This document shows positions 1 through 64,000 of a stretch of DNA of 64,000 nucleotides, piece by piece. Source of the DNA: Candidatus Limnocylindria bacterium (GTDB taxonomy: Bacteria; Chloroflexota; Limnocylindria; QHBO01); contig JBBQXD010000010.1 in the NCBI GenBank assembly GCA_038209995.1, positions 10,245 to 74,244 on the forward strand, read 5' to 3'. A program made the position numbers and the translations under genes. The notes beneath the pieces were generated by a model that saw only the letters and a program-made list of their open reading frames with translations, was not told the origin of the DNA and did no database searches. Each line of letters opens with the position of its first letter. Positions within the stretch are counted from its first letter, which is position 1.

Positions 1-726
1 CGCACCCCGCTCGACTTCACGTTCGACATCAAGGCCCACGCCCTGATGACCGGGCAGCCGTCGGAGGTGTCACGGCTGCCGAAGGATCTGCGCGAGTCAC
101 TGCCGCCCGAGATCCTGGACAAGAAGCGCGTCTACGCCCGCGACCTGCCCAACGAGATCGAGGACGAGATCTGGGCTCGCTTCCTCGACGGCATCACGCC
201 GCTCCACTCGGCGGGCAAGCTCGGTGCGGTCTTCCTCCAGTATCCGCGCTGGTTCTTCCCGACCTCGGCGTCGCGCGAGGAGATCCTCAAGGCGCAGAAG
301 CGGCTGCGCGACGTGCCCTTTGCGGTCGAGCTGCGCCATGCGTCGTGGTTCAACGAAAAGAACATCGAGCGCACGGTCGCCTTCCTCGAGGATCATGAGA
401 TCCCCTTCGTCATGGTCGACGCGCCACCCGGCACGAAGTCGTCGCTGCCGCCGATGACGCTCGTCACCTCGCCGAAGCTCGCCGTGGTCCGCTTCCACGG
501 CCGCCGCACCGAGACGTGGGAGGCGACCGGCATCCCGGTCGTCGAGCGCTTCCGCTACCTCTACGACGAGGCAGAGCTGGGGGAGTGGGTGCCGCGCATC
601 CGCGACGCGGCGGCGCAGGTGCCGGAGGTGCACATCCTCATGAACAACTGCTACGCGAACTACGGGACCACGAACGCGCGCGAGATCGCGGACCTGCTCG
701 CCGGCGACCTGCCCCGCGCCGAGTGA
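1..726 (+). CDS. DUF72 domain protein (5'-truncated by window edge)
   Basis: Frame is open from base 1 (RTPLDFTFDIKAH...); motifs LGAVFLQYP, AVELRHASW, VVRFHGR, RFRYLY and HILMNN are typical of DUF72. Confidence 0.9.
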   Translation, partial: RTPLDFTFDIKAHALMTGQPSEVSRLPKDLRESLPPEILDKKRVYARDLPNEIEDEIWARFLDGITPLHSAGKLGAVFLQYPRWFFPTSASREEILKAQKRLRDVPFAVELRHASWFNEKNIERTVAFLEDHEIPFVMVDAPPGTKSSLPPMTLVTSPKLAVVRFHGRRTETWEATGIPVVERFRYLYDEAELGEWVPRIRDAAAQVPEVHILMNNCYANYGTTNAREIADLLAGDLPRAE

Positions 727-760
727 TCCATCGCGACGGCGATCACCGCGCCGCCCACCA

Positions 761-950
761 ATCGTGCCATTCCTTCGTGGCACGCACGGTATCGGTCCAA
801 CCGACGCCTGACCGTGCCGAATTTGACTCAGGGGTTCCGTTAGGCCAGCCGGGCGGTGCGTCGGCACTGTCGTTCGTGCTCATGCGGAGCCTGCGACGAT
901 CCCCAGACTGCCGTTTGCGCTGCCTAACGTTCGTGGGACGCAGATTTGGC
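761..950. repeat. Intergenic repeat cluster (two 50-bp-period units plus an inverted copy), homologous to 36009-36216
   Basis: CGCACGGTA at 783 and ATTTG-N7-GGTTCCGTTAGG at 821-844; inverted copy at 908-950; same motifs and spacings as at 36.0-36.2 kb. Confidence 0.7.
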
Positions 951-993
951 AGCTACCCGGTGTTGGCGCTTGGACGCAGGGCGGGCGACGGAC

Positions 994-2067
994 CTACGCC
1001 ACCCAGGGCAGCCGGATAGGCAGGATCGCGTTGAGCACCAGGCCAACGATGAGCAGCGCCCCGGCGCGCCGGGTGTGGACGAACGCCGCACCGACGAACC
1101 AGAGCGGCCAGCCGACGTAGGAGTGCGGCGGCACCTCGGGCCGCGGGACGTTGAAGACGCGCAGCACCTGGATCAGGCGCGGGATGCCGAGCACCACGAG
1201 CGCCACCCACGGACCGATGAAGCCGACGAGCGCCGCGCCCAGCACGATCGGGTAGAAGGCGATCATCAGCGCCTGGGCAACCCGGCGCGCCGCCGAGTCG
1301 CCGAGGATCACCGGCAGCGTGTGGATGCCCTTCGCCGCATCGGCAGTGATCTTGTCGATGTGCTTCCCAAACAGGACGGTGGTCACGAGGATCGCGTATG
1401 GCAGCGAGGCGAGCCACACCCAGCCGGGCAGCTGGCCAGTGGCGACGAAGAACGTCCCCGCCACCATCAGCGGGCCCCACACCACGAAGACGCCGGGCTC
1501 GCCGAGGCCGATGTGCTTGAGCCGGATCGGCGGCGCCACGTAGAAGACCGACACGAACAGCCCGCCGAGCGCAAAGAGGATGACGAGCGGCCCGCGCTGC
1601 GAGGCCAGGAACAGCATGAGCGCCAGGTCGACCGCGTTGGCGAGCAGGATCGCGGCCGCGAGCTGCCGCCTCGTCACCCAGCCGGAGAGGATGGGGTGCG
1701 GCGCGTACTGGGCGCGGACGTAGTCATCGGTGTCGACGCCGCCGGAGAGGTCGAAGAAGTCGTTGATCATGTTGTTCGCCGCGTGGGCGACGACGAGACC
1801 GATGACCGCGAGCGCCAGGAAGAGCCAGTTGATGCGCACCGAGCCTGTCAGGCGTGCCTCGCCGATGGCCAGCAGCCCCCCGATGAGGCCCGAGGTGGCG
1901 GTCATGCTGAACACCGCCGCGCGGGTGATCACCAGCCACTTGCTGATCGCGTCCGGCGGCCGCGCCATGCCCTCCGGCAGGTTGGCGGTGTTGATCACGG
2001 TGCGCCACACGGCGAACCGCTGGCCCAGGGTCAGATCGCTGTCGGCAAGCGCCGTCTCGCTGCTCAT
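994..2067 (-). CDS. menA: UbiA-family prenyltransferase, MenA (DHNA octaprenyltransferase)-like
   Basis: HAANNMINDFFDLSGGVD, YVAPPIRLKHIGLGE and HIDKITADAAKGIHTL motifs; multiple TM helices. Confidence 0.75.
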   Translation of the reverse strand: MSSETALADSDLTLGQRFAVWRTVINTANLPEGMARPPDAISKWLVITRAAVFSMTATSGLIGGLLAIGEARLTGSVRINWLFLALAVIGLVVAHAANNMINDFFDLSGGVDTDDYVRAQYAPHPILSGWVTRRQLAAAILLANAVDLALMLFLASQRGPLVILFALGGLFVSVFYVAPPIRLKHIGLGEPGVFVVWGPLMVAGTFFVATGQLPGWVWLASLPYAILVTTVLFGKHIDKITADAAKGIHTLPVILGDSAARRVAQALMIAFYPIVLGAALVGFIGPWVALVVLGIPRLIQVLRVFNVPRPEVPPHSYVGWPLWFVGAAFVHTRRAGALLIVGLVLNAILPIRLPWVA

Positions 2068-2189
2068 GCGCTCATTGTCCGTTACCAGGACTCACGACGC
2101 CATGCGGGGGGTGTTGCGCGGATGCGCCAATGCGTAGTATTCGGCGACGGTCCGCGGACCGCGGGCCACATGCCATCGAAGGAGACGCC

Positions 2190-3719
2190 GTGAGTGCTAC
2201 CACCCCGAGCCTGCGCGAGCCCTCGGCGGGACTGGCGCGCAACGCCATCGGTCTGCCCGAGGTGCTGTTCCAATCGATCACGCATATGGCGCCGGCCGTG
2301 GCGACCGCCCTCTCGATCGGGGCGGCGACCTCGTTCGCGGGTGGCATCACGCCGCTCGCGGTGCTCCTCGCCATGATCGCCGTGCTGTTCACGGCGTTCT
2401 CGATGGCCGAGCTCGCCCGACATCTCCCGTCGGCCGGGGGGATGTACACCTATGTCGGACGCGGCCTCGGCTCGTTCTTCGGCTGGCTCGTCGCGTGGAG
2501 CTTCGCGCTCGCGGAGCCGCTCGTGATGCCACTTCTGCTGGGCGGCTTCGGCTTCTACGGCGCGATCTTCTTGTCGGCCTACCTTCACATTGACATCGCG
2601 AACGCGTGGATCGGCCTGGCCGTCCTGTGCGGGCTCGCCGTCTGGTGGCTGAACTACCGCGGCATCGGGCTCTCGACCCGCACCGGCCTGGTGTTGGGGC
2701 TGATCGAGATCGTGATCTTCATGCTCATCTCGATCCTGCTCATCGTCAATGCCGACCGCAACACGTTGAGCGTCTTCGTCCCGGGCGCCGACGGCGTGAA
2801 GCCGGCCTTCCAGGGGATGATCTTCTGCTTGCTGGCCTTCATCGGCTTCGAGGCCGCGGCTCCTCTCGGCGAGGAGACGACCGAACCGCGCCGCACGATC
2901 CCGCGCGCGGTGATCTGGTCCGCGGTCCTCGTCGGCCTGTTCTACGTCTTCAACTACTACGCGGCGACGGTCTTCTTCGGCCCAGATCGCATGACCGACT
3001 TCTACACGTTCAACGGTGGCGATCCCTGGGGCTTCATGGCCGAGCAGGTGCTCCCCGGGATCGGCGGCATCCTCGTGGTGTTCGCGATCCTGAACAGCTC
3101 GCTGGCCAATGCAAATGCCGGAGCGACGGCAGCGACGCGATCGCTCTTCGCGATGGGCCGTGCATCCCTCCTGCCGCGCTTCTTCGCGGCCGTTCATCCG
3201 AAGACCCGCGCCCCCGTGAACGCGGTGCACTTCCAGTCCGTGACAGCGCTGGTCATCGCGGTCGTGCTCGGGATCGTCCTTGCCAACGACCCATTCCCGA
3301 CCCCCGAGGGGGCGGGGAGCTTCGGAGGGCTCAACGTCTACGTCTTCCTGGGAACGCTGCTGGGGCTGGTCTTCGTGGGTATCTACATCCTGGTGAACCT
3401 GGCCTGCATCGGCTACTTCTGGCGTGAGCGACGCGACGAGTTCAACGTCGTCAAGCACCTCATCGTGCCGGTCCTCGGCGTGGTGGCGATGATCCCGGCG
3501 GCGCTGGCGGTGATCGGCGGGGTGACGATCCCGATCCTCGACGTCGCGCTCCCGGCGTACGAGACCTCCCTGAAATGGACCGCGCCGATCGTGGGCGTCT
3601 GGACGGTGCTCGGGATCATCATCTACTTCGTGCTTCGCGCGCGAGGTGATGGCGCTCTCGAGCGGGTGGGCGAGGTCTATGGCGGAGAGACGACGACGGA
3701 CGACCAGGCGTCGTTCTAG
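2190..3719 (+). CDS. APC-family amino acid/amine permease
   Basis: GTG start after GGAG; MAELARHLPSAGGMYTY and FIGFEAAAPLGEE motifs; about 12 TM helices. Confidence 0.9.
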   Translation: MSATTPSLREPSAGLARNAIGLPEVLFQSITHMAPAVATALSIGAATSFAGGITPLAVLLAMIAVLFTAFSMAELARHLPSAGGMYTYVGRGLGSFFGWLVAWSFALAEPLVMPLLLGGFGFYGAIFLSAYLHIDIANAWIGLAVLCGLAVWWLNYRGIGLSTRTGLVLGLIEIVIFMLISILLIVNADRNTLSVFVPGADGVKPAFQGMIFCLLAFIGFEAAAPLGEETTEPRRTIPRAVIWSAVLVGLFYVFNYYAATVFFGPDRMTDFYTFNGGDPWGFMAEQVLPGIGGILVVFAILNSSLANANAGATAATRSLFAMGRASLLPRFFAAVHPKTRAPVNAVHFQSVTALVIAVVLGIVLANDPFPTPEGAGSFGGLNVYVFLGTLLGLVFVGIYILVNLACIGYFWRERRDEFNVVKHLIVPVLGVVAMIPAALAVIGGVTIPILDVALPAYETSLKWTAPIVGVWTVLGIIIYFVLRARGDGALERVGEVYGGETTTDDQASF

Positions 3720-3726
3720 GCCGATG

Positions 3727-3754
3727 GATGGGCCGGCGGGAACGCCGGCCCATC
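3727..3754. terminator. GC-rich hairpin between convergent genes (probable bidirectional terminator)
   Basis: GATGGGCCGGCG-GGAA-CGCCGGCCCATC, a perfect 12-bp stem. Confidence 0.65.
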
Positions 3755-3762
3755 GGTCTGAG

Positions 3763-4704
3763 TCAGTCGAAGATGCCCAGCGGGCAGTGGGCGGTGACGA
3801 CGAAGTTCGGAACGTCGACGATCTCGCTGATTCGCAGGTCGACGGCCACGCTGCACAGCAGGTAGGCGCGCATCGCGTCGAGACCGTGCTCGCGGCCGAG
3901 CCACTTGATCATGCGCCGCAGCGCGTCGCGTGAGGCGGTCATGAGGTCGGGGCCGATGCCGTCAGTGGCGTAGCGCGGGCCGTTGTGCAGCGCCGCGTGC
4001 GGGTCGGCCGCGGCGACGAACTCGGGGCCGGTCACGTGGACGTCCTTGCGGACGGTCAGCCGCACCAGGGCGCGCATCGGCGTCTCGATGGCGGTGCCGC
4101 TCACCTCTCCGTCGCCCTGGGTCGCGTGCCCGTCGCCGATCGAGAAGCGCGCGCCCGGCACGAACACCGGCAGGAACAGCGTGGAGCCGGCGATGAGGTG
4201 CCGAGTGTCCATGTTGCCGCCATGGAGGTCGGGCGGGATCGTCGAGCGCGGCCCATCCACGGGCGCCACGCCGACCTCGCCGCAGAACGGCGCCAGCGGG
4301 ACGCGGATGCCGGGCCAGAACTCCGCGTGCTGCGCACCGGGCTGCAGCCGGGTGATCTTGAGATGCCCGTCGGGAAACTCGTCGGCGAGGAGGCCGAAGC
4401 CGGGGATCGAGGCGGTCCAGCCCCAATCGGCCGGAGTGAAGTCGAGGAGGTCGACCTGGAGCGAGTCGCCGGGCTCGGCGCCCGCCACCTCGACCGGCCC
4501 CGTGACCTGGTCGACGCGCTCGAAGTCGAGCGACTCCAGCGACGCGGTGTCCGAATCGGCCGTGATCTGGCCGTTGGAGGCGTCGAGACAATCAAACGCG
4601 ACGACCTCCCCGGAGCCGACGCTCGCCACCGGCAGAATCGCGGGATCCCAGGCGAGGTGGTTCTGCTGGCGTGCGACCGTGATGCTCGGGCTCGGGAGCG
4701 CCAT
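3763..4704 (-). CDS. Acetamidase/formamidase family protein
   Basis: VTGPVEVAGAEPGD, HGGNMD and GDGHATQGDGEVSGTAIE motifs. Confidence 0.92.
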   Translation of the reverse strand: MALPSPSITVARQQNHLAWDPAILPVASVGSGEVVAFDCLDASNGQITADSDTASLESLDFERVDQVTGPVEVAGAEPGDSLQVDLLDFTPADWGWTASIPGFGLLADEFPDGHLKITRLQPGAQHAEFWPGIRVPLAPFCGEVGVAPVDGPRSTIPPDLHGGNMDTRHLIAGSTLFLPVFVPGARFSIGDGHATQGDGEVSGTAIETPMRALVRLTVRKDVHVTGPEFVAAADPHAALHNGPRYATDGIGPDLMTASRDALRRMIKWLGREHGLDAMRAYLLCSVAVDLRISEIVDVPNFVVTAHCPLGIFD

Positions 4705-4752
4705 GCGGCGCATTGTCGCACCCGACGTGCTGGATGCGATGCGGAGTCCCGT

Positions 4753-5256
4753 TCAGGCGGCGGCGGGACGGAGCAGGCGCTGGAGGCCGACCGTCGCCAC
4801 GCCCCCGGCGAGGCCCAGCACCACGGCCGCCACCCGCAGCTCCGGCGCGATGACCAGCCCAAGGGCGGCATCGATGGCGACCGCGCCCGGCCCGGCCAGC
4901 ACGAGCGTGACAATCGCCGCGAGGAGGCTGAGGGCGAACTCGTAGCCGCCGTCTCGATTCCAGAAGCCCTTCGCGAGATGCGCCGAGCCGATGATGACGA
5001 CCACCTGGCCGATGAGCAGCAGCCCCACGAGCGGCGTCAACAGGCCCACGACGAGCAGCGCACCGGCAAGCTCCGCCGCGATCGAGGCGGCGGCGAAGAG
5101 CGGCGCCGGCCGAAATCCCATCCTCGCGATGGCTGCCGTCCAGCCGCCCGGGCCCGGGCCACCCCACCACCCGAAGGCCTTCTGCGCGCCGTGCGCGAAC
5201 AGCGTGCCGCCCACGACGACCCGCAGGATGAGGAGCCCAACGTCCAGCGGGGCCAC
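4753..5256 (-). CDS. DoxX family membrane protein
   Basis: GLLILRVVVGGTLFAHGAQKAFGWWGG ... GGYEF; GTG start after GGAGG. Confidence 0.88.
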   Translation of the reverse strand: MAPLDVGLLILRVVVGGTLFAHGAQKAFGWWGGPGPGGWTAAIARMGFRPAPLFAAASIAAELAGALLVVGLLTPLVGLLLIGQVVVIIGSAHLAKGFWNRDGGYEFALSLLAAIVTLVLAGPGAVAIDAALGLVIAPELRVAAVVLGLAGGVATVGLQRLLRPAAA

Positions 5257-5258
5257 GG

Positions 5259-5996
5259 TCAGATCCTCCCCGCCCAGATGCCGACCGCCTCGAACTGCAT
5301 TGGGACGTCGACGAGGATGAGCTCGCTCGCATCGCAGGCCCGGATGCGCAGCTCCGCCTGCTCGGTGACCTTCGCGGCGTCGCCGGCGGAGACGTCGTCG
5401 TCGTCGAACATCGCCTCGCCCGCAATGAGGTACGCGTAGACCCCGCGACCTGGGCCAATGGCGTGCACGACTTCGGCCCCGGGCTCGAGCGAGGCGACAT
5501 GGACCGATGCGTCCTGGTGGACCTTCACCGCGTCGCCCCCCCACGGACCGATGATCTCGAGCCATCGGTTCGCGCGGTCCGCCTTCGTGAAGATGCGCTG
5601 CTCGACCTCGGGCGGCAGGCCCGCGGTGTCGGGGAGGATCCACATCTGGATGAAGCGCATCGGCTCGTCCAAGCTCGCATTGAGCTCGGAGTGCAGGGCC
5701 CCCGACCCGAGGGTCATGCGCTGCGCGGAGCCGGCGGGCAACGGCCCGAAGGCGCCGCCGACGTTATCCTGGTGCCCGAAGCTGCCCTCCACGACGTACG
5801 TCAGGCCTTCCACGTCGCGGTGTGGATGGAGCGGCCACACCGCGCCGGGGATGAGGCGATCGTCATTGAAGACGCGCATGGCGCCGAAGCCATCGTTCTC
5901 CGGGTCGCGATAGCTGTCGAAGCTGAAATGCCAGCGGGCGCGGAACCAGCCGCCACTGGTGTCGTGGATGTCGGCGTCGCGACGGATCGTCTTCAC
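5259..5996 (-). CDS. Pirin family protein (YhhW-like)
   Basis: HFSFDSY, RVFNDD, HPHRDVE, HSELN and FIQMWILP motifs. Confidence 0.92.
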   Translation of the reverse strand: MKTIRRDADIHDTSGGWFRARWHFSFDSYRDPENDGFGAMRVFNDDRLIPGAVWPLHPHRDVEGLTYVVEGSFGHQDNVGGAFGPLPAGSAQRMTLGSGALHSELNASLDEPMRFIQMWILPDTAGLPPEVEQRIFTKADRANRWLEIIGPWGGDAVKVHQDASVHVASLEPGAEVVHAIGPGRGVYAYLIAGEAMFDDDDVSAGDAAKVTEQAELRIRACDASELILVDVPMQFEAVGIWAGRI

Positions 5997-6160
5997 GCTT
6001 CCGCTTCCTGCACGTTCCCGTCCTCGGATGGCGGCGCCCAGGTGCGATCTCAGGCAGGCACGCTTCGCCGCGCGCCACAGGAGCAGGCCTGGTCCAGCAG
6101 CGGCCGGTCATCGGCGCAGCGGAAGCCTTCGACCACCCACCGATGGCGATGCTCGGTCAT
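5993..6160 (-). other. Small coupled ORF (55 codons; HxH...CxC) with an internal TGA at 6050-6052
   Basis: ATGA overlap with the upstream pirin stop; read-through ends in a GTGA overlap with the downstream pirin start. Confidence 0.5.
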
Positions 6161-7170
6161 GACCCTGGCGTGGCGTCCCCGGCGGGCTGCGATTCGGTGA
6201 GCGTGGTTGGGGCGTTGTGGACCGCGGGGATGCTGCCCAGGCGGCCGGCCTGGAAGTCCTCGAAGGCCTGGATCACCTCGGCCCGCGTGTTCATGACGAA
6301 CGGCCCGGCCCAGGCGACTGGCTCGCGGATCGGGCGGCCGCCCAGGATGAGGAGGTCGAGGTTCGGTGAGCGGCTCTCCTGGCGCGGCGCCGCGGCGGCC
6401 TCGAGGACGTTGCCGGGCCCAAAGACCGCGAGCTGTCCCGTCTGCACCGGAGTCCGCTCGGCGCCAACGGTGCCGAAGCCGGCGAGGACGTAGACGAGGG
6501 CGTTGTAGTCGGCGCGCCAGGGAAGGGTCAGCGCCGCCTCGGGGCTCAGCGTGGCGTGGACGAGGGTCATCGGCGTGTAGGTCGAGCCCGGGCCGGCGTG
6601 GCCCGCCACCTCGCCGGCGATGACGCGGACGAGGGCGCCGCCATCGGCCGATGCGAGGAGGCTCACCTCGCGGGCTCGGATGTCCTGGTAGCGGGGCGGC
6701 GACCACTTCTGCGCGGCGGGCAGGTTGACCCACAGCTGGATGCCGTGGAAGAGGCCACCTGAGATGACGAGCGCCTCCGGGGGCTTCTCGATGTGGAGGA
6801 TCCCGGCGCCGGCCGTCATCCACTGCGTGTCGCCGTTCGTGATCGTGCCGCCACCGCCGTTGCTGTCGTTGTGCTCGAACGTGCCATCCATCATGTAGGT
6901 GACGGTCTCGAAGCCGCGGTGCGGATGCCACGGCGTGCCCTTCGGCTCGCCGGGTGCGTACTCGACCTCGCCCATCTGGTCGAGGTGGATGAACGGGTCG
7001 AGGTCGGCGAGGTCGACGCCGGCGAAGGCGCGGCGCACCGGGAAGCCCTCGCCCTCGTACCCCTTGGGGGCGGTGGTCACGCCCTTTACGACGCGCGGCC
7101 GGGAGGTGAGGGGATCCGCCTCCGCGATGCGCGGCAGGACGGTGATGTCGTCGACGGTGATGGCCGGCAT
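6157..7170 (-). CDS. Pirin family protein
   Basis: DPFIHLDQMG, WHPHRGFETVTY, WMTAGAGILHIE and GPFVMNT motifs. Confidence 0.93.
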   Translation of the reverse strand: MPAITVDDITVLPRIAEADPLTSRPRVVKGVTTAPKGYEGEGFPVRRAFAGVDLADLDPFIHLDQMGEVEYAPGEPKGTPWHPHRGFETVTYMMDGTFEHNDSNGGGGTITNGDTQWMTAGAGILHIEKPPEALVISGGLFHGIQLWVNLPAAQKWSPPRYQDIRAREVSLLASADGGALVRVIAGEVAGHAGPGSTYTPMTLVHATLSPEAALTLPWRADYNALVYVLAGFGTVGAERTPVQTGQLAVFGPGNVLEAAAAPRQESRSPNLDLLILGGRPIREPVAWAGPFVMNTRAEVIQAFEDFQAGRLGSIPAVHNAPTTLTESQPAGDATPGS

Positions 7171-7201
7171 GACGGTGAGCTCTCCTTGTCTGCCGTACAG
7201 C

Positions 7202-7825
7202 CTAGAAGCCGACGGCCTCGGGCACCAGCACGACGGTGATGCGGCCGCGCCCGCCCGCGTGGAGGACGAGGGTCTGGTTGATCGAGGCGCCCATCCCGTA
7301 GGCGGCCTCGGCACGCGCGTACTCCAGCGGGAAGACCGTCTCGGTCAGCCGTCGGAAGGCGGCGTCGAGGTCGCGAACGACCTTCTGGGCACCGATGACG
7401 AGGATGACCCGTCCGGCGCCACTGGCGATCGGTCCGATCTGGCTGCCGGATCCAGAGGCGAGGAGGATGCGCCCGTCCTCGGTGACGGCGGCGGCGCTGG
7501 CGAGCATGACGTCGGGCGCTGCACCGAGCCGTCGGATCTCGTCGCCCTGCGTGGCGCGGTCCATCGTGCCGATGAGCGGCCGAACGGCGGTGACGTCGTC
7601 GGAGCCCTCGATGGTCTCGGTGATGCCGAGCGCGGCAAGGGTCGCGGAAGCGCCGGTGTGGACGGACGCGCCCGCCGGGAGCATCTCGAGGACGATGCAC
7701 CGCGCGTCGGCGGCCGAGGATGGAGTGACGACGCCGAAGCCACGGGCGCGCAGCGCCTCGGCGGCGAGGGTCGCCGGGGTGGTGGTCCGTACGACTGGAG
7801 AGGAGATGGAAAGGGTGGCGGTCAT
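7202..7825 (-). CDS. LUD (lactate utilization C-like) domain protein
   Basis: AVTEDGRILLASGSGSQ, VIGAQKVVRDL and C-terminal VVLVPEAVGF. Confidence 0.82.
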   Translation of the reverse strand: MTATLSISSPVVRTTTPATLAAEALRARGFGVVTPSSAADARCIVLEMLPAGASVHTGASATLAALGITETIEGSDDVTAVRPLIGTMDRATQGDEIRRLGAAPDVMLASAAAVTEDGRILLASGSGSQIGPIASGAGRVILVIGAQKVVRDLDAAFRRLTETVFPLEYARAEAAYGMGASINQTLVLHAGGRGRITVVLVPEAVGF

Positions 7826-7856
7826 GTGGGGGTGTTGTTTCCGAGCCGAGCGAGTT

Positions 7857-7900
7857 GTTGCTGACGCAACTATAGACCACTTCGTTGCGTTGTCAACTAT
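7857..7900 (-). promoter_or_regulatory. sigma70-type promoter (TTGACA-16-TATAGT) overlapped by two GTTG-N6-CAAC palindromes
   Basis: Minus strand -35 at 7891-7896 and -10 at 7869-7874; palindromes at 7857-7870 and 7884-7897. Confidence 0.7.
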
Positions 7901-8077
7901 CTCATCCTGCAGCCCAGCCGGCGGCCCTCACATTGGCCCCGCCGCTGGCATGCTGCCGAGTCACCATCCGCGGCGCCACGAGGCGCGCGTCGGCGGCGAG
8001 ACGCCGATGAGCGGCGCCGACTCTGCGAGCCATCGGTCCAGCGCTACGCTACCGGCACGCATGGAGGAACCCGGCCT

Positions 8078-8327
8078 GTGACCGATGCCGACCACGGAGT
8101 GATCCTCAAGGCCTTTGCCCATCCGGACGAGCTGCGCGAGATGCCGCTCGGCCGCTTCGAGCTCGCCACGCTCGTCGGGCAGACGATCGGCCGCGCGACC
8201 TACGCGCCGGGCTGGAAATGGTCCGAGCATGTCAGTCGAGCGCTCGGGCTGGGTAGTCGGCGACGAGCCGTACGTCTCGCTCGACCTGGTCGGCGCGCAG
8301 CATTACGCGAGCGACGACCGCGCCTGA
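8078..8327 (+). pseudogene. Cupin domain gene with internal deletion/frameshift
   Basis: N-terminal IGRATYAPGWKWSEHV in one frame and C-terminal WVVGDEPYVSL in another; the central His-containing segment is missing. Confidence 0.7.
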
Positions 8328-8338
8328 CCGATGAGCCG

Positions 8339-8731
8339 ATGAAGCTCGAGCAGCTCGACTATCTCTACCTCCCCAGCGCAGACGTCGCGGCCGACATGGC
8401 GTCGCTGGTCGATGCCTTCGGCGCGCGGGTCGCGTTCGCGATCGAGGGGATGGGCACCCGGGTGGCGATGCTCGAGCTCGGCCACGACTCGCCGCGGCTC
8501 CTCCTGGCGGGACATCTCCACGGGGAGCGGCCCGTGCTCGTCTACCGCGTCGCGGACCTCGAGGCCTCGCTCACCGACGCAGCCGCCGACGGCTGGGTGC
8601 TCGAAGCGCGGCTCGAGCTTCCGCCGGGCCCGTGCGCCACGTTCCGGTCGAGTGGCGGGCAGCGGATCGCGGTCTACGAGGCGACGCGGCCCGGCGTCGT
8701 CGACGGCTTCATGGGGCGCCGCGACTTCTAG
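8339..8731 (+). CDS. VOC/glyoxalase family protein
   Basis: LDYLYLPSADV...LVYRVADLE...GPCATFRSSGGQRIAVYE beta-alpha-beta pattern. Confidence 0.75.
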   Translation: MKLEQLDYLYLPSADVAADMASLVDAFGARVAFAIEGMGTRVAMLELGHDSPRLLLAGHLHGERPVLVYRVADLEASLTDAAADGWVLEARLELPPGPCATFRSSGGQRIAVYEATRPGVVDGFMGRRDF

Positions 8732-8737
8732 GGGAGC

Positions 8738-9547
8738 TCACGCCGAGCGGGCCTGCGCGATGAGGTCGGCGGCGTGGCTGATCGGGACGGCGAAGCCGAT
8801 CCCCTCCGCGTTGCCGGCGACCGCGGTGTTGATGCCGACGACGTTGCCCACCAGGTCGAGGAGCGGCCCGCCCGAGTTGCCCGGGTTGATCGCCGCGTCG
8901 TGCTGGAGCATCCCGGTCAGCATCTCGGAACCCTGTGCCGCGTCGCCGGCGGTGAGCTTGCGGTTCACGCCGCTGATGATCCCGGTCGTCACCGTCTGCG
9001 CGTACTCGCCGAGCGGCGTCCCGATGGCGATCACCGATTCGCCGACCTGCGCGTCCGCGCTCGCCAGCGAGAGGGCCGGCAGGCCGCTGGCGTCGACCTT
9101 GACGATCGCCAGGTCGAGGCTCGGATCTGTGCCCAGCACGGTGCCGTCATACGTGGTGCCGTCGGCCAGGATGACCTTCACCGCGGTCGCCCCGTCGACG
9201 ACGTGGTTGTTGGTGAGGATCAGGCCGTTCGGCCCGTAGATGAAGCCGGACCCGGAGCCGGTGCCACGCTGCCCGAACGGGCCCTGGATGGCCGATTGGA
9301 TGGTGACTACCGAGGGAAGCGCGTCCTTGACGACCTTGACGACAGATGCCTCGGTCGTGGTCGAGTCGACGCTGACGGTCGTGGCCCCCGCCGGCGAGCC
9401 GGTCGCGGTCGATGCCACCGGGGCGCCGTTCATGATCACCGCCGCGATCCCGCCGCCGGCGACCCCGCCGGCCAGGATGGCTCCGGTGAGGATCGCCGCC
9501 ACCGCGGGGAGTCGCCGCGGCGCGGTCGGAGTCTGCTGCGTGTCCAT
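8738..9547 (-). CDS. Trypsin-like (HtrA/DegP-type) serine protease, membrane-anchored, no PDZ domain
   Basis: LTNNHVV, LDLAIVK and AINPGNSGGPL catalytic triad motifs; N-terminal TM helix. Confidence 0.9.
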   Translation of the reverse strand: MDTQQTPTAPRRLPAVAAILTGAILAGGVAGGGIAAVIMNGAPVASTATGSPAGATTVSVDSTTTEASVVKVVKDALPSVVTIQSAIQGPFGQRGTGSGSGFIYGPNGLILTNNHVVDGATAVKVILADGTTYDGTVLGTDPSLDLAIVKVDASGLPALSLASADAQVGESVIAIGTPLGEYAQTVTTGIISGVNRKLTAGDAAQGSEMLTGMLQHDAAINPGNSGGPLLDLVGNVVGINTAVAGNAEGIGFAVPISHAADLIAQARSA

Positions 9548-9627
9548 GACCTCCAGCCTGGGCCGGCATTCTGGGAGCCGCGTGGGACCTTGATTACGCT
9601 TCGTTCACCGCGCGTACACTCCGCCGC

Positions 9628-10980
9628 ATGGATCGTTACGACATCGTCGTCCTCGGCGGCGGGCCGGCCGGTGAGGCGGCGACGCACTATGCCCGGGAGC
9701 GTGGGGCGAGCGTCGCGGTCGTCGACCGTGAGCTGTTCGGCGGCGCGTGTCCGTTCTTCGCCTGCATGCCGTCCAAGGCGCTCCTCCACGCCGCGGCGGT
9801 GCACCACGGGGGTGGTGACTATCCGTGGCCAAAGGCGTCGGAGTTCCGGGACTGGATGATCAGCCGCGAGAAGATCGACTGGCCCGATGACCATGGTCAT
9901 GTCGCCTCACTCGAGGGCGCGGGGGCAACCGTCATCCGCGGCGAGGCCTCGTTCGCGGGGCCGGGACAGGTCTCGATCACGACCGATGATGGCCAGCGCG
10001 AGATCGCGACGGGCGCGGTGATCCTCGCCATCGGGTCGCTGTCGCGCATCCCCGACCTGCCGGGGCTCGATGCGATCACACCGTGGACGAACCGCGAGGC
10101 GACCGGAGCGCGCACCCTGCCGCGCTCGCTGCTCATCCTCGGCGGGGGGCCGACCGGCGTCGAGCTCGGCCAGGTGTACGCGCGTTACGGCGTCCCGGTG
10201 ACGATCGTCCACCCTCGCGACCACCTGAACGACCGCGACCATCCGCGCTCCTCGGAGTACCTCGCCGAGGGGCTGACCCGCGACGGCGTCACGTTGAGGC
10301 TCGGCGTCCGGGCGACGCGCGTCCGACCCGGCGGCGGCGCGGACGGCGCCCATCTCGTCGAGCTCTCCGACGGCAGCAGCGCGGCGGGTCACGAGATCCT
10401 GCTTGCCATCGGGCGCGACCTGCCACTCGATCGGCTCAACCTCGCCGCCATCGGCATCACGCCGGAGAAGGGCCGCATCAAGGTGGACGATCGGCTGCGC
10501 GTGACCGATGGGGTCTGGGCCGCGGGCGATGTCGCGGGTCCCGAGCTTCACACGCATCTCGCCCATTACAGCGGCGAGCTGGCGGCGATGGCCGCCCTGG
10601 GCGACGAGCGGCGCCCATCCTTCACCGCCATCCCGCGCGCCACCTACACGGACCCGGAGACCGCCTCGGTGGGGATGCGCGTGGAGGTGGCCCATGAGCG
10701 CGGGATGGATGCCGTTGAGCTGACGGCCGACGTTGCGACGTCTTCGAAGGGCGTCGTCAGCGACTCGCGTGGCCACGTGACGATCGTCGTCGACCGCGCG
10801 ACCCGCCGGCTGGTCGGCGCCTTCATGGCCGGGCCCGCCGTCAGCGAGACGATCCACGAGTGCGTGCTCGCCATTCGCGCGGAGATCTCGATCGACGTGC
10901 TGGCGGACACGATCCACGCCTTCCCGACCCTGGCCCGCGCGCTCGGCGGCCTTTTCGTCCAGGCCTCGCGCGAGCTCTGA
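9628..10980 (+). CDS. Pyridine nucleotide-disulfide oxidoreductase (dihydrolipoamide dehydrogenase-like)
   Basis: GGGPAG, redox-active CPFFACMPSK, GGGPTGVE, WAAGD and HAFPT motifs. Confidence 0.9.
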   Translation: MDRYDIVVLGGGPAGEAATHYARERGASVAVVDRELFGGACPFFACMPSKALLHAAAVHHGGGDYPWPKASEFRDWMISREKIDWPDDHGHVASLEGAGATVIRGEASFAGPGQVSITTDDGQREIATGAVILAIGSLSRIPDLPGLDAITPWTNREATGARTLPRSLLILGGGPTGVELGQVYARYGVPVTIVHPRDHLNDRDHPRSSEYLAEGLTRDGVTLRLGVRATRVRPGGGADGAHLVELSDGSSAAGHEILLAIGRDLPLDRLNLAAIGITPEKGRIKVDDRLRVTDGVWAAGDVAGPELHTHLAHYSGELAAMAALGDERRPSFTAIPRATYTDPETASVGMRVEVAHERGMDAVELTADVATSSKGVVSDSRGHVTIVVDRATRRLVGAFMAGPAVSETIHECVLAIRAEISIDVLADTIHAFPTLARALGGLFVQASREL

Positions 10981-10992
10981 CGCGGGTCGCGC

Positions 10993-11736
10993 GTGCCGCC
11001 TGATCCGCTGCTGCTCGCTGCCCTCTTCTTCGCGGCAGCGCTCCTCTACGCATCGGTCGGTCACGCCGGCGCCTCCGCCTACCTCGCCGCGATGTCGCTG
11101 GTCGGCATGGGGCCGGCGGTCATGCGCCCCACTGCCCTCGTCCTCAACCTGTTCGTCGCCACCATCGTCATCGTCCGCTTTCACCGTGCGGGCGCGTTGC
11201 CGTGGCGGCAGCTCGTCCCGCTGGCGATCGGTTCGGTGCCTGCGGCCTTCATCGGCGGCGTGATCCATCTCCCCGGCGAGCTCTACCGGCCACTGGTGGC
11301 CCTCGTCCTCCTCGTCGGCGCGTGGCGGCTGGCAACCGCCCGCACCTCGGCCGAGGCTGAGGCTGAGCGGCCCGGCGTGCCCTTCCTGCCCGGCGTCGCC
11401 GTCGGCGCGGGCATCGGCCTGCTGGCTGGCCTCAGCGGCACCGGCGGCGGCATCTTCCTCACGCCGTTCCTCGTCCTCGTCGGCTGGACGCGAACGCGCG
11501 ACGCGGCCGGCCTCTCGGGGGCCTTCATCCTCGTCAACTCGCTGTCCGGCATTGCCGGGCTTCTCACCGGTGGCATCGCGCTGCCCGCCGCCGTGCCGCT
11601 GTGGGTGGTTGCGGTGGTGGCGGGCGGCCTCATCGGCTCGTGGCTCGGCGCCGCGCGGTTCTCGATCCTCCAGCTGCGGCGCACGCTTGCCCTCGTCCTC
11701 GTCATCGCCGCCGTCAAGCTCGTCGTCTTCCCGTAG
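10993..11736 (+). CDS. Sulfite exporter TauE/SafE (TSUP) family protein
   Basis: YASVGHAGASAY and LSGTGGGIFLTP motifs; about 8 TM helices. Confidence 0.88.
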   Translation: MPPDPLLLAALFFAAALLYASVGHAGASAYLAAMSLVGMGPAVMRPTALVLNLFVATIVIVRFHRAGALPWRQLVPLAIGSVPAAFIGGVIHLPGELYRPLVALVLLVGAWRLATARTSAEAEAERPGVPFLPGVAVGAGIGLLAGLSGTGGGIFLTPFLVLVGWTRTRDAAGLSGAFILVNSLSGIAGLLTGGIALPAAVPLWVVAVVAGGLIGSWLGAARFSILQLRRTLALVLVIAAVKLVVFP

Positions 11737-11891
11737 CAGCGAGGCGGTCGCCTCGCGGGTCGCGTTGCTGGGCGGCGGGACGCTGGCGGCGCTGACCGGT
11801 ATGGCGCTCACCGTCGGGCGGCTCGTGGGAACCGGCTAGCCCGGGCGCGCCGTTGGACCGCCTTGCAGCCGCGTGCCACGATGCACACCTC

Positions 11892-12917
11892 ATGATCGCG
11901 CTCTCCCCGCTCCCCGTCGTCGACAGCCGCGCCCGGCCGCTGCGCGACCTGCGGATCAGCGTCACTGACCGCTGCAACTTCCGCTGCACGTACTGCATGC
12001 CGCGTGAGGCATTCGGGCCGGACCACGCCTTCCTGCCGCGTGCCGAGATCCTCACCTTCGAGGAGATCACGCGCCTCACCGCAGCCTTCGTCGCCAACGG
12101 GGTCACAAAGGTGCGGCTCACCGGCGGCGAGCCGCTCGTCCGCCGCGACCTGGACCGATTGGTCGGCATGCTGGCTGCCACCGGCGGCATCGGTGACCTG
12201 ACGCTCACCACCAACGCCTCGCTCCTCGCTGGAAAGGCCGATGCGCTCGCCACCGCCGGCCTCGGTCGCGTCACCGTCTCGCTCGACGCGCTCGACGACG
12301 CCACGTTCATGCGCATGAACGACGCGCGCATGCCCGTGCAGCGGGTGCTGGACGGGATCGCCGCGGCGGAACGGGCGGGGCTGGGGCCGGTGAAGCTGAA
12401 CGCCGTTATCCGCCGCGGGGTGAACGAGCACGCGATCCTCGATCTCGCCGGCCACTTCCGCGGCACCGGCACCACGGTCCGCTTCATCGAGTACATGGAC
12501 GTGGGCCATTCGAACGGCTGGCGGCTCGACGAGGTCGTGCCGGCTGCCGAGATCCTCGCCATGATCGGCGGGCGCTGGCCGCTCGCCCCGTTCGACGCGG
12601 CGTACCGCGGCGAGGTGGCGCAGCGCTATCGGTACACCGACGGTGCGGGCGAGATCGGGATCATCGCCAGCGTGACGCAGCCATTCTGCGGCGACTGCAC
12701 CCGCGCCCGGCTGTCGGCCGACGGGCGCGTGTTCACCTGCCTCTTCGCGACCCGCGGCCACGACCTCCGCGCCCTCGTTCGCGGTGGCGCGACCGATGAG
12801 GAGCTGCGGGATGCGATCGCATCGGTCTGGCGCGTGCGCGAGGATCGCTATTCCGAGCTTCGCTCGGATGCGACGGTCGATCTCCCGAAGGTGGAGATGA
12901 GCTACATCGGGGGGTGA
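11892..12917 (+). CDS. moaA: GTP 3',8-cyclase MoaA
   Basis: LRISVTDRCNFRCTYC radical-SAM motif, FCGDC...TC and C-terminal MSYIGG. Confidence 0.97.
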   Translation: MIALSPLPVVDSRARPLRDLRISVTDRCNFRCTYCMPREAFGPDHAFLPRAEILTFEEITRLTAAFVANGVTKVRLTGGEPLVRRDLDRLVGMLAATGGIGDLTLTTNASLLAGKADALATAGLGRVTVSLDALDDATFMRMNDARMPVQRVLDGIAAAERAGLGPVKLNAVIRRGVNEHAILDLAGHFRGTGTTVRFIEYMDVGHSNGWRLDEVVPAAEILAMIGGRWPLAPFDAAYRGEVAQRYRYTDGAGEIGIIASVTQPFCGDCTRARLSADGRVFTCLFATRGHDLRALVRGGATDEELRDAIASVWRVREDRYSELRSDATVDLPKVEMSYIGG

Positions 12918-12962
12918 CGGCCAGCGAGCGTACAGACGTATATACGCTCACGCCGCAAACGG

Positions 12963-14006
12963 TCAGCCCGGCCTGGGGGGATCGTGGATCGGCCCCGGGC
13001 GGTCGCGGAGCGGCCCGGCACGCGCACCGCGCAGGACGCCCATGATCTCGGCCGCGATCGCCAGGGCGACCTCGTCGGGGCTGTCGGCACCCAGGTCGAG
13101 GCCAGCGGGGGCGTGGAGCGCCTCGCGATCGGCATCGGTCAGCGGATGACCCTGGGCGGTCAGCTCGGCGAGGATGCGGTCGGTCCGGTCGCGCGGCCCC
13201 AGCACCCCCAGGTAGCGCACGCCGTGCCCGACGAACCCGCCCAGGAACTCCGCGTCGCGGAGAAGGCTGTGGCTCATGACGATGACCGCCGACACGCCTT
13301 CGGGACCGATGCGCGCCGCCGCCTCCGCCGCCGGCGCGTCGCAGCGCGCGGCCGGGTCGAGCGCAGGGTTCGCAAGCAGCCGCCGTCGAGGATCCGCGAC
13401 GGTCACCTGCCAGCCGAGCGCGTCCGCGAGCGCGACGAGCGGCGGCGCATCCGGGCCGGCGCCGCAGATGACGAGGTGGGGCGGCGACAGGATCGGGTCG
13501 AGGATGCCGTCCGCGACGCGCAGCGGCCGTCCGGAGGCCACTGCCTCAGCAGCTCCGCTGCCGAGCGAGGCAGCCTGGCGACGCTCGAGGATGCGTCGCT
13601 CGCCGGCGAGCGTCGTCCACAGATAGCTTGCTCGGCCATCGGACCGCGCAGCCCGGAGCGCGGCGACCGTCTCGGTGGCCAGCGCCGGCGGCTCCGCCAC
13701 GAGGTCGATCACACCGCGGCAGCCGAGGCCGCTGCCCCATACCTCGTCACCCTCGGCCGAGTGGTCGATTGTGATCGCCACCGGGACACCGCGCGCCAGG
13801 GCCTCGCGCGCCAGTTGGGCGGCCTCGTCCTCGAGGCAGCCGCCGCTCACGATCCCGACCGGGTCGCCGTGCTCCGGGACGAGGAGCCGCGCGCCGGGAC
13901 GTCGGTAGGAGGAGCCGCGCACGGCAACCACCGTCGCCAGGGCGTATCGCTCGCCGCGTGCCTCACAGGCCGCCGCGCCCGCGAGCACGATCTCCAGGTC
14001 GCTCAT
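12963..14006 (-). CDS. XdhC/CoxI family molybdenum cofactor maturation protein
   Basis: GSSYRRPGA, VSGGCLE, GLGCRG, YLGVLG and LHAPAGLDLGA motifs. Confidence 0.92.
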   Translation of the reverse strand: MSDLEIVLAGAAACEARGERYALATVVAVRGSSYRRPGARLLVPEHGDPVGIVSGGCLEDEAAQLAREALARGVPVAITIDHSAEGDEVWGSGLGCRGVIDLVAEPPALATETVAALRAARSDGRASYLWTTLAGERRILERRQAASLGSGAAEAVASGRPLRVADGILDPILSPPHLVICGAGPDAPPLVALADALGWQVTVADPRRRLLANPALDPAARCDAPAAEAAARIGPEGVSAVIVMSHSLLRDAEFLGGFVGHGVRYLGVLGPRDRTDRILAELTAQGHPLTDADREALHAPAGLDLGADSPDEVALAIAAEIMGVLRGARAGPLRDRPGPIHDPPRPG

Positions 14007-14086
14007 CGCACGATGAGTCTACGGAGGATCGTGAACCAGATGCAGTTCGGCTGACCGGCGCCCGAGCGGCGGGCTACGATGCCGGG

Positions 14087-15499
14087 ATGACGAGCACCGT
14101 TGCCCGCACCGCGGATCGGTCCAGCCTGCGCCTCGTGGGGGCCGATACGGTCGTGCCGCTCGTCACCGGCGGTGAGCGCCGCTATCTCAACCTTGATTAC
14201 GCCGCCTCCGCGCCCGCGCTTGCCTGCGTCGCGGACGCCGTCAACGCCCTCCTGGAGTGGTACTCGAGCGTCCACCGCGGCGCGGGCTTCAAGTCACGCG
14301 CCGCGACCGCGGCCTACGAGGGGGCCCGCGAGTCGATCCGCCGCTTCGTGGGCGCGCGTGACGACGACGCGGTGATCATCACCCGCAACACGACCGACGC
14401 CATCAACCTCCTGTCGAGCGCCCTCCCCGAGGAGGTACGGGTGATCGGCTTCGCGGGCGAGCACCACGCCAACCTGCTGCCCTGGCAGCGCCGGCCGGGC
14501 AGCACGATCCTCCCCGTCCCCACCTCTCCCGACGCGCTGCTCGACGGCCTGGAGCATGAGCTCCGCAGCGGCGGCAGGAACGTGCTGGTGACGATCACCG
14601 GCGCGTCCAACGTGACCGGCGAGCTCGTCCCGCTGCGCCGGGTCAGCACCCTGGCCCACGCGCACGGCGCCCGGCTCCTCGTCGACGCCGCGCAGCTGAC
14701 CCCGCATCACGCGATCGACATGGCGGGCACCGGGATCGACTACCTCGCGCTCTCCGGGCACAAGCTCTACGCCCCGTTCGGCGCGGGCGCGCTCGTCGGT
14801 CGTGGCGATTGGCTCGGCGGGCGGCCGTTCCTGGCGGGCGGCGGCGCGGTGCGCCTCGTGACGGTTGACGAGGTCATCTGGGCCGAGCTGCCGGACCGCC
14901 AGGAGGCGGGCTCGCCGAACGTCGTCGGCGCGGTGGCACTGGGGGCGGCCTGCGACGCCCTGGCGGCGTACGGGATGGATCGCATCGAGGCGGAGGAGGT
15001 CGCGCTGTGGGCGCACGCCCGCGCCACGTTCGCGGCGATCCCCGGCTGGGAGCACTATCGCCTTTGGGATGCCGATCACCCGCGGGTCGGCCTCTTCACG
15101 TTCAACCTGCGTCCGTACCCGCACGACCAGCTGGCCGCGATCCTGTCCGCCGAGCACGGGATCGGGGTCCGCCACGGGTGCTTCTGCGCCCATCCGCTGA
15201 TGATGGAGCTGCTCCACGTCGAGACCGCCGAGGCGGATCGGCTCATGGCCGCCACGCGCGCCGGTGGCCACCCGCACCTTCCGGGCGCTGCGCGCATCAG
15301 CTTCGGGCTGCCGACCACCGAGGCCGATGTCGATGCCGCGGCCGCCGCCCTGCGCGCGATCGCGACCGATGGCCCGGCGTGGACCTACGCGGTGGATCCG
15401 CTCAGCGGCGAGTTCGAGCCGGACCCGGACCCGCGGCCGATGCCGACGATGCCGTTCGCGATGGCGGCGCCCCACCTCCGCTCGGGCGAGTCCACCTAG
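14087..15499 (+). CDS. Class V PLP aminotransferase (cysteine desulfurase-like)
   Basis: LDYAAS, SSVHRG, EHHANLLPW, SGHKLYAP (PLP Lys) and RHGCFCAHP. Confidence 0.9.
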   Translation: MTSTVARTADRSSLRLVGADTVVPLVTGGERRYLNLDYAASAPALACVADAVNALLEWYSSVHRGAGFKSRAATAAYEGARESIRRFVGARDDDAVIITRNTTDAINLLSSALPEEVRVIGFAGEHHANLLPWQRRPGSTILPVPTSPDALLDGLEHELRSGGRNVLVTITGASNVTGELVPLRRVSTLAHAHGARLLVDAAQLTPHHAIDMAGTGIDYLALSGHKLYAPFGAGALVGRGDWLGGRPFLAGGGAVRLVTVDEVIWAELPDRQEAGSPNVVGAVALGAACDALAAYGMDRIEAEEVALWAHARATFAAIPGWEHYRLWDADHPRVGLFTFNLRPYPHDQLAAILSAEHGIGVRHGCFCAHPLMMELLHVETAEADRLMAATRAGGHPHLPGAARISFGLPTTEADVDAAAAALRAIATDGPAWTYAVDPLSGEFEPDPDPRPMPTMPFAMAAPHLRSGEST

Positions 15500-16827
15500 G
15501 CCCCGAAGATCACGCCGGGGTTGAGGATCCCCGCCGGATCGAGCGCGTGCTTGATGGCGCGCATGGCCCCGAGGTCGCCTGCGGCACGATCGAGCGGCAG
15601 CAGGTGCGCCTTGGCGCGACCGATGCCGTGCTCGGCGCTGATGCTGCCGCCCATCTGGATCACGAGGCGCAGCACCTCCTCGTCGAGTGCGTCGTCGTCC
15701 GGCGCCGGCCCGAGCAGGTTCACGTGGAGATTGCCGTCGCCGAGATGGCCGTAGAGGATGACCCGTGCCCGCTCCCCGACGAGCGCCAGGCAGCGACCCT
15801 CGAAGGCGGCGATGGCCGCGAGCGGCAGCGAGACGTCAAGCTTGTGTGGAACGCCGGCGGCACTGAGCGCCTCGGTATGCCGCTCGCGGTACTGCCACAA
15901 CCGCTCGCGAGCGGCCGAATCGTCGGCCATGAGCACGTCATCGGTCCCCTCCAGCGCGCGGCCGACGCTCTCCACTGGATCCGAGGTCTCCAGCAGCAGG
16001 TAGGCACCGGCATCGCGGCCGCCGAAGGGATGCGCGAGGTGCGCATGATCGAGAACCAGCCGCAGCCCATCGGCGTGGAACAGCTCCGCCGCCAGCAGGC
16101 CCGGCAGCGCACGACGCACTGCCGCCAGCCGTTCGAGCGCCGCGGCCGTCGACGGCAGCGCGGCGAGCAGCGTCGTCCGCCGCGGCGGCGCGAGGACGAG
16201 CTGGAGACGGATCTCGGTGATGACCGCCAGCGTCCCCTCGCTGCCGGCAAGGAGGCCGGCGAGGTCGTAGCCGGTGTTGTCCTTCGTGAGGCCACCGAGC
16301 CGCGAGATGACCGATCCGTCGGCGAGGACCGCCTCGACCCCGATGAGTCGCGCGCGCATCGGTCCATGGCGCAGGACGTTCGCGCCACCCGCGTTGGTGG
16401 CCACCATGCCGCCGATCGTCGCCGAGTCGCGCGCCGCGAGGTCCACCCCGACCTCCCAGCCCGTCCCACGCAGCGCCGCCTGGACCGATGCCAGGGTCGC
16501 CCCCGCTCCCACGGTGACCTGGCCCGCCAGCGCGTCCACCTCCCCGATGGCACGGAGCCGGGTCGTGAGCAGCACCACCGCCCCATCGGGCGGAACTGCG
16601 CCGCCCACCAGCCCGGTGTTCCCGCCCTGCGGCACCACGGCGACGGCCGCGTCCCGGCACGCCCGCAGCACGGCGGCCACCTGGTCGCGATCCGCTGGAC
16701 GGACCACGGCCAGCGCCCGGCCGCGCCAGCGGCGCGTCCAATCGGTCTCGAAGGTGGCACGCAGGTCCGGATCGGTCAGGCAGTGCTCGGCCCCGACGAT
16801 CGCGCTGGCATCTCCGACCAACGTCAT
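15496..16827 (-). CDS. FAD-binding oxidoreductase (D-2-hydroxyacid dehydrogenase type)
   Basis: PQGGNTGLVGG, KDNTGYDL, GSEGTL, GHLGDGNLH, SAEHGIG and DPAGILNPG. Confidence 0.92.
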   Translation of the reverse strand: MTLVGDASAIVGAEHCLTDPDLRATFETDWTRRWRGRALAVVRPADRDQVAAVLRACRDAAVAVVPQGGNTGLVGGAVPPDGAVVLLTTRLRAIGEVDALAGQVTVGAGATLASVQAALRGTGWEVGVDLAARDSATIGGMVATNAGGANVLRHGPMRARLIGVEAVLADGSVISRLGGLTKDNTGYDLAGLLAGSEGTLAVITEIRLQLVLAPPRRTTLLAALPSTAAALERLAAVRRALPGLLAAELFHADGLRLVLDHAHLAHPFGGRDAGAYLLLETSDPVESVGRALEGTDDVLMADDSAARERLWQYRERHTEALSAAGVPHKLDVSLPLAAIAAFEGRCLALVGERARVILYGHLGDGNLHVNLLGPAPDDDALDEEVLRLVIQMGGSISAEHGIGRAKAHLLPLDRAAGDLGAMRAIKHALDPAGILNPGVIFGA

Positions 16828-16987
16828 CGGCTGGGCCGTCGCAGAAGAGCCAACCAGCCTGGCCCTGGAGCGGAGATGGGCGCGGGGCGCTGCTGAATGG
16901 TCAGCCTGAACGGCAATGCGACGGCCGAGGGACCCTCAATCTCGAGAAGTCCGTCACAGGGCCAATCCACCTGGCACACCTGAATCC

Positions 16988-17977
16988 CTACGAGAGGCGC
17001 AGCTGCGGGATGACCTGCCTGCCGAACGCCTCGATGAAGGCTGCCTGGTTGCGACCCACATTGTGGAGGTAGATGCCGTCGAAGCCCATGTCGACGTACT
17101 TCTGGAGCGCCGCGCGGTGCTCGTCGAGGTCCGCGCTGATGAGCATCCGGTTCTTGAAATGCTCGATCCCGACCAGCTTCGCCATGTTCTCGAAGTCTTC
17201 GGGGTTGCGGATGTCCTGCTTCGGGAACGGCATGCCCCCATTCGGCCACTCGCGGACCGCCTGCTGCTCCGCCTCGGCCTGGGTCGGCGCCCAGCTGACG
17301 TGGACCTGGAGCTGGGTCTTCATGACCGAGGGGTCCTTGCCCGCCTCCCGCGCCCCCTCGCGGAACTTGTCCCACAGCATGCTGATCTTCTCGTCAGCGG
17401 CGCCGACGGTGATGATCCCGTCCGCGTACTTGCCCGTCCGCTTCGCGTTCACCGGGCCGGCGGTGGCCACGTAAATCGGCACCGGCTGCTCGGGGCGCGT
17501 GTAGAGCTTCGCCGACTCGAGGGTGAAGTACTCCCCGTCGTGCTTGATGACCTTGCCCATGAATAGCTTGTTGATGACCTCGATCGCCTCGAACAGCATC
17601 GCGCTGCGGATCCCGACCTCCGGCCACTCGCCGCCGATGACATGCTCGTTGAGTGCCTCGCCCGCACCGAGCCCCAACCAGAAGCGCCCGGGGTACATCG
17701 CGCCGAGCGTCGCAGCCGCGTGGGCGATCACCGCGGGGTGGTAGCGGAAGCCGGGGCAGGTGACCGCGGTCCCGAACGGCAGGCTCGTCCGCTGGCCGAG
17801 CGCCCCCATGAAGCTCCACGCGAACGCCGATTGGCCCTGCTGCGGCGTCCAGGGGTGGAAGTGCTCGCTCACCTGGAAGCCGGCCTCGAAGCCGGCCTGC
17901 TCCGCTGCCTGCGCGTGGTCGAGGAGCTCGGTCGGGTGGAACTGCTCGAGCATGCAGGCGTAGCCGATCTTCGTCAT
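16988..17977 (-). CDS. F420-dependent LLM-class oxidoreductase (G6PDH-like family)
   Basis: EQFHP, SEHFHPW, TAVTCP and GLGAGEALNEH motifs. Confidence 0.9.
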   Translation of the reverse strand: MTKIGYACMLEQFHPTELLDHAQAAEQAGFEAGFQVSEHFHPWTPQQGQSAFAWSFMGALGQRTSLPFGTAVTCPGFRYHPAVIAHAAATLGAMYPGRFWLGLGAGEALNEHVIGGEWPEVGIRSAMLFEAIEVINKLFMGKVIKHDGEYFTLESAKLYTRPEQPVPIYVATAGPVNAKRTGKYADGIITVGAADEKISMLWDKFREGAREAGKDPSVMKTQLQVHVSWAPTQAEAEQQAVREWPNGGMPFPKQDIRNPEDFENMAKLVGIEHFKNRMLISADLDEHRAALQKYVDMGFDGIYLHNVGRNQAAFIEAFGRQVIPQLRLS

Positions 17978-18178
17978 GCGGTGAAGGGTAGCCTCATCGG
18001 TCCGTCGGAGCCTCGCCACTCGGGCCACGCGAGCCCGGTGGTCGAATCCCGTTCGGACCGCAAAGGCACGAGCACGGGGATGTGGCTGGGCGGCAAACGC
18101 CTGACTCGGGCTCGTTCTGGGTGAAGGTGTCGCGGGCCTTGACCTTGCCGATGACCCCGAGGCGGCGCGCTCCCGGCC

Positions 18179-18409
18179 TTACCCCTTCTGGCCGGACATC
18201 ATCCCCTTCTGGCCGGACATCATCTCGTTGTGGCCGGACATCATCTGGCTGTTTATCATTGCGGTCATGTCGGCCATGTGGTCGGCGCATGCGGCCGCCG
18301 CCGAGGCTGGCGTGGTGCCGTTGGCAATGATCGTGCCGGCGGCACCAATGGCGAGGCCGATCGCGAGCGATCCGGCGATCAGCGCGCCGGCGAGTGGTTT
18401 GGCGATCAT
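18179..18409 (-). CDS. Small exported Met/His-rich protein
   Basis: Hydrophobic N-terminus followed by CADHMADM and three MMSG repeats; ATGA overlap with the upstream gene. Confidence 0.65.
   Translation of the reverse strand: MIAKPLAGALIAGSLAIGLAIGAAGTIIANGTTPASAAAACADHMADMTAMINSQMMSGHNEMMSGQKGMMSGQKG
18182..18246. repeat. 21-bp tandem repeat (about 3 copies) encoding the MMSGQKG heptads
   Basis: CCCCTTCTGGCCGGACATCAT x2 plus a degenerate third copy. Confidence 0.85.
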
Positions 18410-18633
18410 CGGGTACTCCCTGTTCCTTCGTGAAGAACCAGCCTGGCTCGCTCGAATTCATCGGAGTTGATTTCGCCACGGGCAAAGCGAGCCCGCAGGA
18501 TCGCATCGGGGTCGTCTGTCGGCGCGCGGCGGTCCGCACGTAGGATCAGCCAGACCATGACGATGAGGGCGAAGATCCAGACCAACATCCAGATCCACGC
18601 GCCGGCATCCATTCCCGAATTCCAGCCCATCAT
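18406..18633 (-). CDS. SHOCT domain membrane protein
   Basis: MMGW...TM helix...ILRARFARGEINSDEFE. Confidence 0.85.
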   Translation of the reverse strand: MMGWNSGMDAGAWIWMLVWIFALIVMVWLILRADRRAPTDDPDAILRARFARGEINSDEFERARLVLHEGTGSTR

Positions 18634-18721
18634 CAGGGCCTCCAGTTCTCATTCCGCCGGTCGCTTGCCGGGGTGATTTCGAGACTAGGGAACCCTGGTC
18701 AGAAATCCATGGAGGGGGTCC

Positions 18722-18748
18722 CAAGCCTGGCTCAAGATTGGGTCAAGG
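18722..18748. promoter_or_regulatory. Putative OmpR-family response-regulator site (11-bp-period CAAG repeats), copy 1
   Basis: CAAGCCTGGCTCAAGATTGGGTCAAG, nearly identical to 21932-21958. Confidence 0.7.
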
Positions 18749-18770
18749 CCGATCCGGAAGGGAGGCCGTC

Positions 18771-19124
18771 GTGGAGCTTGTCCATCAGGCGCTGGCGTAT
18801 GTGGCCGTCGGCGCCGTTGGCGTCGGCATCGTCTGGTCTATCGTTCTTACCCTGAGGCCAACTCGAGACCATCGCGGGATCGATCGGTTCGGAGTTGGCG
18901 TCGTCGGTCTTGTTCTTGTCGCCGCCGCGGCGGGCGCCGTGCAATTCGCCTCGGCTGCGCGCCCGAAGGAAGACCTCCACCTCGTGTATGCGGCCGTCGC
19001 GATCGGCCTGATCCCACTGGCTCGTTCGTTCATCATCGGGAACGGCCGGCGCGAGGCCTGGGTGACCGTCGCTGCCTACGTGGTCCTCGGCGGCGTCCTC
19101 TTCCGGTTGTTCAGCACCGGCTGA
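18771..19124 (+). CDS. Hypothetical 4-TM membrane protein
   Basis: GTG after GGAGG; hydrophobic helices; EDLHLVYA motif. Confidence 0.65.
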   Translation: MELVHQALAYVAVGAVGVGIVWSIVLTLRPTRDHRGIDRFGVGVVGLVLVAAAAGAVQFASAARPKEDLHLVYAAVAIGLIPLARSFIIGNGRREAWVTVAAYVVLGGVLFRLFSTG

Positions 19125-19211
19125 GACTGCGCGGCGCCTTTGTGGTTGGCGCAACGTCGCCCGACCCGTCGCGAACCGGTGGCTGTGCCCAGAACAGCGC
19201 GGGCCCGGCCG

Positions 19212-19895
19212 TCAGGGCTGAACCGCGATCGTGCCCTTCATGCCGGCCTCGTAGTGGCCGGGCGCGTGGCAGGCGAAGGCGAACGGACCCGGTCCCTCGA
19301 AGGTGTAGGTGACCGACTTCGTGCCCATCATCCCGATGTCGGCAACCTCGGGCGTGCCCTCGGTGTCGGCGGCGACGTCGGCGGCGGGCCCAACCATGAA
19401 TTCGTGGGCAGTCCAGCCCATCGTCGTAACCTCGAAGGTGATTGTCTCGCCTGCGGCGATCGACACGACGTCGGGGTAGAAGCGCAGGGCCGGTCCGGCG
19501 ACGATCCGGACGACCCGTGGCGCGGCGACGGTCCCGGCCGCGAAGCCCGGTGCGGCCGGGTCGACCGATGCTGGACCGGGTCGCGGCCAGGCGCCGGCGA
19601 ACGTGAGCCCGCTCAGGACAAGAAGCGCGATCAGCGAGAGGACCGCCAGCCCTCCGCCCAGCCGAGCCATCCCACCTGTCCGCGATGGTGCTCCCAGCCG
19701 TGCCCGCATCTTCGCGTACTCGTCGGCATCGATCTCGCCCCGAGCCATTCGTCCGGCGAGGATCGCGCCCGGTTCGTCCCGCACCGACCGGCCGCGTGCG
19801 AACAGGATCAGGCCGGCGATGAAGCCGATCAAAGCGACGGCGCCAGCGAGCCAGAGCCAGGCGAAGCTCATGGTCGGTCCGGTTCCGAACATCAT
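19212..19895 (-). CDS. Membrane-anchored SHOCT + cupredoxin (type 1 copper) protein
   Basis: RMARGEIDADEY (SHOCT); type 1 Cu ligands in AHEFM...ACHAPGHYEAGM. Confidence 0.88.
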   Translation of the reverse strand: MMFGTGPTMSFAWLWLAGAVALIGFIAGLILFARGRSVRDEPGAILAGRMARGEIDADEYAKMRARLGAPSRTGGMARLGGGLAVLSLIALLVLSGLTFAGAWPRPGPASVDPAAPGFAAGTVAAPRVVRIVAGPALRFYPDVVSIAAGETITFEVTTMGWTAHEFMVGPAADVAADTEGTPEVADIGMMGTKSVTYTFEGPGPFAFACHAPGHYEAGMKGTIAVQP

Positions 19896-19979
19896 CGTGG
19901 TCACCTCGTGATGCAGAAGGTCCAGACCCGGCCGGGGAAGGGTCACCGGCCGGACCTGGCCGCAGTGGCAGGATGTTGC

Positions 19980-20504
19980 CTAGGGCTGGGCGGGGTGCCC
20001 CAAACGCTCGGCCCGTGTCACAAGGAGCAGACCACCACCGACCGCGAGGACGAGGACGACCGCGATGATCCCGAGCTCCAGGCCGGACCGATTCCGAGGC
20101 GTCACCGTCGCCGTCGATTCGTTCTTGGGCTCGGGATTGGCCGCACCGGCGGCGGCTGTGACCGTCAGGTTCGTCGTCAACGTCTCATCGCCGATCGCCT
20201 GGAACGTATATGTCCCGGCCGGGAGGTGATCCGGGATCGTGAGCGTGACGTTGAACATCCCATCGGCATCGGTGGTCGCCGTCGGGAAGGGGACGACGAC
20301 GTCGGGACCCACGAGGTTGATCTGCCGATCGCTGTTGGGCTCGAGCCCTGTGCCGGCGAGCACGACTGTGCCGCCAGCGGTGACCTGAGCCGGTTCAACG
20401 GAGATTCCTGAAGCCTCCCCGCCAGAGTGGGCGAAGGCTGGAAGCGCAAGAGCGAAGGCGAGCGCGACGGAGGTCGCCGCGGCTCGGAGCAAGCGGCTAG
20501 ACAT
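19980..20504 (-). CDS. Exported Ig-like protein with N-terminal His and C-terminal TM anchor
   Basis: Signal peptide ending AFA-HS; beta-rich domain; C-terminal hydrophobic helix. Confidence 0.7.
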   Translation of the reverse strand: MSSRLLRAAATSVALAFALALPAFAHSGGEASGISVEPAQVTAGGTVVLAGTGLEPNSDRQINLVGPDVVVPFPTATTDADGMFNVTLTIPDHLPAGTYTFQAIGDETLTTNLTVTAAAGAANPEPKNESTATVTPRNRSGLELGIIAVVLVLAVGGGLLLVTRAERLGHPAQP

Positions 20505-20700
20505 GGCGGGAGACCTCCTTGTCGGCGCGCCCCTCGAGGAGCGGGACGATGAAGCCCGCGGACCCAGCGACGAGCAGGACGAGCGCCAGGCCGAACTGGA
20601 CAAGGGCCGCGGGGTTACCGTGAGCGAACGAGTCGAGGCCCATCTGGCCAAGACCCAGGCCGGCGGCGAGCAAGGCGAGGCGGAAGAGGATCACGCTCAT
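20497..20700 (-). CDS. Small 2-TM membrane protein
   Basis: Starts 1 nt after the cytochrome b stop and overlaps the next gene; carries the AAGGAGG RBS for it. Confidence 0.6.
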   Translation of the reverse strand: MSVILFRLALLAAGLGLGQMGLDSFAHGNPAALVQFGLALVLLVAGSAGFIVPLLEGRADKEVSRHV

Positions 20701-20701
20701 G

Positions 20702-21784
20702 TCACATGTTCCCGATGTGCGACTGCGGGGCCGTCACGTTCGCATAGACGACGAGGGCAACGAGCCCGACGACGACGACCGCCCCGATCACCATGAACGC
20801 TCGTCGCCGAGCCGGTGACCGATACGGGCTGCGATCAATGAACGGCAGCATGGCAAGTGCACCGAACAGGATCGCCGGGACCCAGATCAGCGCCGCCAGG
20901 CCGAACCAGTCCTCAAACGGGTAGAACGGCAGAAACATCCAGGGCGGCTTGGTGGTCTCGGTGCCGGGGATCGGCCGCGGACCGAGCGTCGCCGGCAGGA
21001 AGATGGCGAGGACTGTCGTGACGGCGAGGATGAGCAGCCCAAATCCGGCCATCCGGACAAGGTGAGCTGTGAACGTCGATCCGCTCTTCGAGGGGGCCGG
21101 GCCGCCTTCGACCGCCGCGTCAGCCGCGGCAGGAAGTGACGAGATCCCATGGCGCTTGACGAGCAGGAAGTGGGCGATGAGCAGGAGCGCCCCGAGGGCC
21201 GGCAGGATGACCACGTGGGCCATGTAGAGGCGACCAAGGATCGGCAAGCTCGCCTCGAAGTCATTGCTGAACCAGAAGCCGAAGGCCCCCAGGAGACTGC
21301 CGGCCTCGACGTTGTGGCCGAGGGCCTCGTAGCCCTCCTGGTCCCACTTCATGACCGTGCCGGTGAAGATGAGGCCCATCGTGATCGCGAGGAGCCCGAG
21401 GCCGATCAGCCAGTTCACCTCGCGCGGGCGCTTGAACGAGCCGGTCACGAAGATCCGGCCGAGATGGAGCAGGACCGTGGCCATGACGATGTTCGAGGTC
21501 CAGTAGTGGATCCCGCGCACGATGTCGCCGGCTGGAGCGACGTTCATGATGTAAACGACGCTCTCGCGCGCCGCCTCGGGGGTCGGGTGGTAGAACTGGG
21601 CGAGCCAGATCCCCGTGGCGGCAAGGATCAGGAAGCCGAAGAACGTGATCCCACCCAGGATGTAGCCGATGCCGTTGGCGTGGGCCGGGACCGGGTACGC
21701 CAGGCCCGACAGGCCAAGACGCTCGTCAATCGCGGCCCACGCGCGGCCCCAGCGCGTCTGCGCCGGTGGCGACACCGTGGCCAT
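20702..21784 (-). CDS. Cytochrome b/b6-family protein (N- and C-terminal domains fused)
   Basis: Four heme His in RGIHYW...LLHLG and AHVV...IAH; GSFKRPREVNW and FTGTVMKWDQ. Confidence 0.9.
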   Translation of the reverse strand: MATVSPPAQTRWGRAWAAIDERLGLSGLAYPVPAHANGIGYILGGITFFGFLILAATGIWLAQFYHPTPEAARESVVYIMNVAPAGDIVRGIHYWTSNIVMATVLLHLGRIFVTGSFKRPREVNWLIGLGLLAITMGLIFTGTVMKWDQEGYEALGHNVEAGSLLGAFGFWFSNDFEASLPILGRLYMAHVVILPALGALLLIAHFLLVKRHGISSLPAAADAAVEGGPAPSKSGSTFTAHLVRMAGFGLLILAVTTVLAIFLPATLGPRPIPGTETTKPPWMFLPFYPFEDWFGLAALIWVPAILFGALAMLPFIDRSPYRSPARRRAFMVIGAVVVVGLVALVVYANVTAPQSHIGNM

Positions 21785-21931
21785 ATGAGGTTCCCTTCCG
21801 CCCGTCGGCGGACCCGTCTCCCTTGGGCGGGTCGGTCGGGGCCTTGTCGCGGATCACCGCGGTGCGGCCAGCACAGGGCCGGCCAATCGGACGCTACCGC
21901 CGAAAGAATAGCGGGTCAATGGAGCGCGATA

Positions 21932-21958
21932 CAAGCCTCCCTCAAGATTGGGTCAAGC
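21932..21958. promoter_or_regulatory. Putative OmpR-family response-regulator site, copy 2
   Basis: CAAGCCTCCCTCAAGATTGGGTCAAG upstream of the cytochrome b operon. Confidence 0.7.
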
Positions 21959-23077
21959 AGGCCCTTGGAATTCCCCAGCCCATGCGACGGCCGGCAGGGC
22001 CACCGAGAAGGTCGCGCCAGTGCCCGGGCCGTCCGAGTCCGCCCAAGCCCGACCGTCCATTGCCTCGGCCAGGGCTCGGACGATCGCGAGACCGATACCC
22101 GAACCGCCGAGAGCCCGCGACCGCGACGGGTCGATCCTGTAGAAGCGCTCGAAGACCTGGCTGCGCTGCTCGCTGGTGAGGCCGGGGCCATGGTCCTGGA
22201 CGGAGATGACCGCGGGCGAGCCCGCTCGGGCCGCCACCGACACCGCCGACCCCTCGGGACTGTAGCGCAGGGCATTCGTCAGGTAATTCGTGACGATCTG
22301 CGCGAGCCGGCCGCGATCGGCCCGGACGAGGAGTGGCTCCATCGGAACGTCCGCCGCGACGGTAATCTGTCGCGCCGCAGCGATCGGGATCACGCGTTCG
22401 ACGACCTCGCGTGCGACCGCGGCGGCGTCGACGGGCTCGATCTTCAGCGGCAGCTGTCGCGCCTCCGCGCGCCAGAGATCCTGAAGGTCGTTCACCAGAC
22501 GAGTGAGACGAGAGGTTTCGCTCCGCAGGAGCCTCCAGGTCTCTGGTGTTGGGGCGACGACCCCGTCCTCGAGACCTTCGAGATAGCCGTCCAGCGTCGA
22601 GAGCGGGGTCCGGAGCTCGTGCGCCACGTCGCCGACCAGCTGAAGACGGCGCTGTTCCGTGGCCTCGAGCGATCCGGTCATCGCGTTGAAGGACTCCCCG
22701 AGTTCGCCCAGTTCGCCAGTCCCGCCCGCGGGCACCCGCTCCGCGTAGTGGCCGTGCGATATGCGTCGCGCCGCCGCGGCCAGGCGGATGACCGGCCCGG
22801 CGATCGCGGACGAGATGGCGAGGCTGACAACAACGGACGTGACGACAGCGATGATGCCAGCCGCCAACAGCGCGCTCCGGACGGCGTCGTCGAAGGCCAG
22901 CCTGGTGGCTGCATCCATGGCCGCACCAGCCGGATCACCCGGACGATGGCCCATGGCCTGCGAGAAGTACCCAGGCCCGACGAGGCTTACGGCCACCACG
23001 ACCGTGCCGAGCCCAGCTCCTGCGACGACGAGGTTCGCCAGGAGCAGCCGGCTTCGGAGCGAGCTCGGGAGACGCAT
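21953..23077 (-). CDS. HAMP-domain sensor histidine kinase (BaeS/CopS-like)
   Basis: VAHELRTP H-box, NYLTNALRY, DHGPG, FERFYR and GGSGIGL. Confidence 0.95.
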   Translation of the reverse strand: MRLPSSLRSRLLLANLVVAGAGLGTVVVAVSLVGPGYFSQAMGHRPGDPAGAAMDAATRLAFDDAVRSALLAAGIIAVVTSVVVSLAISSAIAGPVIRLAAAARRISHGHYAERVPAGGTGELGELGESFNAMTGSLEATEQRRLQLVGDVAHELRTPLSTLDGYLEGLEDGVVAPTPETWRLLRSETSRLTRLVNDLQDLWRAEARQLPLKIEPVDAAAVAREVVERVIPIAAARQITVAADVPMEPLLVRADRGRLAQIVTNYLTNALRYSPEGSAVSVAARAGSPAVISVQDHGPGLTSEQRSQVFERFYRIDPSRSRALGGSGIGLAIVRALAEAMDGRAWADSDGPGTGATFSVALPAVAWAGEFQGPA

Positions 23078-23751
23078 CAGGATGTTTCGGTGAGGCGATA
23101 GCCGACGCCACGGACGGTGTCAATGAAGCCCTCGCCGATCTTGCGGCGAAGGTTGGCGACGTGGACGTCGACCAGATGATCGTCCCCGACGTACTCCGGT
23201 CCCCAGACGCGATCGAGGAGCTGGCTCCGGCTGATGACCACGCCGGGATCACGCGCCAACGCCGCGAGGATGTCGAACTCGGTCGTCGTTAGCGGAGCAA
23301 CAACCCCGCGGGCAGTGACGACGCGACGTGCGACATCGACGATGAGATCGTCGCGGATCGGGGCCTGAGCGGCGACTCGCGGCCGGCGCAAGAGCGCCTT
23401 GACGCGAGCGACCAGCTCGCGCGGGGAGAATGGCTTAACGAGGTAGTCATCCGCTCCAACGGAGAGCCCGACGATCCGATCGATCTCCTCCGAGCGGGCG
23501 GTGAGCATCAAGACGTAGGCGTCCGAGAACGTCCGGATCTGGCGGCAAACCTCCATGCCATCCATCCCCGGGAGCATCAGATCGAGGACGACGACGTCGG
23601 GTCGCTCGGTTCGGACGATCTCGACGGCATCGCTGCCATCCGAAGCGACCCTTACTTCATAGCCTTCGCGTTCGAGGTAGCCACGCACGAGCTCGACGAT
23701 CGGCGGCTCATCGTCGACGACAAGGATCTTGACCCTGGCACTCGCATTCAT
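23077..23751 (-). CDS. OmpR/PhoB-family response regulator
   Basis: ILVVDDE, LDLMLP, GADDYLVKPF and TVRGVGY; start could be 23769. Confidence 0.95.
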   Translation of the reverse strand: MNASARVKILVVDDEPPIVELVRGYLEREGYEVRVASDGSDAVEIVRTERPDVVVLDLMLPGMDGMEVCRQIRTFSDAYVLMLTARSEEIDRIVGLSVGADDYLVKPFSPRELVARVKALLRRPRVAAQAPIRDDLIVDVARRVVTARGVVAPLTTTEFDILAALARDPGVVISRSQLLDRVWGPEYVGDDHLVDVHVANLRRKIGEGFIDTVRGVGYRLTETS

Positions 23752-23997
23752 CGTTCCACTATTGTCCACGAGCAGCCGAGCACGGAGCAGTGCCCCCTCG
23801 CGTCGATCGATGCCGCCGCATCCCTACTCGTCGGGCGACCATCACGGCCAGCTTGCGATCTCCGCGATTGCTCGATCCGAAACGTTCCGTCGCGCGACTC
23901 CGTCATCGAGCGGCCCTCAAGACAGCCTGGAGACAGGCGAGCCTTACGATCAACTCCTTGGCACGGCAGCGAGGAGTCCGCCATGGGCGCGAATCCC

Positions 23998-24292
23998 GGT
24001 GATCTGGAGGTCGACGTCGCGCGCCAAGAGGTCGGCCTGCGGGGCGAGCGTCTCGAACTGACGCCGACCGAATACAAGCTCCTCTATCACCTGGTCCGGA
24101 GTGCCGGGCATATCCTCCGGCACGGGACCCTGCTCGCGAAGGTCGGGGGTCGCGAATACGTCGACGAGGTGGACTACATCGGGTCTACATCCGCCGGCTT
24201 CGCGAGAAGCTCGGCGACAACCCCGATAACCCGAGGTACAGGCGGACGAACGCGGGCTGGGCTACCGATTCGCGGCCGATGAGCCCGCCTGA
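23998..24292 (+). pseudogene. KdpE/OmpR-type winged-helix remnant (frameshifted, receiver domain absent)
   Basis: LTPTEYKLLYHL, then VYIRRLREKLGD and RGLGYRF in shifted frames. Confidence 0.8.
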
Positions 24293-24355
24293 CGTTCCCG
24301 GAATCTGGGCGGTGGGAGCTCCCGAATCGGTCTGCTAAACTCGATCCCCGGCCGC

Positions 24356-24430
24356 TGGGGTGTGGCCAAGCGGTAAGGCGCCTGACTCTGGATCAGGAGA
24401 TCGAAGGTTCGAATCCTTCCGCCCCAGCCA
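24356..24430 (+). tRNA. tRNA-Gln (anticodon CTG)
   Basis: TGGGGTGTGGCCAAGCGGTAAGGCG-CCTGA-CTCTGGA-TCAGG...GGTTCGAATCC...CCCCAGCCA; complete cloverleaf with encoded CCA. Confidence 0.97.
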
Positions 24431-24829
24431 ATCTGACGCCGACACCACAACAGGTTGTGGTCGCTGCTTCGCTCGGCGCAGATGTTGTGTCCTCTGCTTG
24501 AGCGGCGGACCCCCGGTGGAGGGCCGCAACCGTGCAAAGGACACCTCCCTTTGAGGTCTGCCTGTTCCCGTTGGCCTCAGCCTGTGTAGATCGAGTACCC
24601 TAGAGCGCTTGCGATCCTCCCGTACTGCATCCCGTAGCAAGTCCGATTATCTGAAGATCTGGCGTTGACGGTCCCTCGGATGCCGATCTGGGGCGGGCTC
24701 GTCGTCCACTTGAAATAGAAGGGTCCCCTGGAATCGCCATCTCGCACGTCGCAGACGCCGGACCGCGACCACACGATGAGGTGGAGTACCCAAGCGGTGA
24801 CGCCGCAGAAGTCCGCCCACCAAGACCCC

Positions 24830-25043
24830 TCGCGCGCACGACGCGGACCGTTGAGTCGAACGTCTGGCCCATCGCCTTCGAGACGTAGCGATACCTGGCG
24901 CCGGCCTGGCCGGGCTGGCCGTCCACCAGCGTGGTCGTCTGCATGTTGCTCTGCCAGCGCGGCCAGTTCTCCAGATCCGCGAGGAAGCGGAACACCTTGT
25001 CCGGCGCGGCGCGCACGACGCCGCTGACGTTGACATCCACCAT
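24830..25043 (-). pseudogene. SRPBCC/polyketide cyclase family gene, 3'-truncated
   Basis: VRAAPDKVFRFLADLENWPRW...GARYRY; similarity is lost after about 70 aa. Confidence 0.65.
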
Positions 25044-25181
25044 CTGTCTCGTGATAGACGCGGGCATCGCCGCTGACGAGCATCCGGGCTGGATCCTTGG
25101 CCTTGCTGTCTTCACCGAGCTCAAGTGCGCGGTGTGAGGCGCGCAGCGCTGTCGAGGGGAAGCTGGCAGTATGGTCGACTG

Positions 25182-25658
25182 ATGAGCCGGACCTCGGCGC
25201 CCGCTCTGCGCGGTACGCTCCTCGGGGCCCTGCTGCGGCTGTGGAACCCGCTGATGCGACGTCTGCTCGACTCGCCCATGCACTGGCCGCTGAGCCGCTG
25301 GTTCGCGGTGCTGGCCTGGAGTGGTCGGAAGACCGGCCGACGCTACTCCACGCCGGTCTCGTACGTGCGCGAGGGACCGACGGCCTACGTGACGACCGGG
25401 GATCGCTGGTGGCGGAATCTCACCGATGGCGCACCGGTCGCGATGCGGATCGCGGGTCGTTGGCAGCAGGGGAGCGCCCTGCCGCTGACCGATCTGGCGG
25501 AGCGCCGTACTGAGCACGAACGCCTGTTCCGCTCCCACCCCTGGTTTCGGCGGCTGGCCGGGATTCCGGCGGGACGCGATGGCGGTCCCGATGCCACCGC
25601 CCTCGACCGCGCAGTAGCAGCCGGACGTGTCCTCGTCCGCATTGCGCTGAAGGACTGA
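25182..25658 (+). CDS. Deazaflavin-dependent nitroreductase-like (split-barrel) protein
   Basis: NPLMRRLLDSP, GRKTGRRYSTPV and WWRNL motifs. Confidence 0.75.
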   Translation: MSRTSAPALRGTLLGALLRLWNPLMRRLLDSPMHWPLSRWFAVLAWSGRKTGRRYSTPVSYVREGPTAYVTTGDRWWRNLTDGAPVAMRIAGRWQQGSALPLTDLAERRTEHERLFRSHPWFRRLAGIPAGRDGGPDATALDRAVAAGRVLVRIALKD

Positions 25659-25731
25659 TGTCGGCCATTCAGCGACAAGGTTCGAATCCTTCCGTCCCCA
25701 GCCAATCCTCGATCGGCCAATCGCGAGACCG

Positions 25732-26021
25732 ATGATGCCCGAATCCGACGATGCTGCATGGGAGATGCGCCTGGTGTGGGAGTCCATCGACGAGCGCGAG
25801 CCCGACGACTTCGTCGCGCGCATGAGCGGCCTGGTCGCCGAGCTGCCGCCTGAAAGCCCGATCGGTGCGTTTGAATGCGCTGCGGCGCTCGACTCGACCG
25901 GCCGCTCCGACCTCGCCGTATCTCTCTACGAACGTGCGCTGTCACTGGGTCGCACCTGCCGCGCTATCAGCGTTCGTTGGGCGCCTACGCGCGGCTCCTC
26001 GGCGACCGGGACTCGTCGTGA
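25732..26021 (+). pseudogene. Tetratricopeptide-repeat protein gene with internal deletion
   Basis: FECAAALDSTGRSDLAVSLYERAL joined out of frame to the C-terminal HLPRYQRSLGAYARLL. Confidence 0.65.
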
Positions 26022-26138
26022 CGGAGGCTCGAGACCACGGCGGAGGGGCGCATCGTCAGGAAGGTGACGCTGCGGGGCGCGAGGATCATCGGTCCTGCCG
26101 GCACGAGGCATTCAATCGCGAGCGGTCGAACACCATCC

Positions 26139-26753
26139 TCACGCCTCCACCAGCGGCAGGTCCACGACGTGCTCGGCGACAAACCAGACCTGCAGCTCGT
26201 GGCGCCGGAGCACATCGCCCATCAGAAGGTCGTTCGAGCCCCAGTCCTCCGATTCCTCGGTCTTGGTGATGGCGGCGCGGACCTTCTCGATCACGATCTC
26301 ATGCGCATCGAGGAGCCGATGGATCATGGCGGGCACGTCCTCGGCGCCATCCGGCGGGCGCTCGAGCGACGTCAGCTCTGCCGCGTGGCGCGGATCGCCG
26401 ACCGCGATGCCGCCGAGGCTCTGGATTCGCTCGGCGAGAAGGTCGATCAGCTCCGTCTGCTCTTCCGCGTGCTTGTCGAACAGCAGGTGGAGCTGATAGA
26501 AGGTCGGGCCAGCGACGAGCCAGTGATGCTTCTTGTACAGCGCCGCCAGGATCATCGAGTCGGCCAGGATCCCATTGAGGAGCTGACCGCTTTCGCGCCG
26601 GGCCTCCGCGGACAGGGCGATCGGCAGGAGGCGAAGGGTGCCGAACTTCTGGACCTCGACGCCCAATGTCGCGAGGCGCGGCTCCGGGGATCGGCCGCGG
26701 GCGCGGCCCCCGCTGCTCATGCGCTGATCGCGCTTCGACGTTCGGTTCGGCAT
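26139..26753 (-). CDS. dps: Dps family DNA starvation/stationary-phase protection protein
   Basis: YKKHHWLVAGPTFYQLHLLFD, DLLAERI and HELQVWF; GAAGGAG RBS. Confidence 0.92.
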   Translation of the reverse strand: MPNRTSKRDQRMSSGGRARGRSPEPRLATLGVEVQKFGTLRLLPIALSAEARRESGQLLNGILADSMILAALYKKHHWLVAGPTFYQLHLLFDKHAEEQTELIDLLAERIQSLGGIAVGDPRHAAELTSLERPPDGAEDVPAMIHRLLDAHEIVIEKVRAAITKTEESEDWGSNDLLMGDVLRRHELQVWFVAEHVVDLPLVEA

Positions 26754-27175
26754 GGGATCTCCTTCAACTGGGGCGGTCCAGCTCGCTCGAAGACCTTCTG
26801 GTGATGTGGGGCACGGCAACTGGCGCGCCCGATCGGGTGGTGGGATGCGGCGGCTTTCGGTGAAGGGTCGCGCCGCACCGGCCAGCCGGAAACGACAGGA
26901 TAGGGCGGCCTCGGGGCGCGTCGCGGCAGCGAGTCGGCTGGGCCGGTAGGTCGAGCATCCGACGACCCTCCGCCAAGCAGGCGCGCGCGACCGTCGCTGA
27001 GCTGGAAGACGAGCAGGTCGTCGACGTGGAGCCCGGCGGCGATGTCACCCGCAGTGGCGGCGCTCGACCCGTTCATGCGGCGCGAGCATGGAGCGTGGTG
27101 CGGCGGTGCGTGATGGTCCGATCGGCTATCGGACGAGGTGGTACCTGCGCCAGAGCGGCGCGTAGACTCGCGCTC

Positions 27176-28744
27176 GTGATCGTGCGCAGCCCTCTCCCCG
27201 ACGTGGCGATCCCGGACGCCACCCTCGCCGAGTTCGTCCTCCAGCGCGCCGCCGCCCTCGCCGACAAGCCGGCGCTCATCGACGGACCGAGCGGCCGGAC
27301 TCTCACCTACGGCGGCCTGGCGGCCGGCGTCGAGCGGCTGGCGGCCGGGCTGGCGGCCCGCGGCCACCGGCGTGGCGACGTCATCGGCCTGTTCGCACCG
27401 AACATCCCCGAATACGCCCTCGCGTTCCTCGCCATCGCCCGTCTGGGCGGCGTCATCACCACCTTCAACTCCCTCGCCACGCCCGATGACCTGGCCCAGC
27501 AGCTGCGGGACGCCGGTGCGCGCGCCATCGTCACCGTGCCGTCCTTCCTCGACCGGGCGCTGCCCGCGGCTGACGCGGCAGTCGTCCCGGACCGCTACGT
27601 GATCGGGGACGCCGAGGGCGCCGTCCCAATCGCCTCGCTGATGACCGATGGCGGCGCGGCGCACGACGGCCCGGCGTCGCCCGACGACCTCGTGGTGCTT
27701 CCGTATTCGAGCGGCACCACCGGTCTGCCGAAGGGCGTCATGCTCACCCACCGCAACCTTGTCGGCAACGTGCTGCAGGTAGGCGTCCAGCAGGACGTGC
27801 GGCCCGACGAGCGGATGATCGGCATCCTCCCGTTCTTTCACATCTACGGCATGACGGTGGTCATGAACCTCGCCCTCTCGCGCGGCGCGACGATCGTCAC
27901 CATGCCGCGCTTCGAGCTCGATGGGTTCCTCGACCTCATGGAGCGGCATCGGATCACGCGCGCGATGCTCGTGCCGCCGATCATCCTGGCCCTCGCCAGG
28001 CACCCCGCGGTCGAGGGCCGAGATTTCTCGGCACTCGAGCTCATCATGTCGGGAGCCGCGCCGCTCGACGCGGCAATCGAGGTGGCGTGCGCGAAGCGCC
28101 TCAGTTGCCTCGTGGTGCAGGGCTACGGGATGACCGAGGCGAGCCCGGTCACGCACGCCACCTCGGATCGCCGCGGCGAGGCGAAGCCGGGCAGCATCGG
28201 TCCATTGCTCCCGAACACCGAGGCGCGGATCGTCGATGTCGGGACCGGCGCCGACCTCGGGACCGACACCGACGGCGAGCTGCTGGTCCGCGGCCCGCAG
28301 GTCATGCGCGGCTATCTCGGCAACCCGGAGGCGACCGCGCGCACGATCGACGCCGAGGGCTGGCTCCACAGCGGCGACGTGGCGCGCGTCGACGCCGAGG
28401 GCTACTTCACGATCGTCGACCGGCTCAAGGAGCTCATCAAGTTCAAGGGCTACCAGGTCGCCCCCGCCGAGCTCGAGGCAGTGCTCATCGGCCATCCGGC
28501 AGTGACCGATGCCGCCGTCGTTCCGATCCGCGACGACGAGGCGGGCGAAGTGCCGAAGGCCTTCGTCGTCCTTGCCTCGGAGGTCAGCCCCGAGGAGCTG
28601 CTGGCCTACGTCGCGGGGCGCGTGGCGCCGTACAAGCGGATCCGGCAGGTGGAGGTGATCGACGCCATCCCCAGGTCGGCGTCCGGGAAGATCCTGCGTC
28701 GCGAGCTCGTCGAGCGGGAGCGCGCCGCCGCCCGCACCGCCTGA
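27176..28744 (+). CDS. AMP-binding enzyme, 4-coumarate-CoA ligase-like
   Basis: YSSGTTGLPKG, QGYGMTE, DRLKELIKFKGYQVAPAELE and SGKILRR. Confidence 0.93.
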   Translation: MIVRSPLPDVAIPDATLAEFVLQRAAALADKPALIDGPSGRTLTYGGLAAGVERLAAGLAARGHRRGDVIGLFAPNIPEYALAFLAIARLGGVITTFNSLATPDDLAQQLRDAGARAIVTVPSFLDRALPAADAAVVPDRYVIGDAEGAVPIASLMTDGGAAHDGPASPDDLVVLPYSSGTTGLPKGVMLTHRNLVGNVLQVGVQQDVRPDERMIGILPFFHIYGMTVVMNLALSRGATIVTMPRFELDGFLDLMERHRITRAMLVPPIILALARHPAVEGRDFSALELIMSGAAPLDAAIEVACAKRLSCLVVQGYGMTEASPVTHATSDRRGEAKPGSIGPLLPNTEARIVDVGTGADLGTDTDGELLVRGPQVMRGYLGNPEATARTIDAEGWLHSGDVARVDAEGYFTIVDRLKELIKFKGYQVAPAELEAVLIGHPAVTDAAVVPIRDDEAGEVPKAFVVLASEVSPEELLAYVAGRVAPYKRIRQVEVIDAIPRSASGKILRRELVERERAAARTA

Positions 28745-28767
28745 CGCTTTGTCCGGCCCTCTCACGC

Positions 28768-30321
28768 TCAGGCGTCGGCGCGGAGCGCCTCGAGGTCGAT
28801 CTCGCGCTGCAGGCGGTGGAGGACGTCGTCGGCGATGATGCCGCGATCCCGCAGCTCGACGAGCGTCCCGCGCTCGGCCTCGAGCACGGCCTGCCGGATC
28901 TCCTGGTGCTCGAGCAGCTCCTGGTCCGCCTCGTCGCTGCCCCCCGCCGGCTGGTGCCCCCCCCGGTGGTGGTATCGATCGCGCAGCTGGTCGATCAGCG
29001 GCAGGTGGTCCGGCCACTCGGTCGCGAGCCCGTCCAGGCGGGCGAGCCCCGCCTGGGTCGCCGCGCTCCTCGCCAGCGTCTCCTCATCGCTGTCCTCCGA
29101 CGGCGGGCGGACGCCGAGACGGCGAATGACGAATGGCAGGGTCAGCCCCTGCCCGACGAGCGTGACGAGGATGACACCGAAGGTCGCGAACAGGATGAGG
29201 TCGCGCCCCGGCAGGTCGGCCGGCAGGCCGAGCGCGAGCGCGAGTGACACGGCGCCGCGCATGCCCGCCCACCCGACGACCACCGAGCTCGCCATGGTGG
29301 CGTTGCGTCGTGGCGTCATCAGGTCGCCGGCGATGCGGCCGGTGACCGTGACCCAGATGAGGCGCACCACGACCGCCGTGACCGCCACCGCGGCCGCCAC
29401 CAGCACGAGCTGGCCGAGCGGCCGCGCCGCCTCGGCGAGCACGACCGGCAGCTGAAGACCGATGAGCACGAAGATCGCGGCGTTGATGAGGAAGATGAGC
29501 ATCTGCCAGACAGCGATGCCCAGCACCCGCGACTGCGAGGTGAAGACGCGCGAGGAGGCACGCCCGAGCAGCAGGCCGACGGTCACCGCGGCGAGGACGC
29601 CCGATGCGCCCAGCTGCTCCGCCGGCAGGTACGCGGCGAACGGGGCGATGAGGGTGACGATGACCTCGACCGGCGCGTCGTCGAGCCGCTCCTCGATCCA
29701 GATCACCGCCATGCCGACCACCGCACCGATCCCGACCCCGACCACGGTGACGAAGACGAGGTTCAGCCCGGCATCGGCCAGCGAGAAGCTGCCGCTCACC
29801 GCGGCCTGGAGGGCGATCGCGTAAGCGGTGAGCGCCGTGGCGTCGTTGACGAGGCTCTCGCCCTCGAGGATGACGACGAGGCGGCGCGGGAGGCCCAGCC
29901 GCTGCGCGATCGCGGTGGCCGCGACCGCGTCCGGTGGCGACACGATCGCGCCGAGGACGAAGGCCCCGGCCCAGCCGATCCCCGGTGCGAGGGTGTGCGC
30001 CACCCATCCCACGGCAAGCGTCGTCGCCGCGACGAGGCCCACCGCCAGGAGCGCGATGGCCGGCAGGTTCTGGCGCAGGTCGCGGATCGAGGTGAAGTAG
30101 GCGGCGGCGTTGAGGATCGGCGGCAGGAAGATGAGCAGCACGAGCTCGGGCGGGAGGGCGAAGCGCGGCAGGCCAGGCAGGAAGCCGAGCAGCAGGCCAC
30201 CGATGACCATGAGGATCGGGTACGGCACCCCGAAGCGCTTCGAGAGCGTCGCGAACAGCGCGATCGCCGACAGGAGGGCGAGCAGGATGGCGAGGCTGGC
30301 CACGGTCTCCGACGGGTGCAT
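28768..30321 (-). CDS. CPA1-family Na+/H+ antiporter
   Basis: FLPPIL, SPPDAVA, EGESLVND, GMRGAVSLA and TLVGQGLTLP. Confidence 0.93.
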   Translation of the reverse strand: MHPSETVASLAILLALLSAIALFATLSKRFGVPYPILMVIGGLLLGFLPGLPRFALPPELVLLIFLPPILNAAAYFTSIRDLRQNLPAIALLAVGLVAATTLAVGWVAHTLAPGIGWAGAFVLGAIVSPPDAVAATAIAQRLGLPRRLVVILEGESLVNDATALTAYAIALQAAVSGSFSLADAGLNLVFVTVVGVGIGAVVGMAVIWIEERLDDAPVEVIVTLIAPFAAYLPAEQLGASGVLAAVTVGLLLGRASSRVFTSQSRVLGIAVWQMLIFLINAAIFVLIGLQLPVVLAEAARPLGQLVLVAAAVAVTAVVVRLIWVTVTGRIAGDLMTPRRNATMASSVVVGWAGMRGAVSLALALGLPADLPGRDLILFATFGVILVTLVGQGLTLPFVIRRLGVRPPSEDSDEETLARSAATQAGLARLDGLATEWPDHLPLIDQLRDRYHHRGGHQPAGGSDEADQELLEHQEIRQAVLEAERGTLVELRDRGIIADDVLHRLQREIDLEALRADA

Positions 30322-30445
30322 CGCGGCAGCCTACCTGAGCGAGATTCGGCGGTCCTCATCGGTCCGGTGCGGTGGGTGCACGACCATTCGTCCGGGAGCG
30401 AGTAGGCCGGACGGTGGATCGTCGTGCGGGGTGTGCGGCGCTAGC

Positions 30446-30478
30446 GTTCGCGGCACGTTCATGCCACGTTCACGCCAC
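30446..30478 (+). promoter_or_regulatory. Three 11-bp direct repeats GTTCRYGSCAC (possible response-regulator box)
   Basis: GTTCGCGGCAC-GTTCATGCCAC-GTTCACGCCAC overlapping TAGCGT. Confidence 0.45.
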
Positions 30479-30494
30479 GCACGACGAGGAACCG

Positions 30495-30866
30495 ATGTCG
30501 CAGGTCCAGGCACACGAATGGCGCAGGTACGGATTCGGCGGACCGCCGGAGCCGTGGGAGCGTGGCGCCCAGCGCGACCTCGACCGCCTCGCGACCTCCT
30601 ACTACCTGGACCTGCTCGAGTCGCGCGGCGTGGCCCTCGCTCGTGACGAGGATCCGACCTTTCGCAGCCACGTGGAGGAGATCTTCACCGAGGCGACGCG
30701 CCACAAGCACGAGATCGACTACACGCTGCGCCACTGGGCGACGCCGGTCGAGCGCGCGCGCGTGGCTGACCGGCTCGGCTCGCTGATGCGCCTCTCGCGC
30801 CAGATGCGCGACCTGGCTCCCGAACGCGCCGATCGTCCGGCTCCGGAGCTACCGCCCGCCGCCTGA
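30495..30866 (+). CDS. Hypothetical protein
   Basis: GAGGA RBS, GC3-rich codon usage, 123 aa; no recognisable family. Confidence 0.75.
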   Translation: MSQVQAHEWRRYGFGGPPEPWERGAQRDLDRLATSYYLDLLESRGVALARDEDPTFRSHVEEIFTEATRHKHEIDYTLRHWATPVERARVADRLGSLMRLSRQMRDLAPERADRPAPELPPAA

Positions 30867-30892
30867 GCCTCGGGGGCCGCGGGTTGCCCGCG

Positions 30893-30967
30893 CTGTCAGC
30901 GGTGTGTCGTGACGCACGTTGTCACATGCTGCACATGCCGCACGCTGTCACGAGCAGGTGCTGACAG
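30893..30967. repeat. Imperfect inverted repeat (REP-like hairpin)
   Basis: CTGTCAGC-N6-TCGTGAC ... GTCACGA-N6-GCTGACAG. Confidence 0.55.
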
Positions 30968-31024
30968 GCGGCATCCCAACGGACGGACGCCTGGCCACGA
31001 GCGTCACGCCGTACACTCCGCGGC

Positions 31025-32004
31025 ATGGCCCGCTTCCCGACCCTCGCGGACGTCCTTGCCGCGCGCCAGGTGCTGCGGGGGATCGCCCTCGAGACGCCGT
31101 TGGAGTCGGTTCCCCAGCTCGCTGCCGAGCTCGGCGCGGCCGAGGTGCGGCTGAAGCGCGAGGACGTGCAGCCGACCGGCGCGTTCAAGATCCGCGGTGC
31201 TGAGGTAAAGGTCGCCGCGGTGGCCGCGACGAACCGGGACGCGAACCTGGTCACGGCCAGCAGCGGCAACCACGGCATCGCCTGCGCCACGGCTGCCGCC
31301 CGCCACGGCATGCGGCTCACCGTCCTCGTCGGTCGCTCCGTCTCGCCGGCCAAGCTCGAACGGCTCCGCACCCTCGAGACCGACCAGCTCACGGTCGAGC
31401 TGTTCGGGCGGGACACCGATGACTGCGAGCTCGAGGCCCGCCGTCGGGACGACGCCGGCGACGCCGTGTACATCTCGCCCTACAACGACGCCGATGTCAT
31501 CGCCGGCCAGGCGACCGTGGGGCTCGAGATCGCCGAGGGCTGGCCGCAGGTCGGGCTGGTCGTGGTGCCGATCGGGGGGGTGGGCTCATCAGCGGCATCG
31601 GCCTGTGGCTGAAGGCGACGATGCCCAGTGTGCGGCTGGTTGGCGTCCAGCCGGCCGCGTCACCGCCGATGTACGCGCACCTCGCCACCGGCGCCACCGC
31701 GGCGATGCCGATCGCGCCGACCCTCGCCGATGGCGTGGCCGGCAACATCGAGCGCGGCAGCATCACCTGGAAGATGTGCCGCCAGCTCGTCGACGAGGTC
31801 GTGCTCGTCGACGAGGACGAGATCGCCGACGCGATGCGCTGGGCGATCGACGTGCCGCACATCCTGCTCGAAGGCAGCGCGGTGCTCGGCATCGCGGCCC
31901 TGCGCGCCGGCCGCGTGGCGTCGGTCCGTGGTCAGCGGGTGGCGGTGGTGGTGACCGGCCGCGGCGTCGACGCCGCCACGCTCGCCCCGATCCTCGCCGG
32001 CTAG
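31025..32004 (+). pseudogene. Threonine/serine dehydratase-like PLP enzyme, frameshifted at a G7 run (31574-31580)
   Basis: KREDVQPTGAFKIRG and SSGNHG; PIGGGGLISG needs G8; the second frame continues TLADGVA...EGSA. Confidence 0.85.
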
Positions 32005-32007
32005 GCC

Positions 32008-32313
32008 CGGGCCAGTTCCCCGCGTCGGTCCCGAGGCACGCGCGGACGCCGGGACGTGGTCGATCATCTGCTTCTTCGTGCCGCGCGGCGCCCGGTCGCG
32101 GGGCGTCGCGCACGCCCTCCTGGCAGGAGCGGTGGATTGGGCACGCCAGCGGGGCGCCATCACCACCACGACCATCGGGTCGACCCCGGCGATGCGCGGC
32201 CACCGGGCAGCTCCCTGCACGTGGGCTCGATCGGGATGTTTGCGGCGGCCGGCTTCAGGGAGGCCGCGCGACGCGTTGCCGGGCGGCCCGTCATGGAGCT
32301 CGCCCTGGCCTGA
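32008..32313 (+). pseudogene. GNAT acetyltransferase C-terminal remnant
   Basis: WSIICFFV...RSRGVAHALLAGAVDWAR, then HVGSIGMFAAAGF in another frame; no N-terminus. Confidence 0.65.
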
Positions 32314-32353
32314 GCGCGACCCGGTCGGGCTGCATGGGTAGACTGGGCGCGAC

Positions 32354-35300
32354 ATGTCCCAGCCCAATGCCGACCAGCTCACCGACGCGCTGAACCTCGT
32401 CAACGCCGGCTACGTGGCCGACCTCTACGAGCGCTATCGGGCCGATCCGGCCTCGGTCGAGGCAGAGTGGCGGGCGCGCTTCGATGCCGGCTTCGCGGGC
32501 TTCGACCCGGTGACGGCCGGCGACAGGGGCAGCACGAATGGTCGGCCCGGCGCGCCTGAGGCGCCTGAGGCGCCTACCACGCCCGCCACGCCCACCACGC
32601 CCGCCGCGGTGCTTCCGGACGGCGCGACCCCCATCAAGGGTCCCGCTGCGCGCCTGGCGAAGAACATGATCGCCAGCCTTGCGATCCCGACCGCCACCAG
32701 CTTCCGCGACATCGAGGTGAGCGCCCTCGAGGAGCGCCGTCGCGAGCTGAATGGTCAGGTGACGCCGCGCAAGGTGAGCTTCACCCATCTCATCGGCTTC
32801 GCGATCGTGCAGGCCGCCAGGGCGCAGCCGACGATGACCCACTTCTACCTGGAAGCCGATGGCGCCGCGTATCGCGTCAACCCCGGCGGCGTGAACCTCG
32901 GGCTGGCGGTGGACGTCGAGCGCTCCGATGGAAGCCGCCTCCTGGTCGTGCCGGTCATCAAGCGCGCCGACGAGATGGATTTCTCGGAGTTCCTGGCCCG
33001 ATACGAGGAGCTCGTCGGGAAGGCGCGGAGCAACAAGCTCGGGCCGGATGACATGGCGGGCGCCACGATCACGCTCACCAACCCGGGCACGCTGGGGACG
33101 ACCGCATCGGTCCCGCGCCTGATGCCGAACAGCGGCTGCATCGTCGCCACCGGCACGATCCGCGCCGTCGGCGCCCAGCGCCTGATGACGATCACGAGCA
33201 CCTACGACCACCGCATCATCCAGGGCGCGGAGTCGGGAACCTTCCTGCGCGGCATCGACGGCTCACTGCGCGGCGAGGACACGTTCTATGCCGACGTCTT
33301 CGGCGCGCTGCAGGCCTCGATGGCGCCCGAGGTGCCGGCGCCTCCCGCACTATCCGGCGGCGCGTCCGCCAGCGCCCCGGCCGGGTACGACGACCTCAGG
33401 GCGGTGGCGGCGGGGATGGCGCTCGTCAAGGCCTACCGCAACTTCGGGCACATGGCGGCCCGGCTCGACCCCCTCGGCGGCGACCCCCTCGGCGACCCCG
33501 CGCTCGACCTTGTGCCCCTCGGGCTCAACGCAACGAACATGGCCCGCATCCCGGCCGAGCTGATGCGCATCTACGTTCCCGGCACGACGCTCGCCGAGGC
33601 CCTCCCCCACCTCGCGGCCACCTACGGCGGCACGATCGCCTACGAGGTCGAGCACATCGCGAGCCACGAGGAGCGCGTCTGGCTGCGCCACGTGATCGAG
33701 ACCGGTGAGCACGCCCCGCCGCTCGATGCCGACGCGCAGCGCAACCTGCTCGCCCGCCTGACCCGCGTCGAGGGGCTCGAGCGCTTCCTCCACAAGGCAT
33801 ATCTCGGCCAGAAGCGGTTCAGCATCGAGGGCCTCGACAGCATGGTGCCGATGCTCGACCGGATCATCGCCGACGCCGCCGACGCCGGGGCCGGCGAGGT
33901 GGTGATCGGCATGGCGCACCGCGGCCGCCTCTCCGTGCTGTCGCACATCATCGGCGTCAGTCGCGAGGCGATCCTCTCCGAGTTCGAGGCCGGCAGGGCA
34001 TTGGATCCGATGGCGCCCACGGGCGGCCTCGACGACGTGAAATACCACCTCGGCGCCGAGGGTGAGGTCACGACCGCCGGCGGACGCACGGTGCGGGTGG
34101 CGCTCGTCCCCAACCCGAGCCATCTCGAGGCGGTCAACCCGGTCGTCGAGGGACGCGCGCGCGCGTCGCAGACGGACCGATCCATCCCGATCGCATCGGT
34201 CGCCCACGCCAGCGTCATGCCGGTGCTGCTGCATGGCGACGCCGCCTTCGCGGCCCAGGGCGTGGTCGCCGAGACCTTCAACCTGTCACGGCTCGCCGGC
34301 TACTCGACGGGCGGCACGATCCACCTGATCACGAACAACCAGGTGGGCTTCACGACCTCCCCGGCCGAGGGCCGCTCGACGGACTACTCGTCGGACCTCG
34401 CCAAGGGCTTCGACGCCCCGATCATCCACGTCAACGCTGACGACCCGGAAGCCTGTCTCGCCGCGGCGCGCCTGGCCACGATGTACCGCCAGCGATTCGG
34501 GAGCGACGTGGTGATCGACCTCGTCGGCTATCGCCGCTACGGCCATAACGAGGGCGACGAGCCGGGGTACAGCCAGCCGCGGATGTACGCGGCGATCGCC
34601 GCCCATCGCACGGTCCGTGAGATCTACCGCGACGAGCTGGTGGCCGGAGGCGTGGTCAAAGCCGACGAGGTGGCGGCCGACGCGAAGGCGGTCGCGAAGG
34701 AGATGGCCGCCGCTCAGGCCTCGCTCCGCAAGCGCGACCCGAACGACGAGCTCGACCGCGGCGCGGAGCGTCTCTCCCGCGAAGAGGCGCCGGAACCGGT
34801 GACCGCGGTGCCCGCGAAGGCGCTCCGCGCGCTCAACGAGCAGCTCCTGCGCTGGCCGGAGGGCCTGGTCGTCAACGGCAAGCTCGCGAAGCAGCTCGAG
34901 CGACGCCGCGCGGCGCTCGCATCGGACGAGCCGCACATCGACTGGGCGCATGCCGAGACGCTTGCCCTCGCATCGCTCCTCGCCGACGGCACGCCGATTC
35001 GGCTCACTGGACAGGACACGGTGCGCGGGACGTTCTCGCAGCGTCACCAGGCGATCATCGACGAGGCGACCGGCGAGCCGTACGTGCCGATCCAGCACCT
35101 CGACGGTGTGACGGCGGCGTTCGAGGTCCACAACTCGCCGCTCTCCGAATACGCATGCCTCGGCTTCGAGTACGGCTACGCGGTCACAGCTCCCGAGGCC
35201 CTCGTCCTGTGGGAGGCGCAGTACGGCGACTTCGTCAACGGGGCGGAGATCATCATCGACCAGTTCCTCATCGCCGGCCTCGCGAAGTGGCGCCAGACGT

Positions 35301-35974
35301 CACGCCTCACTCTCCTCCTGCCGCATGGCTACGAGGGGTCGGGGCCGGAGCACTCATCGGCCCGCCTCGAGCGCTTCCTGGCGCTCGGCGCCGAGGGCAA
35401 CATCCGGGTCTGCTACCCGACCACGCCGGCGCAGTACTTCCACCTCCTCCGTCGCCAGGCGAAGCATGGCGACCTCCGTCCGCTGATCGTCATGACCCCG
35501 AAGTCGCTCCTCCGCCTGCCACAGGCGGCCTCACGGCTGGCGGAGCTGACCGATGGCGCCTTCGCATCGGTCCTCGACGATCCGCGCTTCGCGACCGACA
35601 AGGCCGCGGCAGCGGTGAACCGCATCGTCCTGTGCAGCGGCAAGGTCTACTACGACCTGCTGCTCTCGAAGGAACGCGAGGCCGCCCACGATCTCGCGAT
35701 CATCCGCGTCGAGCGGCTGTACCCCTTCCCGACCGACGAGCTGCGGCCCGTCCTGGCGCGCTACCCGGGGCTCGAGAAGCTCTCGTGGGTCCAGGAGGAG
35801 CCGCGCAACATGGGCGCCCGCAAGTTCGTGATGCCGAAGATCCGGCACCTGGTGCCGTACAAGATCCCCCTCGGCGACCTCTCGCGCCCCGAGCGCTCGC
35901 GCCCGGCCGAGGGCTACCCCGCCGCTCACGCCCTGGAGCAGGCGCGCATCGTCCACGAGGCGCTGACGAGCTGA
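32354..35974 (+). CDS. kgd: Multifunctional 2-oxoglutarate decarboxylase/dehydrogenase (E2 catalytic domain fused to E1)
   Basis: TYDHRIIQGAESG (E2), KRFSIEG, GMAHRGRL, HGDAAF, GHNEGDEP and GPEHSSAR. Confidence 0.96.
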   Translation: MSQPNADQLTDALNLVNAGYVADLYERYRADPASVEAEWRARFDAGFAGFDPVTAGDRGSTNGRPGAPEAPEAPTTPATPTTPAAVLPDGATPIKGPAARLAKNMIASLAIPTATSFRDIEVSALEERRRELNGQVTPRKVSFTHLIGFAIVQAARAQPTMTHFYLEADGAAYRVNPGGVNLGLAVDVERSDGSRLLVVPVIKRADEMDFSEFLARYEELVGKARSNKLGPDDMAGATITLTNPGTLGTTASVPRLMPNSGCIVATGTIRAVGAQRLMTITSTYDHRIIQGAESGTFLRGIDGSLRGEDTFYADVFGALQASMAPEVPAPPALSGGASASAPAGYDDLRAVAAGMALVKAYRNFGHMAARLDPLGGDPLGDPALDLVPLGLNATNMARIPAELMRIYVPGTTLAEALPHLAATYGGTIAYEVEHIASHEERVWLRHVIETGEHAPPLDADAQRNLLARLTRVEGLERFLHKAYLGQKRFSIEGLDSMVPMLDRIIADAADAGAGEVVIGMAHRGRLSVLSHIIGVSREAILSEFEAGRALDPMAPTGGLDDVKYHLGAEGEVTTAGGRTVRVALVPNPSHLEAVNPVVEGRARASQTDRSIPIASVAHASVMPVLLHGDAAFAAQGVVAETFNLSRLAGYSTGGTIHLITNNQVGFTTSPAEGRSTDYSSDLAKGFDAPIIHVNADDPEACLAAARLATMYRQRFGSDVVIDLVGYRRYGHNEGDEPGYSQPRMYAAIAAHRTVREIYRDELVAGGVVKADEVAADAKAVAKEMAAAQASLRKRDPNDELDRGAERLSREEAPEPVTAVPAKALRALNEQLLRWPEGLVVNGKLAKQLERRRAALASDEPHIDWAHAETLALASLLADGTPIRLTGQDTVRGTFSQRHQAIIDEATGEPYVPIQHLDGVTAAFEVHNSPLSEYACLGFEYGYAVTAPEALVLWEAQYGDFVNGAEIIIDQFLIAGLAKWRQTSRLTLLLPHGYEGSGPEHSSARLERFLALGAEGNIRVCYPTTPAQYFHLLRRQAKHGDLRPLIVMTPKSLLRLPQAASRLAELTDGAFASVLDDPRFATDKAAAAVNRIVLCSGKVYYDLLLSKEREAAHDLAIIRVERLYPFPTDELRPVLARYPGLEKLSWVQEEPRNMGARKFVMPKIRHLVPYKIPLGDLSRPERSRPAEGYPAAHALEQARIVHEALTS

Positions 35975-36008
35975 CGGCGCCGAGGAGCGACGGCTGCGGC
36001 CAAGCCAG

Positions 36009-36216
36009 CGGTCAGGGTCAGATTTGCGCCCGGCGCACGGTACGGCGGCGAATCGGTCCGGTCAGGGTCAGATTTGCGCCCCTGGTTCCGTTAGGGCGCC
36101 GATTCGCCGGCAGCCGTGTCCGCGAGCGGGCCCGCCACGCTCGGATCGGTCCGCCCATGACGGATCCGCTGCCGTCCGGCCTGTCTAGCGTGCGCCCCAC
36201 GCAATTCTGACCCTGG
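36009..36216. repeat. Repeat cluster: CGGTCAGGGTCAGATTTGCGCCC x2 (50-bp period) plus an inverted copy inside the nuclease gene's 3' end
   Basis: Copies at 36009-36031 and 36059-36081; inverted GCAATTCTGACCCTG at 36201-36215; second IR CGGCGAATCGG/CCGATTCGCCG. Confidence 0.85.
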
Positions 36217-36858
36217 CTCGAACAGGAGCAGGCCGCCGACCGGCGGGCTCGGGGCAGCGAGCCACTTCCGGGCCGCGAGGCCGCGGCAGCCGAGCGCCGC
36301 GAATGCCGCCGGATGGGCCGCGATCCGCCGGCGGTTCGTCTTCGTGTCGGAGATGACCAGGCATGGGACGACGCGACCTGCACGCCACCCGAACCGGCTC
36401 GCGATCCGCGGCGCCAGGCGCACCTTCGCATCGAGCCGCGCCAGGACCGCCTGCGTATCGGCCACGACCGTCTTCAGCTCCACGACCAGAAGCGTCTGCG
36501 TCGCCGGGTGAATGCAGAGTTCGTCGATCGAGCCGCGCTCGCCCCATTCGCTGTATGTGACCTCGGCCCGCGCAACCCACGCCGACCGGCGACGGGACCA
36601 TCGCTCTCTCAGCGACGCGTGGGCAGCGTCGATCAGCCGATCCAGCTCGCCGCCACGCCACTGCACGGATAGCACGAGCCGTGCGTCGAGGACGCCGAGC
36701 ATGCGCTCGAGCATCGCCAATCCGGCTGCGGCCCGACCGCGCTCGACCCGCGAGACGACCGACCCGCTGCACCCCACCCGCCCGCCGAGCTCGGCCTGCG
36801 TCCACCCGCGACGGTGTCGGAGCGAGCGGATGACCGGACCGATACGACCCGCATCCAC
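36091..36858 (-). CDS. HTH-XRE domain + PD-(D/E)XK nuclease-like protein
   Basis: RHRRGWTQAELG...VSRVERG HTH; AEV...GSIDEL...LVVELKT catalytic-like motif. Confidence 0.8.
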   Translation of the reverse strand: MDAGRIGPVIRSLRHRRGWTQAELGGRVGCSGSVVSRVERGRAAAGLAMLERMLGVLDARLVLSVQWRGGELDRLIDAAHASLRERWSRRRSAWVARAEVTYSEWGERGSIDELCIHPATQTLLVVELKTVVADTQAVLARLDAKVRLAPRIASRFGWRAGRVVPCLVISDTKTNRRRIAAHPAAFAALGCRGLAARKWLAAPSPPVGGLLLFEPGSELRGAHARQAGRQRIRHGRTDPSVAGPLADTAAGESAP

Positions 36859-36894
36859 GTCGCGGATCCTCGCCCAAGGACGCTTACTGGCTGG

Positions 36895-37635
36895 TTATCG
36901 GCCGCTTAGTACCGCGTCATTCCGCTCCCGTTCGCGGAGATGGAGGCGCAGGTCGAGGAGGATCTTCATGAGCACCGGCACGGCGAGCGCCGCGACCGGC
37001 GTGCCGAGCAGGGCGATGAGGAAACCCAGCCGCCGATGATCGTCAGGTGTAGCGCCACCACGGGGCCGTAGACGCTGAACATCTGCTCGCCCGGCGACAC
37101 GCGCAGGTACTCGCGCCGCCCGATGTAGTTCAGGAAGAACGAGCTGACGTGGCTGGTCGCCAGGCCGATGCCGGCGAGGAGCAGCCCGTCGGGTCGCTGG
37201 CGCCGAAGCCGGAGGCGCCATCGGTCCCACCGAAGCGACCGATGCCCGCGAAGAGCGGCAGGGTGAAGACGAAGACGCCGTGCACGACCCAGAAGATCCC
37301 GTAATGGACGATGAAGAACGGGACGAGGCAGCCGGCCACCTGCGGCACGTTGCGGCCGGCAATGCCCGACCCCGCGATCCGCATCCTCGTCTCCGGCGTC
37401 GCGGCCACGGACGAGCGCGATCTTGCAAGATGTTCACGACGCCCACGATCCCGATTCGAGCCAGTAGAGGACGAGGATCAGCATCAGCGACCAGCCTCAA
37501 AGATCACGCCGATGAGCGGGACGAGTTGAAGCCGACCAGCGCCACCAGGAAACGGTCGACGCCATCTCGTCGGCGGGCAGAACAGAGAGCGTCGACCGCT
37601 GACGGGTCGGCGGCCAGGACGCGCGTCCTGGCCAT
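36895..37635 (-). pseudogene. DUF6498-like membrane protein gene with multiple frameshifts
   Basis: Fragments LILVLYWLE, PFFIVHYGIFWVVHGVF, FLNYIGRREY and MKILLDLRLH occur in different frames. Confidence 0.7.
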
Positions 37636-37656
37636 CGGCCGGTACACTCGCCGCCC

Positions 37657-38703
37657 ATGACCCCGCTCCTCGAGCGCTACCGCGACCTGCTAGCGGCACC
37701 CGGCGAGGCGTTTCCGTTGTCGCTCGGCGAGGGCGCGACGCCCCTCGTCCATGCCCGGCGGCTGGGCGCGGAGCTCGGCCTGCCGAACCTGCATCTCAAG
37801 TTCGAGGGCACGAACCCCACCGGCTCGTTCAAGGACCGCGGGATGGTGCTTGCCGTCAACAGGGCGCTCGCTGCCGGCGCGCGGGCGGTCGTGTGCGCCT
37901 CGACCGGCAACACCTCCGCCTCCGCGGCCGCCTACGCCGCAGCGGCGGGCATCCCGTGCCACGTCCTGCTCCCCGCCGGCAAGGTGGCGCGCGGCAAGCT
38001 GGCCCAGGCGCTCGCCGCCGGGGCGCGACTCGTCATGATCGACGGCAACTTCGACGCCGCCCTGGAGGCGGTGCGCCGTCTCGGCGAGGAGGGGGTCGCG
38101 GCGGTGGTGAACTCCATCAACCCGGACCGCATCGCTGGCCAGCAGACGATCGCGTTCGAGATCTGCGACGCGGCCGGGCGGGCGCCGGATGCGGTGGCCC
38201 TGCCGGTCGGCAATGCGGGAAACATCACCGCCGCCTGGCACGGATTCACGGCGTATGCCGATGCCGGACGGGTTGACGGTAGGCCCCGCATGCTCGGCTT
38301 TCAGGCCGATGGCGCCGCGCCCATCGTCCGCGGCGCGCCGGTGGTCGAACCGGAGACGGTCGCCACCGCGATCAGGATCGGCAACCCGGCGTCCTGGGCG
38401 GGTGCGCTGGCGGCGCGAGACGAGTCCGGCGGGCTCATCGAGGCGGTGACCGACGAGGAGATCCTCGCGGCCCAGCGCGACATCGTGCGACTGGAGGGCA
38501 TCTTCTGCGAGCCGGCCAGTGCGGCCGGGGTGGCCGGCGTGCGACGCCTGGCACGAGAGGGGCGGATCGGTCCCGACGAGGTCGTCGTCTGCATCCTCAC
38601 CGGCCACGGCCTCAAGGATCCCGACGCGATCCAAGGTGAGGAGGGAACGCTCACCCCAGTCGCGCCAGAGCTCGGCGCGATCCGCGCCGCGATTGGCATC
38701 TGA
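37657..38703 (+). CDS. thrC: Threonine synthase
   Basis: KFEGTNPTGSFKDRG, CASTGNTSAS, PVGNAGN and LTGHGLKDP. Confidence 0.95.
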   Translation: MTPLLERYRDLLAAPGEAFPLSLGEGATPLVHARRLGAELGLPNLHLKFEGTNPTGSFKDRGMVLAVNRALAAGARAVVCASTGNTSASAAAYAAAAGIPCHVLLPAGKVARGKLAQALAAGARLVMIDGNFDAALEAVRRLGEEGVAAVVNSINPDRIAGQQTIAFEICDAAGRAPDAVALPVGNAGNITAAWHGFTAYADAGRVDGRPRMLGFQADGAAPIVRGAPVVEPETVATAIRIGNPASWAGALAARDESGGLIEAVTDEEILAAQRDIVRLEGIFCEPASAAGVAGVRRLAREGRIGPDEVVVCILTGHGLKDPDAIQGEEGTLTPVAPELGAIRAAIGI

Positions 38704-38710
38704 CCCCCCG

Positions 38711-39838
38711 CTAGCGTCCGTAGCGGGCCATCACCTCGCGGAGCGCGTCGTGGGGGAGTGCCGGAGCGGTGATGCCGTCGCGGCCGGTCATCGTTCCGGC
38801 TGAGAGGAGCGCGTTGAGGATCGCCTCCTCGGTCGCTTCGATGGCCGCCCAGAATAGGCGCGACAGGTACGTGTCGTTCAGGGCGGTGACGGTGAAGGTC
38901 GGCGCTCCGGGATCAGCGTACTCGGCGGCGGGCAGGCCGCGGTTGCCGGTCGCGAAGGCGAGGAACAGGTCGCCCGAGGTGTGCTCGCCGGCGCCACCCA
39001 TCCGCGCGATGCCGAGCCCGGCACGCTGCGCGAGCCGCTCGCACTGGTGCGGGAGGAGGGGCGCATCGGTGGCGATGATGACGATGATCGAGCCGGAGCC
39101 GGCCGCGGCCGCGGCGTCGTACGGGCTGGGGATGACATCGGTCCCCAGCTCCTCGCCGACCGGGACGCCCGCGACTGTGAGCCGCTCGCGGCGACCGTAG
39201 TTGGCCTGCACGAGGGCGCCAACGGTGAAGCCGCCGTCACCGGCCTCCACCACGCGTGACGCGGTGCCGATGCCGCCCTTGAACTCGTGGCAGATCATCC
39301 CGGTGCCGCCGCCGACGTTACCCTGCGCCACCTCGCCCCCGACGGCCGCATCCAGCGCGGCGAGCGCGTGCTCTGCGCGCACGTGCTGGCCGTTGATGTC
39401 GTTGAGCAGCCCGTCCCACGTCTCCCCCACCACGGGCAGCGCCCAGTAGACCTCGTCCGCGCCGTGATTCAGCACCTCGGCGGAGATGAGTGCGTCGCGG
39501 ACCGTGCCGACCGCATATGTGTTGGTGAGGCCGATGGGCGTGGTGAGCATCCCACCCTCCCGGATCCACTCCAGGCCGGTGAGCTCGCCGTTGCCGTTGA
39601 GCCGATGGCAGCCGGCGTAGACCGGCTCACGGCCGACGTCACCGTCATGGGGCTGGATGATCGTCACGCCGGTGCGCACCGGACCGATGCCGACCCGGAG
39701 CGGCCCGTCGCCGCTGACGAGGGTGACGTGCCCCACCCGGACGCCGGCAACGTCGGTGATCGCGTCGAGCGGCCCATGTGAGAGCTGACCGATCCGGATC
39801 CCGAGCTCGTGCGCCTTCATCGGTGCCGATGATCGCAT
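38711..39838 (-). CDS. DmpA/P1 (peptidase S58) family aminopeptidase
   Basis: [44 protein letters not shown] and SGD. Confidence 0.93.
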
Positions 39839-39909
39839 GTGCCGCAGCGCGTATCCTCCCCGGCACAGCGACCAAGCACTCGGCATGGTTCCTGCTCAGA
39901 GGCACCGCG

Positions 39910-40764
39910 ATGAGCTTCAACCCTGACGCGAAACTCGACCCCGGCCAGGTACAGGACCGACGTGGCGGCGGTCGCGGCGGCGGCATTGCCGTTGGTGGCG
40001 GCCTCGGGACGCTCCTCGTGCTCGCGATCTACCTCCTGACGAACGGGCAGGTCTCGATTCCGCCGCCCAGCGGCGGCGGCGGCGGTACGGGGCCGAACCC
40101 GAGCAGCGATATCAACGCCGCCTGCACCACCGGCCAGGTCGCCAACCAGCGCGAGGACTGCCGGATCGTCGGCTATGTCAACAGCATCCAGGATTACTGG
40201 GCGAGCGCGCTGCGGGACTACCAGCCGGCGCAGACGGTGCTCTACTCCGATCAGACCGAGAGCGGCTGCGGTACGGCGAACGCGCAGGTCGGTCCCTTCT
40301 ACTGCCCGCAGGACAAGCTCGTCTACCTCGACCTCGGGTTCTTCGGCCAGCTCCAGAGCCAGTTCGGGGCCGAGGGCGGACCGTTCGCGGAGGCGTACGT
40401 GGTCGCGCACGAGTACGGACACCACGTGCAGGACCTCCTCGGCCTGCTCTCCTCGAGCGGCGGCTCGAGCGGTGCTGGCGGAGGCTCGGTGCAGACCGAG
40501 CTGCAGGCCGACTGCTTCGCCGGCGTGTGGGCGAGCCACGCGGTCGAGACCGGCTTCATCGCCCAGCTGACCGCGGATGACATCGCCCAGGCCCTTGATG
40601 CCGCCTCCGCGGTCGGTGACGATCGCATCCAGCAGCAGACGCAGGGCTACGTGAACCCCGACTCGTGGACGCATGGCTCTTCGGCGCAGCGCCAGCAGTG
40701 GTTCAACACCGGCTACTCCTCGCGCGACCCGAACGCGTGCGACACGAGCAGCGTCGGGGGCTGA
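39910..40764 (+). CDS. YpfJ-like neutral zinc metallopeptidase
   Basis: [24 protein letters not shown] and WTHGSSAQR. Confidence 0.92.
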
Positions 40765-41359
40765 CGCCGCGGACCTGATCCGCTGCCGCTGGGCTGGGAT
40801 CGCCCAGCCGGAGTACGCCGCCTACCACGACGCCGAGTGGGGCGTGCCGCTGCACGACGACCGCGCCCTCTTCGAACTCCTCTGCCTGGAGGGCGCCCAG
40901 GCTGGCCTGTCGTGGCTCACCATCCTGCGGCGCCGCGAGGGTTACCGCGCCGCGTTCGATAACTTCGACCCGCAGCGCATCGCGACCTACACCGATGCCG
41001 ACCGGGTCCGCCTGCTCGCCGATCCGCGGATCGTTCGCAACCGCGCCAAGGTCGACGCGGTGATCGGCAATGCGCGAGCCCTCCTGCGCCTGACCGATGG
41101 TGCCGCCAGCGCCTTCGACGCCTGGCTGTGGCGGCTCGTCGATGGACGCCAGCTGCAGAACCGATGGCAGATCATGGACGAGGTGCCGGTCGAGACATCG
41201 GTCTCGCGTGAGCTCTCGAACGCCCTGCGAGGGGCCGGCTTCTCGTTCGTCGGACCCACGATCTGCTACGCCTTCATGCAGTCCGCCGGCCTGGTCAACG
41301 ATCACCTCGTGCCCTGCTTCCGTCATCCGGAGGTGGCGCGGCTCGACCAGATGACGTAG
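40673..41359 (+). CDS. tag: DNA-3-methyladenine glycosylase I (start uncertain; conserved domain begins near 40781)
   Basis: [40 protein letters not shown] and NDHLVPC. Confidence 0.9.
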
Positions 41360-41416
41360 GGCGAGCCGCGTCCTTTGCCGATCGCCGGGTCAGGCACCGT
41401 GCGCCACCATCAAAGC

Positions 41417-41578
41417 ATGAAGCGCCCCGACGAGTCCCACATTCAGTGCCCGCAGCCGCAGGAGCCGCAGCCGGTGGCCCCGAGTCGGGAGCCGCTCCCG
41501 GCGCCCGAATCGACGTGGCGCCTCCGCGGCCCGCGCGCCGTCTTCCGCCGCCCGTTCCGCCGGCTCGCCTCCGTCTGA
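41417..41578 (+). CDS. Small hypothetical protein (53 aa)
   Basis: Fills the intergenic gap; CACCAT lies 6 nt before the ATG; Pro/Arg-rich. Confidence 0.35.
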   Translation: MKRPDESHIQCPQPQEPQPVAPSREPLPAPESTWRLRGPRAVFRRPFRRLASV

Positions 41579-41621
41579 TCCGGTCCCCCGCCGCTGCGAG
41601 CGGTCGTAGACTCGCGGCGCC

Positions 41622-42548
41622 ATGTCGCAGCCCCTCGCCACCGTCGACGTCCCCGCCAGCAGCGCCAACCTGGGGAGCGGCTTCGATGCGTTCGGCGCCG
41701 CGCTCAGCCTCAAGCTGCGCGCCGAGCTCAAGCCGGGCGACGAATCGGGCATCGTGCTCACCGCGCATGGCGAGGGCGTGCCCCGCGATGACGCGGACCC
41801 CGACGAGAACCTCGTCATCCGTGCCTTCCGCGAGGGCCTGCGGATCTCTCTCGGCGCTGGGGGCGCGACCGGCATCGCGTGGCGCATCGAGGTGAGCAGC
41901 ATGATCCCCGCGGCCCGGGGCCTGGGGAGCAGCGCCGCGGCGATCGTGGCGGGCCTGCTGCTGGGCGCGGCGGTCGGGCGCCGCTCGCCGGATGCCGATG
42001 AGATCCTGGCCGCGGCGACGCGCCTCGAGGGACACATGGACAACGTGGCCGCGGCCCTGTACGGCGGATTCACCCTCGCGGTGGCGGTGGACGAGACGAT
42101 CACCCTTCGCCGCTTCCACGTCCCGGAGACGTGGATCCCGGTCGTCTTCATCCCGGCCGCCGAGAGCCCCACGGCAACCATGCGGGCAGCGCTCCCGGGC
42201 CAGGTGCCACACGCCGATGCCGCGCTCCAGGCCGGGCGTGCCGCGCTGCTGGCGACCGCGATCATGACCTCCGACGCGGAGCTCCTGCGCCCCGCGATGA
42301 GCGATCTGCTCCATCAGCCGTTCCGGCTGCCGCTCCTGGAGGGCGCGGCCGAGCTGATCGAGGCGGCCTACGACCGCGGGGCGGCTGGGGCATGCCTCTC
42401 CGGCGCCGGGCCGTCCGTGCTTGCGATCTGCGACAGCCCGACCGCGGCCCACGCGGTCGAGAAGGGGTGGAACGGCGCCGGCGTGCGCGGGATGGCGACG
42501 CGGCTGCGCTTCGACACCGCTGGCGCGCGGCTCATCACGGGGGAGTAG
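41622..42548 (+). CDS. thrB: Homoserine kinase
   Basis: [37 protein letters not shown] and LSGAGPS. Confidence 0.95.
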
Positions 42549-42646
42549 CGGGGCGGGCACTCCGGTCGCTCGTCTCCGCGCGGGCAACAATGCGAACCCC
42601 GCCCCGGAGGGCCGGACCGCGCGACCCGGTACCATCGTCGGCGCCC

Positions 42647-44728
42647 ATGAGCCTCATCACCATCGCCGGCGTCGCGAAGAGCCACGCCGCCCAGCACCTG
42701 TTCAGCAACGTCGATCTCCAGATCGCCGCCGGCCGCCGCGTGGCAATCGTGGGGCCAAACGGCGCCGGGAAGACGACCCTGCTCGAGCTGATCACCGGCG
42801 AGCAGGAGGTGGACGCCGGCACGATCACTCGTGCCCGTGACACCGTGATCGGCTACCTCCGCCAGGAGGTCGCGCAGTCGCGCGGTGGCAGCGTGGTTAA
42901 CGAGGTGCTGGCCGGCGCCGGCGAGCTGACGGGCATCGGGCGCCGCATGCGTCACATCGAGGCCGAGCTGACCGACGCGAGCGACGAGGACGAGCTCGCC
43001 GAGCTGATGGACGAGTACGGGCGGCTCCAGCATCGGTTCGAGGCGATGGGGGGCTACACCCTCGACGCCGAGGCGCGGCGCATCCTGGCAGGGCTCGGCT
43101 TCGCACAGGACGACATGGAGCGACCGGTCGACGAGTTCAGTGGTGGCTGGATGATGCGCATCGCGCTCGCGCGGCTCCTGCTCGCCAACCCCGACGTCCT
43201 GCTCCTCGACGAGCCCACGAACCACCTCGACCTGGCGAGCGTGGAGTGGCTCCAGGACTTCCTGGCCACGTACGCCGGCGCGATCGTGCTCGTCAGCCAC
43301 GACCGCGACTTCATCAACGCGGTCGCCAACCGGGTCGTGGAGCTGGCGAACGGCGCCGCCACCGAGTACGTCGGCGACTACGGCGACTTCGTCGAGCAGC
43401 GCGCCGAGCGCGAGGCGACGCTCGCCGCCCAGGCACGAAACCAGCAGCGGAAGATCGCGCAGACCGAGGCGTTCATCGAGCGCTTCCGGTACAAGGCGAC
43501 GAAGGCGCGCCAGGTGCAGAGCCGGATCAAGGCCCTCTCCCGGCTCGACCGGGTCACGGCACCGCAGCGCTCGCGGCGCAGCGTGCGCTTCCACTTCCCG
43601 ACGCCATCCCGCTCCGGGCGCACGGTGATCACGCTCCACGACGTTCGCAAGGCGTATGGCGACCACGTCGTGTATGACGGGCTCGACTTCACGCTCGAGC
43701 GCGGCCAGAAGGTCGCGCTCATCGGTCCCAACGGTGCCGGCAAGTCGACGCTGCTCAAGATCCTGGCCGGCGTGCTGCCCTTCGAGCGCGGGACGCGCGA
43801 GCTCGGCCTCAACGTGCGCGTCGCCTACTTCGCGCAGCACCAGATCGAGGCCCTCACCCCGGTGAACACCGTCTTCGAGGAGCTCGGCACGGCGGCCGGT
43901 GCGATGTCGACCGATGCCATGCGCCGCCTCCTCGGCGCCTTCCTCTTCTCCGGCGACGCGATCGAGAAGAAGGTGCGCGTCCTGTCCGGCGGTGAGCAGA
44001 CGCGGCTCGCGCTGGCGAAGCTTCTCGCCGACCCGGCGAACCTGCTCTGCCTCGACGAGCCGACGAACCACCTCGACATCGCCTCGCGCGACGTGCTCGA
44101 GGAGGCGTTGGCCGAGTTCGCCGGCACCGTCGTCCTGATCACCCATGACCGGCACCTCATCCGCAGCGTGGCGAACACGATCGTCGAGATCGGTGGCGGC
44201 GAGGCCACCCTCTACCGCGGCGACCTCGAGGAATGGGCCGCCCACCGCGGCATCGACCTCGACCACCGCGGCCTGGCCGAGGGCTTCGGCTCGCGGACCG
44301 ATGGCGCTTCGGCGGCCGCCGAAGCGGGCGCCTTCGGCGCTGCCCCGGGCTCGCACAACGGGGTGGTTGCCACGCCACGCGGCATCGAGGCGCGCGCTCC
44401 ACGGGCACGCGAGACCGCGGCCGAGGTGGCCGCTCGGAAACGGGCGGACGCGGAGGATCGCAATCGGCGCTACCGGAGGACGCGGGAGCTGCGGTCACGC
44501 CTGGCGCAGGTCGAGCGCGACGCCAGCGCTGCCCAGCACGAGCTGGGCGCGGCGACCGAGCGGCTCGCCGATCCATCGGCCTATGGCGACCCGACCGCGG
44601 TGCGTGCCCTCATCGAGCGCCATACCACGGCGCGCGACCGCGCCGACGCCCTGGCGGCGGAGTGGCAGTCCCTCACCAGCGACCTCGAGGCCGCCGAGGC
44701 CGAGGAGGCGGCCGGAGCGACCCGGTGA
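42647..44728 (+). CDS. ABC-F family ATPase
   Basis: Two ABC domains ([28 protein letters not shown]), interdomain linker, C-terminal coiled coil; no TM. Confidence 0.95.
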
Positions 44729-45678
44729 CTGCCCCGACCGTGCGACCCGGCCTGGCAGGCGCCGGGCTGGTGACGCTCGCCGCGATCTGCTTCGGCACCC
44801 TGGGGCCGGTCACGCGCTTCGCGCATGACGCCGGGGTGGAGCCGATCGCGCTCGTGGCATGGCGTGCCGGACTCGGCGGGATGGCAATGCTGGCGCTGCT
44901 CCTCACCCTCCGCGGCGCCGTCGGACGGCAGCCGCTGGCGCCGCGCGACATCCCGGGCCGCGACCGCGGGTTCATCCTCGGCGGCTCGCTCGCCAACCTC
45001 GTCCTCAACCTGTCGATGTTCATCGCCTTCGTGCGCATCGACATCGGGCTCGCGCTCCTCGTCTTCTACTCCTACCCGGCGTTCGTGGCGATCGCCTCGG
45101 TCGGGTGGTTCGGCGACCGGCTCGACCGCGTGCGCTGGGCGGCGCTGGGAATCTCGATGCTGGGCCTCGTCCTGACCCTGGCCGGCGCCGGGCGCTTCGG
45201 CTCGATCGACCTCGTGGGCGTCGGGCTGGCGTTCCTCGCCGCCGTGATGCAGGCCTTCTATGTCCTCGCCGCGCGGAACGGGTTTGCGCGCATCCCGCCG
45301 ATCGAGGCCGCGGCGACCACGATGTCGCTGGCGGCCATCGGCTATCTCGTCATCGCCCTCGTCACCGGGCAGGTCGCCACCCTCGGCGCCCCGCTCGCAT
45401 CGGCAGCGGCGCTGTCGCCGGTCCTGGTCGCCGGATTCATCGGCGCCGCGATCCCGACGCTGTGCTTCATCACCGGCATCCGCCTCCTCGGCGCACCGAG
45501 GGCGGCGATCCTGGCCACGCTGGAGCCGGTCGTCGGCGTCGGCCTCTCCGCGCTCTTCCTCGCCGAGTACCCGGCGCCGTTGCAGCTGGGGGGCGGTGCG
45601 CTGATCCTCGTGGCGGCGGTGCTCCTGCAGCTCGGCCGCGGCCCCGCCGCGGAGCACGAGGCAATCGCGGCGGCCTGA
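44725..45678 (+). CDS. EamA/DMT family transporter
   Basis: GTGA overlap; 10 TM helices; [11 protein letters not shown] motif. Confidence 0.88.
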
Positions 45679-45731
45679 GGCGGCGGTTGACGCGCGGCTG
45701 GCGACCAGGCGCGTGAGGCTGAGCCCCGCCC

Positions 45732-46769
45732 TCACGCCATGAAGGCCGCATGGACGGCCTGGGCCGCCGATTCCACCTGGTCGACGGGCACCTCGGCCCA
45801 CACGACGCGCATCGGTCCGGCATCGAACGACCCCTCGCCCGATGCGGGGAGCGGCAGCAGCTCCGGCATGAGGGCCGCCGGCCCCACGAGGCTGATGCGC
45901 GCCATCCGTTCCTTGCGGTCGACAGCGAGCAGCAGGACGCCAGGTGGATCACCTCCGCCACGCGTCGCCACCGGCCGCACCAGGGTCTGGGGCGCGGCGT
46001 CGTCGAGCGCCCGCACCACGAGCCGCAGCCGCCCACGTCGCGCGCGGCGCACGGCGACCGGGTGGACGATCTCGGCTCCAAGCTCGGCGAGCAGCTCGAG
46101 CTGCGCGGCATCGACGATCGGGAGGAAGCGCGCGGCAGGCACGAGCCGCGGATCAGCCTCCATCACACCCCCGACGTCCTTGAACAGCTCGCAGCGATCC
46201 GCGCGCAGCGCGACCGCCAGCACGACCGCCGACAGGTCGGTGCCTCCGCGGCCGAGCGTCGTCAGCTCCCCGTGCTCGCCGATCCCCTGGAAGCCCGCCA
46301 CGACCGGGACCAGCCCCCGCGCCAGGGCGGCACGCAGCGGCCGCGCCAGCACGCGCCGCACCTCCGCGCCGAGGTGCGCGGCGGCCGTCCGGATCCCCGC
46401 CTCGGCGCCGGAGAAGGAGCGGGCGGGGATGCCGTGCGCCTGGAGTCCCAGGGTGAAGAGCGCGGCCGACAGGGCCTCGCCGGTGGCGAGGGCGCGGTCC
46501 GCCTCGCGGGCGCGCGCCGACCCGGCATCGTGGCCCGCCTCGCGCAGCCAGTCCGCGCCATGCGGCAGGAGGGCGGACGCCGCTGCAATGATCGTATCGG
46601 TCACCCCTTCGAACGCACTGACAACCACCACCGGGCGTTGGCCGACGCCACGCTGCCGGGCGACGACGTCGACCGCTGCGGCGATGTCCTCGGCGCGACG
46701 CAGGACCGAGCCGCCGAACTTGTCGACGACGACCTCGCTCGCGTCCTGCACCGTGGCCGATGGGCTCAT
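45732..46769 (-). CDS. lysC: Aspartate kinase (short or degenerate regulatory region)
   Basis: KFGGS, VVVSA, VAGFQG, TTLGRGGTD and DVGGVMEADPR. Confidence 0.85.
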   Translation of the reverse strand: MSPSATVQDASEVVVDKFGGSVLRRAEDIAAAVDVVARQRGVGQRPVVVVSAFEGVTDTIIAAASALLPHGADWLREAGHDAGSARAREADRALATGEALSAALFTLGLQAHGIPARSFSGAEAGIRTAAAHLGAEVRRVLARPLRAALARGLVPVVAGFQGIGEHGELTTLGRGGTDLSAVVLAVALRADRCELFKDVGGVMEADPRLVPAARFLPIVDAAQLELLAELGAEIVHPVAVRRARRGRLRLVVRALDDAAPQTLVRPVATRGGGDPPGVLLLAVDRKERMARISLVGPAALMPELLPLPASGEGSFDAGPMRVVWAEVPVDQVESAAQAVHAAFMA

Positions 46770-46853
46770 GTGGCGCCCAGCCTACCGGCCGGATCCGCGC
46801 GCGGTACGTTCGGGCCTCCAACGGGCACCGGTTCCCGGTACCGTTCGAAGGTC

Positions 46854-47780
46854 ATGTCCGATCCTTCGTCGCGCCCCTCGGTCCGCGCCGGCGTGCTCGC
46901 CTGGTATCGGCGTGAGCAGCGGGCCTTCCCATGGCGCGGTCTTGACGACCCGTTCGCGGTGCTCGTGAGCGAGGTGATGCTGCAGCAGACGCAGGCGGTC
47001 CGCGTCGCCGAGCGATTTCCGGCCTTCATGGCCCAGTTTCCGACGGCGGAAGCCCTGGCGACCGCCGCGCCGGCCGCGGTCCTCGTCGCATGGTCCGGGC
47101 TCGGCTACAACCGCCGCGCGGTCACGTTGCAACGAGCGGCGGCGGAGGTGGCAGCCAACGGATGGCCGCGCCACGTCGACGGCCTGGCCGCGCTGCCGGG
47201 CATCGGTCCATACACCGCTCGCGCCGTCGCGTCACTCGCCTTCGGCGTCCCGGTGGGCGTCGTCGACACGAACGTGCGGCGCTGGCTCCTGCGGCGCTTC
47301 TCCGTGGCGGATCGAGCCGCCCCGCTTCAGCAGCTCGCCGATGACCTCGCAGCGGGAGGTCGCGGCGCGGAGATTCCGGCATGGACGCACGCCAGCATGG
47401 AATTCGGGGCGGCAATCTGCACCGCCCGCGCGCCGCGCTGCGGCGCCTGCCCGATCTCGCGCGGCTGCCCCTCGCGGGGTCGCGCCGCGATGGTGGCGGT
47501 GCCGCGGCAGGCGCCATTCCCTGGCTCCGACCGCGCGTACCGCGGCGCCATCCTTCGTCGGCTGAGCGCCGCGCCCGGCCATCGCCGCGCCATCGACGCC
47601 GTGAAGGCCACGGCGGCGTCGATGAGCGAGGGGGCGCTCTCCGAGGAGGGTTGGCAGCGCATCCTCGCCTCGCTCATCCGGGATGGGCTCGTCCGTCGCT
47701 CCGGGTCGGAACTCGCCCTCGGGCCGATGCCGCCAGACGGCGACGGGACCGACGGGCAGCGCGGGCCCTACAATCGGGCC
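46854..47780 (+). CDS. mutY: A/G-specific adenine glycosylase; no own stop, frame runs on into the redoxin (stop at 48302)
   Basis: VSEVMLQQTQ, GLGYNRRA, LPGIGPYTA, VDTNVRR and Fe-S motif CTARAPRCGACP...C. Confidence 0.88.
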
Positions 47781-48302
47781 ATGAGCCTGAAGGTCACCAT
47801 CGGCGACCAACTGCCCTCGATCGGCCTGCGGGCCACCGACGGGTACCTCCTCAACCTGCGGAGCCACGTCACTCGACAGCCGTCGATCCTCCTCTTCTTC
47901 GGAGCTCCCACCCTGACGGGCGCCGCACGGGAGCGCGGTGAGGCGGTCGCCCGCGCGATTGCCGATGGCCAGGCGCGCCTGGCAGGCGCCGGGGTCGGCG
48001 CATTCGGCATCACCTGCGACAGCGAGACCCAGCAGACCGAATACGTGGCGGAGGCGAAGCTCCCGTTGCTGCTCCTGTCGGATGAGCGCCGCAGCGCGGT
48101 CGAGGCACTCGGGGTGCCGACCACGCGGGATGGCACGAATGTGAACGCGGAACCGACCGCCATCGCGGTCGGCGTCGACGGGACGATCCTCGACATCGTG
48201 GAGCGCGCAGAGCCGCGCGGACTCGTCGCTCGCCTGCTCGACGCGTTCCGCGCACCCGACGCTGACCCGGCTCCGGGCGCCACCGTCGGCGCGCCGGCAT
48301 AG
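47781..48302 (+). CDS. AhpC/TSA (BCP-like) redoxin lacking the peroxidatic Cys
   Basis: IGDQLP...DG...LLFF...LPLLLLSD fold pattern; TACAAT 6 nt upstream of the ATG. Confidence 0.7.
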   Translation: MSLKVTIGDQLPSIGLRATDGYLLNLRSHVTRQPSILLFFGAPTLTGAARERGEAVARAIADGQARLAGAGVGAFGITCDSETQQTEYVAEAKLPLLLLSDERRSAVEALGVPTTRDGTNVNAEPTAIAVGVDGTILDIVERAEPRGLVARLLDAFRAPDADPAPGATVGAPA

Positions 48303-48322
48303 ACGCCGAAACGTCCGGACCG

Positions 48323-49381
48323 ATGCTCGCGGTTCGCCTCCACGCACCCGGCGAGCCACTGCGCATCGAGCAGGTCGACATCCCCGAGCCGCGCGGCACC
48401 GAGGTGCGCGTCCGGGTGGCCGGCTGCGGCGTGTGCCACACCGATCTCCACATCGTCGACGGGTCGCAGCCGCGCGTCGAGCTGCCGGTGACGCTCGGTC
48501 ACGAGGTGGCGGGATGGATCGAGGCGGTCGGCCCCGATGCCGAGCGCGCGATGCACGGCACGCGCCTGCGGCCGCGCCGGCGGCTGCGCATCGGCGACCC
48601 GGTGGTCGTCTTCGGCGGCTGGGGCTGTGGTGCATGCCGCGAGTGCGCGCGCGGCGAGGAGCAGCGCTGCGAGCGCGGCCGATCGCCGGGCTTCCAGAAT
48701 GACGGGGGGTACGCCGAGCAGCTCCTCGTGCCGCACCCGCGCCATCTCGTGGGCCTCGGGCCGCTCGACCCGGTCGAGGCGGCCCCGCTGGCGGACGCCG
48801 GTGTCACGCCCTATCGCGCCGTGCGGCGGGCCGCGTCGTGGCTGGAGCCGGGGGCCCGCGTGCTCCTGATCGGCGCCGGCGGGCTCGGCCAGTTCGCGCT
48901 GCAATACCTCCGCGCATTCCCCGATCTCACGGTCGCCGTCCGCGAGATCCGGCCGGAGAAGCTCGCCGCGGCCGAGGCGCTCGGCGCCGACCTCGGCATC
49001 CTGGGCGGCGACGAGGACCTGGTCCACCTCGGGCTCGGTGGACCGGCGGACGTCGTGTTCGACTTCGTCGGGACCGATGAGACCCTCGACTACGCGGTTC
49101 GCAACGTCGCGGCCGGCGGTCTCCTGTCACTGGTCGGCGAGGCAGGCGGTCACGTCCCGTTTGGGTTCGACAGCGTCCCGGTCGAAATGGCGATCACGAC
49201 CACCGCGTGGGGCGCCGTCGACGACCTGCGCACGGTCGTGAAGCAGGCCCGCCAGGGCCGCCTGCGGTGGGCCGTCGAGCGGATGCCGCTCACTGAGGCT
49301 GCGCGGGCCCACGAGCGCCTCGCGGCCGGCGATGTCGAGGGCCGCATCGTCCTCGTGCCCGGTGGCGCGCCCGGCGCCTGA
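48323..49381 (+). CDS. Zinc-dependent alcohol dehydrogenase
   Basis: GVCHTD, GHE, CGACRECARG...C and GAGGLG. Confidence 0.93.
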   Translation: MLAVRLHAPGEPLRIEQVDIPEPRGTEVRVRVAGCGVCHTDLHIVDGSQPRVELPVTLGHEVAGWIEAVGPDAERAMHGTRLRPRRRLRIGDPVVVFGGWGCGACRECARGEEQRCERGRSPGFQNDGGYAEQLLVPHPRHLVGLGPLDPVEAAPLADAGVTPYRAVRRAASWLEPGARVLLIGAGGLGQFALQYLRAFPDLTVAVREIRPEKLAAAEALGADLGILGGDEDLVHLGLGGPADVVFDFVGTDETLDYAVRNVAAGGLLSLVGEAGGHVPFGFDSVPVEMAITTTAWGAVDDLRTVVKQARQGRLRWAVERMPLTEAARAHERLAAGDVEGRIVLVPGGAPGA

Positions 49382-49388
49382 CCGATGC

Positions 49389-50147
49389 TCAGTCGTTGCC
49401 GAGAAGGCGCGACAGGAAGCCCTTGGGTCGCCGATCGACGGAGTAGAACGGTGGGGCGACCGCGCCGTAGGCCTCGCGCATCGATGGCGCCCGGAGATCG
49501 GTCACGACGAGGTCGCGCTGGGCGCCGAGCTGCTCGGCCGCAAGGGCGCGCAGGCGGTTCCGCACCTCGTCGAAGTCCGCGAGCGTCCCCTCGCTCGACA
49601 GGTCGACGCCGATCGTCCACGCCTGACCGGCGCGCAGGAGCCACGCGCCTTCCACCCGCGGCAGCTCGGCGAGCGTCGTCCGCAGCGCGGCCGCGAAGGC
49701 GGGCGGCACGTCCGCCGGCGCCTCGAGCGACGGCAGCTCCCCGTGCGGTCTCCGCGCGGCCATGGCGCCCGCCGAGGTGGGTTCGATGCCCGCCGCCAGG
49801 AAAGGCAGCACCACGGCGGGCACCTCGATCTGCGAAGGGCTGGCCGGGTCGATGACGAGCCGCTCCGCGCCCTCCTCGGCCCGTGCGAAGAGGTCGCGCG
49901 CGGCAAACGCAACGTGATCGGTGCCTGGCGGCCCGAACTCGGCGAGCAGCTCCGGGCTGGTGTAGGCGCCCAGGAACGGGCCGGCGGCATCAGTTCCGTG
50001 CCGGAATGCGGAGCTCGGCGTGCGGGCCGGGTCCGGGGAGGAGCCGTTCGACGAGCGAATCGGGACCAGCAGCCTCGCATTCAGCAGGTCGCCGAGACGC
50101 GGTGCGCCAGCGCTCTCCGCCTGGGGCCGTGGCCGCCAATCGCTCAC
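49389..50147 (-). CDS. SseB family protein (N- and C-terminal domains)
   Basis: LLVP...FLGAYTS...LVIDP and C-terminal VEGAWL...PFY pattern. Confidence 0.6.
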   Translation of the reverse strand: MSDWRPRPQAESAGAPRLGDLLNARLLVPIRSSNGSSPDPARTPSSAFRHGTDAAGPFLGAYTSPELLAEFGPPGTDHVAFAARDLFARAEEGAERLVIDPASPSQIEVPAVVLPFLAAGIEPTSAGAMAARRPHGELPSLEAPADVPPAFAAALRTTLAELPRVEGAWLLRAGQAWTIGVDLSSEGTLADFDEVRNRLRALAAEQLGAQRDLVVTDLRAPSMREAYGAVAPPFYSVDRRPKGFLSRLLGND

Positions 50148-51649
50148 CGCGCGACCGCTCTCTGCCGCAGCTTGTCGACCGCGGCATCGATGCGCGCCAC
50201 CGTGACATCGCGCCCGAGCAGCTCCATCGACCCGAAGAGGGGCGGTGAGACGGCACGGCCGGTGACCGCCAGGCGCAGCGGACGGAAGAAGTCGCCCGCC
50301 TTCCAGCCCAGCTCATCGGCGGCGGTGCGGCAGCGCGCCTCGATGACCTCGGCGCTGAAGTCGGCGGGGTCGAGCGCCTCGAGCGCGGCCCGAGCCTGCG
50401 CGAGCGCGGCGGCGGTCCCCTCCGCATCGGCCCTCTTCGGGACCAGCTCCTCGGCGTCGTAGCGCGCCGCGACCTCCGCATCGCGCTCGACCAGGAAAGC
50501 GACGAGCTCCCGCGCGTCGGCGAGCCGCACGAGCCGCTCCTTGACGAGCGGCACGATCCGCAGCAGCGACCCGTCGTCCAGGGCGTCGGGGATGAACGGC
50601 CGCAGGCGGAGTGCCAGCTGCTCATCGGTCAGGGCGCGGATGTAGACGCCGTTGAGGTGGTCGAGCCGCTCCGCGTCGAACACGGCACCCGCCTTGTGGA
50701 CCTTCTCGATCTCGAAGCGCTTGGCGAGCTCGTCGAGGGTGAAGATCTCCTCCTCGGTGCCCGGCGACCAGCCCAGGAAGGCGAGGAAGTTCACCATCGC
50801 CTCCGGCAGGTAACCCAGGTCGCGGTAGGCGCTCATCGCGGTCTGCGACTTCCGCTTGCTCATCTTCGACCGATCCGGGTTGAGGATGAGCGGGATGTGG
50901 CCGAAGAACGGCTCGCGGTACCCGAGGGCACGGATCAGGGCGATGTGCTTGGGCGTGTTCGAGAGGTGGTCCTCGCCGCGGATGACGTGGGTGATCGCCA
51001 TCGCCTCGTCGTCGATGACCACCACGAAGTGGTAGAGCGGCATGCCGTCGGCGCGCACGATCACGAAGTCGCCCAGCAGGCCGTTGTCGAACTCCACGGC
51101 GCCGCGGATGAGGTCGTGGAAGCGGATCGTCTCGGCCGGCACGTGGAATCGGATCGCGGCCCGGCGGCCCTCCGCCTCGAGCGCCACTCGCTCGGCATCC
51201 GTCAGGGATCGGCAGCGTCCGTTGTAGCGCGGCGGTTGGCGAGCCGCATCCTGCTCGCGACGAACGGCCTCCAGCTCCTCGGCGGTGCAGTAGCAGCGGT
51301 AGGCGGCGCCGCTTGCCAGCAGCCGATCCGCCTCGCGCGCGTAGCGCTCCATCCGCTGGCTCTGGCGGTACGGTCCCAACTCGCCGACATCGGCCCCCCC
51401 GGCGACCTGCGGACCCTCGTCCCAGCTGATCCCCAGCCAATGGAGGCTTTCGATGATGTCGCGCTCGTACGCCTCCGTGCTGCGCGCCGTATCGGTGTCC
51501 TCGATGCGCAGGACGAACGTCCCAGCTTCGTGGCGGGCGGTGAGGAAGTTGTACAGGCTCGTCCGGGCGGTCCCGATGTGGAGCGGCCCGGTAGGGCTAG
51601 GAGCCATGCGGACCCGGATCGGCCGGCCGTCGGGGGAGGTGAGGCTCAT
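50144..51649 (-). CDS. gltX: Glutamate--tRNA ligase
   Basis: RMAPSPTGPLHIG, LRIEDTD, YRQSQR, HVIRGEDH and KMSKR. Confidence 0.97.
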   Translation of the reverse strand: MSLTSPDGRPIRVRMAPSPTGPLHIGTARTSLYNFLTARHEAGTFVLRIEDTDTARSTEAYERDIIESLHWLGISWDEGPQVAGGADVGELGPYRQSQRMERYAREADRLLASGAAYRCYCTAEELEAVRREQDAARQPPRYNGRCRSLTDAERVALEAEGRRAAIRFHVPAETIRFHDLIRGAVEFDNGLLGDFVIVRADGMPLYHFVVVIDDEAMAITHVIRGEDHLSNTPKHIALIRALGYREPFFGHIPLILNPDRSKMSKRKSQTAMSAYRDLGYLPEAMVNFLAFLGWSPGTEEEIFTLDELAKRFEIEKVHKAGAVFDAERLDHLNGVYIRALTDEQLALRLRPFIPDALDDGSLLRIVPLVKERLVRLADARELVAFLVERDAEVAARYDAEELVPKRADAEGTAAALAQARAALEALDPADFSAEVIEARCRTAADELGWKAGDFFRPLRLAVTGRAVSPPLFGSMELLGRDVTVARIDAAVDKLRQRAVAR

Positions 51650-51749
51650 CGTCCGCCGATCCTAGCAGGCACAGAACCCAGGGCTAGGCATCGCCCATCC
51701 TGCATGCCTATGATCGGGGGCCTACGGCCGAGTGTGGAGGACCCCGAGC

Positions 51750-52193
51750 ATGGTCACCGACGGCGATAAGGAATTCAACCCGCATGACCTCTACGATCAG
51801 TTCCCCGACGGTGCCTCGAACGGCTACGGACCGGACCAGGGGTACAACACGATTGTCCGGCTCAACGACCCGCAGCTGTTCACCGACGAGGCGCGGCGCG
51901 ACCCGGCGATCAACGAGTTCCTGAACGCCCCGTTCAGCGTGTCGTTCGTCCAGCTGAAGAGCAGCCACCGCGAGGCGGAGTACTACATCCACAAGCCGCA
52001 TCTCGCGATGTCGGGCGAGGTCGACGGGATCGTGGGGACCGTCGACGGCTTCCCAATAGAGAACCGCCACATCGGGACCTACGTCATCAACCACGATGCG
52101 ACGCTCGCGAAGGCGATCATGCGCGCCCTGATCATCGAGGACGGCGCCCAGGCGGGCCAGATGATCCACAAGGAGCCCGACCCGCAGGGCTGA
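51750..52193 (+). CDS. Hypothetical protein
   Basis: GGAGG RBS, strong GC3 bias, 147 aa; no recognised family. Confidence 0.8.
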   Translation: MVTDGDKEFNPHDLYDQFPDGASNGYGPDQGYNTIVRLNDPQLFTDEARRDPAINEFLNAPFSVSFVQLKSSHREAEYYIHKPHLAMSGEVDGIVGTVDGFPIENRHIGTYVINHDATLAKAIMRALIIEDGAQAGQMIHKEPDPQG

Positions 52194-52196
52194 CCG

Positions 52197-55100
52197 ATGC
52201 GCTGCCCCGCGTGCGACGCCAGTAACTCGGAGCTCGCCCGCTTCTGCGCGAGCTGTGGCGGCCGCCTGACCGCCACCTGCTCGCATTGCCATGCCGAGGT
52301 GGCGCTCGCGGCCCGATTCTGCACCACGTGCGGCGGCTCGATGCCGGTGACCGAGGAGCCCGTGCGGAGCGACCATGGTCGGTCACTGAGTGCCGAGCGA
52401 CGACGGGTGAGCGTGCTCTTCGCCGACCTCGAGAACTTCACCGGCCTCGTCGAGTCGCTCGATCCGGAGGAGGTTCGGGCCATCCAGTCACGCTACTTCG
52501 AGGTCGCGCGCGCAACCGTCGCGATCTACGGCGGGATCATCGAGAAGTTCATCGGCGACGCGGTGGTCGCGGTGTGGGGCGCGCCGACGGCTCACGAGGA
52601 TGACGCCGAGCGGGCGACGCGGGCCGCCCTCGAGCTCGTCGAAGCCGTCGGGCGGCTGACCGGGTCGGGCGGCGGCGGGCGGCTCGCCGCGCGGGCCGCG
52701 GTCGCGACCGGCGAGGCGGCGGTCGGCCCGGCCGACGGACAGGGGATGGTCAGCGGCGACGTCATCAACCTCGCGGCGCGCCTGCAGGCGGTGGCGCCAG
52801 GTGGCGCCGTGATCCTCGATGAGCGCACCGAGCATGCGGTGGGCCCCGACGCGGGGATCGCGTTCACCGGCATCGGGCCGCTCCAGCTCAAGGGCAAGGC
52901 TGCCCCGGTTCGAGCCCAAACGGCCACGCTGGGCGATCGGCCGCGCGGCGGTCGCGGAGCCGGCCATACCGGGACCTTCGTGGGCCGGGAGGCGGAGCTG
53001 CGCGAGCTGATCCGCCTCTTCGAGGCGACCGCGATCGAGCGGCGCGGCCGGATGGCCTCGGTGCTCGGGATCGCCGGCATCGGCAAGAGCCGGCTCGCAT
53101 GGGAGCTGGAGCGCGCCATCGGAGAGCGCCAGCAGGGCGTCGAATGGCAGACCGGCGGCGCGCCTGCGTACGGCAACGGGATCGCGTTCGCGGCTGTGGG
53201 CGAGATCGTGCGCCGACGATGCCGCATCGCGGAGCACGCGGAGGCCGAGGTCGCGCGCCGGCAGCTGGGTGCCGCACTCGCCGAGCTGATCCGCGACCCG
53301 GAGGACCGCGCCTGGATCGAGCCGCGGCTCGCCGTGCTGCTCGACCCGGGCGCCGCCGCGGAGTTCGAGCGGGAGGAGCTGTTCGCCGCATGGCGCCGCT
53401 TCTTCGAGCGGCTCGCCGACGAGGCGCCGACGGTGCTGGTCTTCGAGGACCTGCAGTGGGCCGATGCCGGCCTGCTGGATTTCATCGAGCACCTCGCGAC
53501 CTGGACGCGTGACCATCCGATCCTCGTCCTTACCCTCGCCCGCCCGGAGCTCCTCGACGCACGGCCGACATGGGGCGCCGCCCAGCGCTCGTTCACCGCG
53601 CTTCGCCTCGACCGCCTGCCCGATGCCGCGATGCGCGAGCTGCTCGAGGCGCGCGCGCACGGCATTCCGAAGGCCGCACTGCGCCACGTCCTGGATCGGG
53701 CGGGCGGCGTCCCCCTCTACGCGGTGGAGCTGACCCGGATGCTCATCGATCGCGGGCAGCTCGTTCCATCGGACGACGGATATCGGCTCAAGGGCGCGCT
53801 CGCCGACGCCGACGTGCCGGATTCGCTTCACGGCCTGCTCGCCGCGCGCATCGACGCGCTGCCGCCGGCCGAGCGCGCCGTGCTCAGGGCGTCGGCGATC
53901 CTGGGCCGCCGCTTCTCCCCCGAGGCTCTAGTGGCGGTGACGGGCATCGCGGGCGCCGAGCTGCGGCGACGGATCGCGTCGCTCGTCGACCGCGAGCTCC
54001 TCGCGTACGACGACGAGCACCGGTCGCCCGGGATCGGCCAGGTGGCGTTCGTCCAGGACCTGGTCCGCGAGCTTGCGTATCGGACCCTGTCACGCGCCGA
54101 ACGGCAGGCCGGCCACCTTGCCGCCGCGCGGCATTTCGAGGCCATCGGCGACGACGAGCTCGTCGAGTCCTCGGCCGCCCACCTCGCGGCCGCCCATGCG
54201 GCGGACCCCGGCCAGCCGGACGCGCCCGAGATCGCCGCTCGCGCGCGTGCCCTGCTCCGGCAGGCCGCAGGGCGGGCGCTCTCGCTTCACGCGCCCGAGC
54301 GGGCGCTCGACGACCTCGAACGGGCGCTCGCCATGCCCGTCGAGGGCGACGAGCGTGATGTGCTCCTCGAGGAAGCCGCCGGCGCCGCGCGGCGCGCCGG
54401 TCGGCTGTCCATCGCGGAGCGTTACCTGCGCGAGCTCATCGAGCGCATGGATGGGGCCGATGACACCGCGAAGCGCGATCAGAGCCGGGCGCAGCTCGCC
54501 AGCGTCCTGCTCATGGCACACCAGAACGCTGCGGCGCTCGCCGAGCTCGAGTCCGCCATCGATGTAGGCGTGGACGACGCCTCGCCGGCCACCACCGAGC
54601 TCATCGGGCAGCTCGCACGGGCGAACCTCCTCGTCGGTCACGATGCGGAGGCGGTGCGCTGGAGCACGCGGGCCGTGACGCTCGCCCGTCGTCATGAGCT
54701 GACTGCCATCGCCGTCGACGCCCTGATCACGCAGGGCACCGGGCGCTTCCGCGTCGGCGAGGAGCAGGCCGGCCTGGACGATCTGCGCGCCGCGGTGGCT
54801 GAGGCGCGTGACGGTGGGCTCCAGACCGCCGAGCTGCGCGCCCGCAACAACCTCGCCTGGCTCGAGGTCGTCGATGATCCGCGGCTCACGCTTCGCATCG
54901 CGCGAGAGGGCGGCGAGGTCGCCACGCGCATTGGGATGCTCGACTGGGCGGTCCAGATGGCCGAGCTCGGGTGCCTGGCCGCGATCGACACCGGCGACTG
55001 GGACTGGGCGCTCGCGACCCAGGCCCGCTTCGATGAGCAGCCGATCAGCGGCGCCTACCGGATCGACCTGGCGGCGAGCGCCGCCACGATCCATGTCCTG

Positions 55101-55643
55101 CGTGGAAGCCGGCATCCGCTGGGCGCCATCGACGCGCTTGAGCCGATCGATCCCGCGACCGACGCGCAGGACCTCGCCGCCATCGACCACGCGCGCGCGT
55201 GGCACGCCCTGCTGGCCGGCGAGTTCACGGCCGCCAGCGCTTTCGCGGACCGCGCCGCGACCGGCGCGCTCGGCGCCGAGCGGCTGCGCGCCCTCGTCCT
55301 TGCCGCTCGGATCCGTCTCTGGGACAACGACCTCGACGGCGCGCGCGCCGCGCTGGGGGCGATCGACGCGGCGCCGTCGAACGGTCGCGCGGCGGGGGCG
55401 GCGCGCACCACCCTGCTCGCCGGGCTCGAGGCGATGGCGGGCGCCGATGGAGTGGACGCGCGCTACATGGCCGCGGCCGATGCGTGGCGCGCCCTCGACC
55501 TGCCGCTCCATCTCGCGCTCTGCCTGCTCGAGTGGCATTGGTTCGGCGGCGGCGAGACGCGGGTGGAGACGCGCGCCCTTGTCGAGCGGCTTGGCGCGCA
55601 CGGCATCGCGCCACTGCTGGGAGGCGTGGCCGTCGTCAGCTGA
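52197..55643 (+). CDS. Double zinc ribbon + class III nucleotide cyclase + AAA/STAND ATPase + TPR-like protein
   Basis: CxxC x4; FADLENFT, EKFIGDAV and GDVINLAARLQ; Walker A GIAGIGKS; FEDLQWAD. Confidence 0.92.
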   Translation: MRCPACDASNSELARFCASCGGRLTATCSHCHAEVALAARFCTTCGGSMPVTEEPVRSDHGRSLSAERRRVSVLFADLENFTGLVESLDPEEVRAIQSRYFEVARATVAIYGGIIEKFIGDAVVAVWGAPTAHEDDAERATRAALELVEAVGRLTGSGGGGRLAARAAVATGEAAVGPADGQGMVSGDVINLAARLQAVAPGGAVILDERTEHAVGPDAGIAFTGIGPLQLKGKAAPVRAQTATLGDRPRGGRGAGHTGTFVGREAELRELIRLFEATAIERRGRMASVLGIAGIGKSRLAWELERAIGERQQGVEWQTGGAPAYGNGIAFAAVGEIVRRRCRIAEHAEAEVARRQLGAALAELIRDPEDRAWIEPRLAVLLDPGAAAEFEREELFAAWRRFFERLADEAPTVLVFEDLQWADAGLLDFIEHLATWTRDHPILVLTLARPELLDARPTWGAAQRSFTALRLDRLPDAAMRELLEARAHGIPKAALRHVLDRAGGVPLYAVELTRMLIDRGQLVPSDDGYRLKGALADADVPDSLHGLLAARIDALPPAERAVLRASAILGRRFSPEALVAVTGIAGAELRRRIASLVDRELLAYDDEHRSPGIGQVAFVQDLVRELAYRTLSRAERQAGHLAAARHFEAIGDDELVESSAAHLAAAHAADPGQPDAPEIAARARALLRQAAGRALSLHAPERALDDLERALAMPVEGDERDVLLEEAAGAARRAGRLSIAERYLRELIERMDGADDTAKRDQSRAQLASVLLMAHQNAAALAELESAIDVGVDDASPATTELIGQLARANLLVGHDAEAVRWSTRAVTLARRHELTAIAVDALITQGTGRFRVGEEQAGLDDLRAAVAEARDGGLQTAELRARNNLAWLEVVDDPRLTLRIAREGGEVATRIGMLDWAVQMAELGCLAAIDTGDWDWALATQARFDEQPISGAYRIDLAASAATIHVLRGSRHPLGAIDALEPIDPATDAQDLAAIDHARAWHALLAGEFTAASAFADRAATGALGAERLRALVLAARIRLWDNDLDGARAALGAIDAAPSNGRAAGAARTTLLAGLEAMAGADGVDARYMAAADAWRALDLPLHLALCLLEWHWFGGGETRVETRALVERLGAHGIAPLLGGVAVVS

Positions 55644-56322
55644 GCAGGTCTCGCACGACCGGCTCGATGGCGTCAACCCAGAGCCGGTACTGCGCCCCGG
55701 ACGGATGGAGGCCGTCGGCGGCGACGAGCGTCGGATCTGTCGCGACACGCCGGCTGATCGCGAACGGCTCGGCAACGAATCGGATCCCGCGCGTGTTGCA
55801 GGCCGCCGCAAGCAGGGCGTTGACGCGGACGATGCCGCCGTACTGGCGAGCCGGATCGCCGTACGCCGCGCCCTGCGGCGTGACCGTGTAGTCGGGCGTG
55901 GCGACGCAGATGATCCGGGATGACGGCACCACCGCCCGCAGCGCGTCGAGGATCGTGGCCACGTTCGCGGCGTAGGTCGGCTCCGGGACGCCCTGCACCA
56001 CGTCATTGACCCCGATCAGAAGGCTCACGAGGTCGGGCCGCAGGGCCGCCAGCTCGGGCAGCTCGTCGTCGATGAGGTCCTGCGAGGTGTAGCCGTTCAC
56101 ACCGATGTTTGCGGTCAGGGCCAGCGCATCGCCGAGGCGCGCGACCAACTGGTCCGGCCATCGCTCAGCCACCCCGACGGAGGTCCCGATCGTGTACGAG
56201 TCACCAAGCGCGACGTACCGCATCGCCTCCTCTTTCGAGACCGATGGCGCCGCCGGCGCGGCGCACGCGGCCAGCATGACCGCCGCAACGATGACCGAGA
56301 GCCGAGCGGCGATGGCGCCCAA
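55636..56322 (-). CDS. SGNH/GDSL hydrolase, probable lipoprotein (alternative start at 56223)
   Basis: ALGDSYT, IGVND and DGLHPS; lipobox LAAC upstream. Confidence 0.88.
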   Translation of the reverse strand: MGAIAARLSVIVAAVMLAACAAPAAPSVSKEEAMRYVALGDSYTIGTSVGVAERWPDQLVARLGDALALTANIGVNGYTSQDLIDDELPELAALRPDLVSLLIGVNDVVQGVPEPTYAANVATILDALRAVVPSSRIICVATPDYTVTPQGAAYGDPARQYGGIVRVNALLAAACNTRGIRFVAEPFAISRRVATDPTLVAADGLHPSGAQYRLWVDAIEPVVRDLLS

Positions 56323-56359
56323 CGGTGCGCCGCCGAGTCCGGTTCGAGTGGGCAAAGGG

Positions 56360-57793
56360 TCAGGCCCGCTTGTCGGCGTCGAGAGGCTCCTCGTCGTTGC
56401 GGATCGAATCTGCCACGTCGCGCGTCTCGGCCGCCGCCTCGCGCGCCTCGAGAGCAGTCCCGCGCGTGACGCGCGAGGTGGTGCGAAGCTCATCGGTGGT
56501 GTGGACGAGCCGCTCGGCGGCCTCGGTCTTGGCACGGGCGGCCGTCAGCTGCGCATCGCCGAGGTCCACGGCCGCCTCCTCGGCGCGCGCCTCCTCGTGC
56601 GCGGCCTCGGCCTTGTCGGCGGCGAGTGCCACGATCTCCTCCAGCGGCGCGTCCTGCGGCGACTCGCGACGTGCCTCCGCAAGCATCTCCTCGGCCTCCA
56701 CCTCCGCGGTGTCGTGGAGTGTCGCAAGGTTCACGATGTAGGTGAACAACGTGTTGAGCACCGCGATGACCGGGATGCCGAACAGCGCGCCCCATACGCC
56801 CGCGACCTGAGCGCCGACGAGCAGGCCGATGAGGACGAGCAGCGGGTGGAGCCCGAGGGCGCCGTGCATGAGCTTCGGCTGCAACCAGTTGACGACCACC
56901 GTCTGCACCACGAGCAGGACCGGCACCGCAACCAGGATCCAGGCAGGCTGGTAGATCGCGGTCGCGACGATCGGCGGCATGAGCGCGAGGGGCGGCCCGA
57001 AGAAGGGGACGAGCATGAAGACGCTCGACACGGCCACGACGAGGAACAGGTACGGCAGCCCAATCGCGATGCCGAGCGCCAGGACCAGCAGGCCCTGGAT
57101 GGCGGCCAGGATCACCTGCGCGCGGAGGAAGCCGCCGAACGCGCGGGCCACGCTGCGCTCGAGGAGGTCCGCCTCGTCCTCGTAGCGATCGGGGATCAGG
57201 CGATTGATGCCGCGCAGGATCTTCCGGCTGTCGAGGACCATGTAGAGGCTGAGGATCAGGATGATGAGGAGGTTGCCGACCACCGCCACACCGATGCTCG
57301 GCGCCTCCCCGAGCGCCGAGGTGAAGGTCTGCTGCACCTGGGCCACGCCGTCATCGAAGAGGCCGATCAGATCGGGCTGGAAGCGCCCCACGTGGATCGC
57401 GTCCTGCCAGGTCCTGAGCGTCGCCTCGATCTGCATCCGCGTCTGCGGAAACTCGCCCGCGAGCTGCCCGATCTGGCGACCGATCAGGGTGGCGACGATG
57501 AAGATGCCGAGCCCGCCGAGGACGAGCGTGGCGGCGAACACCACGCCGGATGCGACGCCGCGCGACCAGTGCGGCCGCGCCTCGAGGAATCCGACCAGTG
57601 GCGACAGGACGAACGCGAGCAGCCACGCCAGGAAGACGACCATCAGGATCGTCGAGAAGCTCCCGAGGATGACGGCCAGCTTCTCGACGAAGAGGAAGAC
57701 CAGGTACACGGTACCGACGATGAAGAAGGCGACGCGCCAGCGACCGGGATCGGTCCCCAGGTTCGGCACCGGGAGCAGGCGACGCATCCTCAC
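56360..57793 (-). CDS. AI-2E family transporter with charged helical C-terminal tail
   Basis: LAFVLSPLV, VPFFGP, LQPKLMHGALGLHP and GALFGIPV. Confidence 0.9.
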   Translation of the reverse strand: MRMRRLLPVPNLGTDPGRWRVAFFIVGTVYLVFLFVEKLAVILGSFSTILMVVFLAWLLAFVLSPLVGFLEARPHWSRGVASGVVFAATLVLGGLGIFIVATLIGRQIGQLAGEFPQTRMQIEATLRTWQDAIHVGRFQPDLIGLFDDGVAQVQQTFTSALGEAPSIGVAVVGNLLIILILSLYMVLDSRKILRGINRLIPDRYEDEADLLERSVARAFGGFLRAQVILAAIQGLLVLALGIAIGLPYLFLVVAVSSVFMLVPFFGPPLALMPPIVATAIYQPAWILVAVPVLLVVQTVVVNWLQPKLMHGALGLHPLLVLIGLLVGAQVAGVWGALFGIPVIAVLNTLFTYIVNLATLHDTAEVEAEEMLAEARRESPQDAPLEEIVALAADKAEAAHEEARAEEAAVDLGDAQLTAARAKTEAAERLVHTTDELRTTSRVTRGTALEAREAAAETRDVADSIRNDEEPLDADKRA

Positions 57794-58869
57794 GCGGCCC
57801 GTGCGAGGCGGAATGCCGGGCGGACCTCGCCGGCCGGCTCGCCGCGCGGATCGACGATCGGCGGGTGCGCGTAGCCATCGAGTCCCGCCGGCAGCGCGTC
57901 GCCGATGAGCCCGAGCTGGCGGAGCAGCTCGATTGCCGTCACGTCGCCCGCCCGGGTGGCGGCGTTGCCGTCCTCGACGACGGCGGCGATGCCCATCGGC
58001 CCGTCGCCGAACGGCGCGCGCTCCGGCAGTGCGCCAGGTGGCAACCCCATGGCCAGCACCCCTTCCGCGCCGCCCTTGCTGACCAGGCGATGCGGATAGG
58101 CGCGCATGAGGGCGGTATCGATTCGGCGGCGCTCACCGGCAACCAGCTCGGGGTTGGCCATCATCGCGTCGCGGATGCGGCGCAGCGCCTCGGACAGCGG
58201 CCGATCCGCGACCGCCGACGGGTCGGCAAGCCGTGCGTAGGCGACCGCGAGCCCGCGGAGCGGCATGCCGAAGGTCACGACGCCGCAGCCGTCGGTCGCG
58301 GGGACGATGGCCTCGATCGGCACGTCGGAGAGGGCGGAGACCGTCTCGAGGGCGATCCGCTGGACCGGGTGGTCGGGGTGCCAGTACGAGTCGATCGGCC
58401 AGCCGGATGCCTTCGCGAAGAGGAGCATCGCGGCGTGCTTGCCCGAGCAGTTGCCGCGGATCGCCGTGAGCGGCTCGCCGTCGCGCACCAGGCGGCGCGC
58501 GGTCTCGGCGTCATACGGGGCGTGAGTCTGGTTCTGGAGCGCCGCCGCGCTCAGGCCGCCACGGCGCAGGATCTCCTGCACCGTCCGCACGTGGCGGTCC
58601 TCCCCGGAATGGCTGGAGGCCATGACGGCCAGCGCCTCGGCGCCCAGGTCATAGCTGTCGAAGCGACCCGAGGCGACGAACGGAGCGAGCTGAAACGGCT
58701 TCGCCGCGGAGCGGGCGAAGATGAAGTGGTCCGCGTCGCCGACACTGGCGATGGTTGCGCCGTCCGGCGCCGCCACCACCGCCGACCCCCGATGCCGCGA
58801 CTCGACGCGCCCGCCGCGCAGGACCTCGACGAGCACGGGCGGCGCCGCCACCCGCGCGCTGCGAGTCAC
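57790..58869 (-). CDS. L-asparaginase II (Rhizobium AnsA-type)
   Basis: VESRHRG, RSAAKPFQ, SHSGE, NCSGKH, DGCG and SKGGAEG. Confidence 0.92.
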   Translation of the reverse strand: MTRSARVAAPPVLVEVLRGGRVESRHRGSAVVAAPDGATIASVGDADHFIFARSAAKPFQLAPFVASGRFDSYDLGAEALAVMASSHSGEDRHVRTVQEILRRGGLSAAALQNQTHAPYDAETARRLVRDGEPLTAIRGNCSGKHAAMLLFAKASGWPIDSYWHPDHPVQRIALETVSALSDVPIEAIVPATDGCGVVTFGMPLRGLAVAYARLADPSAVADRPLSEALRRIRDAMMANPELVAGERRRIDTALMRAYPHRLVSKGGAEGVLAMGLPPGALPERAPFGDGPMGIAAVVEDGNAATRAGDVTAIELLRQLGLIGDALPAGLDGYAHPPIVDPRGEPAGEVRPAFRLARAA

Positions 58870-58898
58870 GGGAGCGGCCGCGGCCGGTCGTTGGTCGG

Positions 58899-59516
58899 TC
58901 AGCCGCCCTCGCCGGAGCGCTCGCCGGCCGGAGCGGCCTCGCGATCCTGCTTGCTGAAGATGCTGCCCTGGTTCTGGTTGCCGGGGCCGCCCTGCCCGCG
59001 AACCGGGACCGCCGCCTGGGGATTGGCGCCGCCCTGGGCCGGCGTCGGGCGCGCGCTCGGTTCGCGCGTCATCGTCACGCCACCCTCCCAGTGCGCACCT
59101 TCCTTGATGACCAGCACCTGGGTCTTGATGTTGCCCTTGACACGCCCGGTCGAACCGATCTCGAAGCGGCCGCCACAGTCGACGTCACCCTCGTAGTCGC
59201 CGTTGATGACGACGTTTTGGGCTTTGATCGCGCTGCGGACGCGCGCCTGGGGGCTGATGATGAGGGTGCCCTGGCACTCGATCTCGCCTTGCGCCTCGCC
59301 CTCGATCCGCAGGTCGCGATCGCTGACATACTTGCCGTTGAAGCGGGCGTGGGGATCAATCACGCTCTCGTTGCCGGCATCGCGGCGGAACGAGGGCTCA
59401 TTCGGTGTCGGCGTCACATCGACCTCGCTGCTGAGGGATTCTGGATAGAGGTTGCCCACGACGTCCTCGCGGGTGAGCCCATCCGGGCGCTGATCTCGCT
59501 TTGATCCGAAGACCAT
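58899..59516 (-). CDS. Bactofilin (polymer-forming cytoskeletal protein)
   Basis: DLRIEGEAQGEI...VVINGDYEGDV...GRVKGNI...EGAHWEG beta-helix; AGGAGGT RBS. Confidence 0.88.
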   Translation of the reverse strand: MVFGSKRDQRPDGLTREDVVGNLYPESLSSEVDVTPTPNEPSFRRDAGNESVIDPHARFNGKYVSDRDLRIEGEAQGEIECQGTLIISPQARVRSAIKAQNVVINGDYEGDVDCGGRFEIGSTGRVKGNIKTQVLVIKEGAHWEGGVTMTREPSARPTPAQGGANPQAAVPVRGQGGPGNQNQGSIFSKQDREAAPAGERSGEGG

Positions 59517-59728
59517 GCTGTTGGCGTACCTCCTGCTGCGCGGCAACGTGGACGGAACGGGTCTACGCGACCGAGCACGGATCGCCCCGCAAGGACCGAT
59601 AGCCTAGCAGCAAGCACCAGCCTCAAGATAGTGCCCCGTCATTGCCATGCCTCGCCGAGGTGCGATCGGAGTCCTCCTCGGCACCGCGATCATCGCCAGC
59701 GGTACGGGCAGGACTAGAATGCCCGCCG

Positions 59729-60457
59729 ATGCCTGATGCGCCATCGAACCTCCACGTCAGCCGCCACCCGCTTGTGGCGCACAAGCTGTCGATCCTCCGG
59801 GACGTCAGCACCGACCCAAAGAAGTTTCGGGAGCTCGTCCGCGAGCTGACGTGGCTGCTCGGCTACGAGGCGATGGCCGACCTGACCGTTCAGCCCCGCT
59901 CGGTCGAGACGCCGCTCGAGCGGCTCGAAGGCGCCGAGCTCGAGCCCCGGGTCGGGCTCGTCCCCGTCCTGCGCGCGGGTCTGGGGATGGTCGACGCCAT
60001 GCTCGAGCTGATGCCATCGGCGGAGGTGTGGCACATCGGGCTCTACCGCGACGAACGCACCCTGAAGCCGGTCGAGTACTACAACAAGCTGCCGGACGCG
60101 GCGACCGTCCAGGTCTGCCTCATCCTCGACCCGATGCTCGCCACCGGCGGCTCCTCCGCCGCCACGGTCGACATCCTCAAGGCGTGGGGCGCGGCGCGCA
60201 TCAAGCAGGTGTCACTCATCGCGGCGCCGGAGGGTGTCGCAACCCTCTCGAGCGCGCACCCCGACGTCGACATCCACGTCGGCGCCGTCGACCGCGAGCT
60301 GAACGAGCGGGGCTACATCGTCCCCGGCCTGGGCGACGCGGGCGATCGGCAGTTCGGCACGTTCGCGGGTCCGTCGTCGGAACCGGGCCACGGCCCGGAC
60401 GAGGAGACCGCGGAGGTCGTGCGCCGCCTCCGGCGCGATCTCGGGCGCGAGGACTAG
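59729..60457 (+). CDS. upp: Uracil phosphoribosyltransferase
   Basis: [27 protein letters not shown] and [12 protein letters not shown]. Confidence 0.97.
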
Positions 60458-60534
60458 GTTCGCGCGCGGCCGATCGGGCAGGTCGCTGGCGTGCGATTGA
60501 CGATGCAACGATCGCTATGCAGCGCGCAACGAAA

Positions 60535-60636
60535 CGTCCCGAAGGAACCGCCGCTGCGAACCGTTGATGCAATCGCCGGTGTCGCGTACGGACCGTTGAT
60601 GTAATCGCCGGTGCCGTTGGCCGCCCCTTCGGGACG
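60535..60636. repeat. 22-bp direct repeat pair nested inside an 11-bp inverted repeat
   Basis: ACCGTTGATGYAATCGCCGGTG at 60560 and 60592; CGTCCCGAAGG at 60535 and CCTTCGGGACG at 60626. Confidence 0.8.
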
Positions 60637-60660
60637 ACCTCAGAATACGGGCCAGGGCGA

Positions 60661-60738
60661 TGTGGACGCAATCCCCCTTATCCCCGACTTTCGATGGCCG
60701 ATCGCTGGTTATCCACAGTTCGTCCCCAATGTGGACAG
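60661..60738. promoter_or_regulatory. Cluster of DnaA-box-like 9-mers
   Basis: Perfect TTATCCACA at 60709-60717; near matches at 60661, 60678 and 60730. Confidence 0.45.
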
Positions 60739-60793
60739 TTGCGTCACCGTACGGCAGGCTTGGACGGTGCCTCCCAGCCTCACTTCGAGACCC

Positions 60794-61225
60794 ATGACCG
60801 AACGACCGACCGTTCTCTTCCTCTGCACCCATAACAGCGCTCGCTCCCAGATGGCGGAGGGCCTGCTGCGCGCGATGGCGGGCGATCGCTTCGAGGTCCA
60901 CAGCGCGGGCACCGAGGCGACGCTCGTGCGGCCCGAGGCCATCGCGGCGATGGCCGAGATCGGGATCGACATCAGCGGCCAGGCGAGCAAGACGCTCACG
61001 CGCTACCTGCACGCCGACCTGGGCTGGCTCATCACCGTCTGCGACCAGGCCCGCGAGGCGTGCCCGGTCCTGCCGGCCGTCCGCAACCAGCGTCACTGGA
61101 GCATCGAGGATCCCGCGGACGTCGAGGGCGAAGGTCGCATGGCCGCCTTCCGTGCCGCGCGGGACGAGCTGCGCGAGCGCGTCGCTCGGTTCATCGATGA
61201 TGCGGGGCGGCCGCCGGCTGGCTGA
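60794..61225 (+). CDS. arsC: Arsenate reductase, thioredoxin-coupled (LMW-PTP fold)
   Basis: LFLCTHNSARSQMAE P-loop, ITVCDQAREACP and HWSIEDP. Confidence 0.88.
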   Translation: MTERPTVLFLCTHNSARSQMAEGLLRAMAGDRFEVHSAGTEATLVRPEAIAAMAEIGIDISGQASKTLTRYLHADLGWLITVCDQAREACPVLPAVRNQRHWSIEDPADVEGEGRMAAFRAARDELRERVARFIDDAGRPPAG

Positions 61226-61241
61226 CCGTCCCGCATCGGTC

Positions 61242-61280
61242 TCAGCAGCAGTCCTGGCAGCAATCAGGGTCGCAGCACAT
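61242..61280 (-). CDS. 12-aa Cys-rich micropeptide MCCDPDCCQDCC (putative metal/metalloid chelator)
   Basis: ATG TGC TGC GAC CCT GAT TGC TGC CAG GAC TGC TGC TGA, with AAGGAGGTGA SD 6 nt upstream. Confidence 0.75.
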   Translation of the reverse strand: MCCDPDCCQDCC

Positions 61281-61305
61281 GACGGATCACCTCCTTCCAT
61301 CGCCG

Positions 61306-61356
61306 ACCGTACCCTTGATATTGATCGTGGTCAATATTGACGTGAACCGATATGCT
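61306..61356. promoter_or_regulatory. Divergent promoters with ArsR-type operator palindromes
   Basis: ATATTGA-N6-TCAATAT (61318-61337) and ATATTGA-N6-CCGATAT (61334-61353); minus strand TTGACC-17-TACGGT; plus strand TATGCT. Confidence 0.75.
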
Positions 61357-61366
61357 TCGCCGCGCA

Positions 61367-61684
61367 ATGAAGTCCTCCGACCCTGACGTCCGTCTGCTGG
61401 GTGCCCTGGCCGATCCGACGCGGCTCTCGATCGTGCGCCAGCTCGGCGCGGTCGGCCGCTCCGGCATGATCTGCGCCTGCGACTTCGTCGAGTGCTGCGA
61501 CGTCAGCCAGCCGACGATCAGCCACCACCTCAAGGTGCTGCGCAGCGCCGGGGTGGTGACGAGCGAGCGCCAGGGCACCAACATCTACTACGCGCTGGCG
61601 CCCGGGGTCGCGGAGCGCTACGCGGCCATCGGCGCCTCGCTCGCCGGTCTCGTGCCGCTGGCGGCGCTACCCTCGCCGACGTGA
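61367..61684 (+). CDS. arsR: ArsR/SmtB family metalloregulator
   Basis: ALADPTRLSIV, ICACDFVECC, SQPTISHHLKVLR and ERQGTNIYY. Confidence 0.9.
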   Translation: MKSSDPDVRLLGALADPTRLSIVRQLGAVGRSGMICACDFVECCDVSQPTISHHLKVLRSAGVVTSERQGTNIYYALAPGVAERYAAIGASLAGLVPLAALPSPT

Positions 61685-62202
61685 GCCGGACCGTCCCCGT
61701 CTGCCCGCATTGCGCGACCCGGGTCGAGCGGCCGCTCGGCTGCGAACGCTGCGGCTGGCGCTGGTACGCGAACCCGATGCCCGCCGCCGGCACCCTCGTC
61801 GAGCGGGTGAACACGGCCGGCGAGCCCGAGGTGCTCCTCCTGCGGCGTGCGGTGGAGCCGGGGCTCGGGGGGTGGGATCTTCCCGCCGGGTATCTCGAGA
61901 CCGGCGAGTCGGTCGAGGAGGCTGCCTGCCGCGAGACCGCCGAGGAGGCGGGCTTCGACGTTGAGCTGGTCGAGCTCATCGGCGTCTACACGTCGCGGCC
62001 GGGCAACGCGGTGAGCACGATCTACCTCGCCCGACCGGTGCAGCCGGGCGTATCGGTCCATACCGATGCCGAGTCGTCCGACCACGCCTGGGTGACGCGC
62101 GCGGATACTGCCGCATGGCTGCCGCGCATGGCGTTCCGATCGATGGCCACCGCCCTCGCCGACTGGGCCGAGGGTCGCCGCGGCGTGCCGCGCGACTGGT
62201 AG
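61681..62202 (+). CDS. NUDIX hydrolase with N-terminal zinc ribbon
   Basis: CPHC...CERC; Nudix box [22 protein letters not shown]; GTGA overlap with arsR. Confidence 0.9.
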
Positions 62203-62273
62203 GCGGCGAGCTCGCGCCGAGCGCGCTACGGTACACTCGAACGACTGCACCCTTGCATCCGCTCGGAGACCCG

Positions 62274-63275
62274 ATGCCCGATTCCCGCGACCGCGTCAGT
62301 GTCGCCATCACCGGCGCCGCCGGGCAGATCGGCTACGCGCTCCTCTTCCGCATCGCCTCCGGCCAGATGTTCGGCGCCGGCACGCGGGTCGAGCTGCGCC
62401 TCCTCGAGCTCGAAGCCGCATTGCCGGCGCTGGCGGGCGTCGTGATGGAGCTCGAGGACTGCGCGTTCCCGCTCCTCGATCGGGTCGTGACCACGTCGAG
62501 CGCCGACGAGGCGTTCCGCGGCGCGAACTGGTCGCTCCTCGTCGGCGCGGTGCCGCGGAGGCAGGGCATGGAGCGCAAGGACCTGCTGACGATCAACGGC
62601 GGCATCTTCACCGGCCAGGGCGAGGCGATCGGCCGCCACGCCGCCGGGGACGCGCGGGTCCTCGTGGTCGGCAACCCGTGCAACACGAACGCGCTCATCG
62701 GCTCGAGCGCGGCCGCGCGCCAAGGCATGCGGCGTGACCGATGGTTCGCGATGACGATGCTCGACGAGAACCGCGGTCGCACGCAGCTGGCGGCGAAGGT
62801 CGGCATGCCGGTCAGCCAGGTGCGGGGCCTCGCCATCTGGGGTAACCACAGCTCGACCCAGTTCCCCGACTTCTACCACGCCACGGTCGGCGGGCGGCCG
62901 GCACCGGACGTCATCGAGGAGGCCTGGCTGCAGGGCGAGTTCATGACCTCCGTCCAGCAGCGGGGCGCGGCAATCATCGCCGCGCGCGGCCAGTCGAGCG
63001 CCGCCAGCGCCGCGAACGCGGTGATCGACACGGTGCGCAACATCGCCCAGCCGAGCGGTGAGGTCTTCAGCGCCGCGATCCCGGCGCCGGCGAGCGGCGG
63101 TTATGACGTGCCGGAGGGGCTCGTCTTCGGCTATCCGCTCCGTGCCAGCAGATCCGGCGAGGTCGAGATCGTCCAGGGCATCTCCCATGGCGCCTGGGCC
63201 GCGGCGAAGGTGCAGGCGACGACCGACGAGCTGCTCGAGGAGCGGGCGGCGGTGACGGAGCTGATCGGCGCATGA
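62274..63275 (+). CDS. mdh: Malate dehydrogenase
   Basis: [32 protein letters not shown] and SSAASAA. Confidence 0.97.
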
Positions 63276-64000
63276 GCGAGGCCGACACCGCCATCCAAAG
63301 CGCATCCCTGCGCTGGGGCGACCGCGAGGTCGCGCTGCCGGCGATCGCCGGCACGGACGGCGACACCGGCCTCGACATCGCGAGGCTGCGCTCCGACACC
63401 GGCCTCATCACCTACGACCCCGGCTACGGAAACACCGGCGCCTGCCAGAGTGCGATCACCTTCCTCGACGGTGAGCAGGGGATCCTGCGCTACCGCGGCT
63501 ACCCGATCGAGCAGCTCGCTGAGCATTCGACCTTCCTCGAGGTCGCCTACCTGCTCATCTGGGGCGAGCTCCCATCCCAGGAGCAGCTCGATCGGTTCGT
63601 CGCCGAGGTGACGCACCACACCCTCATCCGCGAGGAGATGCGCCACTTCTTCGACTCCTTTCCCACCGATGCCCACCCGATGGCGGTCCTCGCCTCGGGG
63701 ACGGTCGGCATGAGCACTTTCTACCCCGACTCGCAGAACATCTTCGACCCGGCCGCGGTGGAGATCACGATCAACCGCCTGATCGCCAAGCTCCCAACCC
63801 TCGCCGCGTGGTCGTTTAAGAAGGCGATCGGCCAGCCCTACGTCTACCCGCGCAACGACCTCGGCTACGCCGCGAACCTGCTCCACATGATGTTCGCGGT
63901 GCCCTCCGAGTCGTACGAGGTGGATCCGAAGGTCGCCGAGGCGCTCGACCTCCTGCTCATCCTGCATGCCGACCACGAGCAGAACTGCTCGACCTCCACG
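63272..64000 (+). CDS. gltA: Citrate synthase (3'-truncated by window edge)
   Basis: [29 protein letters not shown] and [12 protein letters not shown]. Confidence 0.96.

What the first reader, a model, noticed from the sequence alone, without database searches (positions are those of the whole stretch)
61242..61684. ArsR-controlled 12-residue hexa-cysteine peptide (MCCDPDCCQDCC): candidate gene-encoded arsenite/metal chelator
Seen: a 39-bp ORF, below the ORF-track cutoff, encodes three vicinal Cys-Cys pairs spaced by acidic residues. It has a full-length SD (AAGGAGGTGA, 6-nt spacer) in a window where many genes have no SD. It also has a TTGACC-17bp-TACGGT promoter whose -35 and spacer are covered by the perfect palindrome ATATTGA-N6-TCAATAT. 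It is divergent from an arsR carrying CAC/CC ligands and convergent with arsC. No arsB or acr3 efflux gene is present in the window. Established: As(III) binds three thiolates; ArsR repressors bind such inverted repeats; vicinal Cys pairs bind As(III) in ArsD; bacterial metallothioneins such as SmtA are several times longer. Inference: a highly expressed, phytochelatin-like minimal sequestering peptide that may mop up the As(III) made by ArsC, or other soft metals.
Basis: partly seen in the sequence, partly recalled or inferred. Interest (0 to 1): 0.88.

Follow-up and report, generated by a model that had tools for sequence, protein, structure and literature searches.

The report
Tiny cysteine-rich peptide gene in arsenic operons
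A real, conserved and so far unannotated gene for a 12-residue peptide that is half cysteine sits under the arsenic repressor ArsR in a group of uncultured soil bacteria, and it most likely binds arsenite.

Summary
Window 61242-61280 (-) encodes MCCDPDCCQDCC, preceded by the longest Shine-Dalgarno sequence in the 2.25-Mb genome. Its promoter lies under a perfect ArsR-type palindrome, it is divergent from arsR, and it is convergent with a thioredoxin-type arsC.

It is not a chance ORF. I found 37 distinct peptides of 12-26 residues (39% Cys, 17% Asp, 14% Gly; nearly all end in -CC) in relatives of the class Candidatus Limnocylindria (Chloroflexota) and in three Actinomycetota MAGs. Operator, -10, SD and Cys codons are conserved, while the spacers, one or two middle codons and the stop codon drift. 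Length changes are in frame, and a hairpin follows the stop.

Among loci found through the peptide alone, 18 of 19 have the same arsR type within 600 bp. arsC or arsM is usually next to it.

Limnocylindria ArsM enzymes end in the same Gly/Cys...CC tail. One Actinomycetota locus has a tail-less arsM followed directly by the peptide gene.

No Pfam, NCBIfam or Rfam family matched, the relatives tested are absent from 15 billion predicted proteins, and I found no paper on it.

Arsenite binding, induction and translation are inferred, not shown. The genome has no acr3 or arsB, so a buffer or ArsM-delivery role is plausible.

The parts
61242..61280 (-). Mini-gene: 12 codons plus TGA stop, MCCDPDCCQDCC
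   Evidence: Translation. Conserved in 6 other genomes of the same genus. Codons 1-8 show only three variable sites, all synonymous third positions, and length changes are in frame. 37 distinct family members were found.
61284..61296 (-). Shine-Dalgarno sequence AAGGAGGTGATCC; its 10-nt core AAGGAGGTGA ends 6 nt before the ATG
   Evidence: Read. The 12-mer is unique in the genome. Pairwise identity of the SD block among 7 same-genus loci is 0.97, against 0.41-0.46 for the flanking spacers.
61306..61311 (-). Candidate -10 hexamer TACGGT (TAnnGT in all 7 same-genus loci)
   Evidence: Alignment A1; block identity 0.76. Not called by the sigma-70 scan. Function is inferred.
61329..61334 (-). Candidate -35 hexamer TTGACC, 17 nt upstream of the -10
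   Evidence: Read. TTGAC is invariant in A1. Function is inferred.
61318..61337 (.). Operator 1: perfect inverted repeat ATATTGA-N6-TCAATAT over the -35 and spacer of the mini-gene promoter
   Evidence: 0 mismatches. The block is conserved across genera. ArsR binding is inferred.
61334..61353 (.). Operator 2: ATATTGA-N6-cCGATAT. It overlaps operator 1 by 4 bp and reaches into the likely arsR -10 (TATGCT, 61351-61356)
   Evidence: 1 mismatch. The only other site in the genome with at most 1 mismatch lies upstream of the second arsR-arsM pair on contig C12.
61199..61237 (-). Stem-loop just after the stop. It overlaps the arsC stop and is a candidate two-way terminator without a U-run
   Evidence: Fold. 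Sixty-nt stretches downstream of the stop in 41 loci fold better than shuffles (mean z -2.4; 26 of 41 below -2). The terminator scan found none.
61367..61684 (+). arsR (an in-frame alternative start lies at 61352), with the Cys motif CACDFVECC
   Evidence: NCBIfam NF033788, 84.9 bits against a cut-off of 55. The motif C-A-C-D-x4-C-C is invariant in 21 aligned relatives.
60794..61225 (+). arsC, a low-molecular-weight-phosphatase type arsenate reductase (thioredoxin type), convergent with the mini-gene
   Evidence: TIGR02691 at E 4.5e-37, 127 bits, below the curated 174 cut-off. The CTHNSARS loop and the VCDQAREAC pair were read.
61681..62202 (+). Nudix hydrolase gene whose GTG start overlaps the arsR stop (GTGA); it is probably co-transcribed with arsR
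   Evidence: Weak Nudix family hits. arsR-Nudix synteny is kept in 12 of 39 mini-gene loci.

Best explanation
This is a genuine protein-coding mini-gene, a member of an unannotated family of 12-26-residue polycysteine peptides that belong to the ArsR regulon.

Proposed mechanism:
1. Without arsenic, ArsR dimers sit on two overlapping 7-6-7 inverted repeats between the divergent genes. They block both the mini-gene promoter and the arsR promoter.
2. As(III), made by ArsC from arsenate or taken up directly, binds the ArsR cysteines and releases the repressor.
3. A transcript of about 100 nt is made. It consists of a short leader, a 13-nt SD, 12 codons and a hairpin, and it is translated very efficiently.
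4. The peptide binds As(III) through three thiolates per arsenic, so up to two As per peptide. It carries six Cys in three vicinal pairs and is kept soluble by Asp.
5. In a cell without Acr3 or ArsB it buffers free As(III), or hands it to the arsenite methyltransferase ArsM. ArsM's own C-terminal tail carries the same motif.

Shown here: the gene is under purifying selection as a coding sequence, and it is physically and evolutionarily tied to arsR, arsC and arsM.

Inferred: ArsR binding to the operator, induction by arsenic, translation level, arsenic binding, and the fate of the complex.

My odds: real coding gene 0.9; ArsR-controlled 0.85; binds As(III) or a related soft metal(loid) 0.7.
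For: Conservation within the genus:
- All six other same-genus loci that hold the stretch keep the ORF (7 loci with the window).
- Codons 1-8 show 3 variable sites, all synonymous third positions. The two last Cys codons are invariant. The middle of the ORF takes Q, N, P, S, GGG or GGS with in-frame length change. The stop is TGA, TAG or TAA.
- Pairwise identity is 0.81 for the operator, 0.76 for the -10, 0.97 for the SD and 0.94-1.0 for the Cys-coding parts. Spacers score 0.40-0.46.

Spread:
- A strict pattern (SD, ATG...CC-stop) hit 45 of 401 genomes of the class. By my reading of the 45 matched strings, 34 encode peptides with at least 5 Cys. The reversed-pattern control gave 5 hits.
- Outside the class, 0 of 353 genomes of the phylum had a Cys-rich hit.
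- In all there are 37 distinct peptides, and 40 of 42 loci end in -CC.

Linkage:
- Among the 19 family loci fetched through the peptide pattern alone, 18 have this arsR type within 600 bp. The 19th is cut 28 nt upstream.
- Over all 39 non-redundant loci, arsR lies within 600 bp in 34 and is divergent in 33. arsC lies within 700 bp in 17. arsC or arsM is present in the locus in 26.
- The operator occurs with at most 1 mismatch only here and upstream of the arsR2-arsM pair. That arsM is confirmed by NF008823, 292.6 bits against a cut-off of 263.

ArsM link:
- 27 of 31 distinct complete ArsM genes in the Chloroflexota loci end in a Gly/Cys tail. Twenty-one end in -CC and 3 in -CCS, for example ...GCGCGSGGCC.
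- In L112 a tail-less arsM is followed 47 nt later by an SD and a 19-residue, 6-Cys ORF.

Efflux: no acr3 or arsB in the genome. acr3 scores above its cut-off in only 2 of 61 relatives.

Chemistry: vicinal Cys pairs at the C-terminus of ArsD (Cys112-113, Cys119-120) and Cys12-13-18 are described as metalloid sites. I read this in passages of PMC4562236, which cite Li et al. 2001 and Lin et al. 2007.
Against: - There is no direct evidence of transcription, translation, induction or binding.
- The only RNA run that shares words with the stretch has no contig over 61082-61410.
- The sigma-70 and terminator scans call nothing here.
- The metal specificity of this ArsR type is not established. No solved structure has the same Cys motif.
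- Two same-genus genomes (G004 and G005) kept the peptide gene but lost the adjacent arsR. Control there would have to come in trans from the second arsR.
- In the second genus (g2), ArsM has its own tail and the peptide is present as well. The peptide is therefore not simply a replacement for the tail.
- Many Limnocylindria arsR loci lack the mini-gene: 9 of 19 in the first set and 16 of 24 in the named set.
- Across wider same-length pairs, codon differences are 52 synonymous against 73 non-synonymous. Only the Cys framework is tightly held.
Confidence: 0.6

Rival explanations
1. It is a general soft-metal mini-metallothionein (for Cd, Zn, Cu(I), Hg or Pb) under an ArsR/SmtB-type sensor, analogous to SmtB-SmtA. 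Arsenic is not its main ligand.
For: The layout is a divergent repressor plus a Cys-rich product, as in smtB-smtA (recalled). The peptide is Cys-, Asp- and Gly-rich and almost free of aromatic residues. The metal selectivity of this ArsR type is untested, and the closest solved relatives include Ni, Zn and other sensors.
Against: The neighbours are arsC and arsM. I saw no metal pump or other metal gene among the neighbours I checked. The same operator controls arsR2-arsM. The peptide shares its C-terminal motif with ArsM tails.
Confidence: 0.13
2. It is a regulatory leader peptide. Ribosomes pausing on the Cys codons sense cysteine or thiol supply and control a downstream gene or the antisense arsC. 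The peptide itself has no job. This is how the polycysteine short ORFs of mycobacteria work.
For: Consecutive Cys codons in short ORFs act as cysteine-responsive attenuators in Mycobacterium smegmatis (bioRxiv 10.1101/834739; I read the abstract and section 13). Arsenic stress drains thiols. In 14 of 39 loci the ORF runs toward a convergent arsC.
Against: Those ORFs are leaderless and are the first gene of an operon. This one has the strongest SD in the genome. A hairpin follows its stop directly. In the window the neighbouring genes downstream, arsC and upp, both lie on the opposite strand. Downstream neighbours differ between genera. Selection also keeps the acidic residues, the Gly residues and the terminal -CC, not only runs of Cys.
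Confidence: 0.07
3. It has another peptide function: a thiol or redox partner for ArsC or ArsM, a co-inducer that loads ArsR, or a precursor of a modified peptide.
For: It is tightly linked to arsC and arsM. In genus g2, in family f3 and in some Actinomycetota loci it is co-transcribed with a conserved ~50-residue protein of unknown function.
Against: No modifying enzyme lies beside the gene in the window: the neighbours identified are arsC, arsR, Nudix and upp, plus a malate-dehydrogenase-like ORF that I named by eye. Trx-type ArsC has its own Cys relay. Nothing speaks specifically for these roles.
Confidence: 0.12
4. It is not a gene. It is a chance ORF inside a conserved non-coding regulatory region or small RNA.
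For: It is very short, gene callers do not call it, and it is GC-rich DNA. No expression data exist.
Against: Variation at synonymous third positions, in-frame length changes, a conserved SD at fixed distance and free choice of stop codon all point to coding. There are 37 distinct peptides with the same framework. Only 5 Cys-rich short ORFs exist in the whole genome, and only this one has an SD. There is no Rfam match.
Confidence: 0.03

Closest known systems
SmtB-SmtA (cyanobacterial metallothionein under an ArsR/SmtB repressor) and other bacterial metallothioneins (BmtA, MymT); recalled, apart from abstracts seen in the listing
   Same: An ArsR/SmtB-family repressor is transcribed divergently from a small, Cys-rich, aromatic-poor product whose promoter lies under the repressor's inverted repeat.
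   Different: The product has 12-26 residues, against about 50-56. Pfam and NCBIfam give no match. The neighbours are arsC and arsM, which points to arsenic rather than Zn, Cd or Cu.
Vicinal-cysteine As(III) sites of ArsD (Cys12-13-18; C-terminal Cys112-113 and Cys119-120)
   Same: CC pairs a few residues apart, including a pair at the very C-terminus, are described as metalloid sites in an ars-operon protein (passages of PMC4562236).
   Different: ArsD is a folded protein of about 120 residues that works with ArsA. Here the motif stands alone as the whole gene product. I saw no arsD or arsA in the loci I inspected.
Cys-rich C-terminal tail of arsenite methyltransferase ArsM
   Same: The same ending, C-x-C-G-x-G-x-CC-stop, occurs in ArsM of the same genome and class: 27 of 31 have a Gly/Cys tail. 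In L112 a tail-less arsM is followed directly by the peptide gene.
   Different: It is free-standing, has its own promoter, SD and hairpin, and is often placed with arsC rather than arsM. My searches found nothing in print on the tail's function.
Polycysteine leaderless short ORFs of mycobacteria (cysteine-responsive attenuators), bioRxiv 10.1101/834739
   Same: Unannotated short ORFs with consecutive Cys codons in high-GC bacteria.
   Different: Those are leaderless, lead an operon of cysteine-metabolism genes and act in cis (abstract and section 13). This one has a 13-nt SD, ends at a hairpin, has no downstream partner and sits in ars loci.
Phytochelatins and the 25-26-residue fungal copper metallothioneins (recalled)
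   Same: Very short thiol-rich peptides that bind soft metal(loid)s, As(III) included.
   Different: Phytochelatins are made by an enzyme from glutathione and have gamma-Glu links. The fungal peptides are eukaryotic, bind copper and are twice as long as the window's peptide.

Membership tests
ArsR/SmtB metalloregulator (the neighbouring gene) | Winged-helix HTH_5 fold, with a score above the curated family cut-off | tested here: met
   NF033788 scores 84.9 bits against a cut-off of 55. PDB relatives are all ArsR/SmtB proteins.
ArsR/SmtB metalloregulator (the neighbouring gene) | Three-cysteine As(III) site and As(III)-dependent release from DNA | not testable with these tools
   The motif CACDFVECC is invariant in 21 relatives. 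Binding and release were not measured.
Metallothionein (operational class) | Low mass, about 30% Cys or more, few or no aromatic residues | tested here: met
   12 residues, 6 of them Cys, no aromatic residue. Family composition is Cys 39%, Phe 0.5%, Tyr 0.2%.
Metallothionein (operational class) | Binds metal ions in thiolate clusters | not testable with these tools
   No binding assay or suitable prediction is available.
Known bacterial metallothionein families in Pfam and NCBIfam (sequence homology) | Match to a curated family model | tested here: not met
   Four relatives of 20-26 residues gave 0 families at E up to 10 in Pfam and NCBIfam. The 12-mer itself is below the tools' 20-residue minimum.
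Mycobacterial polycysteine leaderless sORF attenuators | Leaderless mRNA, with no SD | tested here: not met
   A 13-nt SD lies upstream of the ATG and is conserved.
Mycobacterial polycysteine leaderless sORF attenuators | First ORF of an operon with co-directional downstream genes | tested here: not met
   arsC is convergent 16 bp away and a hairpin follows the stop. Downstream neighbours vary.
Mycobacterial polycysteine leaderless sORF attenuators | At least two consecutive Cys codons | tested here: met
   Three CC pairs.
ArsD metallochaperone | Thioredoxin-like protein of about 120 residues with Cys12-Cys13-Cys18 | tested here: not met
   The product has 12 residues. Only the vicinal-pair motif resembles ArsD.
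Phytochelatin | (gamma-Glu-Cys)n-Gly made by phytochelatin synthase, not by the ribosome | tested here: not met
   The peptide is encoded by an ORF with SD, start and stop.
RiPP precursor | A modifying enzyme encoded beside the precursor | tested here: not met
   The window's neighbours are upp, arsC, arsR and Nudix, plus a malate-dehydrogenase-like ORF that I named by eye. None is a known maturase. A distant enzyme cannot be excluded.

The most novel reading that the evidence does not exclude
These 11-25-residue polycysteine peptides are a new class of ribosomally made arsenic carriers. Each is a free-standing version of the ArsM tail that captures As(III) made by ArsC and delivers it in trans to ArsM for methylation. 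This would give efflux-less Limnocylindria, which are abundant in soils, a capture-and-methylate route. The peptides would also be among the shortest stand-alone functional gene products known in bacteria.
Probability: 0.3. Interest if true: 0.85.

Novelty: new variant of a known kind. Interest (0 to 1): 0.74.

Why it matters
If the peptide binds As(III), it would be the smallest gene-encoded metallothionein-like product that I know of (recalled, not searched systematically). It would also add a component to bacterial arsenic resistance that gene callers miss because it is below their length limits.

It would suggest how a widespread, uncultured soil and freshwater lineage copes with the arsenite its own ArsC makes, although it mostly lacks Acr3. 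It would also point to a function for the Cys-rich tails of ArsM enzymes.

In practice, a 12-residue, genetically encodable As(III) ligand with a matched ArsR operator is a ready-made part for biosensors and for bioaccumulation strains.

It is also a clean example of selection being demonstrable on a 39-bp gene.

Tried and rejected
Expression evidence. One search for sequencing runs found the stretch almost whole only in a DNA run that may be its source. The single RNA run (X20, 0.05 of the sampled words) laid contigs of relatives on parts of arsC, arsR and the Nudix gene but none over 61082-61410. Nothing can be said about expression. The small word shares in soil and rhizosphere DNA runs are not evidence of habitat. 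Contigs of relatives in X18 and X9 do span the mini-gene region at 80-90% likeness.

Scans and family searches.
- The sigma-70 promoter and intrinsic-terminator scans gave 0 sites.
- Rfam gave no family. The only hit had E 0.86 and lies elsewhere.
- Pfam and NCBIfam gave no hits on four 20-26-residue relatives.
- Eight relatives of 20-23 residues were looked up by exact sequence among about 15 billion proteins. None is there.
- The PDB sequence search with ArsR found no relative with the same Cys motif.

Literature. I found no paper on a Cys-rich mini-peptide in ars operons, on ArsM tail function, or on arsenic genes of Limnocylindria. Supplements were not consulted.

Not attempted.
- A collection-wide DNA pattern scan for the peptide was not run. 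I estimated hundreds to thousands of chance hits, so I spent the one genome-contig scan on the ArsR alignment instead.
- Structure prediction and complex prediction were not used, because the peptide is below their size limits.
- The search for homologous proteins and the search of protein representatives were not used either. The window's 12-residue peptide is below their size range, and the exact look-up of the 20-23-residue relatives had found none in the collection.

Readings considered and set aside.
- A leaderless ORF starting at the ATG at 61300-61298 (261 residues, antisense to arsC) is rejected. That ATG is not kept in any of the 6 same-genus relatives.
- An antisense-RNA role against arsC is set aside because the mini-gene is not next to arsC in genus g2.
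Full report
WHAT IS THERE.

The minus strand of window 61280-61242 reads ATG TGC TGC GAC CCT GAT TGC TGC CAG GAC TGC TGC TGA, which is MCCDPDCCQDCC.

Upstream on the same strand, in order, lie these elements:
- TTGACC (61334-61329)
- 17 nt of spacer
- TACGGT (61311-61306)
- 9 nt
- AAGGAGGTGA (61296-61287)
- 6 nt
- the ATG

Read on, the SD is AAGGAGGTGATCC. That is 13 nt complementary to the canonical bacterial 16S 3' end. The 16S sequence is recalled, because this assembly holds no 16S 3' end. The 12-mer AAGGAGGTGATC occurs once in the 2.25-Mb, 70.6% GC genome. AAGGAGGTG occurs 13 times, 6 of them with a start codon 4-9 nt downstream.

The perfect palindrome ATATTGA-N6-TCAATAT lies at 61318-61337. 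A second copy with one mismatch lies at 61334-61353 and overlaps it by 4 bp. It reaches into a likely arsR -10 (TATGCT, 61351-61356). The only other site in the genome with at most one mismatch sits in front of a second arsR, which is followed by arsM, on contig C12. The reversed-pattern control gave 0 hits.

The neighbours are:
- arsR (61367-61684, +). It scores 84.9 bits for NF033788 against a cut-off of 55 and carries CACDFVECC.
- A convergent low-molecular-weight-phosphatase type arsC (60794-61225, +). It matches TIGR02691 at E 4.5e-37, below the curated cut-off.
- A Nudix gene whose GTG start overlaps the arsR stop.

A stem-loop at 61199-61237 follows the peptide's stop and overlaps the arsC stop. 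The simple sigma-70 and terminator scans call nothing here.

IS IT MORE THAN CHANCE?

In the whole genome only 5 short ORFs have at least 4 Cys and at least 30% Cys. This is the only one with an SD.

The main evidence is comparative. A DNA search of 60 relatives, scripts and two fetched regions show the mini-gene in six other genomes of the same genus. Their peptides are MCCDPDCC followed by NDCC, PDCC, SDCC, GGGCC or GGSCC (the last in two genomes).

In the 7-way alignment, codons 1-8 vary at three sites only, and all three are synonymous third positions. The last two Cys codons are invariant. The middle changes residue and length in frame. The stop is TGA, TAG or TAA.

Pairwise identity by block:
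- operator 0.81
- -10 region 0.76
- SD 0.97
- ATG plus codons 2-8: 0.94
- last two Cys codons 1.0
- spacers between these blocks 0.40-0.46
- 40 columns after the stop 0.59

An ATG at 61300 that would open a long antisense ORF is not conserved.

THE FAMILY.

A strict pattern (GGAGGTG, 4-9 nt, ATG, 24-54 nt, TGY TGY TRA) matched 45 of 401 genomes of the class. The reversed control matched 5. Reading the 45 strings, 34 encode peptides with at least 5 Cys and 11 are chance matches. Twenty-one of the 34 are in one genus, g2 (21 of 52), and two are in another family, f3. The pattern misses TAG stops and weaker SDs, so the true frequency is higher.

In a phylum-wide sample, none of the 353 genomes outside the class had a Cys-rich hit.

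The one scan of named genomes, run with an alignment of 21 ArsR proteins, names the group as Candidatus Limnocylindria (Chloroflexota). Mini-genes lie beside 8 of the 24 best loci (L087-L110). They also lie beside 3 Actinomycetota MAG loci: L112, L136 and L159, the last a Gaiellaceae. None lies beside the remaining 53 loci, which are mostly Streptomyces.

In all I have 37 distinct peptides of 12-26 residues. Their composition is Cys 39%, Asp 17% and Gly 14%, with almost no hydrophobic or aromatic residues. Forty of 42 loci end in -CC (four of the 42 are the same genomes fetched twice).

Sixty-nt stretches after the stop fold better than shuffles. The mean z is -2.4, and 26 of 41 are below -2, using mononucleotide shuffles.

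Examples from published genomes: MRSECDCECCGDCCRTGCC, MRHDDGCCDGGCDCGPGCC, MVRCDCPCDCPGPCC.

Counts include loci from unpublished genomes (L015, L038, L046 and L055). No conclusion depends on them.

CONTEXT.

Among the 19 family loci that were fetched through the peptide pattern alone, and so without bias toward arsR, 18 have this arsR type within 600 bp. The 19th locus ends 28 nt upstream.

Over 39 non-redundant loci:
- arsR is within 600 bp in 34, divergent in 33 and co-directional upstream in 2.
- arsC is within 700 bp in 17, and convergent in 14.
- arsM is within 1.5 kb in 9.
- arsC or arsM is somewhere in the locus in 26.

Two same-genus genomes (G004 and G005) have lost the adjacent arsR but keep the promoter, the SD, an intact peptide gene, arsC and Nudix. 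In G004 a second arsR of this type, beside arsM, lies elsewhere in the genome.

The genome has no acr3 (TIGR00832) and no arsB (PF02040) (completeness 95%). acr3 scores above its cut-off in only 2 of 61 relatives.

THE ArsM LINK.

The second arsR of this genome is followed by a bona fide arsenite methyltransferase (NF008823, 292.6 bits against a cut-off of 263). That protein ends in ...GCGCGSGGCCS.

Of 31 distinct complete ArsM genes in the Chloroflexota loci, 27 end in such a Gly/Cys tail. Twenty-one end in -CC, 3 in -CCS, and 3 end in -CG or -CCG just after a Cys pair. Four have no tail. The tail motif C-x-C-G-x-G-x-CC-stop is the same as the C-terminal half of many of the peptides.

In L112 the ArsM stops right after the catalytic domain. 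Forty-seven nt later an SD and a 19-residue, 6-Cys ORF follow, and then arsC on the same strand. This fused-or-separate pattern argues that the peptide and ArsM work on the same thing.

MECHANISM.

The steps are those listed under Best explanation. ArsR on the two overlapping repeats blocks both divergent promoters. As(III) releases it. A transcript of about 100 nt is translated from an exceptionally strong SD. The peptide binds up to two As(III) and buffers them or passes them to ArsM.

Met removal, leaving an 11-mer, is expected from the known preference of methionine aminopeptidase for a small second residue (recalled). Three-thiolate coordination is the established As(III) chemistry (recalled). 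Vicinal Cys pairs are described as metalloid sites in ArsD, in passages of PMC4562236 read.

Every step is inferred. What is shown is selection on the coding sequence and linkage to arsR, arsC and arsM.

RIVALS.

A cysteine-sensing leader peptide is the nearest known thing in print (bioRxiv 10.1101/834739; abstract and section 13). Those ORFs are leaderless and head operons. This one has an SD, is followed by a hairpin and has no co-directional partner.

A generic Cd, Zn or Cu metallothionein cannot be excluded, but the neighbours are all arsenic genes.

A non-coding element is very unlikely given the substitution pattern.

Other peptide roles stay open: a redox partner, a co-inducer, or a modified peptide. 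Nothing specific supports them.

NOVELTY.

No Pfam, NCBIfam or Rfam family matched. None of the 8 relatives tested is among about 15 billion predicted proteins.

The concept is known: an ArsR/SmtB repressor beside a thiol-rich sequestering product. The size, the sequence family, the arsenic context and the tie to ArsM tails are new. I therefore rate it a new variant of a known kind, of high interest for arsenic biology and for small-protein annotation. No experimental support exists yet.

Noticed in passing
L045:1581-1733 (-), and the same position in L043, L046-L051, L055, L015, L031, L032 and L136: A conserved ~50-residue ORF sits between the ArsR-controlled promoter and the mini-gene in genus g2, in family f3 and in an Actinomycetota MAG. 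Its pattern is x-ELLASA-x-EAD-xx-R-x-AR-x-RR...CRRRLLGVLP...CEPC. It has no NCBIfam family. The protein atlas finds only clusters of hypothetical proteins of 49-55 residues, and the single taxon record names Chloroflexota. The window's own locus lacks it.
   Followed up: partly
L002:405-1226 (own genome, contig C12) and the ArsM genes in L012-L110: Arsenite methyltransferases of this class nearly always end in a Gly/Cys tail such as GCGCGSGGCC. ArsM proteins of Streptomyces and related actinomycetes often carry a longer tail, ACCGVNACCT...SGCGCQG. Two Actinomycetota ArsM genes (L112 and L161) lack a tail.
   Followed up: partly
window 61681-62202 (+): A Nudix hydrolase gene with an N-terminal four-Cys (CxxC...CxxC) stretch starts with a GTG that overlaps the arsR stop (GTGA). 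It stays next to arsR in 12 of 39 loci, so it is probably part of the ArsR regulon. I have no explanation for a Nudix enzyme there.
   Followed up: no
L026:2331-2542 (G004) and L025:708-919 (G005): Two same-genus genomes have lost the arsR gene between Nudix and the mini-gene. They keep the mini-gene, most of its operator, and arsC.
   Followed up: yes
window 61233-61239 (-), and just after the stop in L009, L010, L026, L045 and L016: A short string, CCGATGC, between the stop codon and the hairpin is kept across genera although it lies outside the ORF. Unexplained.
   Followed up: no
window 60560-60581 and 60592-60613 (+): Two 22-nt direct repeats (ACCGTTGATG-C/T-AATCGCCGGTG), 32 nt apart, lie between upp and arsC. 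No Rfam family covers them.
   Followed up: no
window 60709-60717 and 60730-60738 (+): TTATCCACA, a string identical to the recalled DnaA-box consensus, faces an imperfect inverted copy, TGTGGACAG, 12 nt away, just upstream of arsC. A similar stretch seems to be kept in G004, judging from ORF translations.
   Followed up: no
whole genome G000 and 60 relatives: acr3 and arsB are not found in this 95%-complete genome. acr3 scores above its cut-off in only 2 of 61 relatives, although arsC, arsR and arsM are common.
   Followed up: partly
L045:2-1184 (-): In genus g2 a TIGR00153-family (PhoU-like) gene and a gene that looks by eye like a Pit-type phosphate transporter lie downstream of the mini-gene on the same strand. 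Arsenate is known to enter cells through Pit (recalled).
   Followed up: no
G195:C1:321129-321197 (row): One g2 genome has a one-base deletion relative to its close relative G079. The shift moves the last codons out of frame, so the -CC ending is lost while seven Cys remain. This could be a sequencing error or a decaying copy.
   Followed up: no
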